This document shows positions 1-64,000 of a stretch of DNA of 64,000 nucleotides, one piece after another. A model generated the notes under the pieces. It saw only the letters and a program-made list of their open reading frames with translations. It had not been told where the DNA came from and searched no databases. Location: NCBI RefSeq assembly GCF_018350175.1, contig NC_058382.1, positions 56,918,001 to 56,982,000 on the forward strand. Direction: 5' to 3'. Position 1 is the stretch's first letter, and each line of letters opens with the position of its first letter. The translations under genes were made by a program, and so were the position numbers. This stretch comes from Felis catus (Eukaryota).

Positions 1-268
1 ATATATTTTTATATATATGTTACATAAAATATATATATCATATATATGTTATATATATAAATGTTATATATGTTTTATATATATGTTATATAAATTATAT
101 ATATGTTATATATGTTATATATAATATATGTGTTATATATATGTTATATTTTATATATGTTATAATATATTTTATATATTTTTTAGATATGTTGTATATA
201 ATATATATGTTATATATATTATATATGTGTGTGTTATATATAATATATATGTGTGTAATATACATATA
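1..268. repeat. (TA)n-rich low-complexity microsatellite
   Basis: Almost pure degenerate TA/TATG repeats. Confidence 0.95.
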
Positions 269-903
269 TCCCCAGTCATCTGACTGACTTGAAAAGAGAA
301 TAGTCCGAGGCTAAAAACAGTGGCCATGAGGGGTGGCCATTTTTGCATGCTGCCCAAGGCCTGCCTCATAGCACATATTCCCACTAAACAAAGGCCTAAA
401 GTTCAGTCCCTGTGCTGGGGTTATGCTGCGGGCTCCCACCCAAATCCAGAGCTATGGCTGAGGACTAATAAAGACGTAGACTATAGAACCCCAGGGCAAC
501 ACATGTGGGTCCTGCCCACATTTAGAGTAAATGGATAGTTTGGGTTTGGGTAGTTTTGGGGTTTTTTTGTTTTGTTTTGGGGGGTTTTTTTGGTCTAAGA
601 ATTTATTTTGATTACTTGAACTTGGATTCTTAAGTAAAAATGCTCTGAGCTGATTATTTCTTTTTTTTTTTTTTGTCTTTTTTTCTTTGTTCCAGCTCTA
701 TTAGAGTAGAGCTAACAAATAAAAATTGTATGTATTTAAGATGCAGGGTGTAATGATGTGAGAGTGGATTTTTACATCAGTTTGTTTAGATGTTGAATGT
801 GATCTTTGCAAAGATGGTTTTATCGGTATCATAAATTTGCAGGGGGCAGTTCTTGGTATGCAGTCAGCTCCACAAAATGGGTCCCTTTGAAACAGAGAAT
901 AAT

Positions 904-1300
904 AGCACTGAGCCACAGGACTTCTTGGCGGTGGAATGTTCTATGCGACGCTGCCCAACGCTGTGGCCACTCGCGACATGCGGTTGCTGGACACTTGAGA
1001 TGTGGCTGGCACAACTGAAAACCCAAATTTGGATTTTTATTTGCTATTAATGAATTTAAGCTTAAAATTTTTTTTTAATGTTTATTCATTTTTGAGAGAG
1101 ATGGAGAGACAGAACATTAGTAGGGGAGGGACAGAGAGCGAAGGAGACACAGAATCCGAAGCAGGCCCCGGGCGCTGAGCTGTCAGCACAGAGCCCAATG
1201 CGGGGCTCGAACCCACGGACCGTGAGATCGTGACCTCAGCTGAAGTTGGACGCTTAACCGACTGAGCCACCCAGGTGCCCAAATGAATTTAAGTTTAAAC
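904..1300 (+). mobile_element. MER3-like hAT-Charlie DNA transposon relic, interrupted by a SINE
   Basis: ggaatgttctat...gtggccact...cacttgagatgtggct...ttaatgaatttaa matches the recalled MER3 consensus. Confidence 0.65.
1064..1280 (-). mobile_element. SINEC_Fc (Can-SINE)
   Basis: Reverse-complement SINE head, CT-rich region and A tail. TSD AATGAATTTAAGYTT at 1049-1063 and 1282-1296. Confidence 0.95.
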
Positions 1301-1421
1301 ACTCCCAGGGTTATAAACCAACATGCAATGCCTGTTTGGTGTGGTTTGAGTCACCAAAACCCGACTCTTTTATTCGGGGAAGTCTAACCCTCTCTCACAA
1401 AGGTCCTCTGGTCCCCCACAG

Positions 1422-1640
1422 ATACACACGCCCTGGTAAGCCTCGTCCAAAACCTGAACAAAGCCAACTACCACCTGCCCATCATGGTGACTGACTCAGG
1501 GAAACCGCCCATGACGAACGTCACAGACCTCAGGATACAAGTATGCTCCTGCAAGAACTCCAAAGTGGACTGCAACGCGGCGGGGGCCCTGCACTTCAGC
1601 GCGACCTTGGTCCTGCTCGCCTCTCTCTTCAGTTTGGCCT
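1422..1640 (+). CDS. CDH13: Cadherin-13 (T-cadherin) penultimate coding exon: end of EC5 plus GPI-anchor signal
   Basis: cag|ATACAC...GGCCT|gtaagt, 219 bp. Translates (N)[72 protein letters not shown], recognisably the CDH13 C-terminus. Confidence 0.97.
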
Positions 1641-2499
1641 GTAAGTAGCCCGAATCCAGGGCGCACACGAGTACGAAAACGCAACTTCCCCAAGGCCACT
1701 GCTTCCCGTATATCTGTCAGCATGATTCATCCCAGAGGAAGCATTCGTTCTTGGGTTATGTCCATATAATAGAAAGTATTACATGTAAAAGGGTTCCAGC
1801 CACTCCAAGGAAATGTGTGAAGACGCTCAGTGTAACCCACAGACCGGGTGATGGGAAAAACTTCCTGCCAGTGCCACTGAACTTGGGCTAATAAGAATGC
1901 GCCGCGTTAGGTCTTCGGTCCGGCAGGGCCTCATTCCTCTCTGCAGTGTGCAGAATTCTCTTTTGCAAGGTTGAAGTAGGTATCGCGCCTTTTTAAGAGC
2001 AGTCATGAGAATCCATGGATGGAGCCTGGGCCATAGGAAAGTAGAGAAATGCGTATTGCACGCATATTTTCACTGACTGGTGGTGATCTCTGCACTATAA
2101 TGATGTATTATTTTAAACAAATGAATGGTTTGGCCGAGTAATATAAATGTGAGCATTAAATGAATAGATGTATGTCTCAAATATTTCCTTTGCATGGAAT
2201 GCTCTCCAACATAAACCTTAGCAATCATTCACATACAGGTAATGCCATTCAGATCCACTCGGGCTCTGGCATTTATATTTGGAGGAAGTTATCAGGTGGT
2301 TGTGAATTAGGAACTTGAGAAATTGATGGTTAGGAGAAAAAGCCCCAGAAGTTACTACATCCTGGTGACAGTGGTAAGTGGGGTCAACAGGAAGTTACAC
2401 ATTCCAACATCAGACATTTACTCTGTATAAAGCTCTGTGCTGAGCCAGCATCCTGGAGGCAGAACCAAGGAGAACATCTTACAATGAGAAGTGTCTCAT

Positions 2500-2555
2500 T
2501 GGATGGATGGATGGATGGATGGATGGATGGATGGATGGAAGGAAGGATAGATGGA
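2500..2555. repeat. (GGAT)n microsatellite
   Basis: Direct reading. Confidence 0.95.
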
Positions 2556-2728
2556 AGAAAATATATTCTCTTTCTTTTCTTCTTTCTTCTTCCTTTTTAT
2601 TCAAGAAATAAAATATTATAGGTAAAGGTGAAACCCCCTTTTTTCTCCCGTTTCACTTCCTATTCTCTCTCCCCAGAAAAAATACTATCTTGACTTAGAG
2701 TGTGTCCAGATGTTAGTTTATACATTTA

Positions 2729-2730
<2 letters not shown>

Positions 2731-2768
<38 letters not shown>
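2731..2768. repeat. (CA)n microsatellite
   Basis: Direct reading. Confidence 0.97.
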
Positions 2769-2770
<2 letters not shown>

Positions 2771-2900
2771 CACTTATAGTTCTATTGTGTGTAGTTTGTA
2801 AAACCTTATGTAATTCATATTATACTGAGCATGATATTCTGTGACTTGCCTTTGTTCCTCCCCACATTACCTTTCCAAGATCCATCTACGTTAGTCTCGT

Positions 2901-3345
2901 TTGGGGGTTGGCACACTTTTACCCCAAAGGGCTGGGCGGCAAATATTTTGGGCTCTGTGGACCACATCAGATCTTTGTCACTTACCCTTTTGTTGTTGTT
3001 ATTTTGTTTTTTACCACTTTTTAAAAGAGTGAAAAACATTTTTCAGAGCTTATTTATTTTGAGAGACAGAGCGTCACAGAAGGGGCAGAGAGAGAGAGCA
3101 CGTGCACGCATCGGAGGTGCAGAGAGAGGCAGAGAAAGAGCATCCCAAGCAGGTTCCACAGTGTCCACCCAGAGCCCAACATGGGGCTCAAACCCACAAG
3201 CCACGAGATCGTGACCGCAGCCAAAACCAAGAGTCCACTGCTTACCCAGCTGAGCCAGCCAGGCACAACAAAAGTTTGAGACACAGTCTTAGCTCTAGAG
3301 CCACACAAACACACTGTGGCCCAACGGCCATAGTCACCCCTGCCC
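2901..3345 (+). mobile_element. MER58C-like DNA transposon relic split by a SINE
   Basis: ggggttggcacacttttt...aaagggc...aaatattttgggct...tcttagctc...gcccaacggccatagtcacccctg resembles MER58 ends. Confidence 0.6.
3035..3266 (-). mobile_element. SINEC (Can-SINE)
   Basis: Reverse-complement SINE body (gagagagc...cccaagcagg...tgagccagccaggcac). Confidence 0.9.
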
Positions 3346-3834
3346 TAGTGCATTCATTCCAACTGCTAGACAGGATCCGTCGGATGAATCCTGCGGAGCG
3401 TACTCCTCAATCAGCAGACACGCCATGATTACTTACGGTGCCCTTCTACAATCGACGCTATTGCAGGAATCTGGAATCTGTTTTCCACCAGCTTCTCAAG
3501 GGAGTGGTAGGCAGACGGCAAGCCCCGCGCTGGGTCTGGTTTCGAGGCAGAATTGGAACTCACATCTAGCAGAGCCTGGATAAACTAGCAAGGAGTAGTT
3601 CGCGTGTGATGGTAAAGAAAAAAGTGTTGTGTGGGTGCATGTGGGTGTGTACACAGAGAGGAGAGAAAATAATTGAGTGGCCACTCACACACATCACCCG
3701 CCATAAACCCAGTTACACGATAGCAAAGCCTGACTCTCGATGACGTTGCTTTGAAGAACCAAGGCACATGGCAGGATGCTGTTCACTCATCAGCTACTCT
3801 AGACTGCCAGGGGGGTTTTAAAATGGAGACTTCC

Positions 3835-4026
3835 GGGGTGCCTGGGGGGCTCAGTTGGTTACGTGTCCGACTTCGGCTCAGGTCATGATCTCACGGTTCG
3901 TGAGTTTGAGCCCCACGTCGGGCTCTGTGCTGACAGCTCTGAGCCTGGAGCCTGCTTCGGATTCCATGCCTCTCCCTGACTTGTGCTCTGTCTCTCTCTC
4001 AAAAATAAAATAAATGTTTAAAAAAA
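3835..4026 (+). mobile_element. SINEC_Fc; 5' member of the composite insertion
   Basis: ggggtgcctggggggctcagttggtt head, CT region and A-rich tail. Confidence 0.95.
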
Positions 4027-4033
4027 TGTTTTG

Positions 4034-5376
4034 GAGCAATCCTAAAATTTGTATGGAACCACAAAAGACCCCAAATAGCCAAAGTAACATTGAAGAAGAC
4101 CAAAGTGGGAGGCATCACAATCCCAGACTTTAGCCTCAGCTACAAAGCTGTAACCATCAAGACAGCATGATATTGGCACAAAAACAGACACATAGACCAA
4201 TGGAATAGAATAGAAACCCCAGAACTAGACCCACAAAAGTATGGCCAACTAATCTTTGACAAAGCAGGAAAGAATATCCAGTGGAAAAAAAGACGATCTC
4301 TTTAACAAATGGTGCTGGGAGAACTGAACAGCAACATGAAGAAGAATGAAACTAGACCACTTTCTTACACCATTCACAAAAATAAACTCAAAATGGATGA
4401 AGGACCTGAATGTGAGACAGGAAACCATCAAAACCCTAGAGGAGAAAGCAGGAAAAAACGTCTCTGACCTCAGTCTCAGCAATTTCTTACTTGACACATC
4501 TCCAAAGACAAGGGCATTAAAAGCAAAAACGAACTACTGGGACCTCATGAAGATAAAAAGCTTCTGCACTGCAAAGGAAACAATCAACAAAACTAAAAGG
4601 CAACCCACGGAATAGGAAAAGATATTTGCAAAGGACATATCAGACAAAGGGCTAGTATCCAAAATCCATAAAGAACTCACCAAACTCCACACCCAAAAAA
4701 CAAATAATCCAATGAAGAAATGGGCAGAAAACATCAATAGACACTTCTCTAAAGAAGACATCCAGATGGCCAACAGGCACATGAAAAGATGCTCAACGTC
4801 GCTCCTCATCAGGGAAATACAAATCAAAACCACACTCAGATACCACCTGACGCCAGTCAGAGTGGCTAAAACGAACAAACCAGGTAACTACAGATGCTGG
4901 AGAGGATGTGGAGAAACGGGAACCCTCTTGCACTGTTGGTGGGAATGCAAACTGGTGCAGCCGCTCTGGAAAACAGTGTGGAGGGTCCTCAAAAAATTAA
5001 AAATAGATCTACCCTATGACCCAGCAATAGCACTCCTAGGAATTTACCCAAGGGATACAGGAGTGCTGATGCATAGGGGCACTTGTACCCCAATGTTTAT
5101 AGCAGCACTTTCAACAGTAGCCAAATATGGAAAGAGCCTAAGTGTCCATCAACTGATGAATGATAAAGAAATTCTGGTTTATATACACAATGGAATACTA
5201 CATGGCAATGAGAAAGAATGAAATCTGGCCTTTTGTACCACGTGGATGGAACTGGAGAGTGTGATGCTAAGTGAAATAAGCCATACAGAGAAAGACAGAT
5301 ACCATATGTTTTTACTCTTATGTGGATCCTGAGGAACTTAACAGAAGACCGTGGGGTTAGGGGAAGGGGGAAAAAA
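4034..5376 (+). mobile_element. L1 (L1_Fc-like) ORF2 3' portion plus start of 3' UTR, disrupted
   Basis: ORF fragments [23 protein letters not shown] and the C-terminal knuckle [18 protein letters not shown]. Contains stops and frameshifts. Ends early in the 3' UTR with no terminal poly(A). Confidence 0.95.
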
Positions 5377-5389
5377 GGGGGGGGGGATC

Positions 5390-6292
5390 CCGACATCCAG
5401 GAGCTCTGACAGGCGCCTTATTCCAGCCACCGCCACTTCCTGCTGCAGTGAAGGGGCAGCTCCGAGTGTGGACCAAACACGAGAGCAAGCTGATGGCACA
5501 TCATCCCGAAAGACGAGGAATCGCTTAGGTGAGTTGTGAGGCCGGCACCTATATTCGGATGCTGTGTGTGCAGCTGGGTTTGTTGTTGGGAATGGGGGGT
5601 CAGATGCAGGAACTTTGGGGGGTTCATACTCTGGTGACAATGGAGTATGACAACGACAAGGATGAGAGCCACGTGCAGTGAGCCATTTACGCTCTGGAAA
5701 ACCCACTGCCTTCTCATAAACGGCCGCTTGTGAAAGACAATGCGAGGAGGGCACTCTGCCGTGGGGCACAGATCACACGTGCAGGTGCCCTCCGATCTGA
5801 GGACGGCGTCACAGTCAATCAGGAGGTGGCGGTCATCACCACCAAGGGGAAGCAGCCTGCACGGCTATGCATCAGTGGCCGCAGCAAGGATCTCCGCCCG
5901 TGACTGTGACACGGCAGCCAAGATCGAGAGAGTCATCATGGAGAGAGACACCGGCCCTTAGAAGTGGGGTTTAGGTCCAATGGCAGGTCAGAAGAGCCTG
6001 ATGGTCAAACAGGGCCTTCTGGATAAGCACGGCAGGCCCACGGGGAGCACGCCTGCCACCTGGAAGCGGGAGCACATGGACCACAGTGAGTCCGCAGAGA
6101 GAGGTACGGGGCAAAGCAGTAAAAGCCCCACGAGGAGGGCCGCCTGGGTGGCTCAGCCTGTTAAGCGTCTGACTCTTGATTTCCGCTCAGGTCATGATCT
6201 CACGGCTCGTGGGTTCAAGCCCCATGTGGGGCTCTGTGCTGATAGAACCTCCTTGGGATTCTCTCTCTCCCTCTCTTTCTGCCCTTCCCCAG

Positions 6293-6353
<61 letters not shown>

Positions 6354-6940
6354 AAAATAGATAAATTTTTTTAAAGCCCCACAAGGAATGGCCAAAGTGG
6401 GGAAAGGCCCAAAGCAGACGGGAGAGCATAAAAGCGACCTCTCTGCATCTGGTCAGGAAGGAAAAGAAGAGTAAGGATAAGAAAGCCCAAGTGGCTCTAG
6501 AGAGTGTGGGCGATCCACGAGATGGGGACAGTGACACCACCAAAAGAAAAGGAAGAAAAAGCAAGAAATAAAAGTAGAAGTGGTTTCTGAGTACTGGAGA
6601 CCACTTGAAGCACTGTGTCCAGTTGGGAGGAGAAATTAAAGCCTTATTGAGAAAACAGAATCGCTTTTTCGTTCTGAACAGGATGGAACCCAGGTCCCAG
6701 AAAGGGTGCGGAGTTCCGGTACATGTTAGCTGTGACCCGAGAACTCAGTGATGTCACCTGCTGTGGTCATCCCATCCCGTCCTGTTTTAAGGCTCTAAGG
6801 GTGAGGGAGGCAGGTTTGATGCCATTGGCTTCTCTGCTTGGGAGAGTTGGGAACGTTCTTTCACACTCAGCACAGCCCAGGAAATATCTGCAGCTGTTTC
6901 CTGATGGCTGTCTTAACATCATAGCTCGCCCCTGGTTTGC
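5390..6940 (+). pseudogene. DKC1: Processed, 5'-truncated dyskerin pseudogene (CDS homology to about 6593, then 3' UTR)
   Basis: Intronless frames read [105 protein letters not shown] and the Lys-rich tail DGDSDTTK...VEVVSE. Multiple stops, frameshifts and deletions. The following sequence resembles the recalled DKC1 3' UTR. Confidence 0.93.
6137..6372 (+). mobile_element. Older SINEC subfamily (ctcttgatttc variant) nested in the DKC1 pseudogene
   Basis: TSD AAAGCCCCACRAGGA at 6122-6136 and 6373-6387; long (CT)n tract. Confidence 0.93.
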
Positions 6941-6963
6941 AAGAACCCACTTACAAAGTGTCT

Positions 6964-7181
6964 GGGGGCGTCTGGGTGACCCAGTCGGTTAAACGTCTGA
7001 CTTCGGCCCAGGTCGTGATCTCATGATCTGTGAGTTCAAGCCTCACGTCGGGCTCTGTGCTGACAGCTCAGAGCCTGGAGCCTGCCTTGGGTTCTGTGTC
7101 TCCCTCTCTCTCTCTGTACCTCCTTTGCTCGCACTCTCTCTCTCAGAAATGAACATTAAAAAAAACTTTTCTTAAAAAACA
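6964..7181 (+). mobile_element. SINEC_Fc; 3' member of the composite insertion
   Basis: gggggcgtctgggtgacccagtcggtt head to A-rich tail, followed by TAAAATGGAGACTTCC. Confidence 0.95.
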
Positions 7182-7597
7182 TAAAATGGAGACTTCCTAC
7201 CTGTGCTTGTTGAAATACACATTCCCAGGGCCATCCAGCCTGTGGAACCAACATCCAAGGTGACAGTGGCCTCCACACAGACCTAGTGTTTGCATATATT
7301 TACACAATATTTTTAATACTAAATACACATGCCTGCTACTCCCAATCCATACATTAAAATCAGTACAACTTAACCTATATGTGTAGATTAAAAGGAATAT
7401 AAATAATGGGGCAGTACTTTCTTCTTATCAACAAGGAATTTTCCTGGGCCCCCTACTTTAGAAACTCAAGGCCTACAGAGGCCATTGGTGAGCAGGTCCC
7501 CAAAGATTGCCCACTTCTCTCTCAGCTGACCGCTAGGATCACAACAACTCCAAGGCGGAATTGCCAGGTAACTCCTAAGAAACTCACATTCATTTTT

Positions 7598-7810
7598 TAA
7601 AAATTTTTTTGAATGTTTATTTATTTTTGAGAGAGAGACAGACTGAAAGCAGGGGAAGGGCAGAGAGAGAGGGAGACACAGAATCCGAAGCAGGCTCCAG
7701 GCTCCAAGCTGTCAGCACAGAGCCCGATGTGGGGCTCGAATCCATGAACTGTGACATCGTGACCTGAGCCGAAGTCGGACGCTCAACCGACGGAGCCACC
7801 CAGGCGCCCC
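7598..7810 (-). mobile_element. SINEC_Fc
   Basis: Ends ccaggcgcccc; diverged TSD aactcacattcatttt / aactcatgttcgtttt. Confidence 0.95.
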
Positions 7811-8558
7811 AGAACTCATGTTCGTTTTATACCCAAAACAGTGTCATCGAGAAAAGACAGATGCGTGCGTACTATGAAATGTCAGGTGTGCTGTTTGTTC
7901 TCACAAAAAGAGCCGTCCTACCTCGCAGCACGCAGCCTCCCCACTGTCGGTGAGGCCCCTGGAAGTAACGTCAAAATCATCCTCAGAAGGGAGCTCTGAA
8001 TCTTTCTCCACAGCTAGAAAGGTACTCGGTTAGCCCTCTGATGTTTTCCACAACCCGGGTAGTATCAGCCCAAAAAAGAGTCAAGAACAGGTATTAGTGC
8101 TCACCTGCTTGACTTCAGAAAGAATCTCTGTCTGTCCCTATATGAAAGGCATAAGGTTATTTAATACTGTTCACTTAATTAGATCCTGCCAAATATAATG
8201 GTTCTTGTGGTATTATATGCCTAGCCAGAGAGGTTCTTCCTGACAAGGACTTTGCTAATAAGATGTCTGAGGAGCTGGGTTAGAGCTAGCAGGAATAAGT
8301 AACCGTGGGGCGTGCCACTCTTTCCTAAGAGCAGAACTCAAAGTGGCCAACCCACCTGTGTAGCTATTAACATGATACTGACAAGAGACTGGACAGAAAT
8401 GGGCCTAAAACACTAAGTTAGGTGGAGGTGGTGGGGGAGTGGTGTTTACAAGCACTCAACTAGATTATAAAGTGCAAGGGTAATAACTTCCTGCCTCAGC
8501 CATAGTCCTTGAAAGAATTTCGGGATCTGGTAGACTCTGCTTGATGTTTCTTTGAATC

Positions 8559-8775
8559 AGGAGCCGGCAAACTACTGTCCAAGGGTCAAACGTGGCCCAA
8601 TTCCTGTTTTTGTAAATAAAGTTTTATTGGAACACAGCCATAGCCGTTCACTTACACGTTGCCTGCCTGCTGCTACAACACGGCAGAGTTGAGCAGGTGC
8701 CACAGAGGCTGTGTGGCCTGCAGAGTGGAGATATTTACCATCTGGCCCCTTACAGGAAAAGTGTGCGAACACCTC
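8559..8775 (-). mobile_element. MER58A DNA transposon
   Basis: ggcaaacta...tttttgtaaataaagttttattggaacacagcca...atatttaccatctggccccttacaggaaaag is diagnostic. Confidence 0.85.
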
Positions 8776-10159
8776 CATTACAGCATTGCTCATAAAACTG
8801 CAGTGAGCTCATCATACAACGTGGCGGGGGATATTTTTTTTTCTCCTCTCCTCAAATAATATTCGGATCCAGGTAGACTAGCATTAACCAAACATCTGAT
8901 GTTCCATGGCTTTTTTGTTTCCTTCATTGGCCTAGAGATTTTATAGATGAGAAGGTGCTCTGAAAGTTCCCCGGGTGAGTAAGCAGTGAGGCCAGCTTCC
9001 ACCATTAGACCGCCTCCTCATGGAAGAAAAGTAATGAAAACATTTCACCTTGTTATGATACCATAGAAGGCTTTATCGCAACGAGAAGTGAACCGAGAGG
9101 TCTGCACTTTCGTCTTTGACGGCTAAAACTGAAGGAAATAAAACTAATGACATTGAAAGTAGTAAAAAATGTAAATGAAATTAATTTTACTGCCAATTTT
9201 GTTGTTGAAGGTATCTGTTGATGGCACCGAAGAGATGCTTAAATGCTCCCCCTAGGACCCTCCCGATGAGGCAAGCTCGCGTCTCCACTAGCCTATGTCT
9301 GGGGGGCGGTTTGCAGGGCTCTGTGTCGTGTGCCACACGACAACTCCAGGGAAGCATATCATCCTCAAAGCCTTTTGAACATTGTTTTAGGCTTAATTAA
9401 TCAGCAATAGCAAGAACATAAAAAGACAGTTCAGGTGAACCATATTAGCAAGTACCAAAATGAAATGTCTCTTCTTTGGCAAGGAGGGGGAATTGAACTG
9501 TAATCTCGATCACAGTGAAGAAGTTGAAAGACGTGACCAAGATGAGCAAAACGGCCACTGACAATACTTTTCATTCTAATGCTTTGTGTTAAGGTGTTCC
9601 TTGGATTCTATAAAATTCACCCATTTTAAGGGTACAGTTGGATGAGTTTTGGTGTAGCCACACCAACAACCAAGGTCCGGCTGGCTTCTTTATGCCCTTT
9701 GTTCTTGATCCCCTCCCCTGAATCCAGACCCCCACTGATCTGCCTTCTCTGAGTGCTTTCTTGCCTTTTCTGGAATTTTCTATAAATGGAATCGTACAGT
9801 CCGTGTCATTGAGTGCATCAATATTTTGTTCCTTTTTATGGTGACATGTGTTATGGGCAGAGACAGGGCCTGGGGAAACACCAAACCCAGATGAAGCAGG
9901 CTGTCCTCTGCCCCCAGGTGGTTCTGAGTCATCTTTGCAGAGGATCTTTGGTCCCTCAAAGCGGTGGGCTCCACGGACAGTGACAGTGGACCTCCTAGGG
10001 CTTCTAAGTGCCACCCACAAACAAAGCCAAGAGCTTCACATAAATTGTGTAGACTATCTTTTGTAATCAAGTCAACAGCCCTCAGAGGTAGGACCCTTCA
10101 TGTGACATTCTAAATTCATTTGAACCGTGAGTGGAGACTTGTTTAATTTAGTGAGGTTT

Positions 10160-10379
10160 AAAAAAAAAAAAAACATTTAATGTTTGTTTATTTTTGAGAC
10201 ACAGAGAGACAGAGAGCAAGCGGGCAAGGGGCAGAAAGAGAGGGAGACAAAATCCGAAGCAGGCTCCAGGCTCTGAGCTGTCAACACAGACCCCGATGCG
10301 GGGCTTGAACTCACGAACCGTGAGATCATGACCTGAGCCGAAGTCAGACGCTTCACTGACTGAGTCACCCAGGTGTTCC
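10160..10379 (-). mobile_element. SINEC_Fc
   Basis: Reverse-complement SINE body. Confidence 0.95.
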
Positions 10380-11199
10380 TAGTGGGTTTTATTCAGTCAA
10401 ATTTGTTTTGTCCTCAATGACCAAAATTATTTTAAGTCATGGTACCACACTGGAAAATATTTTTAAATAAAATTCAGGATGCCATTTAAGCTGTTCCTTT
10501 CGAGTCTTTCTTCAAACGTGGGTGAATCTGCAAATACCATTTGCTCCAGCCTGAGTAACTGGAGTTTAAGATAATGGTGGCAAGGACAGTGAAAAAGCCA
10601 GCCAAAAAGGGAAATTAAATGAGTTGGGGAGATGCCTAACTGCAAAGAAACTCACCCGTCAAACAATGTAAATATCCCTGGGTGTAGGAAGTAACATCCA
10701 AAAACTGCACCCGAATTAGTGTTATTAAAACAGCCTTAACTTTCTCGGTATCATCTTGCTTATATTTGAGTCACATTACAAAGACTTTTATCTGGTTGTA
10801 GAGAAGCTGTTTTAAATTTTCCAAGCAGATAAATGATAGGATTCACCTCTGAAAGCAACGGGGTACAGAATTAGGTGTGTTTTATACCCCAATCAGCTCC
10901 GCGGCACGTTTTGAATGAAAGGGCCCAAGCTTTACGGAATTAATCTACTATATTCTAGCCATCGGTTCATTCCAGCAGGAACTACACTTCTGTCGTAGGT
11001 TGACCTTTACACATTTTTATTTCTTTGATTATATCACGAGTTTTAGTGGTACCATTCCCCTGTACAAACCCAAGATATTATACTAATAATAAAGCAAAAA
11101 CAGCAGAGAACCAAGCTCGTGCTATTATCAGGCAGAGGGGAGACCCAGGCTGGTGTACATCTTAGAGAATAACCACAGTTTTGGTGACAGCAGTACTCT

Positions 11200-11470
11200 C
11201 GGATGAGACAGTCCAGGCCGTGAAGCTGGAGGAAGGGGTCATGAGCCAAATACAGGGGGGCTTCTGGAAGCCGGAAAGGGCAAGGAAGCGGCTTCTCTGC
11301 TGGAGCCCCCAAAAGGAACACAGCTTTGCCAACACCTTGACTCTAGCCCTCTAAGACGCATTTTGGACTTCCGACTTCCAGAACTGGAAGAGACTAAGTT
11401 TTGGTATTTCGAGCCACTAAGCTCTAAGCACTAAGTGGTCTTTTGTCACCACAGCCACGGGAGTCATACG
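11200..11470 (+). mobile_element. MLT1 (ERVL-MaLR) LTR fragment, MLT1D-like
   Basis: ggaaagggcaaggaagcgg...gccaacaccttgact...ttttggacttccgacttccagaact...gagccactaag. Confidence 0.75.
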
Positions 11471-11855
11471 CCGTGTCTGCAGAACCGCTAACAGCTCTCT
11501 CACACTTCTCTGTGACCAAAAATTAATTTCTGGGATGATAATCATCAATCTCTAAGTTACCACGTCAACTTGTCCATAAGACATCCAGGTTCTGGGCTAA
11601 GGCGCAAGGGCTCAACGTCGCAGAGATCGTCACCGCTGGTCAGTCTGAGATGAAGGGCTTGGCATTGGCGTTTTCAGACAGATCCTGCTTTTTAAGACAT
11701 GAACCACCAGAGCTATCCCTTCTCTTCCCCAAGGCAGTGCCGTGTTTATGAATGTGTTTATCACCTCTTATCAGCCATTTATCTCACATTTAGCTAAAAC
11801 GTTTTCAATCAAGTTGCGATATTCCTTGACTTCGCTCTGAATCTTTTCCATTCAG

Positions 11856-11863
11856 GTCTGTGA
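11856..11863 (+). CDS. CDH13: CDH13 last exon, coding part (completes Cys-Leu-stop)
   Basis: ctgaatcttttccattcag|GTCTGTGA. Joined to the phase-1 T at 1640 it gives TGT CTG TGA, i.e. ...LACL*. Confidence 0.93.
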
Positions 11864-13450
11864 GAACTCCTGACATCCGAAGCTTGACTACCACGTTTCC
11901 ATAGCAACGGGAAAAAGAAAAAGAAAAAGAGAAAAAACAACCATCCAAATCTGAAGATTGCAGTTTACAGCTCTCGAACTTCACAACTAGGCCTCAATTG
12001 TTCCAGATTTTTGTTTTCTTTGCGATACCACTGGGTCTGTTCTTCACCATTCTGGCAGAATCTTCCTTTCTCCTTTAGCGGAATCTTCTGAATTTCCCTG
12101 AACGTTGAAAGATCATGGCGTATAACTTGACCTTCTGGGAGCAGGGAGCAGGAACAATGACTACTTTTTCTGATGTGTTGCCATGTTGCTAGTCAGCTTT
12201 CCACACATACAGCTTCGTCTGTGGGTTAGTATTTGTACATGTGTGAGGATCTGTATGTGTATATACACAGTATTTATAGAGAGAAACTATACAGAAGGAG
12301 CCTAGTTTTGATATTGAGAGGTTACACACAAAAAAAGGATGGAAGTGATGCAGCTGCCCCCCCCCCCCCCAGCCCAGGGCCTCAGCATCAAGCTGGGCAT
12401 TAGTACAGACCCCAGAGCCGACGCTCCTGCGCGGTCCCGTTCGGTCCGAACACTGCCATGACCAGCCAGGCAGGTCTGCAGAGAGGGAGAGCACAGACAG
12501 AAGTCCTTCCTTCCTCTCCAGGAAAGGATTGCAACCAATTTTTCACTGCCATCCTATGCCGTGATCCTCAGAAAAAGCGGAGAGGAGCAGAGCAGCAAAC
12601 GTTACCATCGAACGCCAAGAAAAGGGCTCAAATATTATCTCGTGGGCATCTGTCTGCATTTGTACGTGTCCGGAATCCAGTCCCACGGATTCTTACGAGG
12701 ACGCGGATCACGGCGGAGAATCTCTCTCTCCCCGATGTACGTACAATTGCACGTCTCATGGTGGGGGTCCTACGTGCACGGGAGGCAGTCAGCAGGAACC
12801 GCGTGTATACACATATATGCCCACATGTATAGACATACCTTTATGCACATACACACTGTTTGTTTCATATATACAGGCGTAAAATAGACTAAACACAGGT
12901 AGTTTTAAAAGTACCCTTTTGTGTGAACCGACTACCGTTGTTTGCAAACCTGAAAATAAAAGATGTTCATTATGTATGAGAAGTAATTGATTTTTATTCT
13001 GTGAGCATATAAAACTAAGAGAAAAGCTAGAACCCGTACTAAGACGATCTTCTCGTTGATAAACCGTAGAGAACCATCCAAGCTCACGCCAAATTTTTCT
13101 ATCAGACAAAACTAGTGACAGCCCGTGGCTTCTTATTAGAGCGCGCCACAAACTAGGGTAAGGTAAGTGTCTTAGCATATTTTAATACAGTTGCTTACTA
13201 AAGGTTTTAACCACATGCACACACGTGCACACACATGCACACCCACGCTTTCTTACGCAATCTACGTTTGCACCTGTGTTTTTCAGTTCGCCTTCGATAG
13301 GAAGTAGGAGTCCTTTGTTGTCTTTATTGTAGTGAAATTATGCAGATAGAGTTCCATATATTGTATTTGTTTCAATAGTAAGTCTTTTTGGAGCATATAG
13401 AATGCAGAGATTTTTTTTTCCATTAAAATAAATGGGTATTGGTGGTTAAA
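11864..13450 (+). other. CDH13: CDH13 3' UTR (proximal isoforms); may extend to about 16.6 kb
   Basis: Repeat-free sequence following the stop. AATAAA at 12955-12960 and overlapping ATTAAA/AATAAA at 13422-13432. Confidence 0.75.
13422..13432 (+). terminator. Candidate CDH13 polyadenylation signal
   Basis: ATTAAAATAAA followed by a U/GU-rich tract (ctcttctctgatttctatgttgtgtc). Confidence 0.6.
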
Positions 13451-16400
13451 ACGGCTGGACAGTAGCTCTTCTCTGATTTCTATGTTGTGTCTGATGTTGC
13501 CGATACAAGGTCTTGCCTTAGTGCGGGTTCACATTTTTTGACTGGTCATTTGGGGTTCCCCGTACACCTCCTGTTAGTGGAGAGTGCGTCTGTAAAGCCA
13601 GAAGCACGCACTCACAGCCTGGGCGACGCACCCATCCTGTCCATCCTATGAACGATTTGAGCATCTTGCAGTCGGCTGTGAAGACGACCACATACTCGGG
13701 AGCGAGACCATCCTCACCTTGATGACTGCACGACACGCAGTCACAACCATGTGCCTACAGTCCCAGAGCATGGGTGTATTTCTCTTGAACGAGTCCGGTG
13801 GTCAGTCAGAAGGTGCTACGTCCCAAATATGGCAGATAGGTTGTCCACCAGGGGCATGGAGTGGGCCCAGGGGCAGGGGACCCAAGCCTGCACGCTCACA
13901 CTTCACGAGATTTCCTCTTCGGGCTTTATAGCACGCAGGCTCGTGTCTCCCTGGCGAACCTCCCTTCCGGCTTCCTGCAAGGCAGGGCGAGAATGCTCAC
14001 GCCGGGAACGAGCCGAGGAGCATCTTCAGACGGCCAGGTGGGCGGCAGCCTGGCCCAGAGGCTAGCTAACCAACCATCAGAAAGCTCACCCTCCTTCATG
14101 AACCTGGACTATCCCCCGGGAGAAATACGGTTGTCGAGTGGCCCATTCACTGAAACCAACAAGTCTCCTCTCTCAAGCCTCTCCCGCACTTTGCAAATCA
14201 AACCCTTGGCTTAACTTGGCTTAGGACACCGGAAGAGAGGAATCAAGTGCATACTTCCTTAGCAAGTAGAATATGCCTTAATTTTCCCCTACTTAAGTAC
14301 ACCCCCTGTCCCCAGAGTTCTCATCAGGACAGACGGATTTCTAGAGTGTAGCTCTTTCTAATCCTTAAAAAAAAAAAAAAAAGACCAACTCTTTGAAACC
14401 AAAGTGGTAGCATTTCCTGAACTGCAGAATGTTTTCTAAGTTGCTAGAACACATTTATATTGTCCATTGAAATCAAAGCATTATCTCATTATTACCAATC
14501 CATTTTATTTTAGTCTGAGTTATTAAAAACCAAAAAAGTAAGAGCCAGAAATTGCTTTTCTCGATCGCTGAGCACAAAACCGAGGATTTTATTTCCGCTG
14601 AGTGGACGGTCACACTTTCTCCACTGTCTTATGAATACATCAACCACCTTGATTAAAAATCTTTCCTCCCCGCTTTACACACGATAGCTTATTTCTGATA
14701 ATTTGTTTCAACAAAAACGCGCGACCATTTTCCAATTTCGAAAAAAGTTACCTTCAACACTGCCTCTTCCTCCAAATGCACATCGTTTCACGTGGATGTA
14801 CCTGCCGTGACTCTTGGCTTGCCCAAGGTAAGTGGCCTCCAGAACGAGAACCCAGCCCGTTTTGCTCCGGGGCACCTGTGGTTCCCACTCGGCCACAGCG
14901 CCCCTCCCAACCGTGCAGTAAAACCACACAAAGTGTCTCCCTCAGACCAGAAAACCCTAGTCTGAAGCCTCAGTTAGCAGGGCTATCCATCCAGACCGAG
15001 CAAATAGACCTGCTGCTAGTTCTTAGTTCTAAGAGCTTTCGGTCAAGAACCGTGAACACCATTCTCAATTCATACTAAAGCTTAGAAATGTCTACTGCGC
15101 AAGATAGTCTCTTCTTCACTATTCCCTCCTTTCCCTCCCATGGCTTGTGTGAAGGTACATGAGGGACTCCCACAAGGTTAATTAGATATCTCAGGTAGCC
15201 CAAAGTACACTTGTGTCCTCCCAAGTACCCAGTCATGCCCAAACCAACGGAGGGGAGGGAGAGCCGAGGGAGAAAGAGGGTAGGGCGTTCAGGAATTTGC
15301 CCTGAGCTCAGCTACAGACAAACTAAAGTATCTCCAAGCACTTCTATTTTTTTCTAATGTTTTTGTAATGTTTTAATTTTGTTTTAATGTTGTTTAATGA
15401 ACATTAACCTCTTCATGTCAAGTTTTCTGAAGCACTAACCGACAGGTGAATCACAATAAGATAAAGGTGAGCACTGAGAAAGAACGACCTAGCTTTTGTG
15501 TTTAACCACTGAGTAATAAATCAGTCATCGCCATTACCACCACCGTCACCATCATCATCAATGATCTGGCTGCACCTTTCACAAAGATGATGCATCCGTC
15601 TTCTTAACTGCCTGTTGAGAGTTGGAACTTCTCATACAATGGTGGTTAGATGCTTTCATAATAGTTCAGCCACAGCAACAAACACTTCTTTTGTAGGTAA
15701 AATGTGTTGCCCTTCTTAGATCTCCTATTGCTGATGGGTTAGCCCACTACTGGAAAAAAAAAAATGCTGTAGCGTTGACCGTGTTTATATCGAAGCATAT
15801 ACAAAATATGTAGACACAGAAGAAAAGGGTGGATGAGCCTGTGAACAAGGACTTCAGATAAGAACTTTAATTGCATAACTGAAGAATAAGGCTATGAGCA
15901 GAAACAACTTAGATATTCATCAAACTCAGTAAGCAGAAAAGTCTCTTCCTATCGCTCGTCCTACATCGCTATCATCATATTAATCATTGGAGGGCTGCTG
16001 AGCTTGATAAGCCTTTGAACCATTTTGTTGGGCTTGCGTCAGCTGGTTGGTAGGGATTTGGTGAAAAGAAGCAGGTGTAATAAGACCACAATAAGTTTCA
16101 CCATGAAGCTACGGAGCCTTTGAGAAAGTGGCTTTTAGCAGCACTTTAAGTATAAGCTGAAAATTTCCATTTTCTGCTGCTTTTTTCAAAGGTTTTCCTT
16201 TAGAAAGCAAAGTCATTCTTTATCTATAATATACACAGATTTAGATTATTGAAGAGTTGGAAATGAAGGCCATATGAAAAACAGTCTGTGATGTCATACC
16301 CACATCAACCCCGTTCTGGTGGTAAATATTATGTATCCTCCCAAGATACAAATTTTCAAAAATCTCAAACAGATTTTTATCATAAACACTCAAAAGGGAT

Positions 16401-16767
16401 AAAAGTGTATCACTTTAAAATGTTTAATTCTATGGTAGTGCCGTTCCTTTGGGCTCGAGCTGCTGAATTGCTCAGGGTCTCGGAGACGTAAATCGGCATT
16501 TTATTTACCATGTAGTTGCACAGAAACTTGTAAGTTATTTGTGAAATAGTTAAATAAAGGTTATCTGGGATTTTTAAGGGTGTCCTCGGTCTTAGACTGT
16601 CTTTAGTACAGTTTCAACACAGTGGCAGAGCAAAAGGGATATTTGTTTAAATGGTGCTCTGGATGGCCTATAATGTTGAAAGGCCAAGGCTAAAACCAAG
16701 TGCTGCCTTCCTGATAGTTAACTCTTCTCCCTTCCTTGTTCATAACAGATCCCTCTGATTTGAGAAA

Positions 16768-16796
16768 AACAGATAGATGATACATGATAGATAGAT

Positions 16797-16838
<42 letters not shown>

Positions 16839-17082
16839 GATAGATAATAGATACATGATAGATGATTGATAAGATAGATGATAGATGATTGATAAGATAG
16901 ATGATAGAAAGAATAATAGATTGGGTGGATATAGATATGGGGATAAGTATATACATAGATAAATGGATACAGATGATGGGCAGACAGAGACAGATACAGA
17001 TAGACAAAGATAAGGGAGCGATTGAGAGAGAAATGGATAGAAACAAACCAGATTGATTGATTGATTGATTGATAGATGATAG
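16768..17082. repeat. Compound (GATA)n/(GATT)n simple repeat
   Basis: Direct reading. Confidence 0.95.
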
Positions 17083-17161
17083 AAAGCAAGCAGGATTCCT
17101 TTAGGGAGGTCCTTAACAAAAGAGAAGAAAGGTGGTAATATTTAATAAGTGCCTCCTATGT

Positions 17162-17326
17162 GGGGTGCCTGGGTGGCTCAATCGGTTAAGTGTCCGACTT
17201 CAGCTCAGGTCATGATCTCACGGTTCATGGGTTCGAGCCCAGCGTCGGGCTCTGTGCTGACAGCTCAGAACCTGGAGCCTGCTTCCGATTCTGTGTCTCC
17301 CTCTCTCTGCCCCTCCCCCACTCGCA

Positions 17327-17357
<31 letters not shown>

Positions 17358-17389
17358 AAAAATAATAAATGAACATTTTAAAAAATGTA
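17162..17389 (+). mobile_element. SINEC_Fc
   Basis: TSD AATAASTGCCTCCTA at 17144-17158 and 17390-17404. Confidence 0.95.
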
Positions 17390-19354
17390 AATAACTGCCT
17401 CCTACAGACCAGATAATTTACATATGTAGGTAGGTAGGTATTTACATGTGTAAGTATGTAGGTAAGTATACACCTATTATACATATGTAATTTATATGGA
17501 ACATCATTATACATTACGTATATCATATAATGCATGGAATGTTGGAATAGACCTTGTCTCCACGGTACAATGATAAGAGGGGGCTCACGAGTTAAAACGA
17601 TCTCATGCTGGGTCTTGCCTAGTGAGCCGCGTGCGTGACTCCAGCACGGGCGCTTTTCCACTCTACCCTGAGACAGCACCACCCACCTGTCACCCGGAAG
17701 AAACCACCGAGGCCGTACCCTCACACACAGTACATGAAATTGATGGTGACGAGACAATCTGGCAGGACAGGGTGAGTGAAGCTGAAGAAAACCGAACCTG
17801 CAAGTCAGAGTCTTCCTGAAACGTCTCCTTCCTCCCCGGGGCATCTGTCTCCGGGAAATTGCTAGTTTGGGTAAATAAATAGGAAAGCGATTCCTTGGCA
17901 GCCAATCATGGAGACGCTAATTCGGAAAATTGCCACAAATGAGCATGGGAAACGTAAACTGACACTTCAAACCCAAAGCAAAACACTTCAAGACGGATCG
18001 CGAACACCCCTGATCATACGTACCGTTGTTCTCCATAAAAGCGATTTTCTGTTCTTTTGGAAGCAGCCTCCCAAGAGACCTTCCCCTGCTTTTGTGCACA
18101 GGACAAAGGATCCAGGAATGCTCCCCAGGGCACACTCCAGAGATCCCAGCAAAACTTGCTTTTCACACGGGAATCCAAGCCGGGAGCACTGGTACCTGGA
18201 CGAAGGCGTTTCTAAATTAAACTTGGCAGAACTAGACGCCCCTCTCCAAAATAGGGCCCCACCTTTGCAAGATCCTGAAAACTCTGCCCTGCCCCCTCCC
18301 TGGGCCAGCCGGGCCGCGTCTTCCCTCCGGAGGGTTACTGGTACCTCGAATGCTTGTCCTGTACAAAAGGGGTATTTGGAACCTGCAGTAATTCCCCACT
18401 GTCCTTCTGGAGATATGTCCCCAAGGAAAATGGGTTCGATGTTCCAATGTTACAATTGTCACATTGGTAGGGTGGTTCAGCAAATATGTCCTCCTGCTTC
18501 CCCTTCCCAAAGGATGGAATGATGTGCAATTTCACAGCAAGCACCACCCCTTTCCCCTTTGCTCCCCTGTCTTCTCTGAGGCCAGCAGCTGCTGAACTTT
18601 AATCCTGTAAGAACATCTTCACGATCGAACGATGTCTCTCTACGACCTCGGCAAATCCCGCCATCCCAATGCACCCGTCCTACCAAGGGCAACTACAGTT
18701 TTAAACTGTATAATTTTAAATTGATAATTTTTGCTTAAATTCATGTATTTTCCAAGAAAATTGTATATTCTTACCATGAATGAAAAGCCAGTATCCCTTG
18801 GGATGCACTAAAGTAACAATGAAAGTCAATAGCAAAATGGCAGAACGAGAGATACCAGTCCTTATATGTCTCCCCATCCACCCGCGCCCAACCCCGCCAT
18901 AGAAACACCAATTTTAACCTCCATTCACAGATGAGAACATGTTTTGGGGAGCCCAGAAATATGCCTGGAATGTTCCAGCATTTCAGTGGTGCAAAAAAAA
19001 AAAAAAAAAAAAAAAACACAACAGAGGAGAGATGCATTGAAGAGATAAGAGTGTCACTTTACCCCTCCCCCAAGGCAGCCCAGCTCAGGGCTGAGACCTC
19101 CAAATCCACATTTCTTCTCTGCCCCCAAAACGTTGCTTCCCAGCTTTGCGGGACACTGCCACTCATGTCTCGTCCTGCCAAGAACACCGAGGGGATCAGC
19201 ACAGCCGAAGGGTCTGGGGACAGCTAGCAGCAGAGAAAAGGGGGCGGGTGGGGTGGGAAGTTTACAGCACCGACGGATCTTAACAACTGGCCACCGGTCC
19301 AACTGCCTGGCTCACAGTCTCCATCAACAGTGCTGCTCACAGACAGAGGGAGGG

Positions 19355-19497
19355 CTCTCCAAAAATTAAAAATGGAACTCATATGATATCCAGCAACCCC
19401 ACTTCTGGGTAGTTACCCAAAGAAACTGAAACCAGGATCTTGGAGAGATCACTGGGCTCCCATGTTCATTGCCACAGTGTTGACAAATAGCCAAGGT
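19355..19497 (+). mobile_element. Old L1 ORF2 3' fragment
   Basis: caaaaattaaaaatggaactc...ccagcaaccccacttctggg...cccatgttcattgc. Confidence 0.75.
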
Positions 19498-19499
19498 CA

Positions 19500-19720
19500 G
19501 GGGCGCCTGGGTGCCCCAGTCTGTTGAGCATCCGACTTCCTTTCAGGTCATCATCTCACGGTTCATGGGGTCAAGCCCCGCGTCGGGCTCTGTGCTGACA
19601 GCTTGGAGCCTGGAGGCTGCTTCGGATTCTGTGTCTCCCTCTCTCTCTGCCCCTCCCATGCTCTGTGTCTCTCTGTCTCTCAATAGTAAATAAATGGTCT
19701 TAAAAAAATGTATAAAAAAC
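19500..19720 (+). mobile_element. SINEC_Fc (first of a tandem pair)
   Basis: ggggcgcctgggtg head, CT region, A tail. Confidence 0.93.
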
Positions 19721-19726
19721 GTGCCA

Positions 19727-19905
19727 AGGGGCGCCTGGGTGGCTCAGTCAGTTAAGCGTCTGACTTCAGCTCAGGTCATGATCTCATGGTTCATGAGTTC
19801 AAGCCCCACATCAGGCTCTGTACTGACATGACAGCTCAGAGCCTGGAGCCTGCTTCGGATTCTGTGTGTGTGTCTCTCTCTCCCTTTTATAATAATAAAA
19901 TAAAT
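19727..19905 (+). mobile_element. SINEC_Fc (second of a tandem pair)
   Basis: ggggcgcctgggtggctcagtcagttaag head. Confidence 0.93.
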
Positions 19906-21289
19906 GCAATGAAAACCAAGAAGATAATTAGCTGTTACCTAGACATTATGTGCACTGAAGTCTGGGCAGGATACTCCCCTGTGTGAAAAGGAGAGATGAC
20001 CTAGCTTTAGCCGGGACTCAGACTCAGTTACACCCCACAGGGATCCTGCACCTTTCGCCAGCAAAGTGAAATGAGGAAGGACTGAAAAACTGCCTTCCAG
20101 GTGGGTCTCACTCGTGCAGACAACGCCCTCGAACCATCCAGAATCACCTCCATACATTTTGATAGAAAGGAAACAGGCAAAACTGCGTGAATAGAAGGGA
20201 GCGTCTCAGATCCAGTAACTGAAGGCGACGTGTCCTCCTCTTTCTAGAACCCTGGCTCTTGAGTGGTGGCACAGAACGGCACAGGGGCACCTTGTTGGAG
20301 TGGTTTTGTTTTCCTTCCCCGCCCCCACCCCCACCCCCACCCCCACCCCCCACTTTTATATGCTGGGAGGAAGACATCCACGGGCAGGGGCGGGGCAAAT
20401 GGAGGAGGCGAGTTCCCGGAGCGGGTTGAGGGGTCCAGGGCCCAGCGCCCCACGGGAGGCCACCTGTTCTGGAGGCAGACCGGGCTGGAATGATGCCCGG
20501 GCGGGTACTTATGTGACGGTAGGACCCAGGTGATGATAGTCTCTATTGTCCCTGTAGAACAGAATGCAAGGTTATCCTCTGAGGTTGAAGGAAGGAAACC
20601 TTGGGCTGGGAGAGACCGGGGAGCTTTGGAGCGTCCACGCAAGGCTGGGGGCTGGCGCGCCCAGACCCCCGGTGGACGCGGCGGCACAGCCAGCCCTGGG
20701 GCAGGGGGTGCTCCCGCGCAGCCGCATGGGACAACCGGACAGCCGGGGAGAGAAGCAGAGCAGGCGAACAGCAGCTCAGAACAGCGCTGGGCCTATGGCC
20801 CCGAAGCAGGTGCAGACAGGGAGAAGGTGAGTGGCAGGTTCTCCAGGGGCCGTCTCTGCTTACAGGGCACACGCAGCGTCTCACTGCCCGGTGACCACCC
20901 TTGTGCAGGGACACCTCCCCCGATCCGAGGCCCCGGGGAAGGAGGGGCGCGGGGCCAGCCCGGCTGGAACCAGGGACCCAGTAGGAAAGTGCCACATTGG
21001 CTCACGTAAAACCAAACCGTCCTCAGAAGGGGGAGAGGGAATGACTTCAGTTATGCAATTAATTCATCTACACAGATCTTTTTTTAAATCAAGGTTTAAA
21101 CGAGGATTGTTCAAAGCTGCGTTTTTAAAGGTTAACTACTTGTGCCTTACACATAATTCAATAGTTTTGCTAATGGAACAGTATTCAGTTATGTTCAGTA
21201 TATCAACCTCACAGAGTAAGTGTATCAGCCACGACTATAAATCAGGGAAATTTTTGTGTAAAGCAGCTCCTTAAAAGACCTTGGTCTCT

Positions 21290-21544
21290 GGGTCACCTGG
21301 GGGGCTCAGTCGGTTGAGTGTCTGACTTTGGCTCAGGTCGTGATCTCACAGTTCATGGGTTCAAGTCCCGCATCAGGCTCTGTGCTGACCTATCAGAGCC
21401 TGGAGCCTGCTTCAGATTCTGTGTCTCCCTCTCTTTCTGCCCCTTCCCAGCTTGTGTGTGTGCTCTCTCTCTCTCGCTCTCTCTCTCTCTCTAAGAAATA
21501 AACATTTTTTAAACATTTATTTAAAAAATTAAAGTGGTCTTTTA
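21290..21544 (+). mobile_element. SINEC_Fc
   Basis: Perfect 17-bp TSD TAAAAGACCTTGGTCTC at 21272-21288 and 21545-21561. Confidence 0.95.
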
Positions 21545-21596
21545 TAAAAGACCTTGGTCTCCACACAAAAAAAGTACGCCGTCTTTCTGCTTAAGT

Positions 21597-21630
<34 letters not shown>

Positions 21631-22004
21631 TCCCTTAGACGGTGTCAAGTTTGTTTGCTGTTTATGTAAAAGAACTTTTCAATCGGAATGAAAAGGACTC
21701 AAGTCTCCTGCAGGAACACACACACACACACACACACACGCGCACACCAAAACTGTAGGTCTTCATGCTAATTCCCATTCTGTGTTGCTCACAGCCATAA
21801 GCCAAATTTGGCTGGAAATCCAGAGTGTGGGTATCCAGGCTTCTGTGCAGAGTGGGGGAGCCCCAATAATTGGAGCAAGAAGCAAGAAGGCCTGAAATCC
21901 TACCCAGGATTCCAGCTAAATTATCCCAGAGCTTTATGTAGACACTTTATAAAATACGGTGTGGGTTGCAGATTTCACGTGGTGTAACTTTACCAGCTGC
22001 TTTA

Positions 22005-22400
22005 CCGCCCCTTCCAGAAAAAAAGACATGTTGAAATCCTAACCCCTAATACCTCAGAATGTAACTTATTTGGAAACGGGGTCTCTGCAGGGGTAATTAG
22101 GCATAATGAGGTCATACTGGAACAGGCTGGGTCCCCAATCCAGCATGACTGGTGACCTTCTAAGGAGAGGACACACCCAGGGAGGAGCCCATGTGAAGAG
22201 ACGGAGGCAGAGATGGGCAGGTGCATCTATGAGCTAAGGGCCACCAAGCATTGCCAGCAACCACCAGAAGCTGGGAGAGAGGCACCAACACCTTGCCACC
22301 CTGCTTTCAGACTCCTGGTCTCCAGAGCTGTGGGAATATAAATGTCTGTTGTTTTAAGCCTCCCAGTGGGTGGTGCTTTGTTCCAGCAGGCCCAGGAAAC
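22005..22400 (+). mobile_element. MLT1B/C MaLR LTR
   Basis: atgttgaaatcctaacccc...tttggaaacggggtctctgcag...gaggtcatactgg...ctccagagctgtg...gttttaagcc. Confidence 0.8.
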
Positions 22401-22539
22401 CTATCCAATGTCAATGGATAGGCCAATGTCAATATATCCAGAGGAATAGTCTCAAGGAATGCCCCAACTGAAAATAAATTCATACTTGAAGACAGAGTCA
22501 ACAGAATTCTAGGCAACGTCCATAGATCCTTCTAAAGCG

Positions 22540-22755
22540 ACTAGTTCTCAACTGAGGGCAACTCCTCCCAACCCCTGGAGACAGTGGGCAGTATCTAGAA
22601 TATCTAGAAGTGGAAGCATCTAGCAGGCAGAAGTCAGAGAAGCTGTTCGGCATCCTACAATGTACAGGGCACGCCGCACCCCCCACCCACCCACCCACAG
22701 CAACGGAGAATTATGACCCAAAATGCCAAAGGTGCCGCTGTTGTGCAACATTGCT
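22540..22755 (+). mobile_element. MER20 DNA transposon
   Basis: ttctcaactgagggc...gcatctag...catcctacaatgtacaggg...gaattatgacccaaaatg. Confidence 0.7.
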
Positions 22756-22799
22756 TCTAAACTCGGGCAACTCAGAGAATTCTAGAATGATAGAAACAG

Positions 22800-23010
22800 G
22801 AGAAGGTAGAGTCAGAAAGCCCTGGGATCACGTCTTGTCTCTTCCTAATGTGACCACCCGGTTTAAGAGCCTTAGCCTCTCCAGTCCGTTTTCTCAAAAT
22901 TGGAAAATGGTTGTAATCATATCACAGGGTTCTTCTGAGGATTAGGTTAGAACACAGAGAGGTGTTTCTTTTAAGTAATCAGGTAAAGTACCAACCACAT
23001 AGCAGTTAAC
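22800..23010 (+). mobile_element. MIR relic
   Basis: gtcagaaagccctggg...aatgtgacc...cttagcctctc...aaaatgg...agggttcttctgaggatta. Confidence 0.55.
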
Positions 23011-24359
23011 AACAACCAAATACAGAGGTTTGCCCCTTTGTCATGGGAAAGAAGGTCTGGGGTGGGGTGGAAAGGGAGGTGGTGGGCAGAGGCGAGGAGA
23101 CACGAGTGGGTGAAGTCAGGGGGCAGAGCTGGTGAAGAGAGCTGAGTCTTACCCTCCCCATGGCCAGCCCCCCACCCCAGGTTTTTTACAGATGCTGGCG
23201 GGGGGGGGGGGGGGGGGGGAGGCCTACAGCCTTCTCTGCAGCTAAAATCAAGCTGCTGCTGAGCCCCACAGTCCTTAAATTAGCTACCCTGTGTGAACAG
23301 TTGCTGGAACATGACAGGCCTTCAGTCCCAGGACTCACCTACCCCCTTGTTAATGAGGCCCAATCCCAAAACCACCTGTGAGGCTGGAACTCAAGGTCCC
23401 AACTCAGCAGCAGCCCCCTCCTTAAACACCCAAATCCAGCCGCTGAACCCCGCCGCTGCCCCCACCTCGACCACTCAACAGCATGGGCCATCATGTTGAA
23501 TGAAAGAGCCCGGCGCTAGGGAGAGCTTCCGTCTGGTTCCACTCACACGACGTGGAAACACAGGAGACAAACGATTGTGCCCCTCGTGGGTGGGTGGGCT
23601 GGGGGGTGATAGCAAAGGGGCTGAGGTGAGGGGCTTCCTGGAGGCCGGTCATATTTCCTGCCCTGGAGCTGGTTAACAGGTTAACTCGGAGAAAAGTCAC
23701 TTGGGATTTCTGCACCATCCGGAACGTACGTTATGCTGCAAAGTCAAAAACAACCTGCCCAAATGTGCCAAATGTGCAGCACCTCCACTCGACCCTCCTG
23801 GGAAGAAGGAGGAACGCTGGGGTCTAGGGTGTGACCAGGCCTGCAGCTGGGCATTGTGTGCATGGTGGGCGTGCCTCTCACACCCGGGGCCTCATTTTTC
23901 CGGCTCCAGGGACCCGACCCCCTTCTCCCTACTCGGGGGTTGCAGGGTTTTGTTGGAGGGCAGGCGGTGGCACAGTCCTGGGCTTGGGACCTCGCAGGCG
24001 CCCAGTAAGTGCGTCCCAACAGGCCAAACAAAACAGCATGGCCTTTAACGACAGCCTGGGAAAAGGCCAAGATCACCATCCCCTCCCGCGGTCCCCAGGA
24101 CAGGGCCTGCCCCCTTTTCTCCACCCGGGCTCAGTGCGGGGCGGGGCCTCCAGGGGCGGGGCCTCGCTCGGAACGGAAACGCGAGAACGCAGACCCTCCC
24201 TTCCGGCCCGTGCCGCGAACTACGATTCCCACAACGCCTCGCGGTCCCGCGGCCTGCCTCCTCTCGCGAGAGGAGACCGCAAGGGGCGGGGTGTGTGCGC
24301 GGACAAACGGAAGTGCAGGTGACGGTTGAGACTTCGCCGCCAAGCTGGGAACCGGGGAG

Positions 24360-24404
24360 ATGGCCGAGACTGACCCCAAGACCATGCAGGACCTCACCTC
24401 GGTG
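24360..24404 (+). CDS. HSBP1: Heat shock factor-binding protein 1, coding exon 1 (MAETDPKTMQDLTSV)
   Basis: gagATGG Kozak context; donor GTG|gtaagg. Confidence 0.97.
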
Positions 24405-24839
24405 GTAAGGGACGCCTGCCGGGCCCGAGGCCGCGGGAGCCCCGGACCGAAGCGCCCTCTCCGTGGCCGCGCGGGGCCGGGTTTCCAGAGGCTTCGCCGG
24501 CCGAGGCCCCCAGGCCCGGCCTCCCCTCCCTTAGTCGCGCTCGCTTGTCCCTGAGCCGTCCCCCCCGCCCCGGACGACCCCCAGTCCCCGCACCCCCCGC
24601 TCTGCCCGCGCTCCCCCTCACGCCCCGAGGCCTCCACGCCGCCCAAACGAGAGGAAGGCCCGGCGAACTGTGACTCGCAGCGGCCGCGACGGGAAAGGGC
24701 CCACTGGACGGGCGGGGAAACCGAAACCCGGAGAGGGAGAGGCCCCGGCCGGACGGGCACCGGGCCCACCCCCTCCCGTGCTGACCCCGCGCAGGCGTCT
24801 CGGGGCAAGCGCGAGGTGCCGTGTGTCACTGTTTCGTAG

Positions 24840-24906
24840 GTGGAGACGCTCCTACAACAGATGCAAGATAAATTTCAGACCATGTCCGACCAGATCATCG
24901 GCAGAA
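24840..24906 (+). CDS. HSBP1: HSBP1 exon 2 (VETLLQQMQDKFQTMSDQIIGR)
   Basis: gtttcgtag|GTGGAG...AGAA|atatccttt (U12 donor); 67 bp. Confidence 0.97.
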
Positions 24907-25429
24907 ATATCCTTTGTACGCGTGGTTAGCCTCGCCTGCGTCCGGGCGGCGGTGTTGACAAACGTGAGGTTTGCGGGACAGCCTCAGGCGGTCGTTCACC
25001 ACCTTTTTTCCTTTTCTTTTCTTTTTTTTTTCTTTTTTGGTACTGATTTTGGATGTAGTCTTAGGTACTGTGCCAAGGGCTGGGGATACAGTTGAGCTGG
25101 ACCCCTGGCCGCGGGGGACTTCCAGTCTCCCAGCAGTGTAGACTGCTGAAGTGACAGTGTTCCCTTTAGTTAGCCCATGCAGACCGCGGAAGCTTCGGAA
25201 GGTTGCAAGAACTTGCCCAGGTCCCAGAGCTAGTAAAGGGCAGGGCTGGGATGTGACCGTAGCCCCCAGACCCCCGCGCTCTTGGCCAGCAGAAGTCGGT
25301 ACTCAAAGGAAGTTGGAAAAGGCAGTTCCGCTGAGACAGCTGTGCGGGGGGCCGAAGTCTCCAGGGGCCCTGGAGGGGAAGGGTGAGGAGTGAGGGGTGT
25401 GGGTTGTGTGTGGCCTTTAACTTCACCAC
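24907..25429 (+). other. HSBP1: U12-type (minor spliceosome) AT-AC intron 2 of HSBP1
   Basis: 5' ATATCCTTT, branch-like CCTTTAAC at 25414-25421, 3' CAC. This join restores ...IIGRIDDM... Confidence 0.95.
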
Positions 25430-25548
25430 TTGATGACATGAGCAGTCGCATTGACGACCTGGAGAAAAACATTGCAGACCTCATGACACAGGCTGGCGTG
25501 GAAGAACTGGAAGGCGAAAGCAAGATCCCAGCCACGCCAAAGAGTTGA
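25430..25548 (+). CDS. HSBP1: HSBP1 exon 3, coding part ([39 protein letters not shown])
   Basis: Total CDS 45+67+119=231 nt, 76 aa. Exon ends 2 nt after TGA at AG|gtgagg (25550/25551). Confidence 0.97.
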
Positions 25549-26027
25549 AGGTGAGGGAAGGGACAGCCTCGGGATGGCGCGTGTGCGTCGCGGTGACTTC
25601 CGTGCGGTCAGACTTTCTGCCCGTCACTTCCCAGAGCATCTCTTGTACCGGCCCCTCCGCGGGCTCCGAGCTTGCAGATTTTTCATGCCGAATTCGTTAG
25701 CAGGAGTTTATTTTCCCAGTGTTTATTAATGAGACCTGCATCCGTATTAGTTAAGGTAATTGGTTAACATTAATTAGGTAGTCACTGAGTTTATATCATG
25801 GCAGCCAGAACCCAAGAAATGCGTTTCGTTGGCCTGAGAATTCTTACCACTGGCAGATTTTTCTTCTTCTTCTTTTTTTTTTTTTTATTTCTTTTTTTTT
25901 TGATAACCCAGACCCCACATTGCCGCCTTCATAAATGCTTTGAATTCCTGCACTAGATAAATGCCCGGACGGCAGCTGATTGTGACTTCAATGAACTAGA
26001 TGAGGCCACGTTAAGCCTTCACCCTAG

Positions 26028-26133
26028 AGTTGATTTAAATTCCCACCGCGTAGTTCCAGATACCCGAGAAAAGACGAATAAGTTGATTTAAATTCCCACT
26101 ACGTAGTTCCAGATATCCGACAAAAGACTGATA
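26028..26133. repeat. 53-bp tandem duplication in HSBP1 intron 3
   Basis: Two copies starting agttgatttaaattccca; 6 mismatches in 53 bp. Confidence 0.9.
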
Positions 26134-26993
26134 ATTGAAAGTAGCCATGTAGCAAGGCCGCGAGATGCACTTGGCCTCCAGTTTCCCCGTGGTGACTTTC
26201 TCGTTTTAAGGCTTTCCATGACGATGATAGCTACCTCATCGCAACCCAGAAGTAGTTTTGAAACTCCCTTTTCTCTCATCCCATTTTGAGCCCATTTAAT
26301 TCAGTGGATTTTCACTTTCATCCCGTTTAATTCAGTGAATTAAAAACTCACTATAAAAATAAAGTTTCCGGAGACTCTTTGGTAACTATGGTGCCAAGCA
26401 GAATACGCAGCCAAAGGCACCAAATTCCTTTTGTCTTCTTAAGTGTGCTGGGCATGTCCTGGCTGGACCAAATCCTAAGTCGCTGTAAAATACAGGTTGC
26501 TTTGAAGTCCAAGAAAATAGAGACTTGGGAGGTAAAAGACCTGGAAATTTGCTGTTACTCTGACCGATTGGGTTGATCCGCTGTGTGAGTGAGGCACACA
26601 GTTCCGGGTGGGTTGTCCTCTCTTTATTCCTGTGTAGGGGTGTCCTGGGAAATGCCCTGCCAGTCGTAGAAGCTTCTGGGCCTCCTACGGCGGGGCAGTC
26701 CAAAGTCCTGCCACAGTGAGTGAGAACATCCTCCCGAGAACTGCAGTGACGGGAGGTGAAGTGAACTTGGAGACTTTAGTGATGGGGATAACAACAAGAG
26801 AAGCTGGGATGCTTTCAGAAGTTTTTAAGTAACGATTTCCAGTCGATCTGTTGTATCTTTGTTGGGGCATCTGCAGAGAAACTTAAGTTTAGCTCCCTAG
26901 AGGGTTCTCAAAGGGTTTATAGTTGCTAATTGTATGTATCATTCTTGTCCTTCTCTGAACATAACATGTCGATGGTTTTTTCTCTTCCAACAG

Positions 26994-28575
26994 GTTGCTG
27001 ATTCACCCTGAGACCCGGAACACCGTTTTTACAAGCGAAGAGAAGACCGAATGGCTTTCTGAAGCAACTACTATGCGTAGACAGGTTTTCTGTTAGAAAG
27101 TGTGCGTTCTTACCACATACTACATAGTTAGTTCATAGAGTGATTCTCCCCCCAGTTTCTTGAACATGGTAACGTCACACCTTGGACCTTGGTCAGTCGT
27201 GCTGTTAAATATTAAACACTAAAACTTTGGCGGTTCCTGCATAAAATTGTCAAGTTTTTTAGTGTATATTTGTGAACTCATCGTTTTCTATCATTCCTTT
27301 TGTAGTAGTTGCTGTTTGATGAAAGTTGCTGTGTAAATTTTTATTAGACATATGGTAGGTCCTTCAGTTCCAATCAGATTTTGTGAAGGAAGACGTTTGG
27401 CAAGCTGACGACTCTCTGATTCTCAGCACAGAGTGACTGTTGAGCCGACACCAAATAGCACGTCGGTGATACTTTTCAAGTGGTTCAGAACGTTTAAAAA
27501 TTGTGCGTTCAGAAATCTCTGGCGCTGCCCTGTTGCCAAAATTCAAAGTTGAACCGCAATTTGATGTCTTAAGGCTCTGAGGTCAGACGCCAGAGTAAGG
27601 AGGAATGGCCACTCCCGCTTGTGTGTTAGAATTCTCAAATCTGGAAAATGACAGAACTGCCTCATGTAGTGAGGCGTTCATTAGTTAGAGTTTTGCATGA
27701 GATTTGAACACTTGAGTAGGCCCCTGTGCTGTTCGTCTGCGATAGTCCTCGTTGAAAATCTGGCAGGATGTCACAACCCAGCTCGCCGTCTTGTCTTGGA
27801 GCTACTGACCAGGAGAAGCAACAGAACCGGAGAGCAGATCATGCTAAGTTCGTGCCGTAGCCCGGCTAGAAAATGGTAAATGCCTTGTCATAGGCTCAAG
27901 TTTTTAAGATCTACTGTTTCTTGAAACGATTTCTTACCTAAATTCTTACAGAGTAATGGTTTTATTATTGACCTTACGAGACAGGGGTAGTAACTCCTAC
28001 CAGTCAAAAAGGCAGTGCCCAGAGCGCTAAGCCTAGAGGCCGGCCCTGACCGTGCACGAGATCCCTGTGATTGTCGCAGCAAACGTGACTCCGTCTACAA
28101 AAAAAATGGGAAAAGTTGAGGGATGGTCTAGTGCTTCTTAGAAACCCTGAATGAACAGTGTGAGTTTTTTTTTAAAGTTTCCTATATCACCAGTCGTGTT
28201 TGTATTGCAAATATATAATATTATTGAGAAATAACTTGTCGTATTTATAAATAACGTAGGTAACACAAAGGAGTAAGTTTCCTCTGAGCTGAGTGAATGA
28301 CCCACTGTTACTGCCCTGAAACTCCTCTGATGGGCCGGTAGGCCACGCCGTGCACGGCTGAGCCGCGAGCCCCGGGGCTGCTGGCCTCCAGCTGACAGGA
28401 GCCCCCATGTGCACGAAGCTCGCGAGCCTGGTCAGTGGCAAGCGGAAGTGATGCGGCCGATTGCTGTCGGGACTTGGGTGGGAGTTGTCTTCCTTACGTG
28501 AAAAAGATTTCAGAGGCAGGCTCCCCTGACCAGGAATACCCGCCATGAATAAAGGTGCCTGAAATCCTGCTGTCG
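26994..28575 (+). other. HSBP1: HSBP1 non-coding terminal exon (3' UTR) with alternative poly(A) sites
   Basis: tttttctcttccaacag|GTTGCT acceptor. ATTAAA at 27211-27216; AATAAA at 28548-28553 followed by a GU-rich tract. Confidence 0.8.
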
Positions 28576-29129
28576 GAGCTTCCTTTGTGTCACAAGTGAT
28601 TTGTGTGGTTTTCTACGTTTTCAGATTATAGGTGTGCGCGCCGTGTCAGATGAGGGGCTAAAACCATCACAGGATTGCATACACGTAGCCCAAGGCCAAA
28701 GGGGAAAGGGAGGTGTGGGCAGGGCTGTGTCGTGTGAGAGGGCGAGCCACCTTCCCACTGCTGAGGGCGGCTGGTGCCTCCCACGCCCCGGTCGCAGACC
28801 TTCCCCACGCACATCCAGGGACGCTTGTCCTGGGCGAGGCACTGGGAAGGAAGGCCTTAGGTCGCTTGGGCTTAGAAAACTTGCCTCCTACTCCATTCGC
28901 TTCAAGAAAATTCACGGGGCAAATTAGCATATTAAAGGCTCTTGAGGTCCCACAGCAGAGACATGTGATTTAACTTTCTCACCTGCCAGTTTCCAGATTA
29001 TTTGACCAAGGATCTTTTTTTTATACTTAGCACCTAATTAACGTTTGATTGAACTAGTGTGTGTAAAATACACATGGGGAGATGGCCGTTAAAGTAATCC
29101 AATAAATAGCTTTGGATTCAATTTATAAC

Positions 29130-29700
29130 TGCCCGCATCCCCGAGCGCTCACTTGACCTGTTCTCCAGGCCTCCGGGCAAGACTTGACTTAGCCTGATAT
29201 CCAATAGCTTTGTGACCCCAGTGAGGCCTTCACTTCTGTGCAGGGGGATGGATTTCCTCCGCGGTGAAGCCTCGAATGCGGCTGCCCGTGCAATTACGTC
29301 ACCCCGCGCTGGCTGCCCACCGCCTAGCGGGTCTCGGCCCTCCTGGCACAACCCGGGGCCACCCGCTGCCCCCTCCCGGGGCCGCCAGCCCCTCGTGTGC
29401 TGCAGCCACCGCTAGGTGCGCCCGTCCCGCGGGCGCGTGGCCGTGGTGGTCGCGGCGGGTGTTCGCGCGGAGCAGCACGGCCCCCCTCGGGTCCAGCCGG
29501 GATCTCGGGGCGGCAGGTCTGTGCCTCTCCGCTCTCCCACCGGCCTTTGCCCGTTCGAAGACCGCTTGGAACCCACTTCGGCCCCGTGAGTGTCAGGGGC
29601 TCGCGCCAAGCCAGACAGGCGGAAGTTTGACCCAAGGGCCTCGCCTCCCAGCCCAGGGGGCCCATCCGCTTCCCCACCGGGCCTCCAGCTGGTCCTTTCT
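29130..29700. promoter_or_regulatory. Small CpG island just downstream of HSBP1
   Basis: CpG-dense. CCAAT at 29201, TTACGTCA at 29294-29301, CGGAAGT at 29620-29626. Confidence 0.55.
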
Positions 29701-29998
29701 TTCAAGCCACAGGATTTTAAAGCACTTTGATCTCATCTGACCAATTTTGTTTTTCCAGCGTTTCATTTCCAGTAAAGTCCCATCATGTTTGACCTTCTCA
29801 GAATAAACCTCCAGTATTTGGGGTAATTAAAGGTTAATTTGTCTTTGTGAGTGGTTGGCATCCTAAGGGCACTTTTATAACACTGTTGCTATGGGAACGT
29901 AGAGTCCTCTAAAGCATCCACTGAAAATGAACTTCTTTAAACGTGCTGTTTGCACATTGAAGGTTCCCTGTAAGGATAATTATATTCCTTTTCTCTCT

Positions 29999-30041
<43 letters not shown>

Positions 30042-30502
30042 GTATTCTGCAGTTTATACATTTTAATTAGATTTAGGTGGAGGAATTGGCACCTTATGTT
30101 GTCAGATCTAACCCTGAACGGTAACTGGCGACAGTTAACCGTCCTGGCCGGCACCCGTTACAAGTGTTCCTAGAAGCCACCACCATGCGCTGGGCAAAGC
30201 ATTTTATGTTACTTTGTCTTAATCCTCAGGACAACTTGGAGTGAGGTTTGTAATCCGGTCAGTCCTCTGTTTAAACAGAAGGAAGCCATCGTCAGGGGTC
30301 GGGCGGGGTCTCGTGGCAGAAAGCAGCGACCCGGGACTCTGCCCACAGCTGTCCCACGGCGGAGCCCACAGCTCACAGCTGTGTTTCGTCTGCCTCCGTA
30401 GGAGAGCCAACATCTCCCAATATTGATGGCCGCACTCCCTGGGCATCGTCAACCCACTACCTCAGCGGATCTTGAAATTCAGTTTCAAGACTGATTTTGT
30501 GA

Positions 30503-30720
30503 GGGGCGCCTGGGTGGTGCAGTCGGTTAAGCGTCCGACTTCAGCCAGGTCACGATCTCGTGGTCCATGAGTTCGAGCCCTGCATCAGGCTCTGGGCTGA
30601 TGGCTCAGAGCCTGGAGCCTATTTCTGATTCTGTGTCTCCCTCTCTCTCTGCCCCTCCCCCGTTCATGCTCTGTCTCTCTCTGTCCCAAAAAATGAATAA
30701 ACGTTGAAAAAAAAAAAAAA
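30503..30720 (+). mobile_element. Young SINEC_Fc
   Basis: Perfect TSD AAGACTGATTTTGTG at 30487-30501 and 30721-30735; pure A tail. Confidence 0.97.
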
Positions 30721-32079
30721 AAGACTGATTTTGTGTTTTCGATGACACGTGACCTAAATTCGATAGTAAACATGTTGATGTGAATTTTGATTCAAGATTA
30801 AAACTTTTCGGGGCTCGGAGAATACATGTGCTCCCGGACTAGCTTCTTTTTTGTTTCTTCCTGGGTAAGTGATTTGAGAGACAAGTCCAGTTGAGTGGAA
30901 GGCTCCCCTTGACAGAGCCATGGGGAATACTAACTACTGCTTTTCTCGTCCGGTTCCTTTCCAACCCAATCATTTTTCATGCACAGATTTTACCCCCGAG
31001 ACCCACCTTGGGGGAAGAGAGAGCCCCTCTCACAATGACGGATTTCCCTACCGTCTTCTCGGGACACTTTGTTAACGACAAGACAACAACAATGACAACC
31101 CGGATGAGTACAGAAGTCCTAAAAAGGTACCCATGCAGCCATCACCTGGAATCTTAGCCTACCAGTAATGTTAAGTGTCTGCTTTGAGCTGCAGCCTCTT
31201 TGGGAAAAAAAAAAAACAAAAAACAAAAACTTTTCAGTAAATGGAAATGGGGGTGGGGGGACGTGAGTCACCGCCCGGACACAAAAATCAGAGGGCCCGT
31301 GACAACATGACACCATCGGCCCCACAAATCACTTTGGAAATAGGAAGGGAGCTGGTTTCTACACGTCAGGCTGACTCTTACCAAGGAAGCACTTCGAATG
31401 TTTGCCTCTCCTACGCTGAGGCTTTCACCAAGAGAGGCGCCTGGAAGTTCCTCAGACACCTGCCTAGGGTTAGATTTGTATCTAATAGATAGAGAGCATC
31501 TGCTTCCTTGGGTCCCTGGCCACCGCGGGTGAAATGTGATGCTTTGTCGCTCTCTCCTTGAGCAAAGCCAAAGCACGTTTATATAGCACGTTCGTAAATG
31601 TCTCAGGGATGCTACCCTGCTTGGTGGTGGTAATCTGTGCTCTATGTCTATAGCTCCCTGTTTGGTGGGTCCATTTTGACCAGTTATTCATATTGGACAG
31701 GGAGACATGTCTGCCTTCCAAAGAGAAACAGTACTGTTGCCCAGGAAGAATTGCCCGAATTTAGGATCGAGCTCTTTGGACACGCTTAGCTGCCAATAAC
31801 GGCACTGCCTTGTCAGCCGTTATTGGGGGTGGGATCGCTTCCCAAGGTGACAACTCCGAGGGAAGGGTAGCTCCGGGAAGAGTGAAGTCCACACCTCCAC
31901 GATGCGCTCAGGGACCCAGATATGGACCACCTTGGTGCATCCCACAGAAAGAGAACACCTCTCTCCCTCCACGTCTTTTTAAGGTTGAGGAGAATGTTTC
32001 CCCAAAGGCGTTCCCACCTCGCGGCCCATCCCTAGATGCCTGTGCCTGAAACAATCCCCGGCAAGGCGACAGGCCCCGC

Positions 32080-32248
32080 GTGACAGCTGTGCAACTCTCG
32101 GCTTTCGGTCACGACCTGGGGGCTGGGGGTGCTACTGGCAACAGGTAGAGACCAGGATGCGGCTGAACATCCTACGTGCACAGGACGGCCCTCGCCACAG
32201 AGAATTAGCCGGCTCCACGTGTCCACAATGCCAAGGCGGAGAAACCCC
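32080..32248 (+). mobile_element. MER20 relic
   Basis: ggtgctactggca...gtagagaccaggatg...aacatcctac...gaattagccggc...gccaaggcggagaaaccc. Confidence 0.75.
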
Positions 32249-34257
32249 AGCCCAACCCGTTCTTGGTTTAACCTGCGCCTGGTATGGGGCCCCTGCTAAC
32301 GGCCCCTGGATGCTCCTAGGAGACGAGACAAGGAACAAAACCAGGATTCTGGTGGACACCCCACAGTGCGTTACCTCTTACAGATGCAGCTTCCGGATTA
32401 CATATTGTAACACCGGGGACGGTTAAATGAGGAATTAGCTGGCTCTCAGCCTTGGCTGCACATGACAGTCCCCCGGGGAGCATGTCAAAACCCCATGAGC
32501 AGGCAGCACCCAACTCCACCGTGTCAGAATCCCTGCAGCCGGCCCGGACAGCAGGGTCTGCTCCAAGCTCACATTCGAGAAGGTCTGTCTAGTGGTGCTC
32601 ATGGGGCGACGGCATTCACCGCGCAAATCAGATGGGATTCCGCCAACCTTCTGTCTACCCAGCTGACATTCCCCACTCGGGAGTCAAGACGGCACCTGTT
32701 ACCTGGCGTTCAGTGCCAGTCACGTGTCGCTGCTGCTTCGACCGCTGGATGGTGCCACCCCGTCAGGAAGATTTCTGATTCCCTGACGGCTGATGTCTTG
32801 CTTCCCATTCACCTTCGTCAGGCGTCTGATGGCTGGGCGCTCTGCCAGGTGCTTTCCCAGCCTCAGAAACGGCCGCAGAACCCTGGGAGGCTGTTGACAT
32901 TATCAGCAGTTTTCAGAGGGGGTCCTTCTCCCTCGAATCGGCCCTCGAATAATCCCTCCCTACACCAGTGCTGTCATTTCATTATCCCTTACCTTTTATG
33001 GGTCCTGAGAAATTGTCATCAAAACGCAGCACGCGTTTCCAGAAAGAAACTTTAAATATTAAATACTTTAAAACGGAAGGCGTGTTATGCAGACGAAAAC
33101 CCAGTTAATTTTGATGGGCTGTGGATAATCATCAGAAGAGTCATTTCCGGGAATTAAAACATTATGGTTGTTTCTTTTAATGATACTCTCTCTCTCGGAA
33201 ATGTAAGAGAACCACTTAGCTGATGCTGCTCCAAAATCCTGTCGAGGTCAAGGATGGGCCCAAATTCTTCGTGGACCAGCAGCCTGGGACTGGCCTGGTG
33301 TACAGATCACAAAGCTGGAAGTGGTACAAAACGGTGTCCTACAAAGAAATCAGTCTCTGATGTGTACCCAACCTGTGTTCACCGGGCCCATATTAAGCAT
33401 CTTAAAGAGACAGACTCTTTTGAAACCAGCTGTCAAAATCAAGCTGCCTTGCTAACAGAATTCCAAAAAGGTTTCTGATTGCCACAGGTCTGCACTGGGG
33501 GCTGTGAGCCCTCATCACTGGAACCAGACCTTCTAGAATCCTTTTTCTGAGAGGTTGATTACATGAAACATACATCTTGCCGGCATCATCAAAAGGAAGC
33601 GCAGTTAAGATTCTTTTAGTGGGTCAATCTCATTTTCTCATGGCAGACCAGGCTTAACAAGGATCTGTGACCCAACTTTGTCTTCCTCACAATGGAGAGC
33701 AGACCCCGTACGACCCCTCTGGCACAGCCGAGCCAGTATTTCTGGAATCACTGACTGAGAAAATTTCCCTCACCGTGAACCCTGCCAGAAATTTCTTGGG
33801 CTTATTCAAGCTTATCTGTATTCCAGGACGATCCTGGGAAAAATTCACCAGTAATGCTTTGACAAGTTACTGTTTGGTAAGTTCAGAACTTACAGGGTCT
33901 CTTTTGTACTAAGTAATGTAATAAACTGGGCAAGGATTCTTTGAAACTAAATTGATGGGGTAGATTATCTGCTTTATGCCACATTTAACACTGTTGAAAT
34001 GTTAAGCGTTTTCTTCCTGGGGAACTAACGACTGGTCTCTTCTGGACTGTATAACTTCTTGAGATGGCTCTCTAGTTGGTCTTGGTTCTGAAAGGTTTGC
34101 AGTGGCGTCTGTTCTGGTCACTTAGAGCGCTGACAATAGTCATTCTTCTGCATTTCCATAGTTGGTTCTGAGAATGGGTGTTTGTTCTGCCTGGGCTTTA
34201 AACAAAACATACAGCCGGAGGATATGTCTTCCTCAGAGACAGGTTCCTGTCTATGGC

Positions 34258-34445
34258 CCCGCTTCTTAAAAGGGGGGCCCCAGGCCAGTAGCATCAGCAT
34301 TCCCAGGAAACTTGTTAGAGATGCAGGTTCCCAGGCCCTGCCCAGTCCCACTCAATCAGAGACCCTGGGGGTGGAGTCAGGTGGCCAGAGATTTAACACA
34401 CCCTCCAAGGGGTTCCGATCTCACTCCAGCGTGAGCACCTGAGCA
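34258..34445 (+). mobile_element. MER5A DNA transposon
   Basis: agcatcagcattcccaggaaacttgttagagatgcag...aatcagagaccctgggggtgg...tttaaca. Confidence 0.8.
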
Positions 34446-35759
34446 TTAGGGTGTCAACCTCGTTCCTGTCGTCCCATAGCTTTGGGCATCAGACTAATCA
34501 ACACAAGAGCCCCCCACCCCACCCCGCCATCCCCGGGGGGGGGGGTGCTGATCAACAGGCGAATCCTGGCCTCCTCTTTTGTAAACCCTGATCCAGTATA
34601 GACAGGGCATGGGCTGGGGGTTCCACGTTGTTCATCAATACCCCAGTTTATTGTTTTTATATGTTATTTCCTACACACAGAGGAGGACCGCCCGGCAGAT
34701 AATCCCATGCTGAGTCACTCAAGCTTCAGCAGCGGGTCCTAAGGTAATTTACAAGGAATTGATTCTTAATTACTCAGAACAGGCTAGCGTGACCTTTCCG
34801 GCCCAGTGAAAAGAGGTGTGGGCCCTCCAGCCCAAGGAGCTGAGCCTGAACAGCCTTCACACCACGAAGACCTGAATCACTTCAAATCAATTTGCTTCTT
34901 ATTAAAATGTACTTCAATAAAAAATCATTTCAACTCTTAAGCCACAAAAGGATACCCAATCATTTAAAGCTTCCTGAGCATTTCAGCTGATTAAAAAGGT
35001 TTTAAAGAGCACGGTAAATATTTTACTAGCAGGAGAAGTTATTCCATAAGGAGATTATTTATTAAAAACCAATAACTTATTAGTCGTTTATCTTTATTTT
35101 CGTGAACGTGCACACTCGATCCCGGCACAGCTTCTGTTTCCCGAAGCAGGTTAGCCTGTGAGTTGATGATTTTATAATATGTAGATGTGTTGAAATAGCA
35201 TTTAACTTGAGAAAGTAACAAGATTTTACTCCTAACAAGTGAGAGATCTGTGAAATTACATTTTAAAAGAACTTTTGGAGGGTTTTAAGGATAGTTTCAG
35301 GCACTTAAAAAGAAATCACATTTGCCGGTTTGAAAAACAGATCAAATGTCTCATTTATCTTTTGAGTTATGTTTCCTAAAGAAAGTCACTAACGCAGGAC
35401 TGACTTTTTTTTTTTTCTTATGGGTAGAAAGGAAAGCGTTTTAATACTTGAGCCCAAAATGAAGGCACTGAGTTCAGTATTTATGGTCCAATCTTTTATT
35501 TCGATAATAAAAGGAATTAGAATCCCTTCAGTTGCAGTGACTCAAACGGCTTAAACAGTAGGGATATTTAATGACCCCATAAAATGAGAAGGTCAGGAGG
35601 CTCTGGGGACGCTTGGCGAGTCAGTTCCGCTCTGTCCTGACTCCAGGCTGACTGCACGGTGCCCCTGCTGGCTCTCCCTCACCCGGACACAAACCCCCAA
35701 GCGTCGCCCCAACACCACCGCCCCCAAGCTTTTTCTGTCCGTCCACCTCTGTTAAGTTA

Positions 35760-36150
35760 CATGGGTTAAGTTGTGTGCCCCCAGCAGACACGTCCAAGTC
35801 CTAACCCCTGGTAGCCGTGAAAGTGATCTTATGTGGAAAGTCTCTGCAGGTGTCATCAGGTTCGGGCGAGGTCATGCCAGATCTCCACGGGCCCAAATCC
35901 AGTGACTGGGGTCCTTTTAAGAAGAGAAGAGACACAGAGACCGACACGGGGTGAGCACCACATGACAACAGAGGCCGATCCTGGAGTGTTAGGTCCCGTG
36001 GCCAGGAGCATCAAGGATGGCCAGCAGCCTCTAAAAGCTGGGAGAGAGGCAGGGACCGGAATCCGCCTCCCGCCTCCGCCAACCCCCGCGGGGCTGGTGT
36101 TTGAAGCTCGCAGGCTGTGCTCAGCGTTACATCGGTCTTCGAAACTAACA
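35760..36150 (+). mobile_element. MLT1B/C MaLR LTR
   Basis: aagtcctaacccc...gaggtcat...aatccagtgactggggtccttttaagaagag. Confidence 0.75.
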
Positions 36151-37399
36151 CAGTCTCCAACATTTAGAAGAGCTAACTGTGCATTTTTGCAGATTTCCTG
36201 GCAGCGGGACGTGGCTGGCTGACGATGCCCTCCTCCAGGAGAAGTCACTGAAAACCTGCCAAGTGGCTCCGGGAAGGATCCCCACTGCCTGGTGAAAGGG
36301 AAAGAAGGAAGGGAGTGGGTCCCCCCCTTTCCCCTGCTTGAACTCGGACAGGGCTCAGATCTCGGAGCCTGAGAAGGGCAGCGTGGGGGTGAGAGAGAAG
36401 AGTGGGGACCCACAGAGAGAGGAAGAGGCTGGATCCTTGAAACCCTCCCTCAGAGTCGGATGGCACCCACCGAGGGACACACGAGCAACAGAAACCGTGA
36501 GTCATCAAGGCTTCTCCGGGTGTGAACCGTCCCAATGACGGGGACAGGAGTGTCACGGCCCATCCGAGGCAGGTAGGCGAGAGGTGGGCTTGGCTCATTC
36601 ATCCTCTTTCTCCCCCTCCCGCTCCCACCCAAGCCCCTTCCCCCACCCACACCCCCACCCACCCCCGTGCCCATACTGCTCACAGCCAAGGGGACTGGTC
36701 ACAGGCTCACACCGGCCACTGGTCAGGCCACTTGGGGTGTCACTGACCGGCTAAGGAACAGGAGACGGCCTCATCTTGTCACGGCCAGTGACGGCGTTTC
36801 AAGAAGGGATGGGACGGCACCCACCCAAACCGATGGCCCTAGGCCCTTGGCAAAGTCACTGGGTCCCCAGGTGCGGTCCAAAATGGCCACGTGGAAATTG
36901 TCAGTGACAGTGCTGGAGCTCCCTCTGCTAGCCAGTCTGTCCAGGCAGTGAAAACTCTATCCCGGAAGACAGCTTGGAGAGCAGCCTGCAGACCCCACCT
37001 GGACCCTCTCCTCCCAGAAAGGCCAAGAAGCCCAGGGCTGACGTTTACTCTCTCGGCCCTGTGCGCAGCCCCCGTGGCTGACCCGCCTCCCCTTGGGTAC
37101 TCTCTGGTCTTAATCAATAATATTAATATTATCAGTCAGGCTCAAGGCCAAGCTGGGGTCCTGCCTCCCTAGGGTTCCTGCAAAAGGAAGGAATTGGATG
37201 AGTGAATGCAACCCTGGATGAGCCCAGGGTTCTGGCTGAAGACAGTGTTGGCTGTTTGGGTTCAAGAAACAGAACCACACAAAAAGGACCCCGTGTGTCG
37301 GGCCCCAAGGCCAGGGGAGAGTAGCCAGGGGCGTGTGGGATGTCATAGCAGACCTTGTCTCCGGGCTTCCTCCTGACTGCATTCCTGTCGGGGGGGGGG

Positions 37400-37815
37400 G
37401 TGTCATGGCAAAGTACTTCAAACCCGGGACCCTAAAACCACGGAAAAGTGCTCCCTCGCGGTTCTGGAAGCTAAAACTCCAAATCGAGGGGTCTGCAGCA
37501 CCGTGCCCCCTCGTCCCAAGGCTCCAGAGGAGAATCCTTGCTTGCCTCTGACCGCTTCTGAGGGCTGCAGCAGTGCTGGGGGTCCCCGGGGCTGTGGCTG
37601 CTTCTCTCCAGTCTCTGCCCCATCGTCTGGCGGCCTCTCCTTCCTGCGTGTCTGTGTCCACATCAACAGCCTCTTCCTGTAAGGACACCGGCCACTGGAC
37701 CGGGGCCCACATTGGTCCATTACGATCTCACCTCAGCAATTATATCTGCCAAGACCCTACTTCCCATTAAGGTCACATTCACCTGTCCTGGGGCTTCAGA
37801 CCTCAATATATATTT
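37400..37815 (-). mobile_element. MLT1C-like MaLR LTR
   Basis: ttctggaagcta...cctcttcctgtaaggacacc...tatatctgccaagaccctacttccc...aaggtcacattc. Confidence 0.75.
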
Positions 37816-37824
37816 AAATGTCTA

Positions 37825-37842
37825 TTTTTTAATTGTTTAAAT

Positions 37843-37873
<31 letters not shown>

Positions 37874-37875
37874 TT

Positions 37876-37917
<42 letters not shown>

Positions 37918-38067
37918 CATGAGTTGGCGAGGGACAGAGAGACAGGGAGGGACGGGATCCCAAGCAGGCTCTGTGCTGACCCGACCCGGGGCTCGAACTC
38001 GTGAACGGTGAGATCGTGACCTGAGCTGAGGTCGGAGGCTCAACCGACTGAGCCGCCCAGGTGCCCC
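37825..38067 (-). mobile_element. SINEC_Fc with (TTTA)n tail
   Basis: Reverse-complement SINE body. Confidence 0.93.
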
Positions 38068-39016
38068 CAGACCTCCACACACCTTCAACCTAGGTTTCCC
38101 CACCTCCCATCCCTGGGGCCACCCATCTGGAAGTGTAAAGACAGAGGCTGTCATTCGCCCAGTGTGGCTCCGGGCTCAGTCCTGCCAGCAGGAAGCGTGA
38201 TGCTGTGGGCTGGGAGCCCCTCGGGGGCCGTCATCCCTACACCCGATGTTTGTCGGAGTCCTGGGAGAGGCTTCCGTCTGTTACCCACAATGCCCACGTC
38301 CGGCACAGAAATGCATTTATCTGACACCGACCCCCTGGTTTGCTTCGCGATTTCACAATTTAGCAAAGGGGATCAGAGAGCAGGGCTGCTGGCACCCCAC
38401 GTCTCAACCCAGCCGTTCCAGGGGCCCGAGGGGCCCGAGCTGCCCTTGCTTTTGGAACAGATCTTCTGCACGGTCCTCCCCCCACCCCCTCTCCTGACAC
38501 GCCCCCAGTCTCACTTGATGGGTGCTTGGGGTCTGCCGTTGTCTCAGAAGGTCTGAGCACCCCTTTCTCGTCCCGCTCCTCGGGTGATACATGCAGACCA
38601 CCTCCGGGGGACGAGCTTAGCGTTTTACAGCTGGCTTTTTAACAAAGGAATTGTGACTTATATCAAGGGTTGATTGGGTTGGGAGAAATTAAGATTTTTT
38701 TTTTTTCATAAGCAAGTAAATTGGGAATTAAATTAGGTCTAAAATTCATTTAAGGCTTCTGACAACTTGTTTGCAGGAAGTAATGGCCCTGGTGCTGGCG
38801 GCTTTAATATCAGAGAGAAGAAGCCTAAGAAAAACTGAGCGGCGCGAAAGAAAGAGGGAAGTAATACATGTGAATGGAGAATTCACGCTCCCCCAAATTT
38901 TATTATGAAAATCTTAAACGGCAAAGCTGAAAGAACTTCTCCAGTGAGCCCCTGTCCCAGCACCTAGATTCTACCATTAACACGTGACTTCACGTGCTGG
39001 ATCATAGTCTGTTCTG

Positions 39017-39061
<45 letters not shown>

Positions 39062-39229
39062 GAGAATTTTTTTGATTAGATGAGTACCAACTTGCCCTGG
39101 GGACTCACTCTTTGCGGGGAAAATGCACAGCAGACTCGCTTTCCAGGGAGTCACTCACTTTCCAAGTTCATCAGCCCACGATCGACTGAAGCCCTTCATA
39201 TCTGACCCCCTCCCCCCACCTTGTGCTAT

Positions 39230-40125
39230 TGTGATTTGTAAGAAATATATATTTGGCCTTCATTCCTTTTCAGGCACAGAGCTCCTAAAACCCTTGGGAT
39301 TTCTTTTCTTTTTTTTTTTTTTTTAACGTTTATTTATTATTGAGAGACAGGGGCAGAGAGAGAGGGAGGCACAGAATCCCAAGCAGGCTCCAAGCTCAGA
39401 GCTGTCAGCACAGAGCCTGACGCGGGGCTTGAACACACGAACTGTGAGATCACGCCCTGAGCTGAAGTCGGAAGCTTAACCCACAGAGCCCCCCAGGCGC
39501 CCCACCCTTGGGATTTCCTAATTGCTCGGAGCTAGAAAGGTGTCTTGTTATCCTTAACAAACCCGTTTCAAACACACCTGAGTTTATATTAATGAGGTGA
39601 TTTCTAGAAAGCGCCTAAGCCTGCCATCTGGGTGCCAGAGGAAGCCACGGAGAGATTGGAGGGTTGCAATTTTCAGTCCCACCCCTAGCCTTCCGGGGAA
39701 AGAAGTCCCTAGGTAACGAAGCCTCCTTAAAACCCAGAAAAGGGCTGGGTTCCGAGAGGTTCCAGAAGAGGGGCAAAGCAGGCGTGGAAGGTCGGCGTCC
39801 TTTCCCAGAGCTTGCTGGGTGCGTCTTTTCCACTTGGCTGTTAACAGGTCAGTAACACGTTTCTCTGAGTTCTGTGAGCCGCTCTAGCAAATTCCGCGAA
39901 TGAGGAGGGGGTCCGGGGAAGCTCCTGTTTGTTGGGAATAGGGCAGAACACAGGAAACAACCTGGAAGGCTGCCTTGAAGACTGAGCCCTCACCTGGGCC
40001 GGGGGGGGGGGGGGGGGGGGGGGGTCTGATACTGTCTCCAGGTAGCTACTGTCAGAACCGAGTCGAATTGTGGGACTCCCAGCTGGTGTCAGAGGACTGC
40101 CGGGTGTGGAAACACCCCACTGGAA
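39230..40125 (+). mobile_element. MER21-family ERV LTR, interrupted by a SINE
   Basis: cacagagctcctaaaacccttgg...cacacctgagtttat...ctgagttctgtgagccgctctagcaaatt...cccagctggtgtc. Confidence 0.7.
39304..39503 (-). mobile_element. SINEC_Fc
   Basis: TSD ccttgggatttc on both sides. Confidence 0.93.
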
Positions 40126-40261
40126 TGGGGATTTTACCTTTTACCACCTCCCACCAACACATTTCCCTGTTTGGCGCCCCTGGAATGTGTCCTTAACTCC
40201 CCTCTGCCTGGTAACCTCCTATTCCACCGTTAAGACCCGACTCATCTAACTCCCCCCCCCC

Positions 40262-40472
40262 TTTTTTTTTTTTTTAACATTTGTTCGTTTTTTGAGAGAT
40301 GGAGCGTGAGAAGGGGTGGGGCAGAGAGAGAAGGAGACACAGAATCCGAAACGGGCTCCAGGCTCCAAGCCGTCAGCACAGAGCCCGACACGGGGCTCGA
40401 ACTCACAAACCCTAAGATCATGACCTGAGCCAAAGTCGGACGCTTAACTGACTGAGTCACCCAGGTGGCCCT
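40262..40472 (-). mobile_element. SINEC_Fc
   Basis: TSD ctcatctaac on both sides. Confidence 0.93.
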
Positions 40473-40615
40473 CATCTAACCCTTTAAGACAAAACTAGCC
40501 TCGGTTCTTGCAAAGAGAGGGAGCCTCATTCTCTTGTGATCCCCGAAGTATTTCCAACATGGCTTTAACACCACACTGTCCTCAAATTCTTTGTCCTGTG
40601 TCTCATTCCCCTGGT

Positions 40616-40617
<2 letters not shown>

Positions 40618-40657
<40 letters not shown>

Positions 40658-40663
40658 CACACA

Positions 40664-40704
<41 letters not shown>
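40618..40704. repeat. (GA)n(CA)n compound microsatellite
   Basis: Direct reading. Confidence 0.95.
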
Positions 40705-40707
<3 letters not shown>

Positions 40708-41141
40708 GGGGGTCCCTTGGGACTTTGATTCATCTTCTCATCCCCTTTGGTGCCTGGCACAGGGCCTGATGTGAGGCAGGTGTGTAAACGGTAGGCAAAC
40801 GGTGCACAAGAATGCCGGCTGGAACTCCCCAGAACGAAGTAATCGTGGCGAGATTTAAGTTCAAGCTGCCCCGTCACACTCACCGGCACCCTCTTTGCAG
40901 ACCAGCCTGCAAGGCCAGATACGAGCCCACATCCCGTGGCCCCCATTCCCTCTGTGTGAAGCATCACTACCACAACCAGGAGCAAGGAACAGTGCAACAC
41001 ATGAGCAGGTGTTTTCTAAAGGGCCGATAAAAACAGCTGCTACTCAAAAAAAAAAAAAAAAAAATGTGTTCGGTGACTAAGGTGGGGAAGCATTACACTA
41101 AGCAATGTGCACAGATTTCTCACAAGCAGGACTTCTCGGAA

Positions 41142-41335
41142 CTTTTATTTCTGAGACAGACATAGTATGAGCCAGGGAGGATCAGAGAGAGAGAGGGAGA
41201 CGCAGAATCCGAAGCAGGCTCCGGGCTCTGAGCCGTCAGCACAGAGCCCGACGCGGGGCTCCAACTCCGGAACGGTGAGATTGTGACCGGAGCCGAAGTC
41301 ACATGCTTCACCGACTGAGCCAGCCAGGCGCCCCC
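41142..41335 (-). mobile_element. SINEC_Fc
   Basis: TSD cttctcRgaacttt on both sides. Confidence 0.92.
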
Positions 41336-41869
41336 GGGCTTCTCAGAACTTTCAACCTGCTAATATCTAATGTGAATTTACACGCAGTGACCGTCTAGAA
41401 GGTGTTTGCAGAACAGAGTCTTTCGTGGAAGAGAGGCCAGCACTGCACGGACGCACCTTGAAAGCCCCAGCTCCCAATTCTGTTTCCTGCCACGGTGCTG
41501 TGCCACCCTGACCACTTTGGCGTCCTACGTCCCCGGCTTCAAGTTGAATTTCTTATACTAAATATTGAACTAAACATGGAGTTGGTGGATTTACACTGGG
41601 TTTTGCTGTCTTTCGGTCTGGAAGAAGCCCGAACTCCGGGGATGTGGGTGGTACAGATCAGCCGGAGGAGAGGACCTAAGAGAGGAAGGTTCCAGGCACC
41701 CATTGAGATGTGTGACTATTTCAAAAGAAAGCTGTCCTCGGAAGAACCTGTGTTGTCATCATCCAAAGCCTTAGAGAGGCCAGCATGGCCGTCAGAGTCC
41801 CTGTGGAATTGTCCACCTGTCTCTCCCAATAACACCCGCTCCCCAAAAAATAAGTAAATAAATTATGAT

Positions 41870-42075
41870 GGGGCACCTAGGTGACTCAGTCGGTTAAGCG
41901 TCGTAATTTCAGCTCAGGTCATGATCTCACAGTCCACAAGTTCGAGCCCCACATTGGGCTCTGTGTCGGCAGCTGGAGCCTGCTGGGGATTCTCTCTCTC
42001 TCTCTTTCTCTCTCTCTCAAAATAAATAAATTTTTTAAACAACTTTTAAATAAATAAAATTTTTTAAAAATGTAA
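41870..42075 (+). mobile_element. SINEC
   Basis: ggggcacctaggtgactcagtcggttaag head. Confidence 0.9.
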
Positions 42076-43424
42076 TGAATACATGTAAAAATGCTCCCCT
42101 ACCCTGCAGTTAACGACTGGCTTCACTGGCTTTTTCTGGGCTGCCCTAGAAGCATAATCATTCTGGGCCCAGCATAGGGCCTTACACAAAATAGGGCTCA
42201 GCCAACATTTGATGCTTGGCCATGTGTGTATACCGGAGAGCTGTGCTCAGAGGGAAAAATGGACCCCGGTTAGTCCATCTCAAAGGCCTCCTGTTGTTCT
42301 GATGGGAGAGAAAGATCCTCCGGATGCTGGCCTCCTGAGACTTGGAAACCGTATCCCCCTAGAGCGCACGATCTCCTCTCACTCCCAGCTGGATGTTCAC
42401 GTCTGTCCAAGTCCTGCAGGCTGCGTCGGGAACTGAGGGAAGCATGTCAGGATATTTACACTCCTGTCATCAGCATGCTTTTAGCTGCAAGCGACCAATG
42501 ATGTATTTCCACCCACTGATGCGAGAAGGCTCACCTGTTGACTCTTGTAAGCAAGACTTCTGGGGTGGATTCAGGCATGGCTGAATCCAGGTGCTCAAAG
42601 ATACTCCTCAGGAGCCCGCAGTCACCGGTCAGCTGTGCCACCCTCTGTGTTGGCCCTTGCCATAGTGGTAAAATGACGAGCCGCAGTTCTGATGGCATCG
42701 AAATCCCCTCAAGAAAGAGCTGCCCTGGGTCAGGATTCCCGCAAACATCCCGAGGTGGCATCTCATTAGTCTGGCTTGGGGCAAATGCCCATCTTTGGGC
42801 CAATCACAGTCGCTGAGAAAGAAGACGATCCAATTGGCCAGGCCTCGGTCAGTGCCTTCTGCTAAACTCAGAATCGGTACCAGCCAGCTCGTCAAAACCC
42901 TTGAGTTGTTACCAATGGGGGAGAAGAGTTGCCAAGACAGAATTGGGTAATATTCCCAGGCAGAGAGTGAACCACATGTTCAATCTGGGGAAGATTCACC
43001 TAATTTCTAAGCTTCCCCACTCTCTCCCTCTCCTCCCCACTAAACTAGCCCTTCTCCAGCCAACCCCAGGTAGCTGGTAAACTCCCACCTCCCCCCGCAT
43101 TGCCTGGTAAACTCTGAGCTGCTACTCTGACCCACCCGGAACCCAACAATGAGTCTCTTCTTGCTCAAAACTCGTTTTAGCCTGAGCCCTCTAGTCAATT
43201 CGTGGCTCTCAAAAGTCAGAGGACATTTATTAAACACCCACTGAGTACCAGGAGCTATGCCGGGCCCTCCACTAATGGGGTTCCAGTCTGGCTACTCATT
43301 AGAAACACCTGGAAAACTTTTACACAACCGTGTTGGGGCCCTACCCACAGAGATGCTGATTATTGTTCTGGGAATGTGGCCAGGAGCCTCGGTATTTTTC
43401 CCCAACCTTCCCTCCTCCAGTGTT

Positions 43425-43940
43425 TGCTGTCCATCGATGGAAAGATGGATAAAGAAGATTGTGTGTGTGTGTGCGTCACGCACACACGTGCACACAGTGG
43501 AGTACTAGCCATGAAAGAGTGGAATCTTTCCATTTGTGAAAACCTAGATGGGTCTAGAAGCTGTTATGCTAAGTGAAGTAAGAGGGAGAAAGACAAAAAC
43601 GGAATGGTTTCACTTGGACGTGGAATCTAAAAAAAACAAACCGAATAAAACAGAAACAAACTGATAGACAACAGAGAACAATCCAGTGGTTGCCAGAGAG
43701 AAGGGGAGCAAAAGGGATCAAAAGGTACAAACTTCCAGTTATAAAGTGAAAAGACACGGGGATATGATGTAAGGCACAGGGAATAGTACAGTTAATAATG
43801 TGTAGCGAGTTTGTGTGGTTACAGGTGGCAGATTTATCAAAGCGATCACTTCGTAGCGTATGACTGTTGAATCACTGTGTTCTACAAAGAGCGAAACTGT
43901 ATCTATAATACTGTACGTCAACTACAGTTCAATTCAAAGA
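43425..43940 (+). mobile_element. L1 3' end (L1MA/L1_Carn-type)
   Basis: tgtccatcga...tggataaagaaga...atgctaagtgaa...ggtacaaacttccagttataa...gtcaactac. Confidence 0.8.
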
Positions 43941-46449
43941 ATCCTTGAGGTTAGGCAATAAAATGTTTCACCCCATAGGTAATGGAGAGCTGTCTTGGGG
44001 GCCAAACCAGGAAATGCCAGATGTGCCTTCCAGAAACAGCCCTGGGGGAGGCGCTAAGGCTCTGGGTTTGGAGTGAGCAGCACTGGTCTGAAGCCCTTAT
44101 TCTAAAAGCAGGACTGAACGCACCATTTGTGGGGACCAGTGCAAAATAAGAGGCAAGGTCCTTTGTTCAAAAGCTATTGAGAGTTTCAAGACGGTGACAA
44201 CAGGCTGAAATGAAAAGGTGGGGGGGGGCGGGGGGGGGGTTCTGAGCACCAAGAACTGTGCGTGGGTCATACACGAGGAAGCCGACCCAGTTTCACTGCA
44301 CACAAACTTGGGAAAGTCATCTGACCCCCTAAGTTCCTGTCCCGTTCCTGGAAACAAGACAGCGACACCTACCACTGGGGGTGGGGGGCAGGTATAGAGA
44401 CCACAGTGGGAACACGGATGTGCAGTGCTTAAGGTGGGGCTTAGGTACCACTTTGTGGTTGAGGGGAAGAAGAGAGGTTGACCATCTGGTGTGAGTGGAG
44501 GCCCCGTCTCCACCTGCCAATTGAAAATCTAAGGCTTTCCATGATGCATGGAATCCTGCCCCTGTCTAAGAGTGGCCCCAGACCTCTGGCTGTGGTCAGC
44601 AGAGGACAGCTTTGTGCAACTAAAGCCCCAGGACAGGGGAAGTCCCCAACATCAAGGGCCTTGCTTGGCCAGAAGGGATGGCGGAGAGCCCGAACAATTT
44701 ATTTCCAGTTCTCAAAACTAAAGCAAACAAAAGACCCAAGTAGTGATATGAACCATTGACCTTCGGGGTCAGGCTAGGTTAGTAAACGGGTTACAGCAAA
44801 GGGCACGTGAGCTGCGTGCAACAGAGGCAACATAAAGTAGTTGCTTTCCTGGGACCTAGAACCCAAATCCCCCACCCTTCTATTCCCAGGTTGAAAAACT
44901 TTAGAGCCCTGCTGGCTCTCCCAAGACGGGAGAGGCACTTCCCTGCGCAGTTTTTCATTCGATATCTACAAGGACCTGGAGAGCTGGGCATTTTTACAGA
45001 TTTCGTTTGCAAACAGATGAATAAACAACACTCCCAGGGCTATTTCTAGGACAGGCTGGCTCCCTCCGCCCCAGGGCCTTTGCATGCGCTGCGTGTTTTG
45101 TTGGAAATGCTGTTCTTTCACTCCACTCCATACGTGGCTGACACCTACACGTGCTTGCATCGCAGCTCAACATCGCATCATCGGGAAGGCTTTTTCAAAT
45201 CTTGCAGACCTCCCTGGTCTCCTTGTTTATTGCTTGTATACCTTTCAGAGCTTCTATTGTGCCATATACACCTCTCCGTATGGTTATCCGATTAACGTCT
45301 TTCTCCCTTACCAGTCTGTAAGCCCCAAGAAGGCAGGAACTCACCATTTTGCTCGCCATTGACTCTCCGATATCCTGGACACTGCTGGGCACATACCCAC
45401 AAATACGTATTTATTGAATGAATGAATACATTTGCCCAACAACACACAGCTTCTAGACAGGCAGAGCCGGCATTCAACCCACATCATCTGACCCTAAGTC
45501 AACCCACTTCCCACTTTATCTTGTTGCCAAAGATGAGCAAATGTCCACTACAAATAGGAGAAAGAAAATCGTGGGTTTTTTTTTTCTTTTTCAATAAAAC
45601 TTTCCACTGCGTTATCATGTCGTGTTTTCTTGAGCCCATACAAAAAACATGAGCCTGCCCCTCAGAGACAAACCCCAGTTTCTACTTCTCTGCCTCCAAA
45701 ACATTAATAAATAAAAAACGTTAGAATAAATAGATGAACCAGACAGAGAAATTGTTGAAAGTCGGGGTGGGGAGGAGAGGCTATAGGATTCTAGGGTCCC
45801 GAGGGCCCAAAGGATTCGCCAGGTCTCTGGTCCCCCCGCGCCATTCTAAAGGCAGCGAGTGGAGGCACAGAGAGGTTAAGGGACCTGCCCCAAAGCACAC
45901 AGCCACTTAGTCCAACGTGAATCTCCTGTTCCCAGGTGTACACTCTCTCCAACTTCTTGCTTCTGCAGCCAGACCTTTCTGCCAGCTCTAGAAGCTGCTT
46001 GCTCTGTTCAGCCCCACACGGCTACGCCACCTCCTGCCTGCCTGCCCCGGGGAAGGACTACTGAGTGCGTCGTCTCATTTGGGGCTTCTTCCAGAAGCAA
46101 CCCCTGAGCAGGATTCTGCTCTACGTATGTGAGAGGTGCCAGGTCCACTGGGGACTGGAGAGTTGGGACCGAGAGGGAAAGTGGCTCGCACTGGGCGGCT
46201 CATCAGACCAGCTACCACTGGGGGCACCTGGGGCCTGGAAGCCCTGGGCAGACTCACCCCCAAGGGCTAAGGGGGCTGGAATATTTACACACCAACTGCT
46301 GCCAGCCGCTGTCTGCAGGCTGGTCGGGGCGGAGGGGGTGGGTATGAGGTGGTGATGGCAACACGGCTCTGCTGGTGAGAAAAAGCTCTTGCGGAGAGAG
46401 ATGTTGGTGTTTCCTCAAGGGGCAAAGGTGGGGAATTATGGGAAGGCCA

Positions 46450-46579
46450 CTATAGAACAGTGTCCCCCCAAAAACGTACGTTGAAGTCCTAATCCCCCAG
46501 CTCCTGGGAGTGTGGTCTTATTTGGGAACAGTCTTGGCAGATGTCATCAAGTTAAGGCGAGGTCATACTGGCTTGGGGC

Positions 46580-46610
<31 letters not shown>

Positions 46611-46915
46611 TAATCCAGTGCCTGGGGTCATAATAGGAGGGAAAGAAACAGATACAGAAGCCCTCCGGGGCGGGGGAGAGGCCACGGGACAGTGGAGGCA
46701 GAGATTGGAGACGTACTGCCATGAGCCAAGGGATCCCAAAGATTGCCAGAAGCCACCAGAGGCTGGAAGAAGGAAGGATTCTCCCCTAGAGGCTCCAGGG
46801 GCAACGTGGGCCTGCCGACATGTCGATTTCAGGCCCCTGCCTCCAGAATATGACAGAATACCTGTCCGTTGTTGCAAGGCCCCCAGTGTGTGGCACCTAC
46901 AAGTAGCAGATTTTT
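46450..46915 (+). mobile_element. MLT1C-like MaLR LTR containing a G29 run
   Basis: gttgaagtcctaatccc...gaggtcatactgg...gccaagg...ttctcccctagag...cctccagaat. Confidence 0.8.
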
Positions 46916-47849
46916 ATCAGGTATGTGTGTCCCTCAAGGCCGTGGGATAAGTTTCTCTCCTTTCCTCCAATCAGCGATTCCCACCCGCCCCCAGCCTTGT
47001 AGCTCAGGCCACCACGCTGACCCTGCCAGGGCTCTCCTTAGCAGGGCAGAGGATGGACGTGTCCGCAACATTCCACGTGGTAATTGTCCGAATGATCCTG
47101 CACACAGTGAGGTAGAGACCTCTCTAATACTCAGTAACTCGGTTAAGAGGAGGACAGAAGGGGGCTGGGACCTTCCCACTGGAGATAAGCGGTCCATGTG
47201 CTGGAGCAAAGGCGTCTGGGACCTGGGCCATGCCTGCCAGACCACCCTTCTACATACGCCCCTCCCCAAGCAGTGTTACCCCTTGGGGGCACAAGATAGG
47301 AAAGGGGACGTTCTGCACCCAGCTCCCAGGGGGTGTGAACATGCACCAGACCCTGGGCCGGCACGGGGCAGGAGAACACCATCAAGAAGGAGAAGGGAGC
47401 TCGCCTTTTGTGGAAGGGAGGGCCCGCAGCATGGCGTAGCTGTCGCCCCCAACATGCCAGGTCAACGTGCACTCTAGGGTGAGAGATCCTGGCACGTTTT
47501 TAGAAACCTCCATCTCTGTGTAATGCCAGAAGCTCCAGAGAGGCAACCCTTCTAACAACCCAGAAGAGAGGAGCTTCCAGACTGCCTGGACGCTGGAGGA
47601 AGGTGCCCCGGAGGACAGCAGGGAGGCAGAGGCAGGGAGAAGGCTGAGGGGCGCGTTAACAGCTTTGATTTGCACACACGTCTTTACTGTCGGACTCTTA
47701 TAACGGGCGTGCGCACGGATTACCTCCAGAATCCGTTTCTTCTTTGTTCTTAGCTCCCCGGCTGGTAACGATGGCCCCGCTCGCCACCTTCCCCTCTGCT
47801 TTCCCGTGGTAAGGCAGCCGCCGTGGTTAGCAGGGAGAAGGGAGCTAAC

Positions 47850-48750
47850 AAGGTGTTGGTACCAGCTCCCTGGAATGACGGAGACACCCGTATTTTAAAG
47901 GCGCATCCGGTCAGTTCCACCCCGGCCTGGGGCAGCCTGGCCCAGGGGAGGGCGGCGACACGCTGGAGCGACAGGCCAAGTTCACGGACACCACGAGCGG
48001 CCAAACACGGCGCGGCCGGCAGGACGCGCGCCAGGGCTTCAGCCCACAGGTGGCCGGGGTCACCTCCACCTCCGACGTGGGGCTCACGGCGCGCGCATCC
48101 TCCCCGCGTTCTCCACGCGGGCTAGGCCACGTGACTTGCTTTGGCCAATGGGAAGGAGCGAACGTGGTGCGTGGGGAGGCCGGAAACCGTTCTACTGCTT
48201 CTGCGCAACAGGAACGCCGGGTGAGCTGCCTGCGTCCGCTCCCCGGGAGCCTCTGAGCTGAGCTGCTGGCCGGCGCCCTGGATGCTGCAGGCAGGTGCGC
48301 GCGTGGGGACAGGTGTGCACCGGAAGCAGGTGTGCGCGTGCGGGGAGGTGTGGACGTGGGGCAGGTGTGCGCGTGCGGGCAGGTGTGGGCCTGGGGGCAG
48401 CGGTGCGCATCTGTTTCATTTATGGCAGTCGGTAAGTTAGAATCACCGCGTGAGGGCCTGAGTAGTGTGATCACCACCGAGAAATCGTCTTGGGTGCTCG
48501 TTTCCCACGTGACTCTGGCGACGTCCCCTCGTGACCTACGTGGGTCACGTGAGGGAGCCCCTCCTCCCCCCGAGCAGCCCCGGCCCAAACACGGCCACGC
48601 GGCCAAGGCAGGGCAAGCAGAATGCTTCGTCAGGTGTTGATTCCAGGCTGGGGAGATGGGCTGCCTTTCTCCTTCTAGAAATGACCGGCTGTCGAGAGGA
48701 CGAAGGCTTGGCGGGGCGGGGCGGAGAAGTCTCAGCGGCCACACTGGTTC
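47850..48750. promoter_or_regulatory. Orphan CpG island with promoter-like motifs
   Basis: CpG-dense. CACGTGAC at 48128 and 48506, CCAAT at 48145, GTCACGTGA at 48544, GC box near 48712. Confidence 0.6.
48290..48405 (+). repeat. 17/18-bp GC-rich minisatellite with a CAGGTG core
   Basis: CAGGTG at 48292, 48310, 48327, 48362 and 48380; GAGGTG at 48345. Confidence 0.85.
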
Positions 48751-51189
48751 TTTGTGGGAAGTCTGTTGGGGACTGAACCCTGAGCCCTGTTTATTCAGAA
48801 GGCATCAGTGGCCTACAAACCTGTCTAGAACATGCAGGCCTATTGGAGACCTGGAAGAAAATGGTATCGACCCCCAAATCCAGAAGGGAAATTGCAAAGA
48901 CCAGCCTGTGTTTATATAAATACCTACAAAATATATCATTATGCCGCCTTTATTAATGGTTACAAGTGAGCATTCACAGGATGTCACGGCGTTTGCAAGT
49001 AAGTGGCAGGCTTTGTTTTCTCGCGTCACAGGAGTTCCCAAGGATTCAGGATAACCACTGAGCCCACCTGGCCACCGTTAGCTGAGCCACTAACAGTGAA
49101 ATAAATCAGGAAGGCTTCTGTGGTGAGGAGCAGCGACCCCCCCCCCCCCCATGCTCTGACAGATGTCGTGTGTTTCTCTCACATAACAAGAATTCCCGGA
49201 CAGGGAGAGAGGCGCAGTTCTCACATACCCATTCCTCAACCAAATATTGGTAAAGAGAATGAGATTGGTTACATTCAGGTAACAAAATGCTCTGTGCCCG
49301 CCTGCCTTGTAAACCCTTTATGATATGAACTCAGTCCTCTTACAGCCCTATAAGCTGGGTGTAATTACGATCCACGTTTCACAGATGAGGAAACTGGCCC
49401 AGAGAGGCTGGGTTACTTGGTCAAGGTTGCACAGCTTTGTAAGTGGAAAAGCTGAGATTTTAGCCCAAGTCACCGGGCTCCAGAATTTACCTCCACACTC
49501 CTCTGCCCTTCACTGCCCTTGGATGATGCAGAAGCATGCTGGAGCCACAGGTAGGAACAGCTTCTCCGGAGGGCAGAGGGGGGATGGTGACTGGTTTGAG
49601 GACGGGGTAGACGCTGGAATGAAATCCAAATGCCATAAGGAAAGAGACCAGGGATGGATGCCGAGTCGGTCCCAATGACAGCCCGTCTTTGGTCCCTCCT
49701 CCCTCCCCTCTTCCTCCCTCCTGCCCTGTCTCCTTCCTCCCCTGGGGACATGCTGGCATGAAGCGGAGGACTGAAAAGCCAATAATTGCTCTTTCCCACC
49801 TTGGTGACCCTCAGCACCCCTTCTGCCCTTTCTCTTCACCCCCCACTTCTCGCTCTTTGACTTGCGTCATCAGGTGACTTTGGCAATGTCAGCCATAAGT
49901 GGATTATGAGAAGCAAATCTTTTGTTTAAACAGAAATTCTAATTTTCTGAAAGGCGGTGAATAAATAGTCCGGAATGCATTAGAGATCAGCAGATCTTGT
50001 TTGCGTAAAAGCGTGCTTCAGTTTCTTTATATAAGCAGAAAATAGCAGCTCTCAGTCCTTACCAGAAGCTTCTCTGTGTCAAAGGGTTGGTCTCGCCATT
50101 TCAATTTGCGTTGCTCAGAAGATGCTGAAGGTGCCTGCTCTGGTGCGAAGCCACATCTCATGGCCCGGGTGGGTCACAGGCTTGCCCCCCTCCGCTGGGC
50201 ACTGAGCAGCTCTTCCCCGGCTTTCTACTGCTATAGTCCAATCCCTTCAAACAGATGCATTTTCCGGGGGGGGGGGGGGGGATGAATTATAAACTGCCTT
50301 TACCCAGGAGGGGAAACGCCCATGGCCTGGAATCCAGGAGGGCTGAGGCCAGGCCTGGGAAAGCCCTCCGTGGTTGTCTGGGTTTCGATGCTGTCAAAGG
50401 CAGTACGTTCTTTCCAGCACCTCTCACGAGAGGCTCCAGCAACTTCTTAAGCCACAGGCCAGGGAGGGTCGTCAGTGAGATGCCTCAGAGTGGGTATCTC
50501 AGAGGCCACCACGACCACGTAAGCAAGAGAGGGGAGTTTATTATAAAGGGGCAGGCGGGTCTCCCGGCAGCAAGGGCAAGCAGCGATCCCGTTACAGAGC
50601 TGTGTGGCCTGTCACCCCAAACCTAGTGGCTTAACAGGACCATTTTGTTAACGTGCCCAGATTCTGTGGGAATTTGGACAGGGCACATTGGAAAGGATGT
50701 GTCTTCATGTCCTGGCCTCTGCTGTGATGGAGGCTGGAGGCAGCATCTGGTGGTGGGGAGGACCTCACAGGGACCGTCAGAGGGGCACTTACACGTGGCT
50801 TCTCCCCGTGGCCTTGGTGTCCGTGAGGAGGTGCCCCGCAGACCTCCACCTGCAGGGAAGGTGACGGCCCCACAGCCCCAGCTCCTGAAATTCATTACAG
50901 CGATTCAGCACTTCTGTACATTACGCGGCACCCATCCTGACAGGTGTGCTTTAATCCCCATCACCCACTGCACCTGTCCCCCCACCTGCCTCCCCTCTGG
51001 TAACCACCAGTTTGTTCTCTGTAGTCAAGAGTCTGTTTCCTGGTTTGTCTCTTTTTTTTTTCTTTGTTTTCTTTTTTAAATTCCACCTATGTGTGAAACC
51101 GTATGGTATGTGTCCTTCTCTGATTTGTTTCACGTAGCGTAATATCCTCCAGGTCCATCCACGTTGCTACAAATGGCAAGATTCCATTC

Positions 51190-51373
51190 TTTTTTTTTTA
51201 ATGTTTATTTATATTTAAGAAGGGGGGGGGGGGCTGGGCAGAGAGAATCCCAAGCAGGCTCCACGCTGTCAGTGCAGAGCCCAATGGGGGGCTCAAACCC
51301 ATGAACTGTGAGATCGTGACCTGAGCCAAAATTAAGAGTTGGGTGCTTAACCCACCGAGCCGCCCAGGCGCCC
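51190..51373 (-). mobile_element. SINEC inside L1
   Basis: TSD aagattccattcttt / aagatttcatccttt. Confidence 0.9.
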
Positions 51374-52034
51374 TAAGATTTCATCCTTTTTTGTGGCTGA
51401 GTAATATTCCACTGTACACCTACCACATCTTTAGCTGTTCATCTGTCGACGGACACTTGGGCTGCTTCCATAGGTTGACTATTGTAGATTATGCTGCTGT
51501 AAACACAACAGGGCATGTATCTTTTTGAATTAGCGTTTTCAGATTCTTTGGATATCTACCCAGCAGTGAAATTATCATATGGCAGTTCTGTTTTGAATTT
51601 TTTGAGGACGCTTCATACTGTTTTCCACAGTGGCTGCAACGTTTTCTCACCAGCAGTGCACCAGGGGTCCTTTTTCTGCGCATCCTCGCCAAAACGTGTT
51701 GTTTCTTGTGTTGTGGATTTTAGCCATTCTGACAGGGGTGAGGTGACCTCTCATTGTGGTTTTGATTTGCATTCCCCTGACGATGAGTGACATTGAGCAT
51801 CTTTTCGTGTGTCTGTTGGCCGTCCGTATGTCTTTGGACATAAATCTGTTCATGTCTTCTGCCCATTTTTAATTGGATTATTTGCTTTTTGAGTGTTGAG
51901 TAGAATCAGTTCTTTATTTTGAATACTCACCCTTTGTTGGATATTTGCAACTATCTTTGCAAATATTTGCAAATATCTTCTCTCATTCAGTAGGTTGTCT
52001 TTTAGTTTTATTGTTTCCTTCACTGTGCAGAAGC

Positions 52035-52257
52035 TTTTTTATTTTATTTTATTTTATTAATATTTATTTATTTTTGAGACACAGACAGAGCATGAACGGG
52101 GGAGGGTCAGAGAGAGAGGGAGACACAGAATCGGAAGCAGGCTCCAGGCTCCGAGCCGTCAGCACAGAGCCCGACGCGGGGCTCGAACTCACGGACCGCG
52201 AGATCATGACCTGAGCCAAAGTTGGCCGCTCAACCGACTGAGCCACCCAGGCGCCCC
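52035..52257 (-). mobile_element. SINEC_Fc inside L1
   Basis: TSD agaagcttttt on both sides. Confidence 0.95.
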
Positions 52258-52719
52258 AGAAGCTTTTTGTTTTTACTCTAGTCCCAATGGTTTATTTTTG
52301 TCTCCCCTTTCCTCAGTAGACATATCTAGACGTTGCTACAGCCGATGTCAGAGAAACTACTCCCTGTGCGCTCTTCTAGGATTCTTATGGTTTCAGGTCT
52401 CACATTTAAGTTTTTCACTCATTTTGGGTTTATTTGTGTGTGTGGTGTAAGAAAGTGGTCTGTCCAGTTTCATTCTTCTGCACGTGGCTGCCCGGTGCTC
52501 CAACACCCATTTCTTGCAGCGACTGCCTTTTCCCGTTGCGTATTCTTTCCTTCTTCGTCAAAGATCAATTGACTGTATCATTGTGGGTGTATTTCTGGGC
52601 TCTCTCTTCTGTTCCTTAGATCTCTGTGTCTATTTTTGTGTCGGTTCCATACTATTTTGGTTACTATAGCTTGGTAGTATATCTTGAAATCTGGGATTGT
52701 TATGCTTCCAGTTTTGTTC

Positions 52720-52956
52720 TTTTTTTTTTCTTTTTTTTAATTTTTAAAATTTTTTTTTAGAGAGAACAAGTGGGGGAGAGGGGCAGAGGGAGAGAGAGGG
52801 AGGGAGGGAGAGAGACAGAGAAAGAGAGAGAATCCCAAGCAGGCCCCACACTCAGCCTGGAGCCAGACATGGGGCTCAATCCCATGACCCTGGGATCATG
52901 ACCTGAACCGAAATCAAGTGTCAGACCCTCAACCAGCTGAGCCACCCAGGAGCCCC
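52720..52956 (-). mobile_element. SINEC inside L1
   Basis: Reverse-complement SINE body; TSD tgttctt. Confidence 0.9.
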
Positions 52957-53502
52957 TGTTCTTCTTTTCCAAGATTTCTTTGGCTATTTGGGGTGTTTTG
53001 TGGCGCTACACAAATTTTAGGACTATTAGTTCTAGTTCTGTGAAAAATGCTGGTATTTTGATAGGGATTGCACTGAATCTGTACGTTAGTTTGGGTAAGG
53101 TGGACATTTTAACAATACTCTTTCTTCTAATCCACGAACGTGGAATATCTTTCCATTTGTGTTGTCTTCAATTTCTTTCATCAGTGTTGTATGGTTTTTA
53201 GAGTATAAGTCTTTCACCTCTTTGGTTAAGTGTATTCCCAGGTTTTTTGTTATTTTCAGTGCAATCAAGAATAAATAAAAATAATAAATGGGATCAATTT
53301 CTTAATTTCTCTTTCTGGTACTTCATCATTGCCATTGAGAGGTTTTAAGCTGAGAAGGAGCATGTTAGGATTTGTGTGTTTTTTATAATCTCCCTGAGTG
53401 GAGGAAGCAAGGGCAGTGTAAACATTAGGTGCTCTCCTACAAGTAATGGAAATCCCAGACTCCAGGCGCCCCAGGACACTTTTTCATTTTAAGTGTGAAC
53501 CT

Positions 53503-53720
53503 GGGGGGGAATCTGGGTGGCTCAGTCAGTTAAGCATCTGACTGTTGATCTTAGCTCAGGTCATGATCTCATGGTTCAAGGGATCGAGCCCCATGTCTAA
53601 GCTGTCAGCCCAGAGCCTACTTGGGATTCTCTCTCTCCCTCTTTCTCTCTCTCTCTCTGCCCCTTCCCCACACATGCTCACCCACTCTCAAATAAATAAT
53701 CTTCAAAAATAATAAAAATA
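53503..53720 (+). mobile_element. SINEC
   Basis: ctgggtggctcagtcagttaagc head. Confidence 0.9.
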
Positions 53721-54574
53721 AGTGGGAGCCTTCAGAGAGGGTTATCCACATTCTCTATTAGTAACATAATATGAAATCCCCCAAGAATAATGACCCCATT
53801 TTCCGGGAGTATTTTCTATCCCCACCGATGACTTCACCACATGTTCCAGTCCTGAGAACTTAGAATCCGTTCAGCCCAATTTGGAGGGGGAAAAAGACTG
53901 CTTTCAACCAATTCCCTGTTTAATAAAATTATGCCGCTTAAGATTTCAACTTGATTAAATTTAAAAATATAAATGTCTGGGTAGAAAGTCCAACATAATG
54001 GCTTTTATTAAAGCATCTCTGGTCAAAAGCCCAGTTCAGATATCATGTGGTTTCAAGTCTGCTTTTTCCTGCTGACTCATACTTTCTATAAACAGCTTCG
54101 GAGACGATAAAGCCTGCATTTGTCAACAGGGATGCTCCCGTCCTATCTTGATGAATACAAGGGATAGAGCATTATCACATTTACTCTGCTCAGAAGGAAA
54201 GGTGGCCTGCCAATTTGTGTTATTACCCCAAAAGGAATTCTGTAATGGATAAGCCCTAGACAAATCATGGATTCCCTGTTCATAGATGCTCTAGCCTTAT
54301 AAGTACTTTGAAATTGCTCTGAGCTGTTGATATCCTTCTGAGCCATACACTTTGCTATAAACCTTAAACTTCATTTGCAGGCAATTTAACCTTCAATTTA
54401 TCCACAAACTTTTAAAGAAAACTGGGCAATTTCCCAAAGCAAATTACTCCTGAAATGTGAAATAGTGGCTCACAAGCACGACCACTTTAAAATTGGCGAG
54501 ACTGCCCTGAAAATTAAGACAGTTTACATTCAAACTAACTGAACAATGATTGATCAGGACTTTGGTTGGGGTTT

Positions 54575-54575
<1 letters not shown>

Positions 54576-54612
<37 letters not shown>

Positions 54613-54613
54613 G
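54576..54613. repeat. (GTT)n microsatellite
   Basis: Direct reading. Confidence 0.95.
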
Positions 54614-54654
54614 GGCTTTTTTTTTTGTTTCTTCGCCTTTCCGATTGTTAAATA

Positions 54655-54837
54655 TTTTTTAAGTGTTTATTTCTTTTGAGAGGGGGGAGGGGCAGGGAGA
54701 GAGAGACTCCCAAGCAGGCTCCACGCCGTCAGCGCTGAGCCAACGCGGGGCTCGATACCACAAACCATGAGGCCGTGACCTGAGCCGAAATCAAGAGTTG
54801 GGCACTAAACCAGCTGAGCCCTCCCCCCGGGTGCCCC
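54655..54837 (-). mobile_element. SINEC
   Basis: TSD gattRttaaatattt on both sides. Confidence 0.9.
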
Positions 54838-55644
54838 TCAGATTATTAAATATTTAAATGGTTGATGATACCTCCTGATGGCAAAGGAGTAACTGCTCTC
54901 GTAAAAGCCAATGAGATGCAAATTGCTACAGCCTTATCAGGAGGTATTTGCGGCAGTCACTGTGAACATGTTAACACAACGGTTATCACACTGCAGAAAC
55001 CTTACCCACGGGCAGAGACACAGCAGAGATGTTCCTGGTAGACTTGGTTCCAGCAGGAGTTCACATTTCAGTGAACAATCGTACACGTGCCTTCAAAAAG
55101 GATGGGCTAGGCCAATTGACACTGATGATGATCATCACTTATCAAGACATGTTGTGGCGGGGAGAACGTGGTAAGAGACGAATCAAGCTGGAACTCATGT
55201 TAGAGAATGCTCCCCCCCCCCCCACCAAAGTAATTTTCTGTCTGGGTGCGTATGTAGGCAGCTTCTTGGGGAGGGTCTGCCCCTGTAGAGTCAACACGTG
55301 AATAATTGGGCTCACACACATTGCCAGTATTCTCTCCTATTTGGCATCAGCCTTTTGACTTTCGTTGATGGATTCTTCAAAAACACATCTAGACTTTCGT
55401 GTTTCATTTATTCAGTACCTATCAGTCCTAGGACCCACGAGTTATAGAACCTCTTTGTGTTTCTGTTTATTGGTGTTAAAAATGGGGCTCCTACTATTAT
55501 GCTATGAGGTCGTGGTGAGGATTAAATATCTTGATACTTGGAACTCGTTTAGGACAGTGCCTGCACAAATGTGAGGTCTTATTACGAATGGTTGTTATTT
55601 GACTCTGAGCTATGTGAGGGCAGGAACCCCATCCTTTGTATTCA

Positions 55645-56155
55645 CTGTGGTGAATTGCAAATTATGGCCTCAGATTTCTCTCATCCCAGTATTGGTCCCT
55701 GGGCAATGGGATTTTGCCACCCCTCCCACCCAGATATGGGGTCCTAGCTCCCCTCCCCTTGAATCTGGGTTGGCCCCGTGACTTGCTTTGACCAATAAAG
55801 GCAACAGAACTGATATCCTACCATCTCTGAGGCTAAGCCTAAGAGTGCGTACAGTTTCCACCTTCATTCTTGTGAAATGCTGCCCTCTATGGAAACTAGC
55901 CTAATATAATCTCAGCCTGGAGGAGAGCTGAGGCACCCCACCAATGCCCAGCACCAGCCACTATGTTTGTGAGGCCGTGTTAGGACTTCCAGCCCAGCTG
56001 ACCCTCTAACCATGTGCCCTCGTGAGACCAGCAGAGAAGAATTCCTAGGTGACCCACAGAGTCATCAGTAATAAAATATCACTGTTGTTTCAAACTAAGT
56101 GTGAATACTAAGTATTGGGGTGACCCCTTACTTAGCAAGCACTAACTGATACATC
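55645..56155 (+). mobile_element. MLT1 (F/H-type) LTR inserted in an L2 relic
   Basis: cctccccttgaatctggg...gtgacttgctttgaccaata. Flanks read gagggcaggaac and gcctagcacaggg...ctcgataaatatttg...gaatgaatg (L2 3' end). Confidence 0.7.
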
Positions 56156-57437
56156 CATCATTGCTTCTGTCATGCCTAGCACAGGGCTGGCCCTAGTGAA
56201 TGCTCGATAAATATTTGCCAAATGCATGAGTGAGTCCATGAACAGAAGAAACAATGAATGAATGAATGAATGAATGAATGAACAAATGGAGAGGAATGTG
56301 AGAGATGCAACCCTTTTGTTCTGTTGGACGATTCATTCCACAGAACAGGAGGACCAAGTGACAACATCCACGATCGCTTTAATTGCTGAGTTCAGAGTCT
56401 GTGTGCCTAGAAAGGGAAATGTGATCAGACATAACCTTCCAGTCACGTCAGACCAACTTCGCACGTCCCCTCTGTGGATTATAGAAGGACACCCAAATTT
56501 CAGATGCGAGTACCTGGACTGTCTTAAAAACCAGACCGTCCATTAATATATTTCAGGAAATTATGCTCAAGCTGGTTATCTTAGTTATTAGTAGGGTCGA
56601 TGTTTCTTCTCTCAACCACAGATAAAAAAAAAGTGCCATGTGGGAACGCTGACAGTGATTTGGACTCCGTGGAGTGCTTTAGTTTATCTTTATCGTGTAC
56701 AACAGAAATCTTAATTTTCCACTTGTATTAAGTTTTTCTTGCTCCTGAGGCAAAACCAGAAGGCAAAAAAATCTTCAAAGCCATTGAACCGTGTTTGCAT
56801 CTTCATGTTGGATTTCAGTTTTTAAGACAGAGTTGAGAAGACAAAACAGATTAATTAATTCAGGTGTCACAATTGTAATTATCTAATTGGCTTTATTCCC
56901 CAGACTTTCAGTATTTTTAATTCAGCCAGTAGTTAAGTTTTGAATATTTCTATGGCATAAACATTTGTTAATCAACTACCATAAAATGTAGTTTTCTTTT
57001 TAAAAAATGATTTCCTGGGGCTGGCAGGGAGGGAAGTAGGAAGAAAAAAATAAATGGGCGAGCGTTCTCATTTTTCATGCCACAGAGTCAATAAATACTC
57101 TTGAGAGTTAAAACGTGGAGCCCGAGAGAAAGTCAGTCGCTTCAGCTTCTGTGATTTTCATAATCTTGTTTCTTAACTTTGAAGGGATAGTGAACTTGTT
57201 TCTCCTAATTGTGTGGGGGGGGATGTGTGTGCAGGCACGTGTGTGTGCCTGCGCGTGTGCACATGTGTGAGAGCGTGCACGTGTGTGCGCATGGCCAGTG
57301 ATGGGTAGTTTCTATGATTTCAGATTCTTTTATTGTTAAATCTAAGCAAAATCAAATGCTTTCTCATCGAATATAATATGTATAGTAAAATACTCTTGTT
57401 TTCAGCAAACCGTGTTACTGGGTTTACATCCATATTG

Positions 57438-57535
57438 CAGAGACCAGATACTGACCATGGTCCTGATTTGGGGAGGAGGGTGTAGATCACAGAGACCAGA
57501 CGCTGACCATGGTGCTGATTTGGGTAGGAGGGTGT
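57438..57535. repeat. 52-bp-period tandem duplication
   Basis: Two copies of cagagaccaga..ctgaccatggt.ctgatttggg.aggagggtgt; 4 mismatches in 46 bp. Confidence 0.9.
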
Positions 57536-57946
57536 GAGGGCGTTTTTTTCCTACGGCATTATTCTTTGCAACTATATACATTGTTCAATTTTTTTTAAAG
57601 CAGTAATCACGTATCATTTTATGAAAAGCTGTAAACTTATTATGTTTTTTAAAGCAAATAACCAAATATATCTTCCCTGGTTTCCTCCAAGTTAGACCTT
57701 TACCTCAAAACTTCTGGCTTTAGAAGCCTGCAGCAGAAATGGCGTCATGAGAAGCCATCAGCAGGTAGAGGATCCTGTGGGGCCTGAGAAGGAGCACTGG
57801 GGAGGGAGAGGAGAGGGACTGAGACACTCTGAGCAGTGGGAGCATCTCTCCACCACAGGCAGGTTGGCCCCAGAAGACTAGAAGAGGCTGAGGAAAGAGC
57901 CCATACAGACCAGACCCTGCTACAGTAAAGGTGCAGAGGTCTCCAG

Positions 57947-58186
57947 GGGCACTTGGGTGGCTCAGTCGGTTAAGCGTCCAACTTCAGTTCAGGTCATGAT
58001 CTTGCAGTTCGTGGGTTCAAGCTCCGCATCGGGCTCTGTGCTGACAGCTCAGAGCCTGGAGCCTGTGTAGGATTCTGTGTCTCCCTCTCTGTGCCCCTCC
58101 CCCACTCACGCTGTGTCTCCTTCTGTCTCTCAAGAATAAATAAACATGAAAACATTTTTAATAAAAATCAAAAAAAATTTTTTTTA
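57947..58186 (+). mobile_element. SINEC_Fc
   Basis: ggggcacttgggtggctcagtcggttaag head. Confidence 0.93.
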
Positions 58187-58749
58187 AGGCACAAAGATTT
58201 CCAAGAAGGGGACCTTAGAGGCTCTCCTATCCTCGAGTATACTCTCTGGTGAACTCACATTTTGATTTCTTTGAATCACAGCGAGATAGAAATTCCAGAA
58301 CACTAGGTGCTAGAGACCTGTCACAGGATATCACGTTCCCAGTGTTCTTCTGTGTCACATGCAACATCCAGAAACATCTAGAGATGCTCTGGACCGCCTC
58401 CGGCCGTGTGTCTGAGAGTGGAGTCATGTGGCATCCTGCTGCCACTCTCGGGGGTCCAAGGTGGCTGCAGGAGGCCATCCCACATGCAGCCTGCAGCCCA
58501 GCCTCCCTTCCCGTGTGTCAGGCTGGCGAAGGGACGGGCTCCGTGCACGGGGCGGGGTGCGCCACGTTCTCCGGGGACACAGAGATCGGGGTCCCTTTCG
58601 AATTGTAGACCAGATGTACATCTTGCCTTCTCAAAAAGTAAGTGCTTTCAGTGCAGGCGAGCAGGATTCCTGAGCAGAAAGGTTTGGAGCGGAGAATTTG
58701 CAGATGTTCCTTTCCTCTCCCACAGGGCGGCTCTTTGGCCTGCTCGCTC

Positions 58750-59260
58750 ACTTGTGCAGCAAATATTCTCTGAGCAGTTCCTGTGCCTGGTATTGCTCTG
58801 GCCCTGGGGAAACAACTCCAAATCCCTGGTCCTCACAGCCCTTGCGCTCTGGGATCGGAGACAGACAAGCAAGCCTATACCAGGCAGGCAGGTGCTGATA
58901 CAAGATAGAGGGGAGATGGGGAGCACTGATAGGGAGTTGGGATGGACCTTGCTTGTTTTTTTTTTACATAGCGTTCACAAGAAAGTCCCTAAAGAGACAG
59001 TGACGTTTGAGCTGAGCTCTCAAAGAAATGGAGGAGCCAGCCATAGGGATACTGGGGGCAGGGGCAAGGGTTGTAGGCAGAGGGAACTGTGCGTGCAAAG
59101 GTCCTGTGGCAGAAGCAAAGCTGGTATGCTCCAGGAGAACAGGGAGGTCGGTGAAGAGGTCAGAGCCAGGGGAAGATGGGAGGAGATGAGACCAAGGAGG
59201 TAGGGCAGGGCCAAATGGAGTAGGGCTTAGCACAGCATGCTGCTGTAAGGACTAGGTCAG
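58750..59260 (-). mobile_element. L2 relic
   Basis: cagcaaatattctctgagc...gtgacgtttgagctgag...gcagagggaact..gtgcaaaggtcctg. Confidence 0.65.
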
Positions 59261-60356
59261 GCTGGTCAGTGCCCTGGCGTGGTGCTAATCCATAAATACA
59301 TACTGGATTTGAATTTCTAAGGCAGTGTCATCGTGTTAAGGGAAAATTCCCTTTAAACATTGTTTTTCCAGACTGTGAAAAGGAGGCATCGAATCATTTT
59401 TAAAATTTTCTGCTTCAATTATTAATGTTTTTAAACGTTTTCTCTTATTTAGTGATAAATTACCTTAAGAACAAAACCTATTTGGTCCGGGTGACTTTTC
59501 TTCTCTAATGAGTTGTTTTATGCTGGTTGGTAGGAATTTATCAAAGACTTTCGCATCTATCATTACAAGTGGTATTGATCTATAATATTTTTCAGAAATG
59601 ATTTTTTTCTTGGTTCTGGAATATTCCATTTGAAGAGTGTACCCTAATCATTTTAGTGAGTTTCTGGGATTGAATATTGGAGAAGCGTCTCCCTTCTTCT
59701 TCTCCTTCCCTCATTTTCCCCTTCCCTTCCCACCCTTCATGCACACACACACCCCGACACCAAGGGAAGGAGGTTAGGGCAGCTGGGTTCTGTTCTTATT
59801 GTCGGTTTGCCTCCCTGCTGCATCCTCTCTCCCAGGCCCAGCTCCGTGGGGCAGCCTGTCTGTGGATTGCCCTGTGGCTCCCTGCCCTTGCTGGCTTCCT
59901 CAGGCCTTGCCCCCATCTGGGTCACGTCCCCAGTGTGAGTGGACTGTTTCCTGCCAGGAGCTTGCCCAGTACTGCAGGCCTCTTCTAGCCTCACGTCATC
60001 ACCAACCTCCCCTGATAAGTCCAGGACCACCCGAGAGGCAGCCCCCTTCCAGGTCCTACACAGGAACCAGGGCAGAAGCTCTCCCCTCTCAGGTTCCCCA
60101 CAGCTCCCTAAAGAGGGTCTCCTCTGTGAAAACTAGCCACGAGAAACGTCACAAAAATGGAGTCGGGAGGTGGGCAGGGGAAGCTCTCACGGCCCCCTCT
60201 CATGCCACCACTCATAGTGAATTGCAGACCCAGATGGAAGAGAGGGACTTGACCTTGGAGTTGGATGCTACTCCACTACTCCAGAAGAGAGCTTTCCTCC
60301 CCCCTGGGCAACAGCTCCACCAACAAGAAGCCAGCACACTTGGAACTCCCATGGAC

Positions 60357-60380
60357 TTTTTTTTAAATGTATGTTTGTTT

Positions 60381-60451
<71 letters not shown>

Positions 60452-60654
60452 TTTTGAGAGAGAGAGAGAGAGAGCACGCGCGTGCAAGTGGGGGATGGGG
60501 GGGGCAGAGAGAGAGGGAGACACAGAATCCGAAGCAGGCGCCAGGCTCTGAGCTGTCGGCACAGAGCCCGAACAGGGGCTCGAACTCACGAACTAAGAGA
60601 TCATGATGTGAGCGGAAGTCAGGCACTCAACCGACTGAGCCACCCAGGCGCCCC
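60357..60654 (-). mobile_element. SINEC_Fc with an expanded (TTTA)n tail
   Basis: Reverse-complement SINE with a long tttatttatt tract. Confidence 0.95.
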
Positions 60655-61897
60655 GATTCCTGTCTTAAGAGGTGGGCTGTTTGGAGGAGAACACGTTAAA
60701 AGGGGGAGGTTAAAAGGAGTCAACCTAAATGTTGGCGGATGTATTTTTCCTTCACATGTGCCAGAGACTTGAGTGATCTTTCAGTCTTCACTAGCTAACC
60801 CCACTTCACAGTTCTAGAAATTGAGCCCCCCTCCCAGGCTGAGCCACTCCTCCAGGGTCACCTTGTGTCACCTGTGTGGCCTCACCCCCCTTCGAATCCC
60901 CTAACAGTTCAGTAAATTGGGAGAAGAGACGAAAGAATGTGGGAGAACCCTCTGCTCCCACCCTTACTGCTTTCCACTTGGCCGCTGGACGTCTGCGGCC
61001 CTCCGAATGCCTCAGGTTGAGGTGGAATGTCAGTTTTCACTTAGGGAAAATTTTTACGCTGCAGTCAAAAGCCATTTAAGAAATAAACGCCGGCAAGATG
61101 ATAATGGAAACGCTGGTAACCTTTAATGACAGCGGCTCTTGCAAAACGTACGTTCCGGAAGGGCCGGTGCCTGCTCCAAAAAGCTCTTGTTAAAATCCAA
61201 TCATCTTCCACAATGAGCATTAGCAGGAAATGCCTGCGATGAACAAAAACACGGGAAAGGTTAATGGCCTTCTTTGCTAAAACGGTTCGGGGTTTAATCT
61301 CACGTACCAACTCGTCCTCAGACGGTGCCTACGCTGAAGATTTTTTTTTTTTTTTCCTTTTTGGTAATCAGGAGACAAATTGATTACCAAAATTATAATT
61401 AAGAGGTAGGAAAAACTGCAACAATTTGCCTGCTTTATTTAGCACATATTTCAGGTTAATTGCGTGATTTTCCTAATGAAGATATTTGCATGAATATTTT
61501 CAGTGGCTACATTCAACCTATTGTGCAATGAAAACTCTGCCAAGTAGATACGACTTCCCTTTTTGTTGGATTCAGGATGGGACAGAGGCCGAAATGGCCA
61601 GTGGCGCCCAGAGAGACTGCCTCACTTCATGCGTCCCGAGATCCTAATTAGTAATTCATCAAACCACCCCACCCCACCCCCCACCCCCCCCGGCAGAATT
61701 CACACTGCTTACTTGTACGGCGGGATCCTGCTGTAATTTTGGAGAAGACCAGAAGATTCCAAAGATGCTGGGAAAACCACCTTTATTCACCACTCTTTGA
61801 AGAAATATATTAAAAAGAAGTATTTCACCCATGCCTGTCCAATCCTACCCCCGACAGAGAATCACAACTTATTCTCATTTAAAAAAAAAAAATGTTT

Positions 61898-62112
61898 GGG
61901 CGCCTGGGTGGCGCAGTCGGTTAAGCGTCCGACTTCAGCCAGGTCACGATCTCGCGGTCCGTGAGTTCAAGCCCCGCGTCAGGCTCTGGGCTGATGGCTC
62001 GGAGCCTGGAGCCTGTTTCCGATTCTGTGTCTCCCTCTCTCTCTGCCCCTCCCCCGCTCACGCTCTGTCTCTCTCTGTCCCAAAAAAAATAAATAAACGT
62101 TGAAAAAAAATT
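61898..62112 (+). mobile_element. Young SINEC_Fc inserted into the tail of a truncated opposite-strand SINE (about 62113-62181)
   Basis: TSD aaaaaaaaaatgttt on both sides; CpG-intact head gggcgcctgggtggcgcagtcgg. Confidence 0.93.
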
Positions 62113-62724
62113 AAAAAAAAAAATGTTTATTTTTGAGACAGAGCGTGAGCAGGGGAGGGGCAGAGAGAGAAGAGAGGGAGCCATGAAAATTTTCTTACTA
62201 CTCAAGAATAACCGCTGTTAACTCTTAGGGAAGGGACGGTTCTAAATGTTTTTCCTCCTTGCATAAATGGACTTTTCATTTTTACCAAAATGGATTCTAC
62301 CCTAGGTATGGTTTTTAAAGTTTAAACTATTGTTTCACTCAACAATAAATTGTGAACACTTTTGATATCTGTAAACATTTTTTTTTCCACCATTCTGTGA
62401 AGGTATGAGGGCTTTCAGAGTGTGGATGTGCCATAATTTATTTAAGGGATCCCCTTTTGTTGGACATCTAGGTGGAAACAAGTAGATCACTGTTATAAGC
62501 AGCAGGCAGTGAACACTCTCGAAACTCCTAGGCATATCTATCATTATTGCCTGAGGATAAGTTCGCAGATACTAAATGATTGGCAAGCCTTGATAAATGC
62601 TGCCAACTTGGCCCTACGAAGATAGAAATTTAAAGCCCCACCAGCAGTGTGGGAGTAAGGCGCATTTTCCTGACTTCTTACCACTCCTGGGACCTGATGC
62701 TATCATTTGAAAATGACAACTAAA

Positions 62725-62945
62725 GGGGCGCCTCGGTGGCTCAGTCAGTCAAGCATCCGACTTCAGGTCATGATCTCACAGTTCGTGGGTTCGAGCCCCG
62801 CATCAGGCTCTGTGCTGAACACTTGCTCAGAGCCTGGAGGCTGCTTTGGATTCTGTGTCTCATTCTCTCTCTCCCCCTTCCCCCCCACTCGCCGTGTGTC
62901 TCACTCCGTCTCTCAAAAATAAATAAATGTAAAAAAATTTAAGGA
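62725..62945 (+). mobile_element. SINEC_Fc inside an old L1 relic
   Basis: TSD aaaatgaYaactaaa on both sides. Confidence 0.93.
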
Positions 62946-64000
62946 AAATGATAACTAAAAATTCATCTTTGTTGATTTAGTCTGCATTTTTTTTTTAGTT
63001 ACTAGTGATTATTTATTGGCCGCTTATAATTGCCAATACAAACGCTTCACCCATGTTTAAAAATTGGGTCCGGTTTTCTTTTTCTGTGTCGTAGGGTCTT
63101 TCTGTGTTTTAAGGAGTGACCGTTAAACACTGTATATGGTACAAAATTTTTTTCCACTGACTTCAATATTATTTGATGGGTGCGAAAGGTAAAATGATTC
63201 GGTTTTGCTTGCCGTGTTCGTTCTGTGTGAGGGGTCCAGGCTGGGCCCGGGACCACCCCGGGAAGCCTTGGCCGGTCCGTGAGGCGAGGCCGCAGCTCGT
63301 GTGGCGTGTGCGGCCAGGCCACAGTCACTGTCCCTTAGCTCACCTAGTTCTCCTGCTATTCTCTGCATTCTACAGATGAAGAAATGGAGGTTCGGAGGGC
63401 ATCAGTAATTGTCCCAGGTCACTCAGGGACCGCTTCAGGATCTGAACCCTAGCAGGTGTCTCCAGGGCTATAACCTCACTGCCCAGAGTCGCTATAGCAG
63501 CAGATGATAGAACACGCTTCTGTTGTTGGAAACTCAGGTTCCAGATAACTGCACCTGTAGAAACCTGTACCGGTTAGAAATGCTTGGCACGTGTAAGCGC
63601 AAATCCAATTACAACTGCTTACACAAATAGGGGTTTTCATAAAGGGACATTTCATTACTGTTTCGCTTGACGTGTGAATAATGGGTTGTGTGTGAACGTA
63701 CCTGTCAGAACCTCGGTGCCCGTCCGATGGCGTCCGTGACCACGTGTGCTTCGTAGGTGTCAGAGCATCTTCTGGCCTGCTCCTGGATCGCGGCTGCAGG
63801 GAAGCGGCTGTGGCTGACCCAGCCCGTGAAGTCAAAGGCATGGTTGATAGTGGAAGGCGGGCCGGGGCCCCAGCTGACGGTGGTGCGGGCTCGGTGCCAG
63901 TGTCGGTGGGTGAGCCAGGGACACCCTCCAGGGCTGCGAGCAGTGGGAGTGGCTCCCGGGGACTGAGGAGCGTCACCACCCGGCTCTGGTCAACCAAGGT

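What the first reader, a model, noticed from the sequence alone, without database searches (positions are those of the whole stretch)
3819..7197. 3.35-kb composite insertion (SINE-L1-DKC1 pseudogene-SINE) bracketed by a single 16-bp target-site duplication
Seen: TAAAATGGAGACTTCC occurs at 3819-3834, immediately before the head of SINE 3835, and again at 7182-7197, immediately after the A tail of a different SINE (6964). The left copy sits in TT|AAAA, the L1 endonuclease consensus. Neither terminal SINE shows its own separate TSD. Inference: the block behaves as one insertion event, or as cargo loaded into one SINE. Possible routes: (a) retrotransposition of a read-through or chimeric RNA primed on the last SINE tail; (b) integration of a SINE-bearing DNA segment or circle by SINE-SINE recombination; (c) nested insertion into the first SINE tail. 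In each case SINEs act as the ends of a composite element carrying foreign sequence.
Basis: partly seen in the sequence, partly recalled or inferred. Interest (0 to 1): 0.8.

Follow-up and report, generated by a model that had tools for sequence, protein, structure and literature searches.

The report
Retrocopy pile-up sharing one target duplication
A 3.3-kb patch flanked by a perfect 16-base repeat is a pile-up of retrotransposed pieces (two SINEs, an L1 fragment and a re-copied old dyskerin pseudogene) laid down by the L1 copying machinery at one target site, an intricate but ordinary by-product of retrotransposition and not a new kind of mobile element.

Summary
TAAAATGGAGACTTCC occurs only at 3819-3834 and 7182-7197. 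It abuts the head of SINE1 and the A-tail of SINE3, and the left copy sits in TTTT/AAAA.

The interior runs SINE1, GG, L1 fragment, DKC1 pseudogene fragment (with nested SINE2), SINE3, all on the + strand.
- SINE1 stops at its T-run terminator and has no A-tail.
- The L1 fragment is cut at both ends.
- The pseudogene fragment is spliced but internal: it has no poly(A) and stops 392 nt before the true poly(A) site.

The parts differ in age at non-CpG sites: L1 4.8%, SINE1 5.4%, pseudogene 17.6% from its parent gene. The pseudogene shares 11 derived sites with a second retrocopy on contig C46. It was therefore copied from an older pseudogene lineage, not from DKC1 mRNA. No donor locus is in this genome.

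My reading is L1-mediated retro-insertion at one endonuclease site. The cargo RNA ended in SINE3's tail. About 0.4 for two rounds, the second into the first insert's poly(A) with a small deletion. About 0.3 for one round with template switching. SINE-SINE recombination is weakly hinted (p about 0.04-0.06). Other species' orthologous loci could not be examined. This is a known kind of event, of modest interest.

The parts
3816..3823 (+). Pre-insertion L1 endonuclease site TTTT/AAAA (bottom-strand nick opposite 3819/3820)
   Evidence: Read directly from the sequence. The motif is as described in PMC11838501 (introduction read) and PMC9599045 (introduction read).
3819..3834 (.). Left copy of the target-site duplication (15-16 bp; the first T is ambiguous)
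   Evidence: exact, one of only 2 copies in the window; family D11.
3835..4032 (+). SINE1: full-length Can-type tRNA-derived SINE from its first base to its T-run terminator (TGTTTT, T-run 4029-4032), with no A-tail
   Evidence: Other SINE copies align from 3835. Of 18 copies with the A-run/T-run tail motif, only SINE1 lacks A's after the T-run. Body divergence is 6/111 non-CpG and 5/24 CpG.
4033..4034 (+). GG filler belonging to neither SINE1 nor L1
   Evidence: all 14 L1 copies shown carry L1 sequence (none GG) before the shared A[G/A]CA[A/T]TCC; 13 of them read CA.
4035..5376 (+). L1 fragment truncated at both ends: last third of ORF2 (stop codon 5219-5221) plus 3'UTR up to an internal A-run
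   Evidence: ORF2p residues 1037-1207, E = 5e-78. 93-94% identity to 39 genomic copies. 9 of 9 other copies continue at least 130 nt beyond the A-run. 63/1316 non-CpG and 6/24 CpG differences from the majority of 29 relatives.
5377..5407 (+). Junction zone (G10 run, then ATCCCGACATCCAGGAGCTCT) that aligns patchily both to the L1 3'UTR and to the DKC1 exon 7/8 boundary
   Evidence: per-base match to 29 L1 copies continues patchily to 5407, and a DKC1 local alignment starts at 5380. The L1 AGAGACTCT and DKC1 AGAAACTCT motifs were read.
5408..6136 (+). DKC1 pseudogene fragment, part 1 (spliced exons, many stops and indels)
   Evidence: Exon-wise 75-88% identity to the parent gene on C47. PDB dyskerin E = 1.6e-11. 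PUA domain E = 1.2e-7.
6137..6372 (+). SINE2, an older-type Can SINE with a (TC)n tract, nested in the pseudogene. Its own TSD is AAAGCCCCAC[G/A]AGGA at 6122-6136 and 6373-6387
   Evidence: D14, 14 of 15. Divergence 15/142 non-CpG and 4/10 CpG from 11 relatives.
6388..6963 (+). DKC1 pseudogene fragment, part 2: the C-terminal coding region and the first ~370 nt of the 3'UTR. It ends at parent position C47:126802477, with no poly(A)
   Evidence: The true poly(A) site, 126802869, is defined by the C17 retrocopy's A-tail.
6964..7181 (+). SINE3: full-length Can-type SINE with a complete tail (ATTAAA 7155-7160, terminator CTTTTCTT 7166-7173, A6 then CA 7174-7181)
   Evidence: Body divergence 11/111 non-CpG and 6/24 CpG. 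Best genomic matches are 82-88%.
7182..7197 (.). Right copy of the target-site duplication

Best explanation
The block was written by the L1 endonuclease/reverse-transcriptase machinery at one TTTT/AAAA site. It is not a SINE-bounded mobile unit.

Shown:
- A 15-16-bp TSD with the endonuclease motif.
- All parts in one orientation.
- An A-tail only at the 3' end.
- The DKC1 segment is spliced but is an internal fragment, and it descends from an older pseudogene lineage that also left a sister copy on contig C46.

Inferred, my preferred order (about 0.4), two rounds:
1. A 5'-truncated L1 inserted and made the TSD. It was capped at its 5' end by a full-length SINE1 RNA that ends at its pol III terminator. 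This is a SINE/L1 chimera of the U6/L1 or Alu/L1 type; alternatively SINE1 was already resident.
2. Later, a transcript of the old pseudogene locus was reverse-transcribed. That transcript already carried SINE2 and ended in SINE3's terminator/poly(A) signal. Synthesis was primed from the first insert's poly(A). Its 5' end was joined back in the L1 3'UTR at a patch of similarity, deleting the last 130 nt or more of the L1.

Nearly as likely (about 0.3) is a single round. Synthesis starts on the SINE3-tailed pseudogene transcript, switches template to L1 RNA at the same patch of similarity, and then switches to the 3' end of SINE1 RNA.

The confidence given covers the class, L1-mediated RNA-level assembly in one or two rounds.
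For: - TSD and endonuclease site.
- Can-SINE TSDs have a mode of 15 bp and begin with A4 (PMC11699766, abstract). Here the TSD is AAAATGGAGACTTCC.
- SINE1 ends at T4 with no A-tail, unlike the 17 other T-run-bearing copies. In T+ Can SINEs pol III stops at this terminator before the A-tail is added (PMC9599045, introduction).
- GG filler at the SINE1/L1 joint.
- Full-length, sense-oriented pol III RNA 5' of a truncated L1 inside one TSD is the known U6/L1 and Alu/L1 pattern (PMC4476161 passages; PMC11838501 section on 113 Alu/L1 chimeras).
- SINE1 and L1 are the same age: 6/111 against 63/1316, p = 0.82.
- The pseudogene is older: 208/1183 non-CpG, 48/113 CpG and 23 indels, against 6 indels in the L1.
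- It is sister to the C46 copy: the site pattern psi=C46|parent=C17 occurs 11 times and the two alternative splits 0 and 0 times in 101 columns. P(11 or more) is 0.0003-0.04 if the two copies were independent.
- The pseudogene lacks its last 392 nt and poly(A), so its 3' end is set by SINE3's tail, which carries ATTAAA and a terminator.
- Sense Can-SINEs commonly end transcripts (PMC11699766, abstract).
- Patchy L1/DKC1 similarity at the joint.
- Tripartite structures are explained in print either by double template switching or by a second insertion into the 3' end of the first (PMC4476161 conclusion; PMC2104539 abstract).
- An intact 16/16 TSD has probability 0.21 at the L1's age but 0.012 at 13% divergence.
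Against: - No donor locus holding this pseudogene segment exists in the genome. The C46 sister covers only mRNA 1376-1883 and has no L1 or SINE arrangement like this one.
- The psi/C46 split (9 + 9 private changes) looks somewhat older than the L1: P = 0.011-0.068.
- SINE3 is nominally more diverged than the L1 (11/111, p = 0.04), although not more than SINE1 (p = 0.31), and its CpG decay equals theirs. Its age class is unresolved.
- An L1 fragment as an internally entered middle template is not a described common class of chimera.
- The two-round version needs an insertion without a TSD and with a target deletion.
- Several AATAAA/ATTAAA hexamers lie inside the block.
- No orthologous empty or intermediate site was seen.
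Confidence: 0.72

Rival explanations
1. Single-round four-part chimera; this is a sub-variant of the best explanation, listed apart because it is the reader's 'one event'. Reverse transcription starts on the poly(A) of the SINE3-tailed pseudogene transcript (or on SINE3 RNA itself), jumps to L1 RNA, then jumps to the 3' end of SINE1 RNA. All of this happens before second-strand cleavage, giving one TSD.
For: - One perfect TSD with no internal TSDs or A-tails.
- SINE1 ends at its RNA 3' end, the terminator.
- GG filler.
- Similarity patch at the L1/pseudogene joint.
- SINE1 and L1 are of equal age.
- Double template switches flanked by one direct repeat are documented (PMC2104539 abstract; PMC4476161 passages).
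Against: - It needs two or three switches, one of them entering L1 RNA internally. Internal entry was never seen for U6/L1 chimeras (PMC4476161 passage).
- L1 as a middle part is not a described class.
- The source of the pseudogene RNA is missing from the genome.
Confidence: 0.3
2. DNA-level loading of cargo into one resident SINE. A young SINE inserted here and made the TSD. A segment SINE-L1-pseudogene-SINE from another locus was then copied or moved in by homologous exchange between SINEs, by gene conversion or by integration of an excised circle. SINE1 and SINE3 would be reciprocal mosaics.
For: - Reciprocal mosaic signal. SINE1 columns 1-79 plus SINE3 columns 80-150 have 4/126 non-CpG differences. 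The complementary halves have 14/115. 3.7% of within-copy shuffles and 6.1% of 3660 random SINE pairs reach this contrast.
- A moved circle would explain the missing donor and the pre-aged cargo.
Against: - CpG-site decay shows no mosaic: 6 against 5 changes on 24 positions each.
- The breakpoint was chosen after seeing the data.
- No donor relic exists. The 3'UTR remainder occurs only in the parent, C17 and C46, and each is continuous across the breakpoint.
- The odd SINE1/L1 and L1/pseudogene joints would still need retrotransposition-type explanations at the donor.
Confidence: 0.1
3. L1 3' transduction. A full-length donor L1 had the pseudogene (with SINE2 and SINE3) nested in its 3'UTR A-run. 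Its transcript ended in SINE3's tail and retrotransposed in cis, 5'-truncated at 4035, with SINE1 added by one template switch or already resident.
For: - ORF2 runs to its stop codon within the fragment's lineage.
- The L1 stops at an A-run, a favoured insertion target.
- The 3' end is a SINE poly(A) signal.
- Cis preference would be satisfied. That 3' transduction is common is recalled knowledge, not taken from a call.
Against: - No donor and no sibling insertions carry this L1/pseudogene joint: only the window covers the whole of 5250-5520, against 39 other hits that stop at the A-run.
- If SINE3 were nested after the donor L1, it should not look older than the L1 (11/111 against 63/1316, p = 0.04).
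Confidence: 0.08
4. The pseudogene is ancient and in situ, and the younger elements simply inserted around it. The 16-mer pair would then be unrelated to the pseudogene's arrival.
For: The pseudogene is the oldest part, and no donor is needed.
Against: - The flanks carry no DKC1-derived sequence: local alignment scores are at the level of shuffled controls.
- The missing 3'UTR remainder and upstream exons are nowhere in the window.
- A perfect 16-mer abutting a SINE head and a SINE tail cannot be chance.
- The L1 lacks its 3' end, so it is not a simple insertion into the pseudogene.
Confidence: 0.02

Closest known systems
U6/L1 and Alu/L1 chimeric insertions (template switching or RNA ligation during L1 TPRT): PMC4476161, PMC11838501
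   Same: A full-length pol III RNA copy in sense orientation lies directly 5' of a 5'-truncated L1. There is one TSD and an endonuclease motif. The two partners are of equal age (SINE1 5.4%, L1 4.8%).
   Different: Here the L1 lacks its own 3' end and poly(A) and is followed by 1.8 kb of non-L1 cargo. The 5' partner is a carnivore tRNA-derived T+ SINE that ends at its terminator.
Tripartite chimeric retrogenes (double template switch): PMC2104539; discussed in PMC4476161
   Same: Three or more unrelated transcripts are fused head to tail inside one short direct repeat. The literature leaves open the same ambiguity between a double switch and a second insertion into the first insert's 3' end.
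   Different: There are four recognisable pieces here. One of them is a transcript of an already decayed pseudogene that itself carried SINEs.
L1 3' transduction and retrocopying of read-through transcripts
   Same: Non-L1 sequence is carried 3' of an L1 and ends at a downstream poly(A) signal.
   Different: The L1's own 3' end is absent, and neither a donor nor sibling insertions were found in the genome.
Nested insertion into A-rich tails, with insertion-mediated target deletion (recalled: Gilbert 2002, Symer 2002, Callinan 2005; not read)
   Same: Same-orientation stacking at A-tracts. The inner insert has no TSD. There is microhomology at the 5' joint, and target sequence has been lost (the L1 3' end).
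   Different: No intermediate state has been observed. The cargo comes from a pseudogene transcript, not from an mRNA.
Can SINEs as T+ SINEs and as poly(A)-signal donors: PMC9599045, PMC11699766
   Same: The tails follow the pattern AATAAA-like signal, T-run terminator, A-tail. The TSD is about 15 bp and begins with A4. A sense SINE ends a longer transcript.
   Different: Those papers describe dogs and other canids. This is a feliform-type copy, and the terminated transcript is a pseudogene locus.
Composite transposons bounded by two copies of a small element
   Same: Two similar elements in direct orientation bracket foreign sequence inside one TSD.
   Different: SINEs encode nothing and have no terminal recognition by a transposase. 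SINE1 and SINE3 are only 80% alike. No second copy of the composite exists, so there is no sign that it ever moved as a unit again.

Membership tests
Endonuclease-dependent L1 TPRT insertion | Target-site duplication of about 7-20 bp flanking the insert | tested here: met
   16/16 identical, and only two copies in 64 kb.
Endonuclease-dependent L1 TPRT insertion | TT/AAAA-type cleavage motif at the 5' edge of the TSD | tested here: met
   GGGGGGTTTT|AAAATGG at 3810-3826.
Endonuclease-dependent L1 TPRT insertion | A-rich tail at the 3' end, next to the 3' TSD | tested here: met
   CTTTTCTTAAAAAACA at 7166-7181. The tail is short (A6).
Endonuclease-dependent L1 TPRT insertion | Empty orthologous or allelic site with one copy of the TSD | not testable with these tools
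   All 24 of 24 listed runs are the same organism. No other eukaryote genomes are held.
pol III RNA/L1 chimera (U6/L1, Alu/L1 type) | 5' partner full-length, in sense orientation, ending at its RNA 3' end and fused to a 5'-truncated L1 | tested here: met
   SINE1 runs from its first base to the T4 terminator, then GG, then L1 from ORF2.
pol III RNA/L1 chimera (U6/L1, Alu/L1 type) | The L1 part keeps its own 3' end and poly(A) | tested here: not met
   The L1 stops at an internal A-run, while 9 of 9 other copies continue at least 130 nt further.
pol III RNA/L1 chimera (U6/L1, Alu/L1 type) | Both parts arrive at the same time | tested here: inconclusive
   Divergence is equal: 6/111 against 63/1316, p = 0.82. 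Arrival across species could not be examined.
L1 3' transduction | A donor L1 locus whose downstream flank equals the carried sequence | tested here: not met
   There is no second copy of 5390-6136, 6376-6960 or the L1/pseudogene joint in the genome.
L1 3' transduction | The carried sequence ends at a poly(A) signal followed by an A-tail | tested here: met
   ATTAAA at 7155-7160, with the A-run from 7174.
Primary processed pseudogene of DKC1 | Intron-less copy of the mRNA | tested here: met
   Nine exon segments of the parent gene, plus a possible exon-7 trace in the junction zone, are joined without introns.
Primary processed pseudogene of DKC1 | Ends at the gene's poly(A) site with an A-tail and its own TSD | tested here: not met
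   It stops 392 nt short of the poly(A) site defined by the C17 and C46 retrocopies and abuts the SINE3 head.
Primary processed pseudogene of DKC1 | Derived directly from the parent mRNA | tested here: not met
   It shares 11 derived sites with the C46 copy, against 0 and 0 for the other two splits. Independence has P = 0.0003-0.04.
SINE-SINE recombination or circle integration | Terminal SINEs are reciprocal mosaics of a resident and a donor SINE | tested here: inconclusive
   Non-CpG contrast is 4/126 against 14/115, p = 0.037-0.061. CpG changes are 6 against 5, showing no contrast.
SINE-SINE recombination or circle integration | A donor locus, or a relic (solo SINE next to the rest of the pseudogene) | tested here: not met
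   The 3'UTR remainder is found only in the parent, C17 and C46, and none is broken at the junction.

The most novel reading that the evidence does not exclude
The 3-kb cargo (L1 fragment plus old pseudogene) was excised from its original locus as a circle by recombination between two flanking SINEs. It then re-integrated by homologous exchange into a young resident SINE at this site. That would be a cut-and-paste move of non-mobile DNA using SINE homology. It would explain at once the single TSD, the pre-aged cargo, the missing donor and the reciprocal mosaic hint in SINE1 and SINE3.
Probability: 0.07. Interest if true: 0.7.

Novelty: new member of a known kind. Interest (0 to 1): 0.3.

Why it matters
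This is a worked example showing that a perfect target-site duplication around several repeats does not by itself prove one insertion. Dating each part separates fresh pieces (L1, SINE1) from a passenger that was already old.

It documents a pseudogene of a pseudogene. A dyskerin retrocopy lineage was transcribed and re-copied at least once more (sister copy on C46), with a Can-SINE tail acting as its 3' end. That is relevant to how carnivore SINE tails truncate and mobilise neighbouring sequence.

If orthologous loci show only empty and full states, this would be a four-part L1 chimera in a carnivore. That would extend the catalogue of template-switch products, but it would not be a new mechanism.

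Tried and rejected
1. An eyeballed resemblance between the flanks or the 16-mer and the DKC1 3'UTR, which would have made the pseudogene in situ. Local alignment scores equal those of shuffled controls, so this was rejected.
2. RNA or DNA editing as the cause of the pseudogene's excess divergence. The spectrum is strand-symmetric (A>G 38, T>C 40, G>A 42, C>T 34), so this was rejected.
3. The C46 copy as the complementary relic of a cut donor. It overlaps the window's copy by about 115 nt, has no upstream pseudogene and no similar L1 or SINE arrangement, so this was rejected. It is a sister copy instead. No significant TSD was found for it.
4. The 13-of-15 match between 4018-4032 and 7156-7170 (D6) as an inner TSD. 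Both stretches are the family-typical SINE tail, so it is uninformative.
5. Splicing as the origin of the L1/DKC1 joint near an exon start. No donor-site GT is present, and the pseudogene probably extends into the upstream exon.
6. ARAGORN found no tRNA-like gene in the SINE heads. Pfam found nothing in the L1 ORF2 tail.
7. Sequencing runs. All 24 of 24 listed are one organism, from 9 studies, holding 0.68-0.85 of the sampled words. Many of those words are repeats.
8. Earlier notes of this scan: three look-ups returned nothing.
9. Further loci around SINE1-like copies could not be fetched. SINE dating therefore rests on 63 copies harvested from loci already held.

Full report
**Observation**

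The 16-mer TAAAATGGAGACTTCC is present exactly twice in the window, at 3819-3834 and 7182-7197. No further hits appear even at 2 mismatches; 0.04 are expected, and 0 of 100 shuffles gave two. The left copy touches the first base of a SINE (3835). The right copy follows the A-tail of another SINE (ending at 7181). The left context, GGGGGGTTTT|AAAATGG, is the L1 endonuclease motif. Both flanks are single-copy in the genome. The window lies at G000:C39:56918001-56982000.

**Anatomy (all parts on the + strand)**

- SINE1, 3835-4032. It begins at the family's first base and ends at TGTTTT. I found 18 SINE copies with the A-run/T-run tail motif among the 60 whose tails I could extract. Fifteen of the other 17 continue with AA and two with CTTAAA. 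SINE1 alone has no A's after the T-run.
- Filler, 4033-4034 (GG). None of the 14 L1 copies shown has GG here; 13 of them read CA before the shared A[G/A]CA[A/T]TCC.
- L1 fragment, 4035-5376. It covers ORF2p residues 1037-1207 of 1275 (E = 5e-78), the ORF2 stop codon at 5219-5221, and 3'UTR up to an internal A-run. Nine of 9 other copies run on for at least 130 nt beyond that A-run. The fragment is therefore truncated at both ends.
- Junction zone, 5377-5407. It aligns patchily to the L1 3'UTR and equally to the end of one DKC1 exon and the start of the next. The two partners share, for example, AGAGACTCT and AGAAACTCT.
- DKC1 fragment, 5408-6963. It is spliced and is dyskerin (PDB 7bgb_G E = 1.6e-11; PUA domain E = 1.2e-7).
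- SINE2, 6137-6372, interrupts the DKC1 fragment and has its own TSD, 14 of 15 bases.
- The DKC1 copy stops at parent position C47:126802477. The gene's poly(A) site is at 126802869, as shown by a separate retrocopy on C17 that ends there in A11. The last 392 nt and the poly(A) are therefore missing, and the SINE3 head follows directly.
- SINE3, 6964-7181, has a complete tail: ATTAAA, then CTTTTCTT, then A6 and CA.
- No other DKC1-derived sequence is in the window. The flanks are not DKC1-like.

**Ages**

- L1: measured against the majority base of its 29 closest genomic relatives, the fragment differs at 63/1316 non-CpG sites (4.8%) and 6/24 CpG sites, with 6 indels.
- SINE1 and SINE3: measured against 62 other SINE copies, the SINE1 body differs at 6/111 non-CpG and 5/24 CpG sites. 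SINE3 differs at 11/111 and 6/24.
- SINE2 differs at 15/142 and 4/10 from 11 relatives.
- Pseudogene: it differs from the parent's spliced exons at 208/1183 non-CpG sites (17.6%) and 48/113 CpG sites, with 23 indel events.
- Tests: L1 against pseudogene gives p = 2e-25. L1 against SINE1 gives p = 0.82. SINE1 against SINE3 gives p = 0.31. L1 against SINE3 gives p = 0.04. L1 against SINE2 gives p = 0.009.
- The substitution spectrum of the pseudogene is strand-symmetric, so editing is not the cause.
- An intact 16/16 TSD has probability 0.21 at 4.8% divergence, 0.034 at 10% and 0.012 at 13%.

The TSD, the L1 and SINE1 belong to a young tier. The pseudogene, and probably SINE2, were already old. 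SINE3 is unresolved: its best genome-wide matches (82-88%) are no worse than SINE1's (79-90%).

**Source of the pseudogene**

No other copy of 5390-6136, of 6376-6960 or of the L1/pseudogene joint exists in the genome. TruB_N homology is found only in the parent gene.

Searching with the missing 3'UTR remainder found the parent, the C17 retrocopy (90%) and a third retrocopy at C46:33948308-33948825. The C46 copy covers mRNA 1376-1883 and has an A-tail. It overlaps the window's copy by about 115 nt.

In 101 ungapped columns of a four-way alignment:
- the window and C46 copies share a state against parent plus C17 at 11 sites;
- the two alternative groupings occur 0 and 0 times;
- private changes are 9 (window), 9 (C46), 7 (parent) and 6 (C17).

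If the two copies were independent retrocopies of mRNA, about 3-6 such sites would be expected; P(11 or more) is 0.0003-0.04. They are therefore sister copies of an older pseudogene. The window's DKC1 segment is a copy of a pseudogene, not of the mRNA.

C46 itself cannot be the donor of the whole segment. It has no upstream pseudogene and no young L1. The immediate source is absent from this assembly.

**Mechanism**

The pseudogene/SINE3 joint looks like an ordinary SINE insertion into the pseudogene's 3'UTR: the SINE head follows AAAGTGTCT. But the sequence after SINE3's tail is the target site, not the rest of the 3'UTR. The unit 'pseudogene...SINE3 tail' must therefore have been copied through an RNA that ended in that tail. 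Can SINEs are T+ SINEs whose tail holds poly(A) signals and a pol III terminator before the A-tail (PMC9599045, introduction read). Sense Can-SINEs often end dog transcripts, and their TSDs have a mode of 15 bp and begin with A4 (PMC11699766, abstract read).

SINE1, ending exactly at its terminator and fused through GG to a 5'-truncated L1, matches the U6/L1 and Alu/L1 chimera pattern (PMC4476161, passages read; PMC11838501, introduction and Alu/L1 section read, reporting 113 such human cases).

Two assemblies fit.
- (i) Two rounds. A SINE1-capped L1 inserts and makes the TSD. The SINE3-tailed pseudogene transcript is then reverse-transcribed from the L1's poly(A) and joined back at the similarity patch, removing the L1's 3' end.
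- (ii) One round with two template switches.

The literature states the same ambiguity for tripartite structures (PMC4476161 conclusion; PMC2104539 abstract). I put (i) at about 0.4 and (ii) at about 0.3. My reasons are that insertion into A-tails with a small target deletion is common (recalled, not read here), while L1 RNA entered internally as a middle template is not a described class.

**Rivals**

- SINE-SINE recombination or circle integration. This predicts reciprocal mosaics. The best split, at column 79, gives 4/126 against 14/115 non-CpG differences. That contrast is reached by 3.7% of shuffles and 6.1% of 3660 random pairs. CpG changes show no contrast, 6 against 5, and no donor relic exists. 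I put this at about 0.1.
- L1 3' transduction from a donor L1 with the pseudogene nested in its 3'UTR. This is possible at about 0.08, but it has no donor and no siblings.
- An in-situ ancient pseudogene. This is contradicted.

**Limits**

All 24 of 24 listed public runs belong to one organism, from 9 studies, and hold 0.68-0.85 of the sampled words, many of which are repeats. Neither fixation nor any other species was examined, and the decisive presence/absence test remains open. SINE dating uses small numbers of sites and a majority proxy that may not match each copy's source subfamily. Supplements of the cited papers were not consulted.

**Verdict**

The TSD is real and the block is a product of L1-mediated retrotransposition at one site. 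It carries a re-copied old pseudogene whose RNA ended in a SINE tail. It is an intricate member of a known kind (chimeric or nested L1-driven insertions), not a SINE-bounded composite element.

Noticed in passing
L030 (G000:C17:10298000-10306000), retrocopy at about C17:10301642-10302419, minus strand: A separate 5'-truncated DKC1 retrocopy covering only the 3'UTR (mRNA 1118-1883). It is 87.8% identical to the parent over 781 nt and ends in A11. It defines the gene's poly(A) site.
   Followed up: yes
L061 (G000:C46:33947632-33949031), positions 677-1195: A third DKC1-derived retrocopy (3'UTR 1376-1883 plus A10, 79% to the parent). It shares 11 derived sites with the window's pseudogene, implying a pseudogene lineage that was itself re-copied. 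No significant TSD was found for it.
   Followed up: yes
window 5408-6963 against the parent exons: The pseudogene's substitutions are unusual for neutral decay: weak-to-strong 108 against strong-to-weak 97 (only 60 outside CpG), C<->G transversions 44 against A<->T 7. This hints at GC-biased fixation or a local mutational bias.
   Followed up: partly
window 6296-6352: A long (TC)n microsatellite (about 28 units) inside SINE2's polypyrimidine region.
   Followed up: no
window 7599-7810 against 6964-7181: An inverted SINE lies 0.4 kb downstream of SINE3. Arms 7075-7113 and 7662-7700 are 92% complementary over 39 nt (I6), so the pair could form a hairpin in a transcript.
   Followed up: no
window 5377-5386: A G10 run at the L1/pseudogene joint. 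The corresponding DKC1 exon has G6 and L1 copies have GAGGGAGGG, so it is either an expanded run or untemplated bases.
   Followed up: partly
G000:C47:126802027-126802869 (L029): The parent DKC1 3'UTR seems to evolve about as fast as its retrocopies: 7 private changes against 6 in C17 over 101 columns.
   Followed up: no
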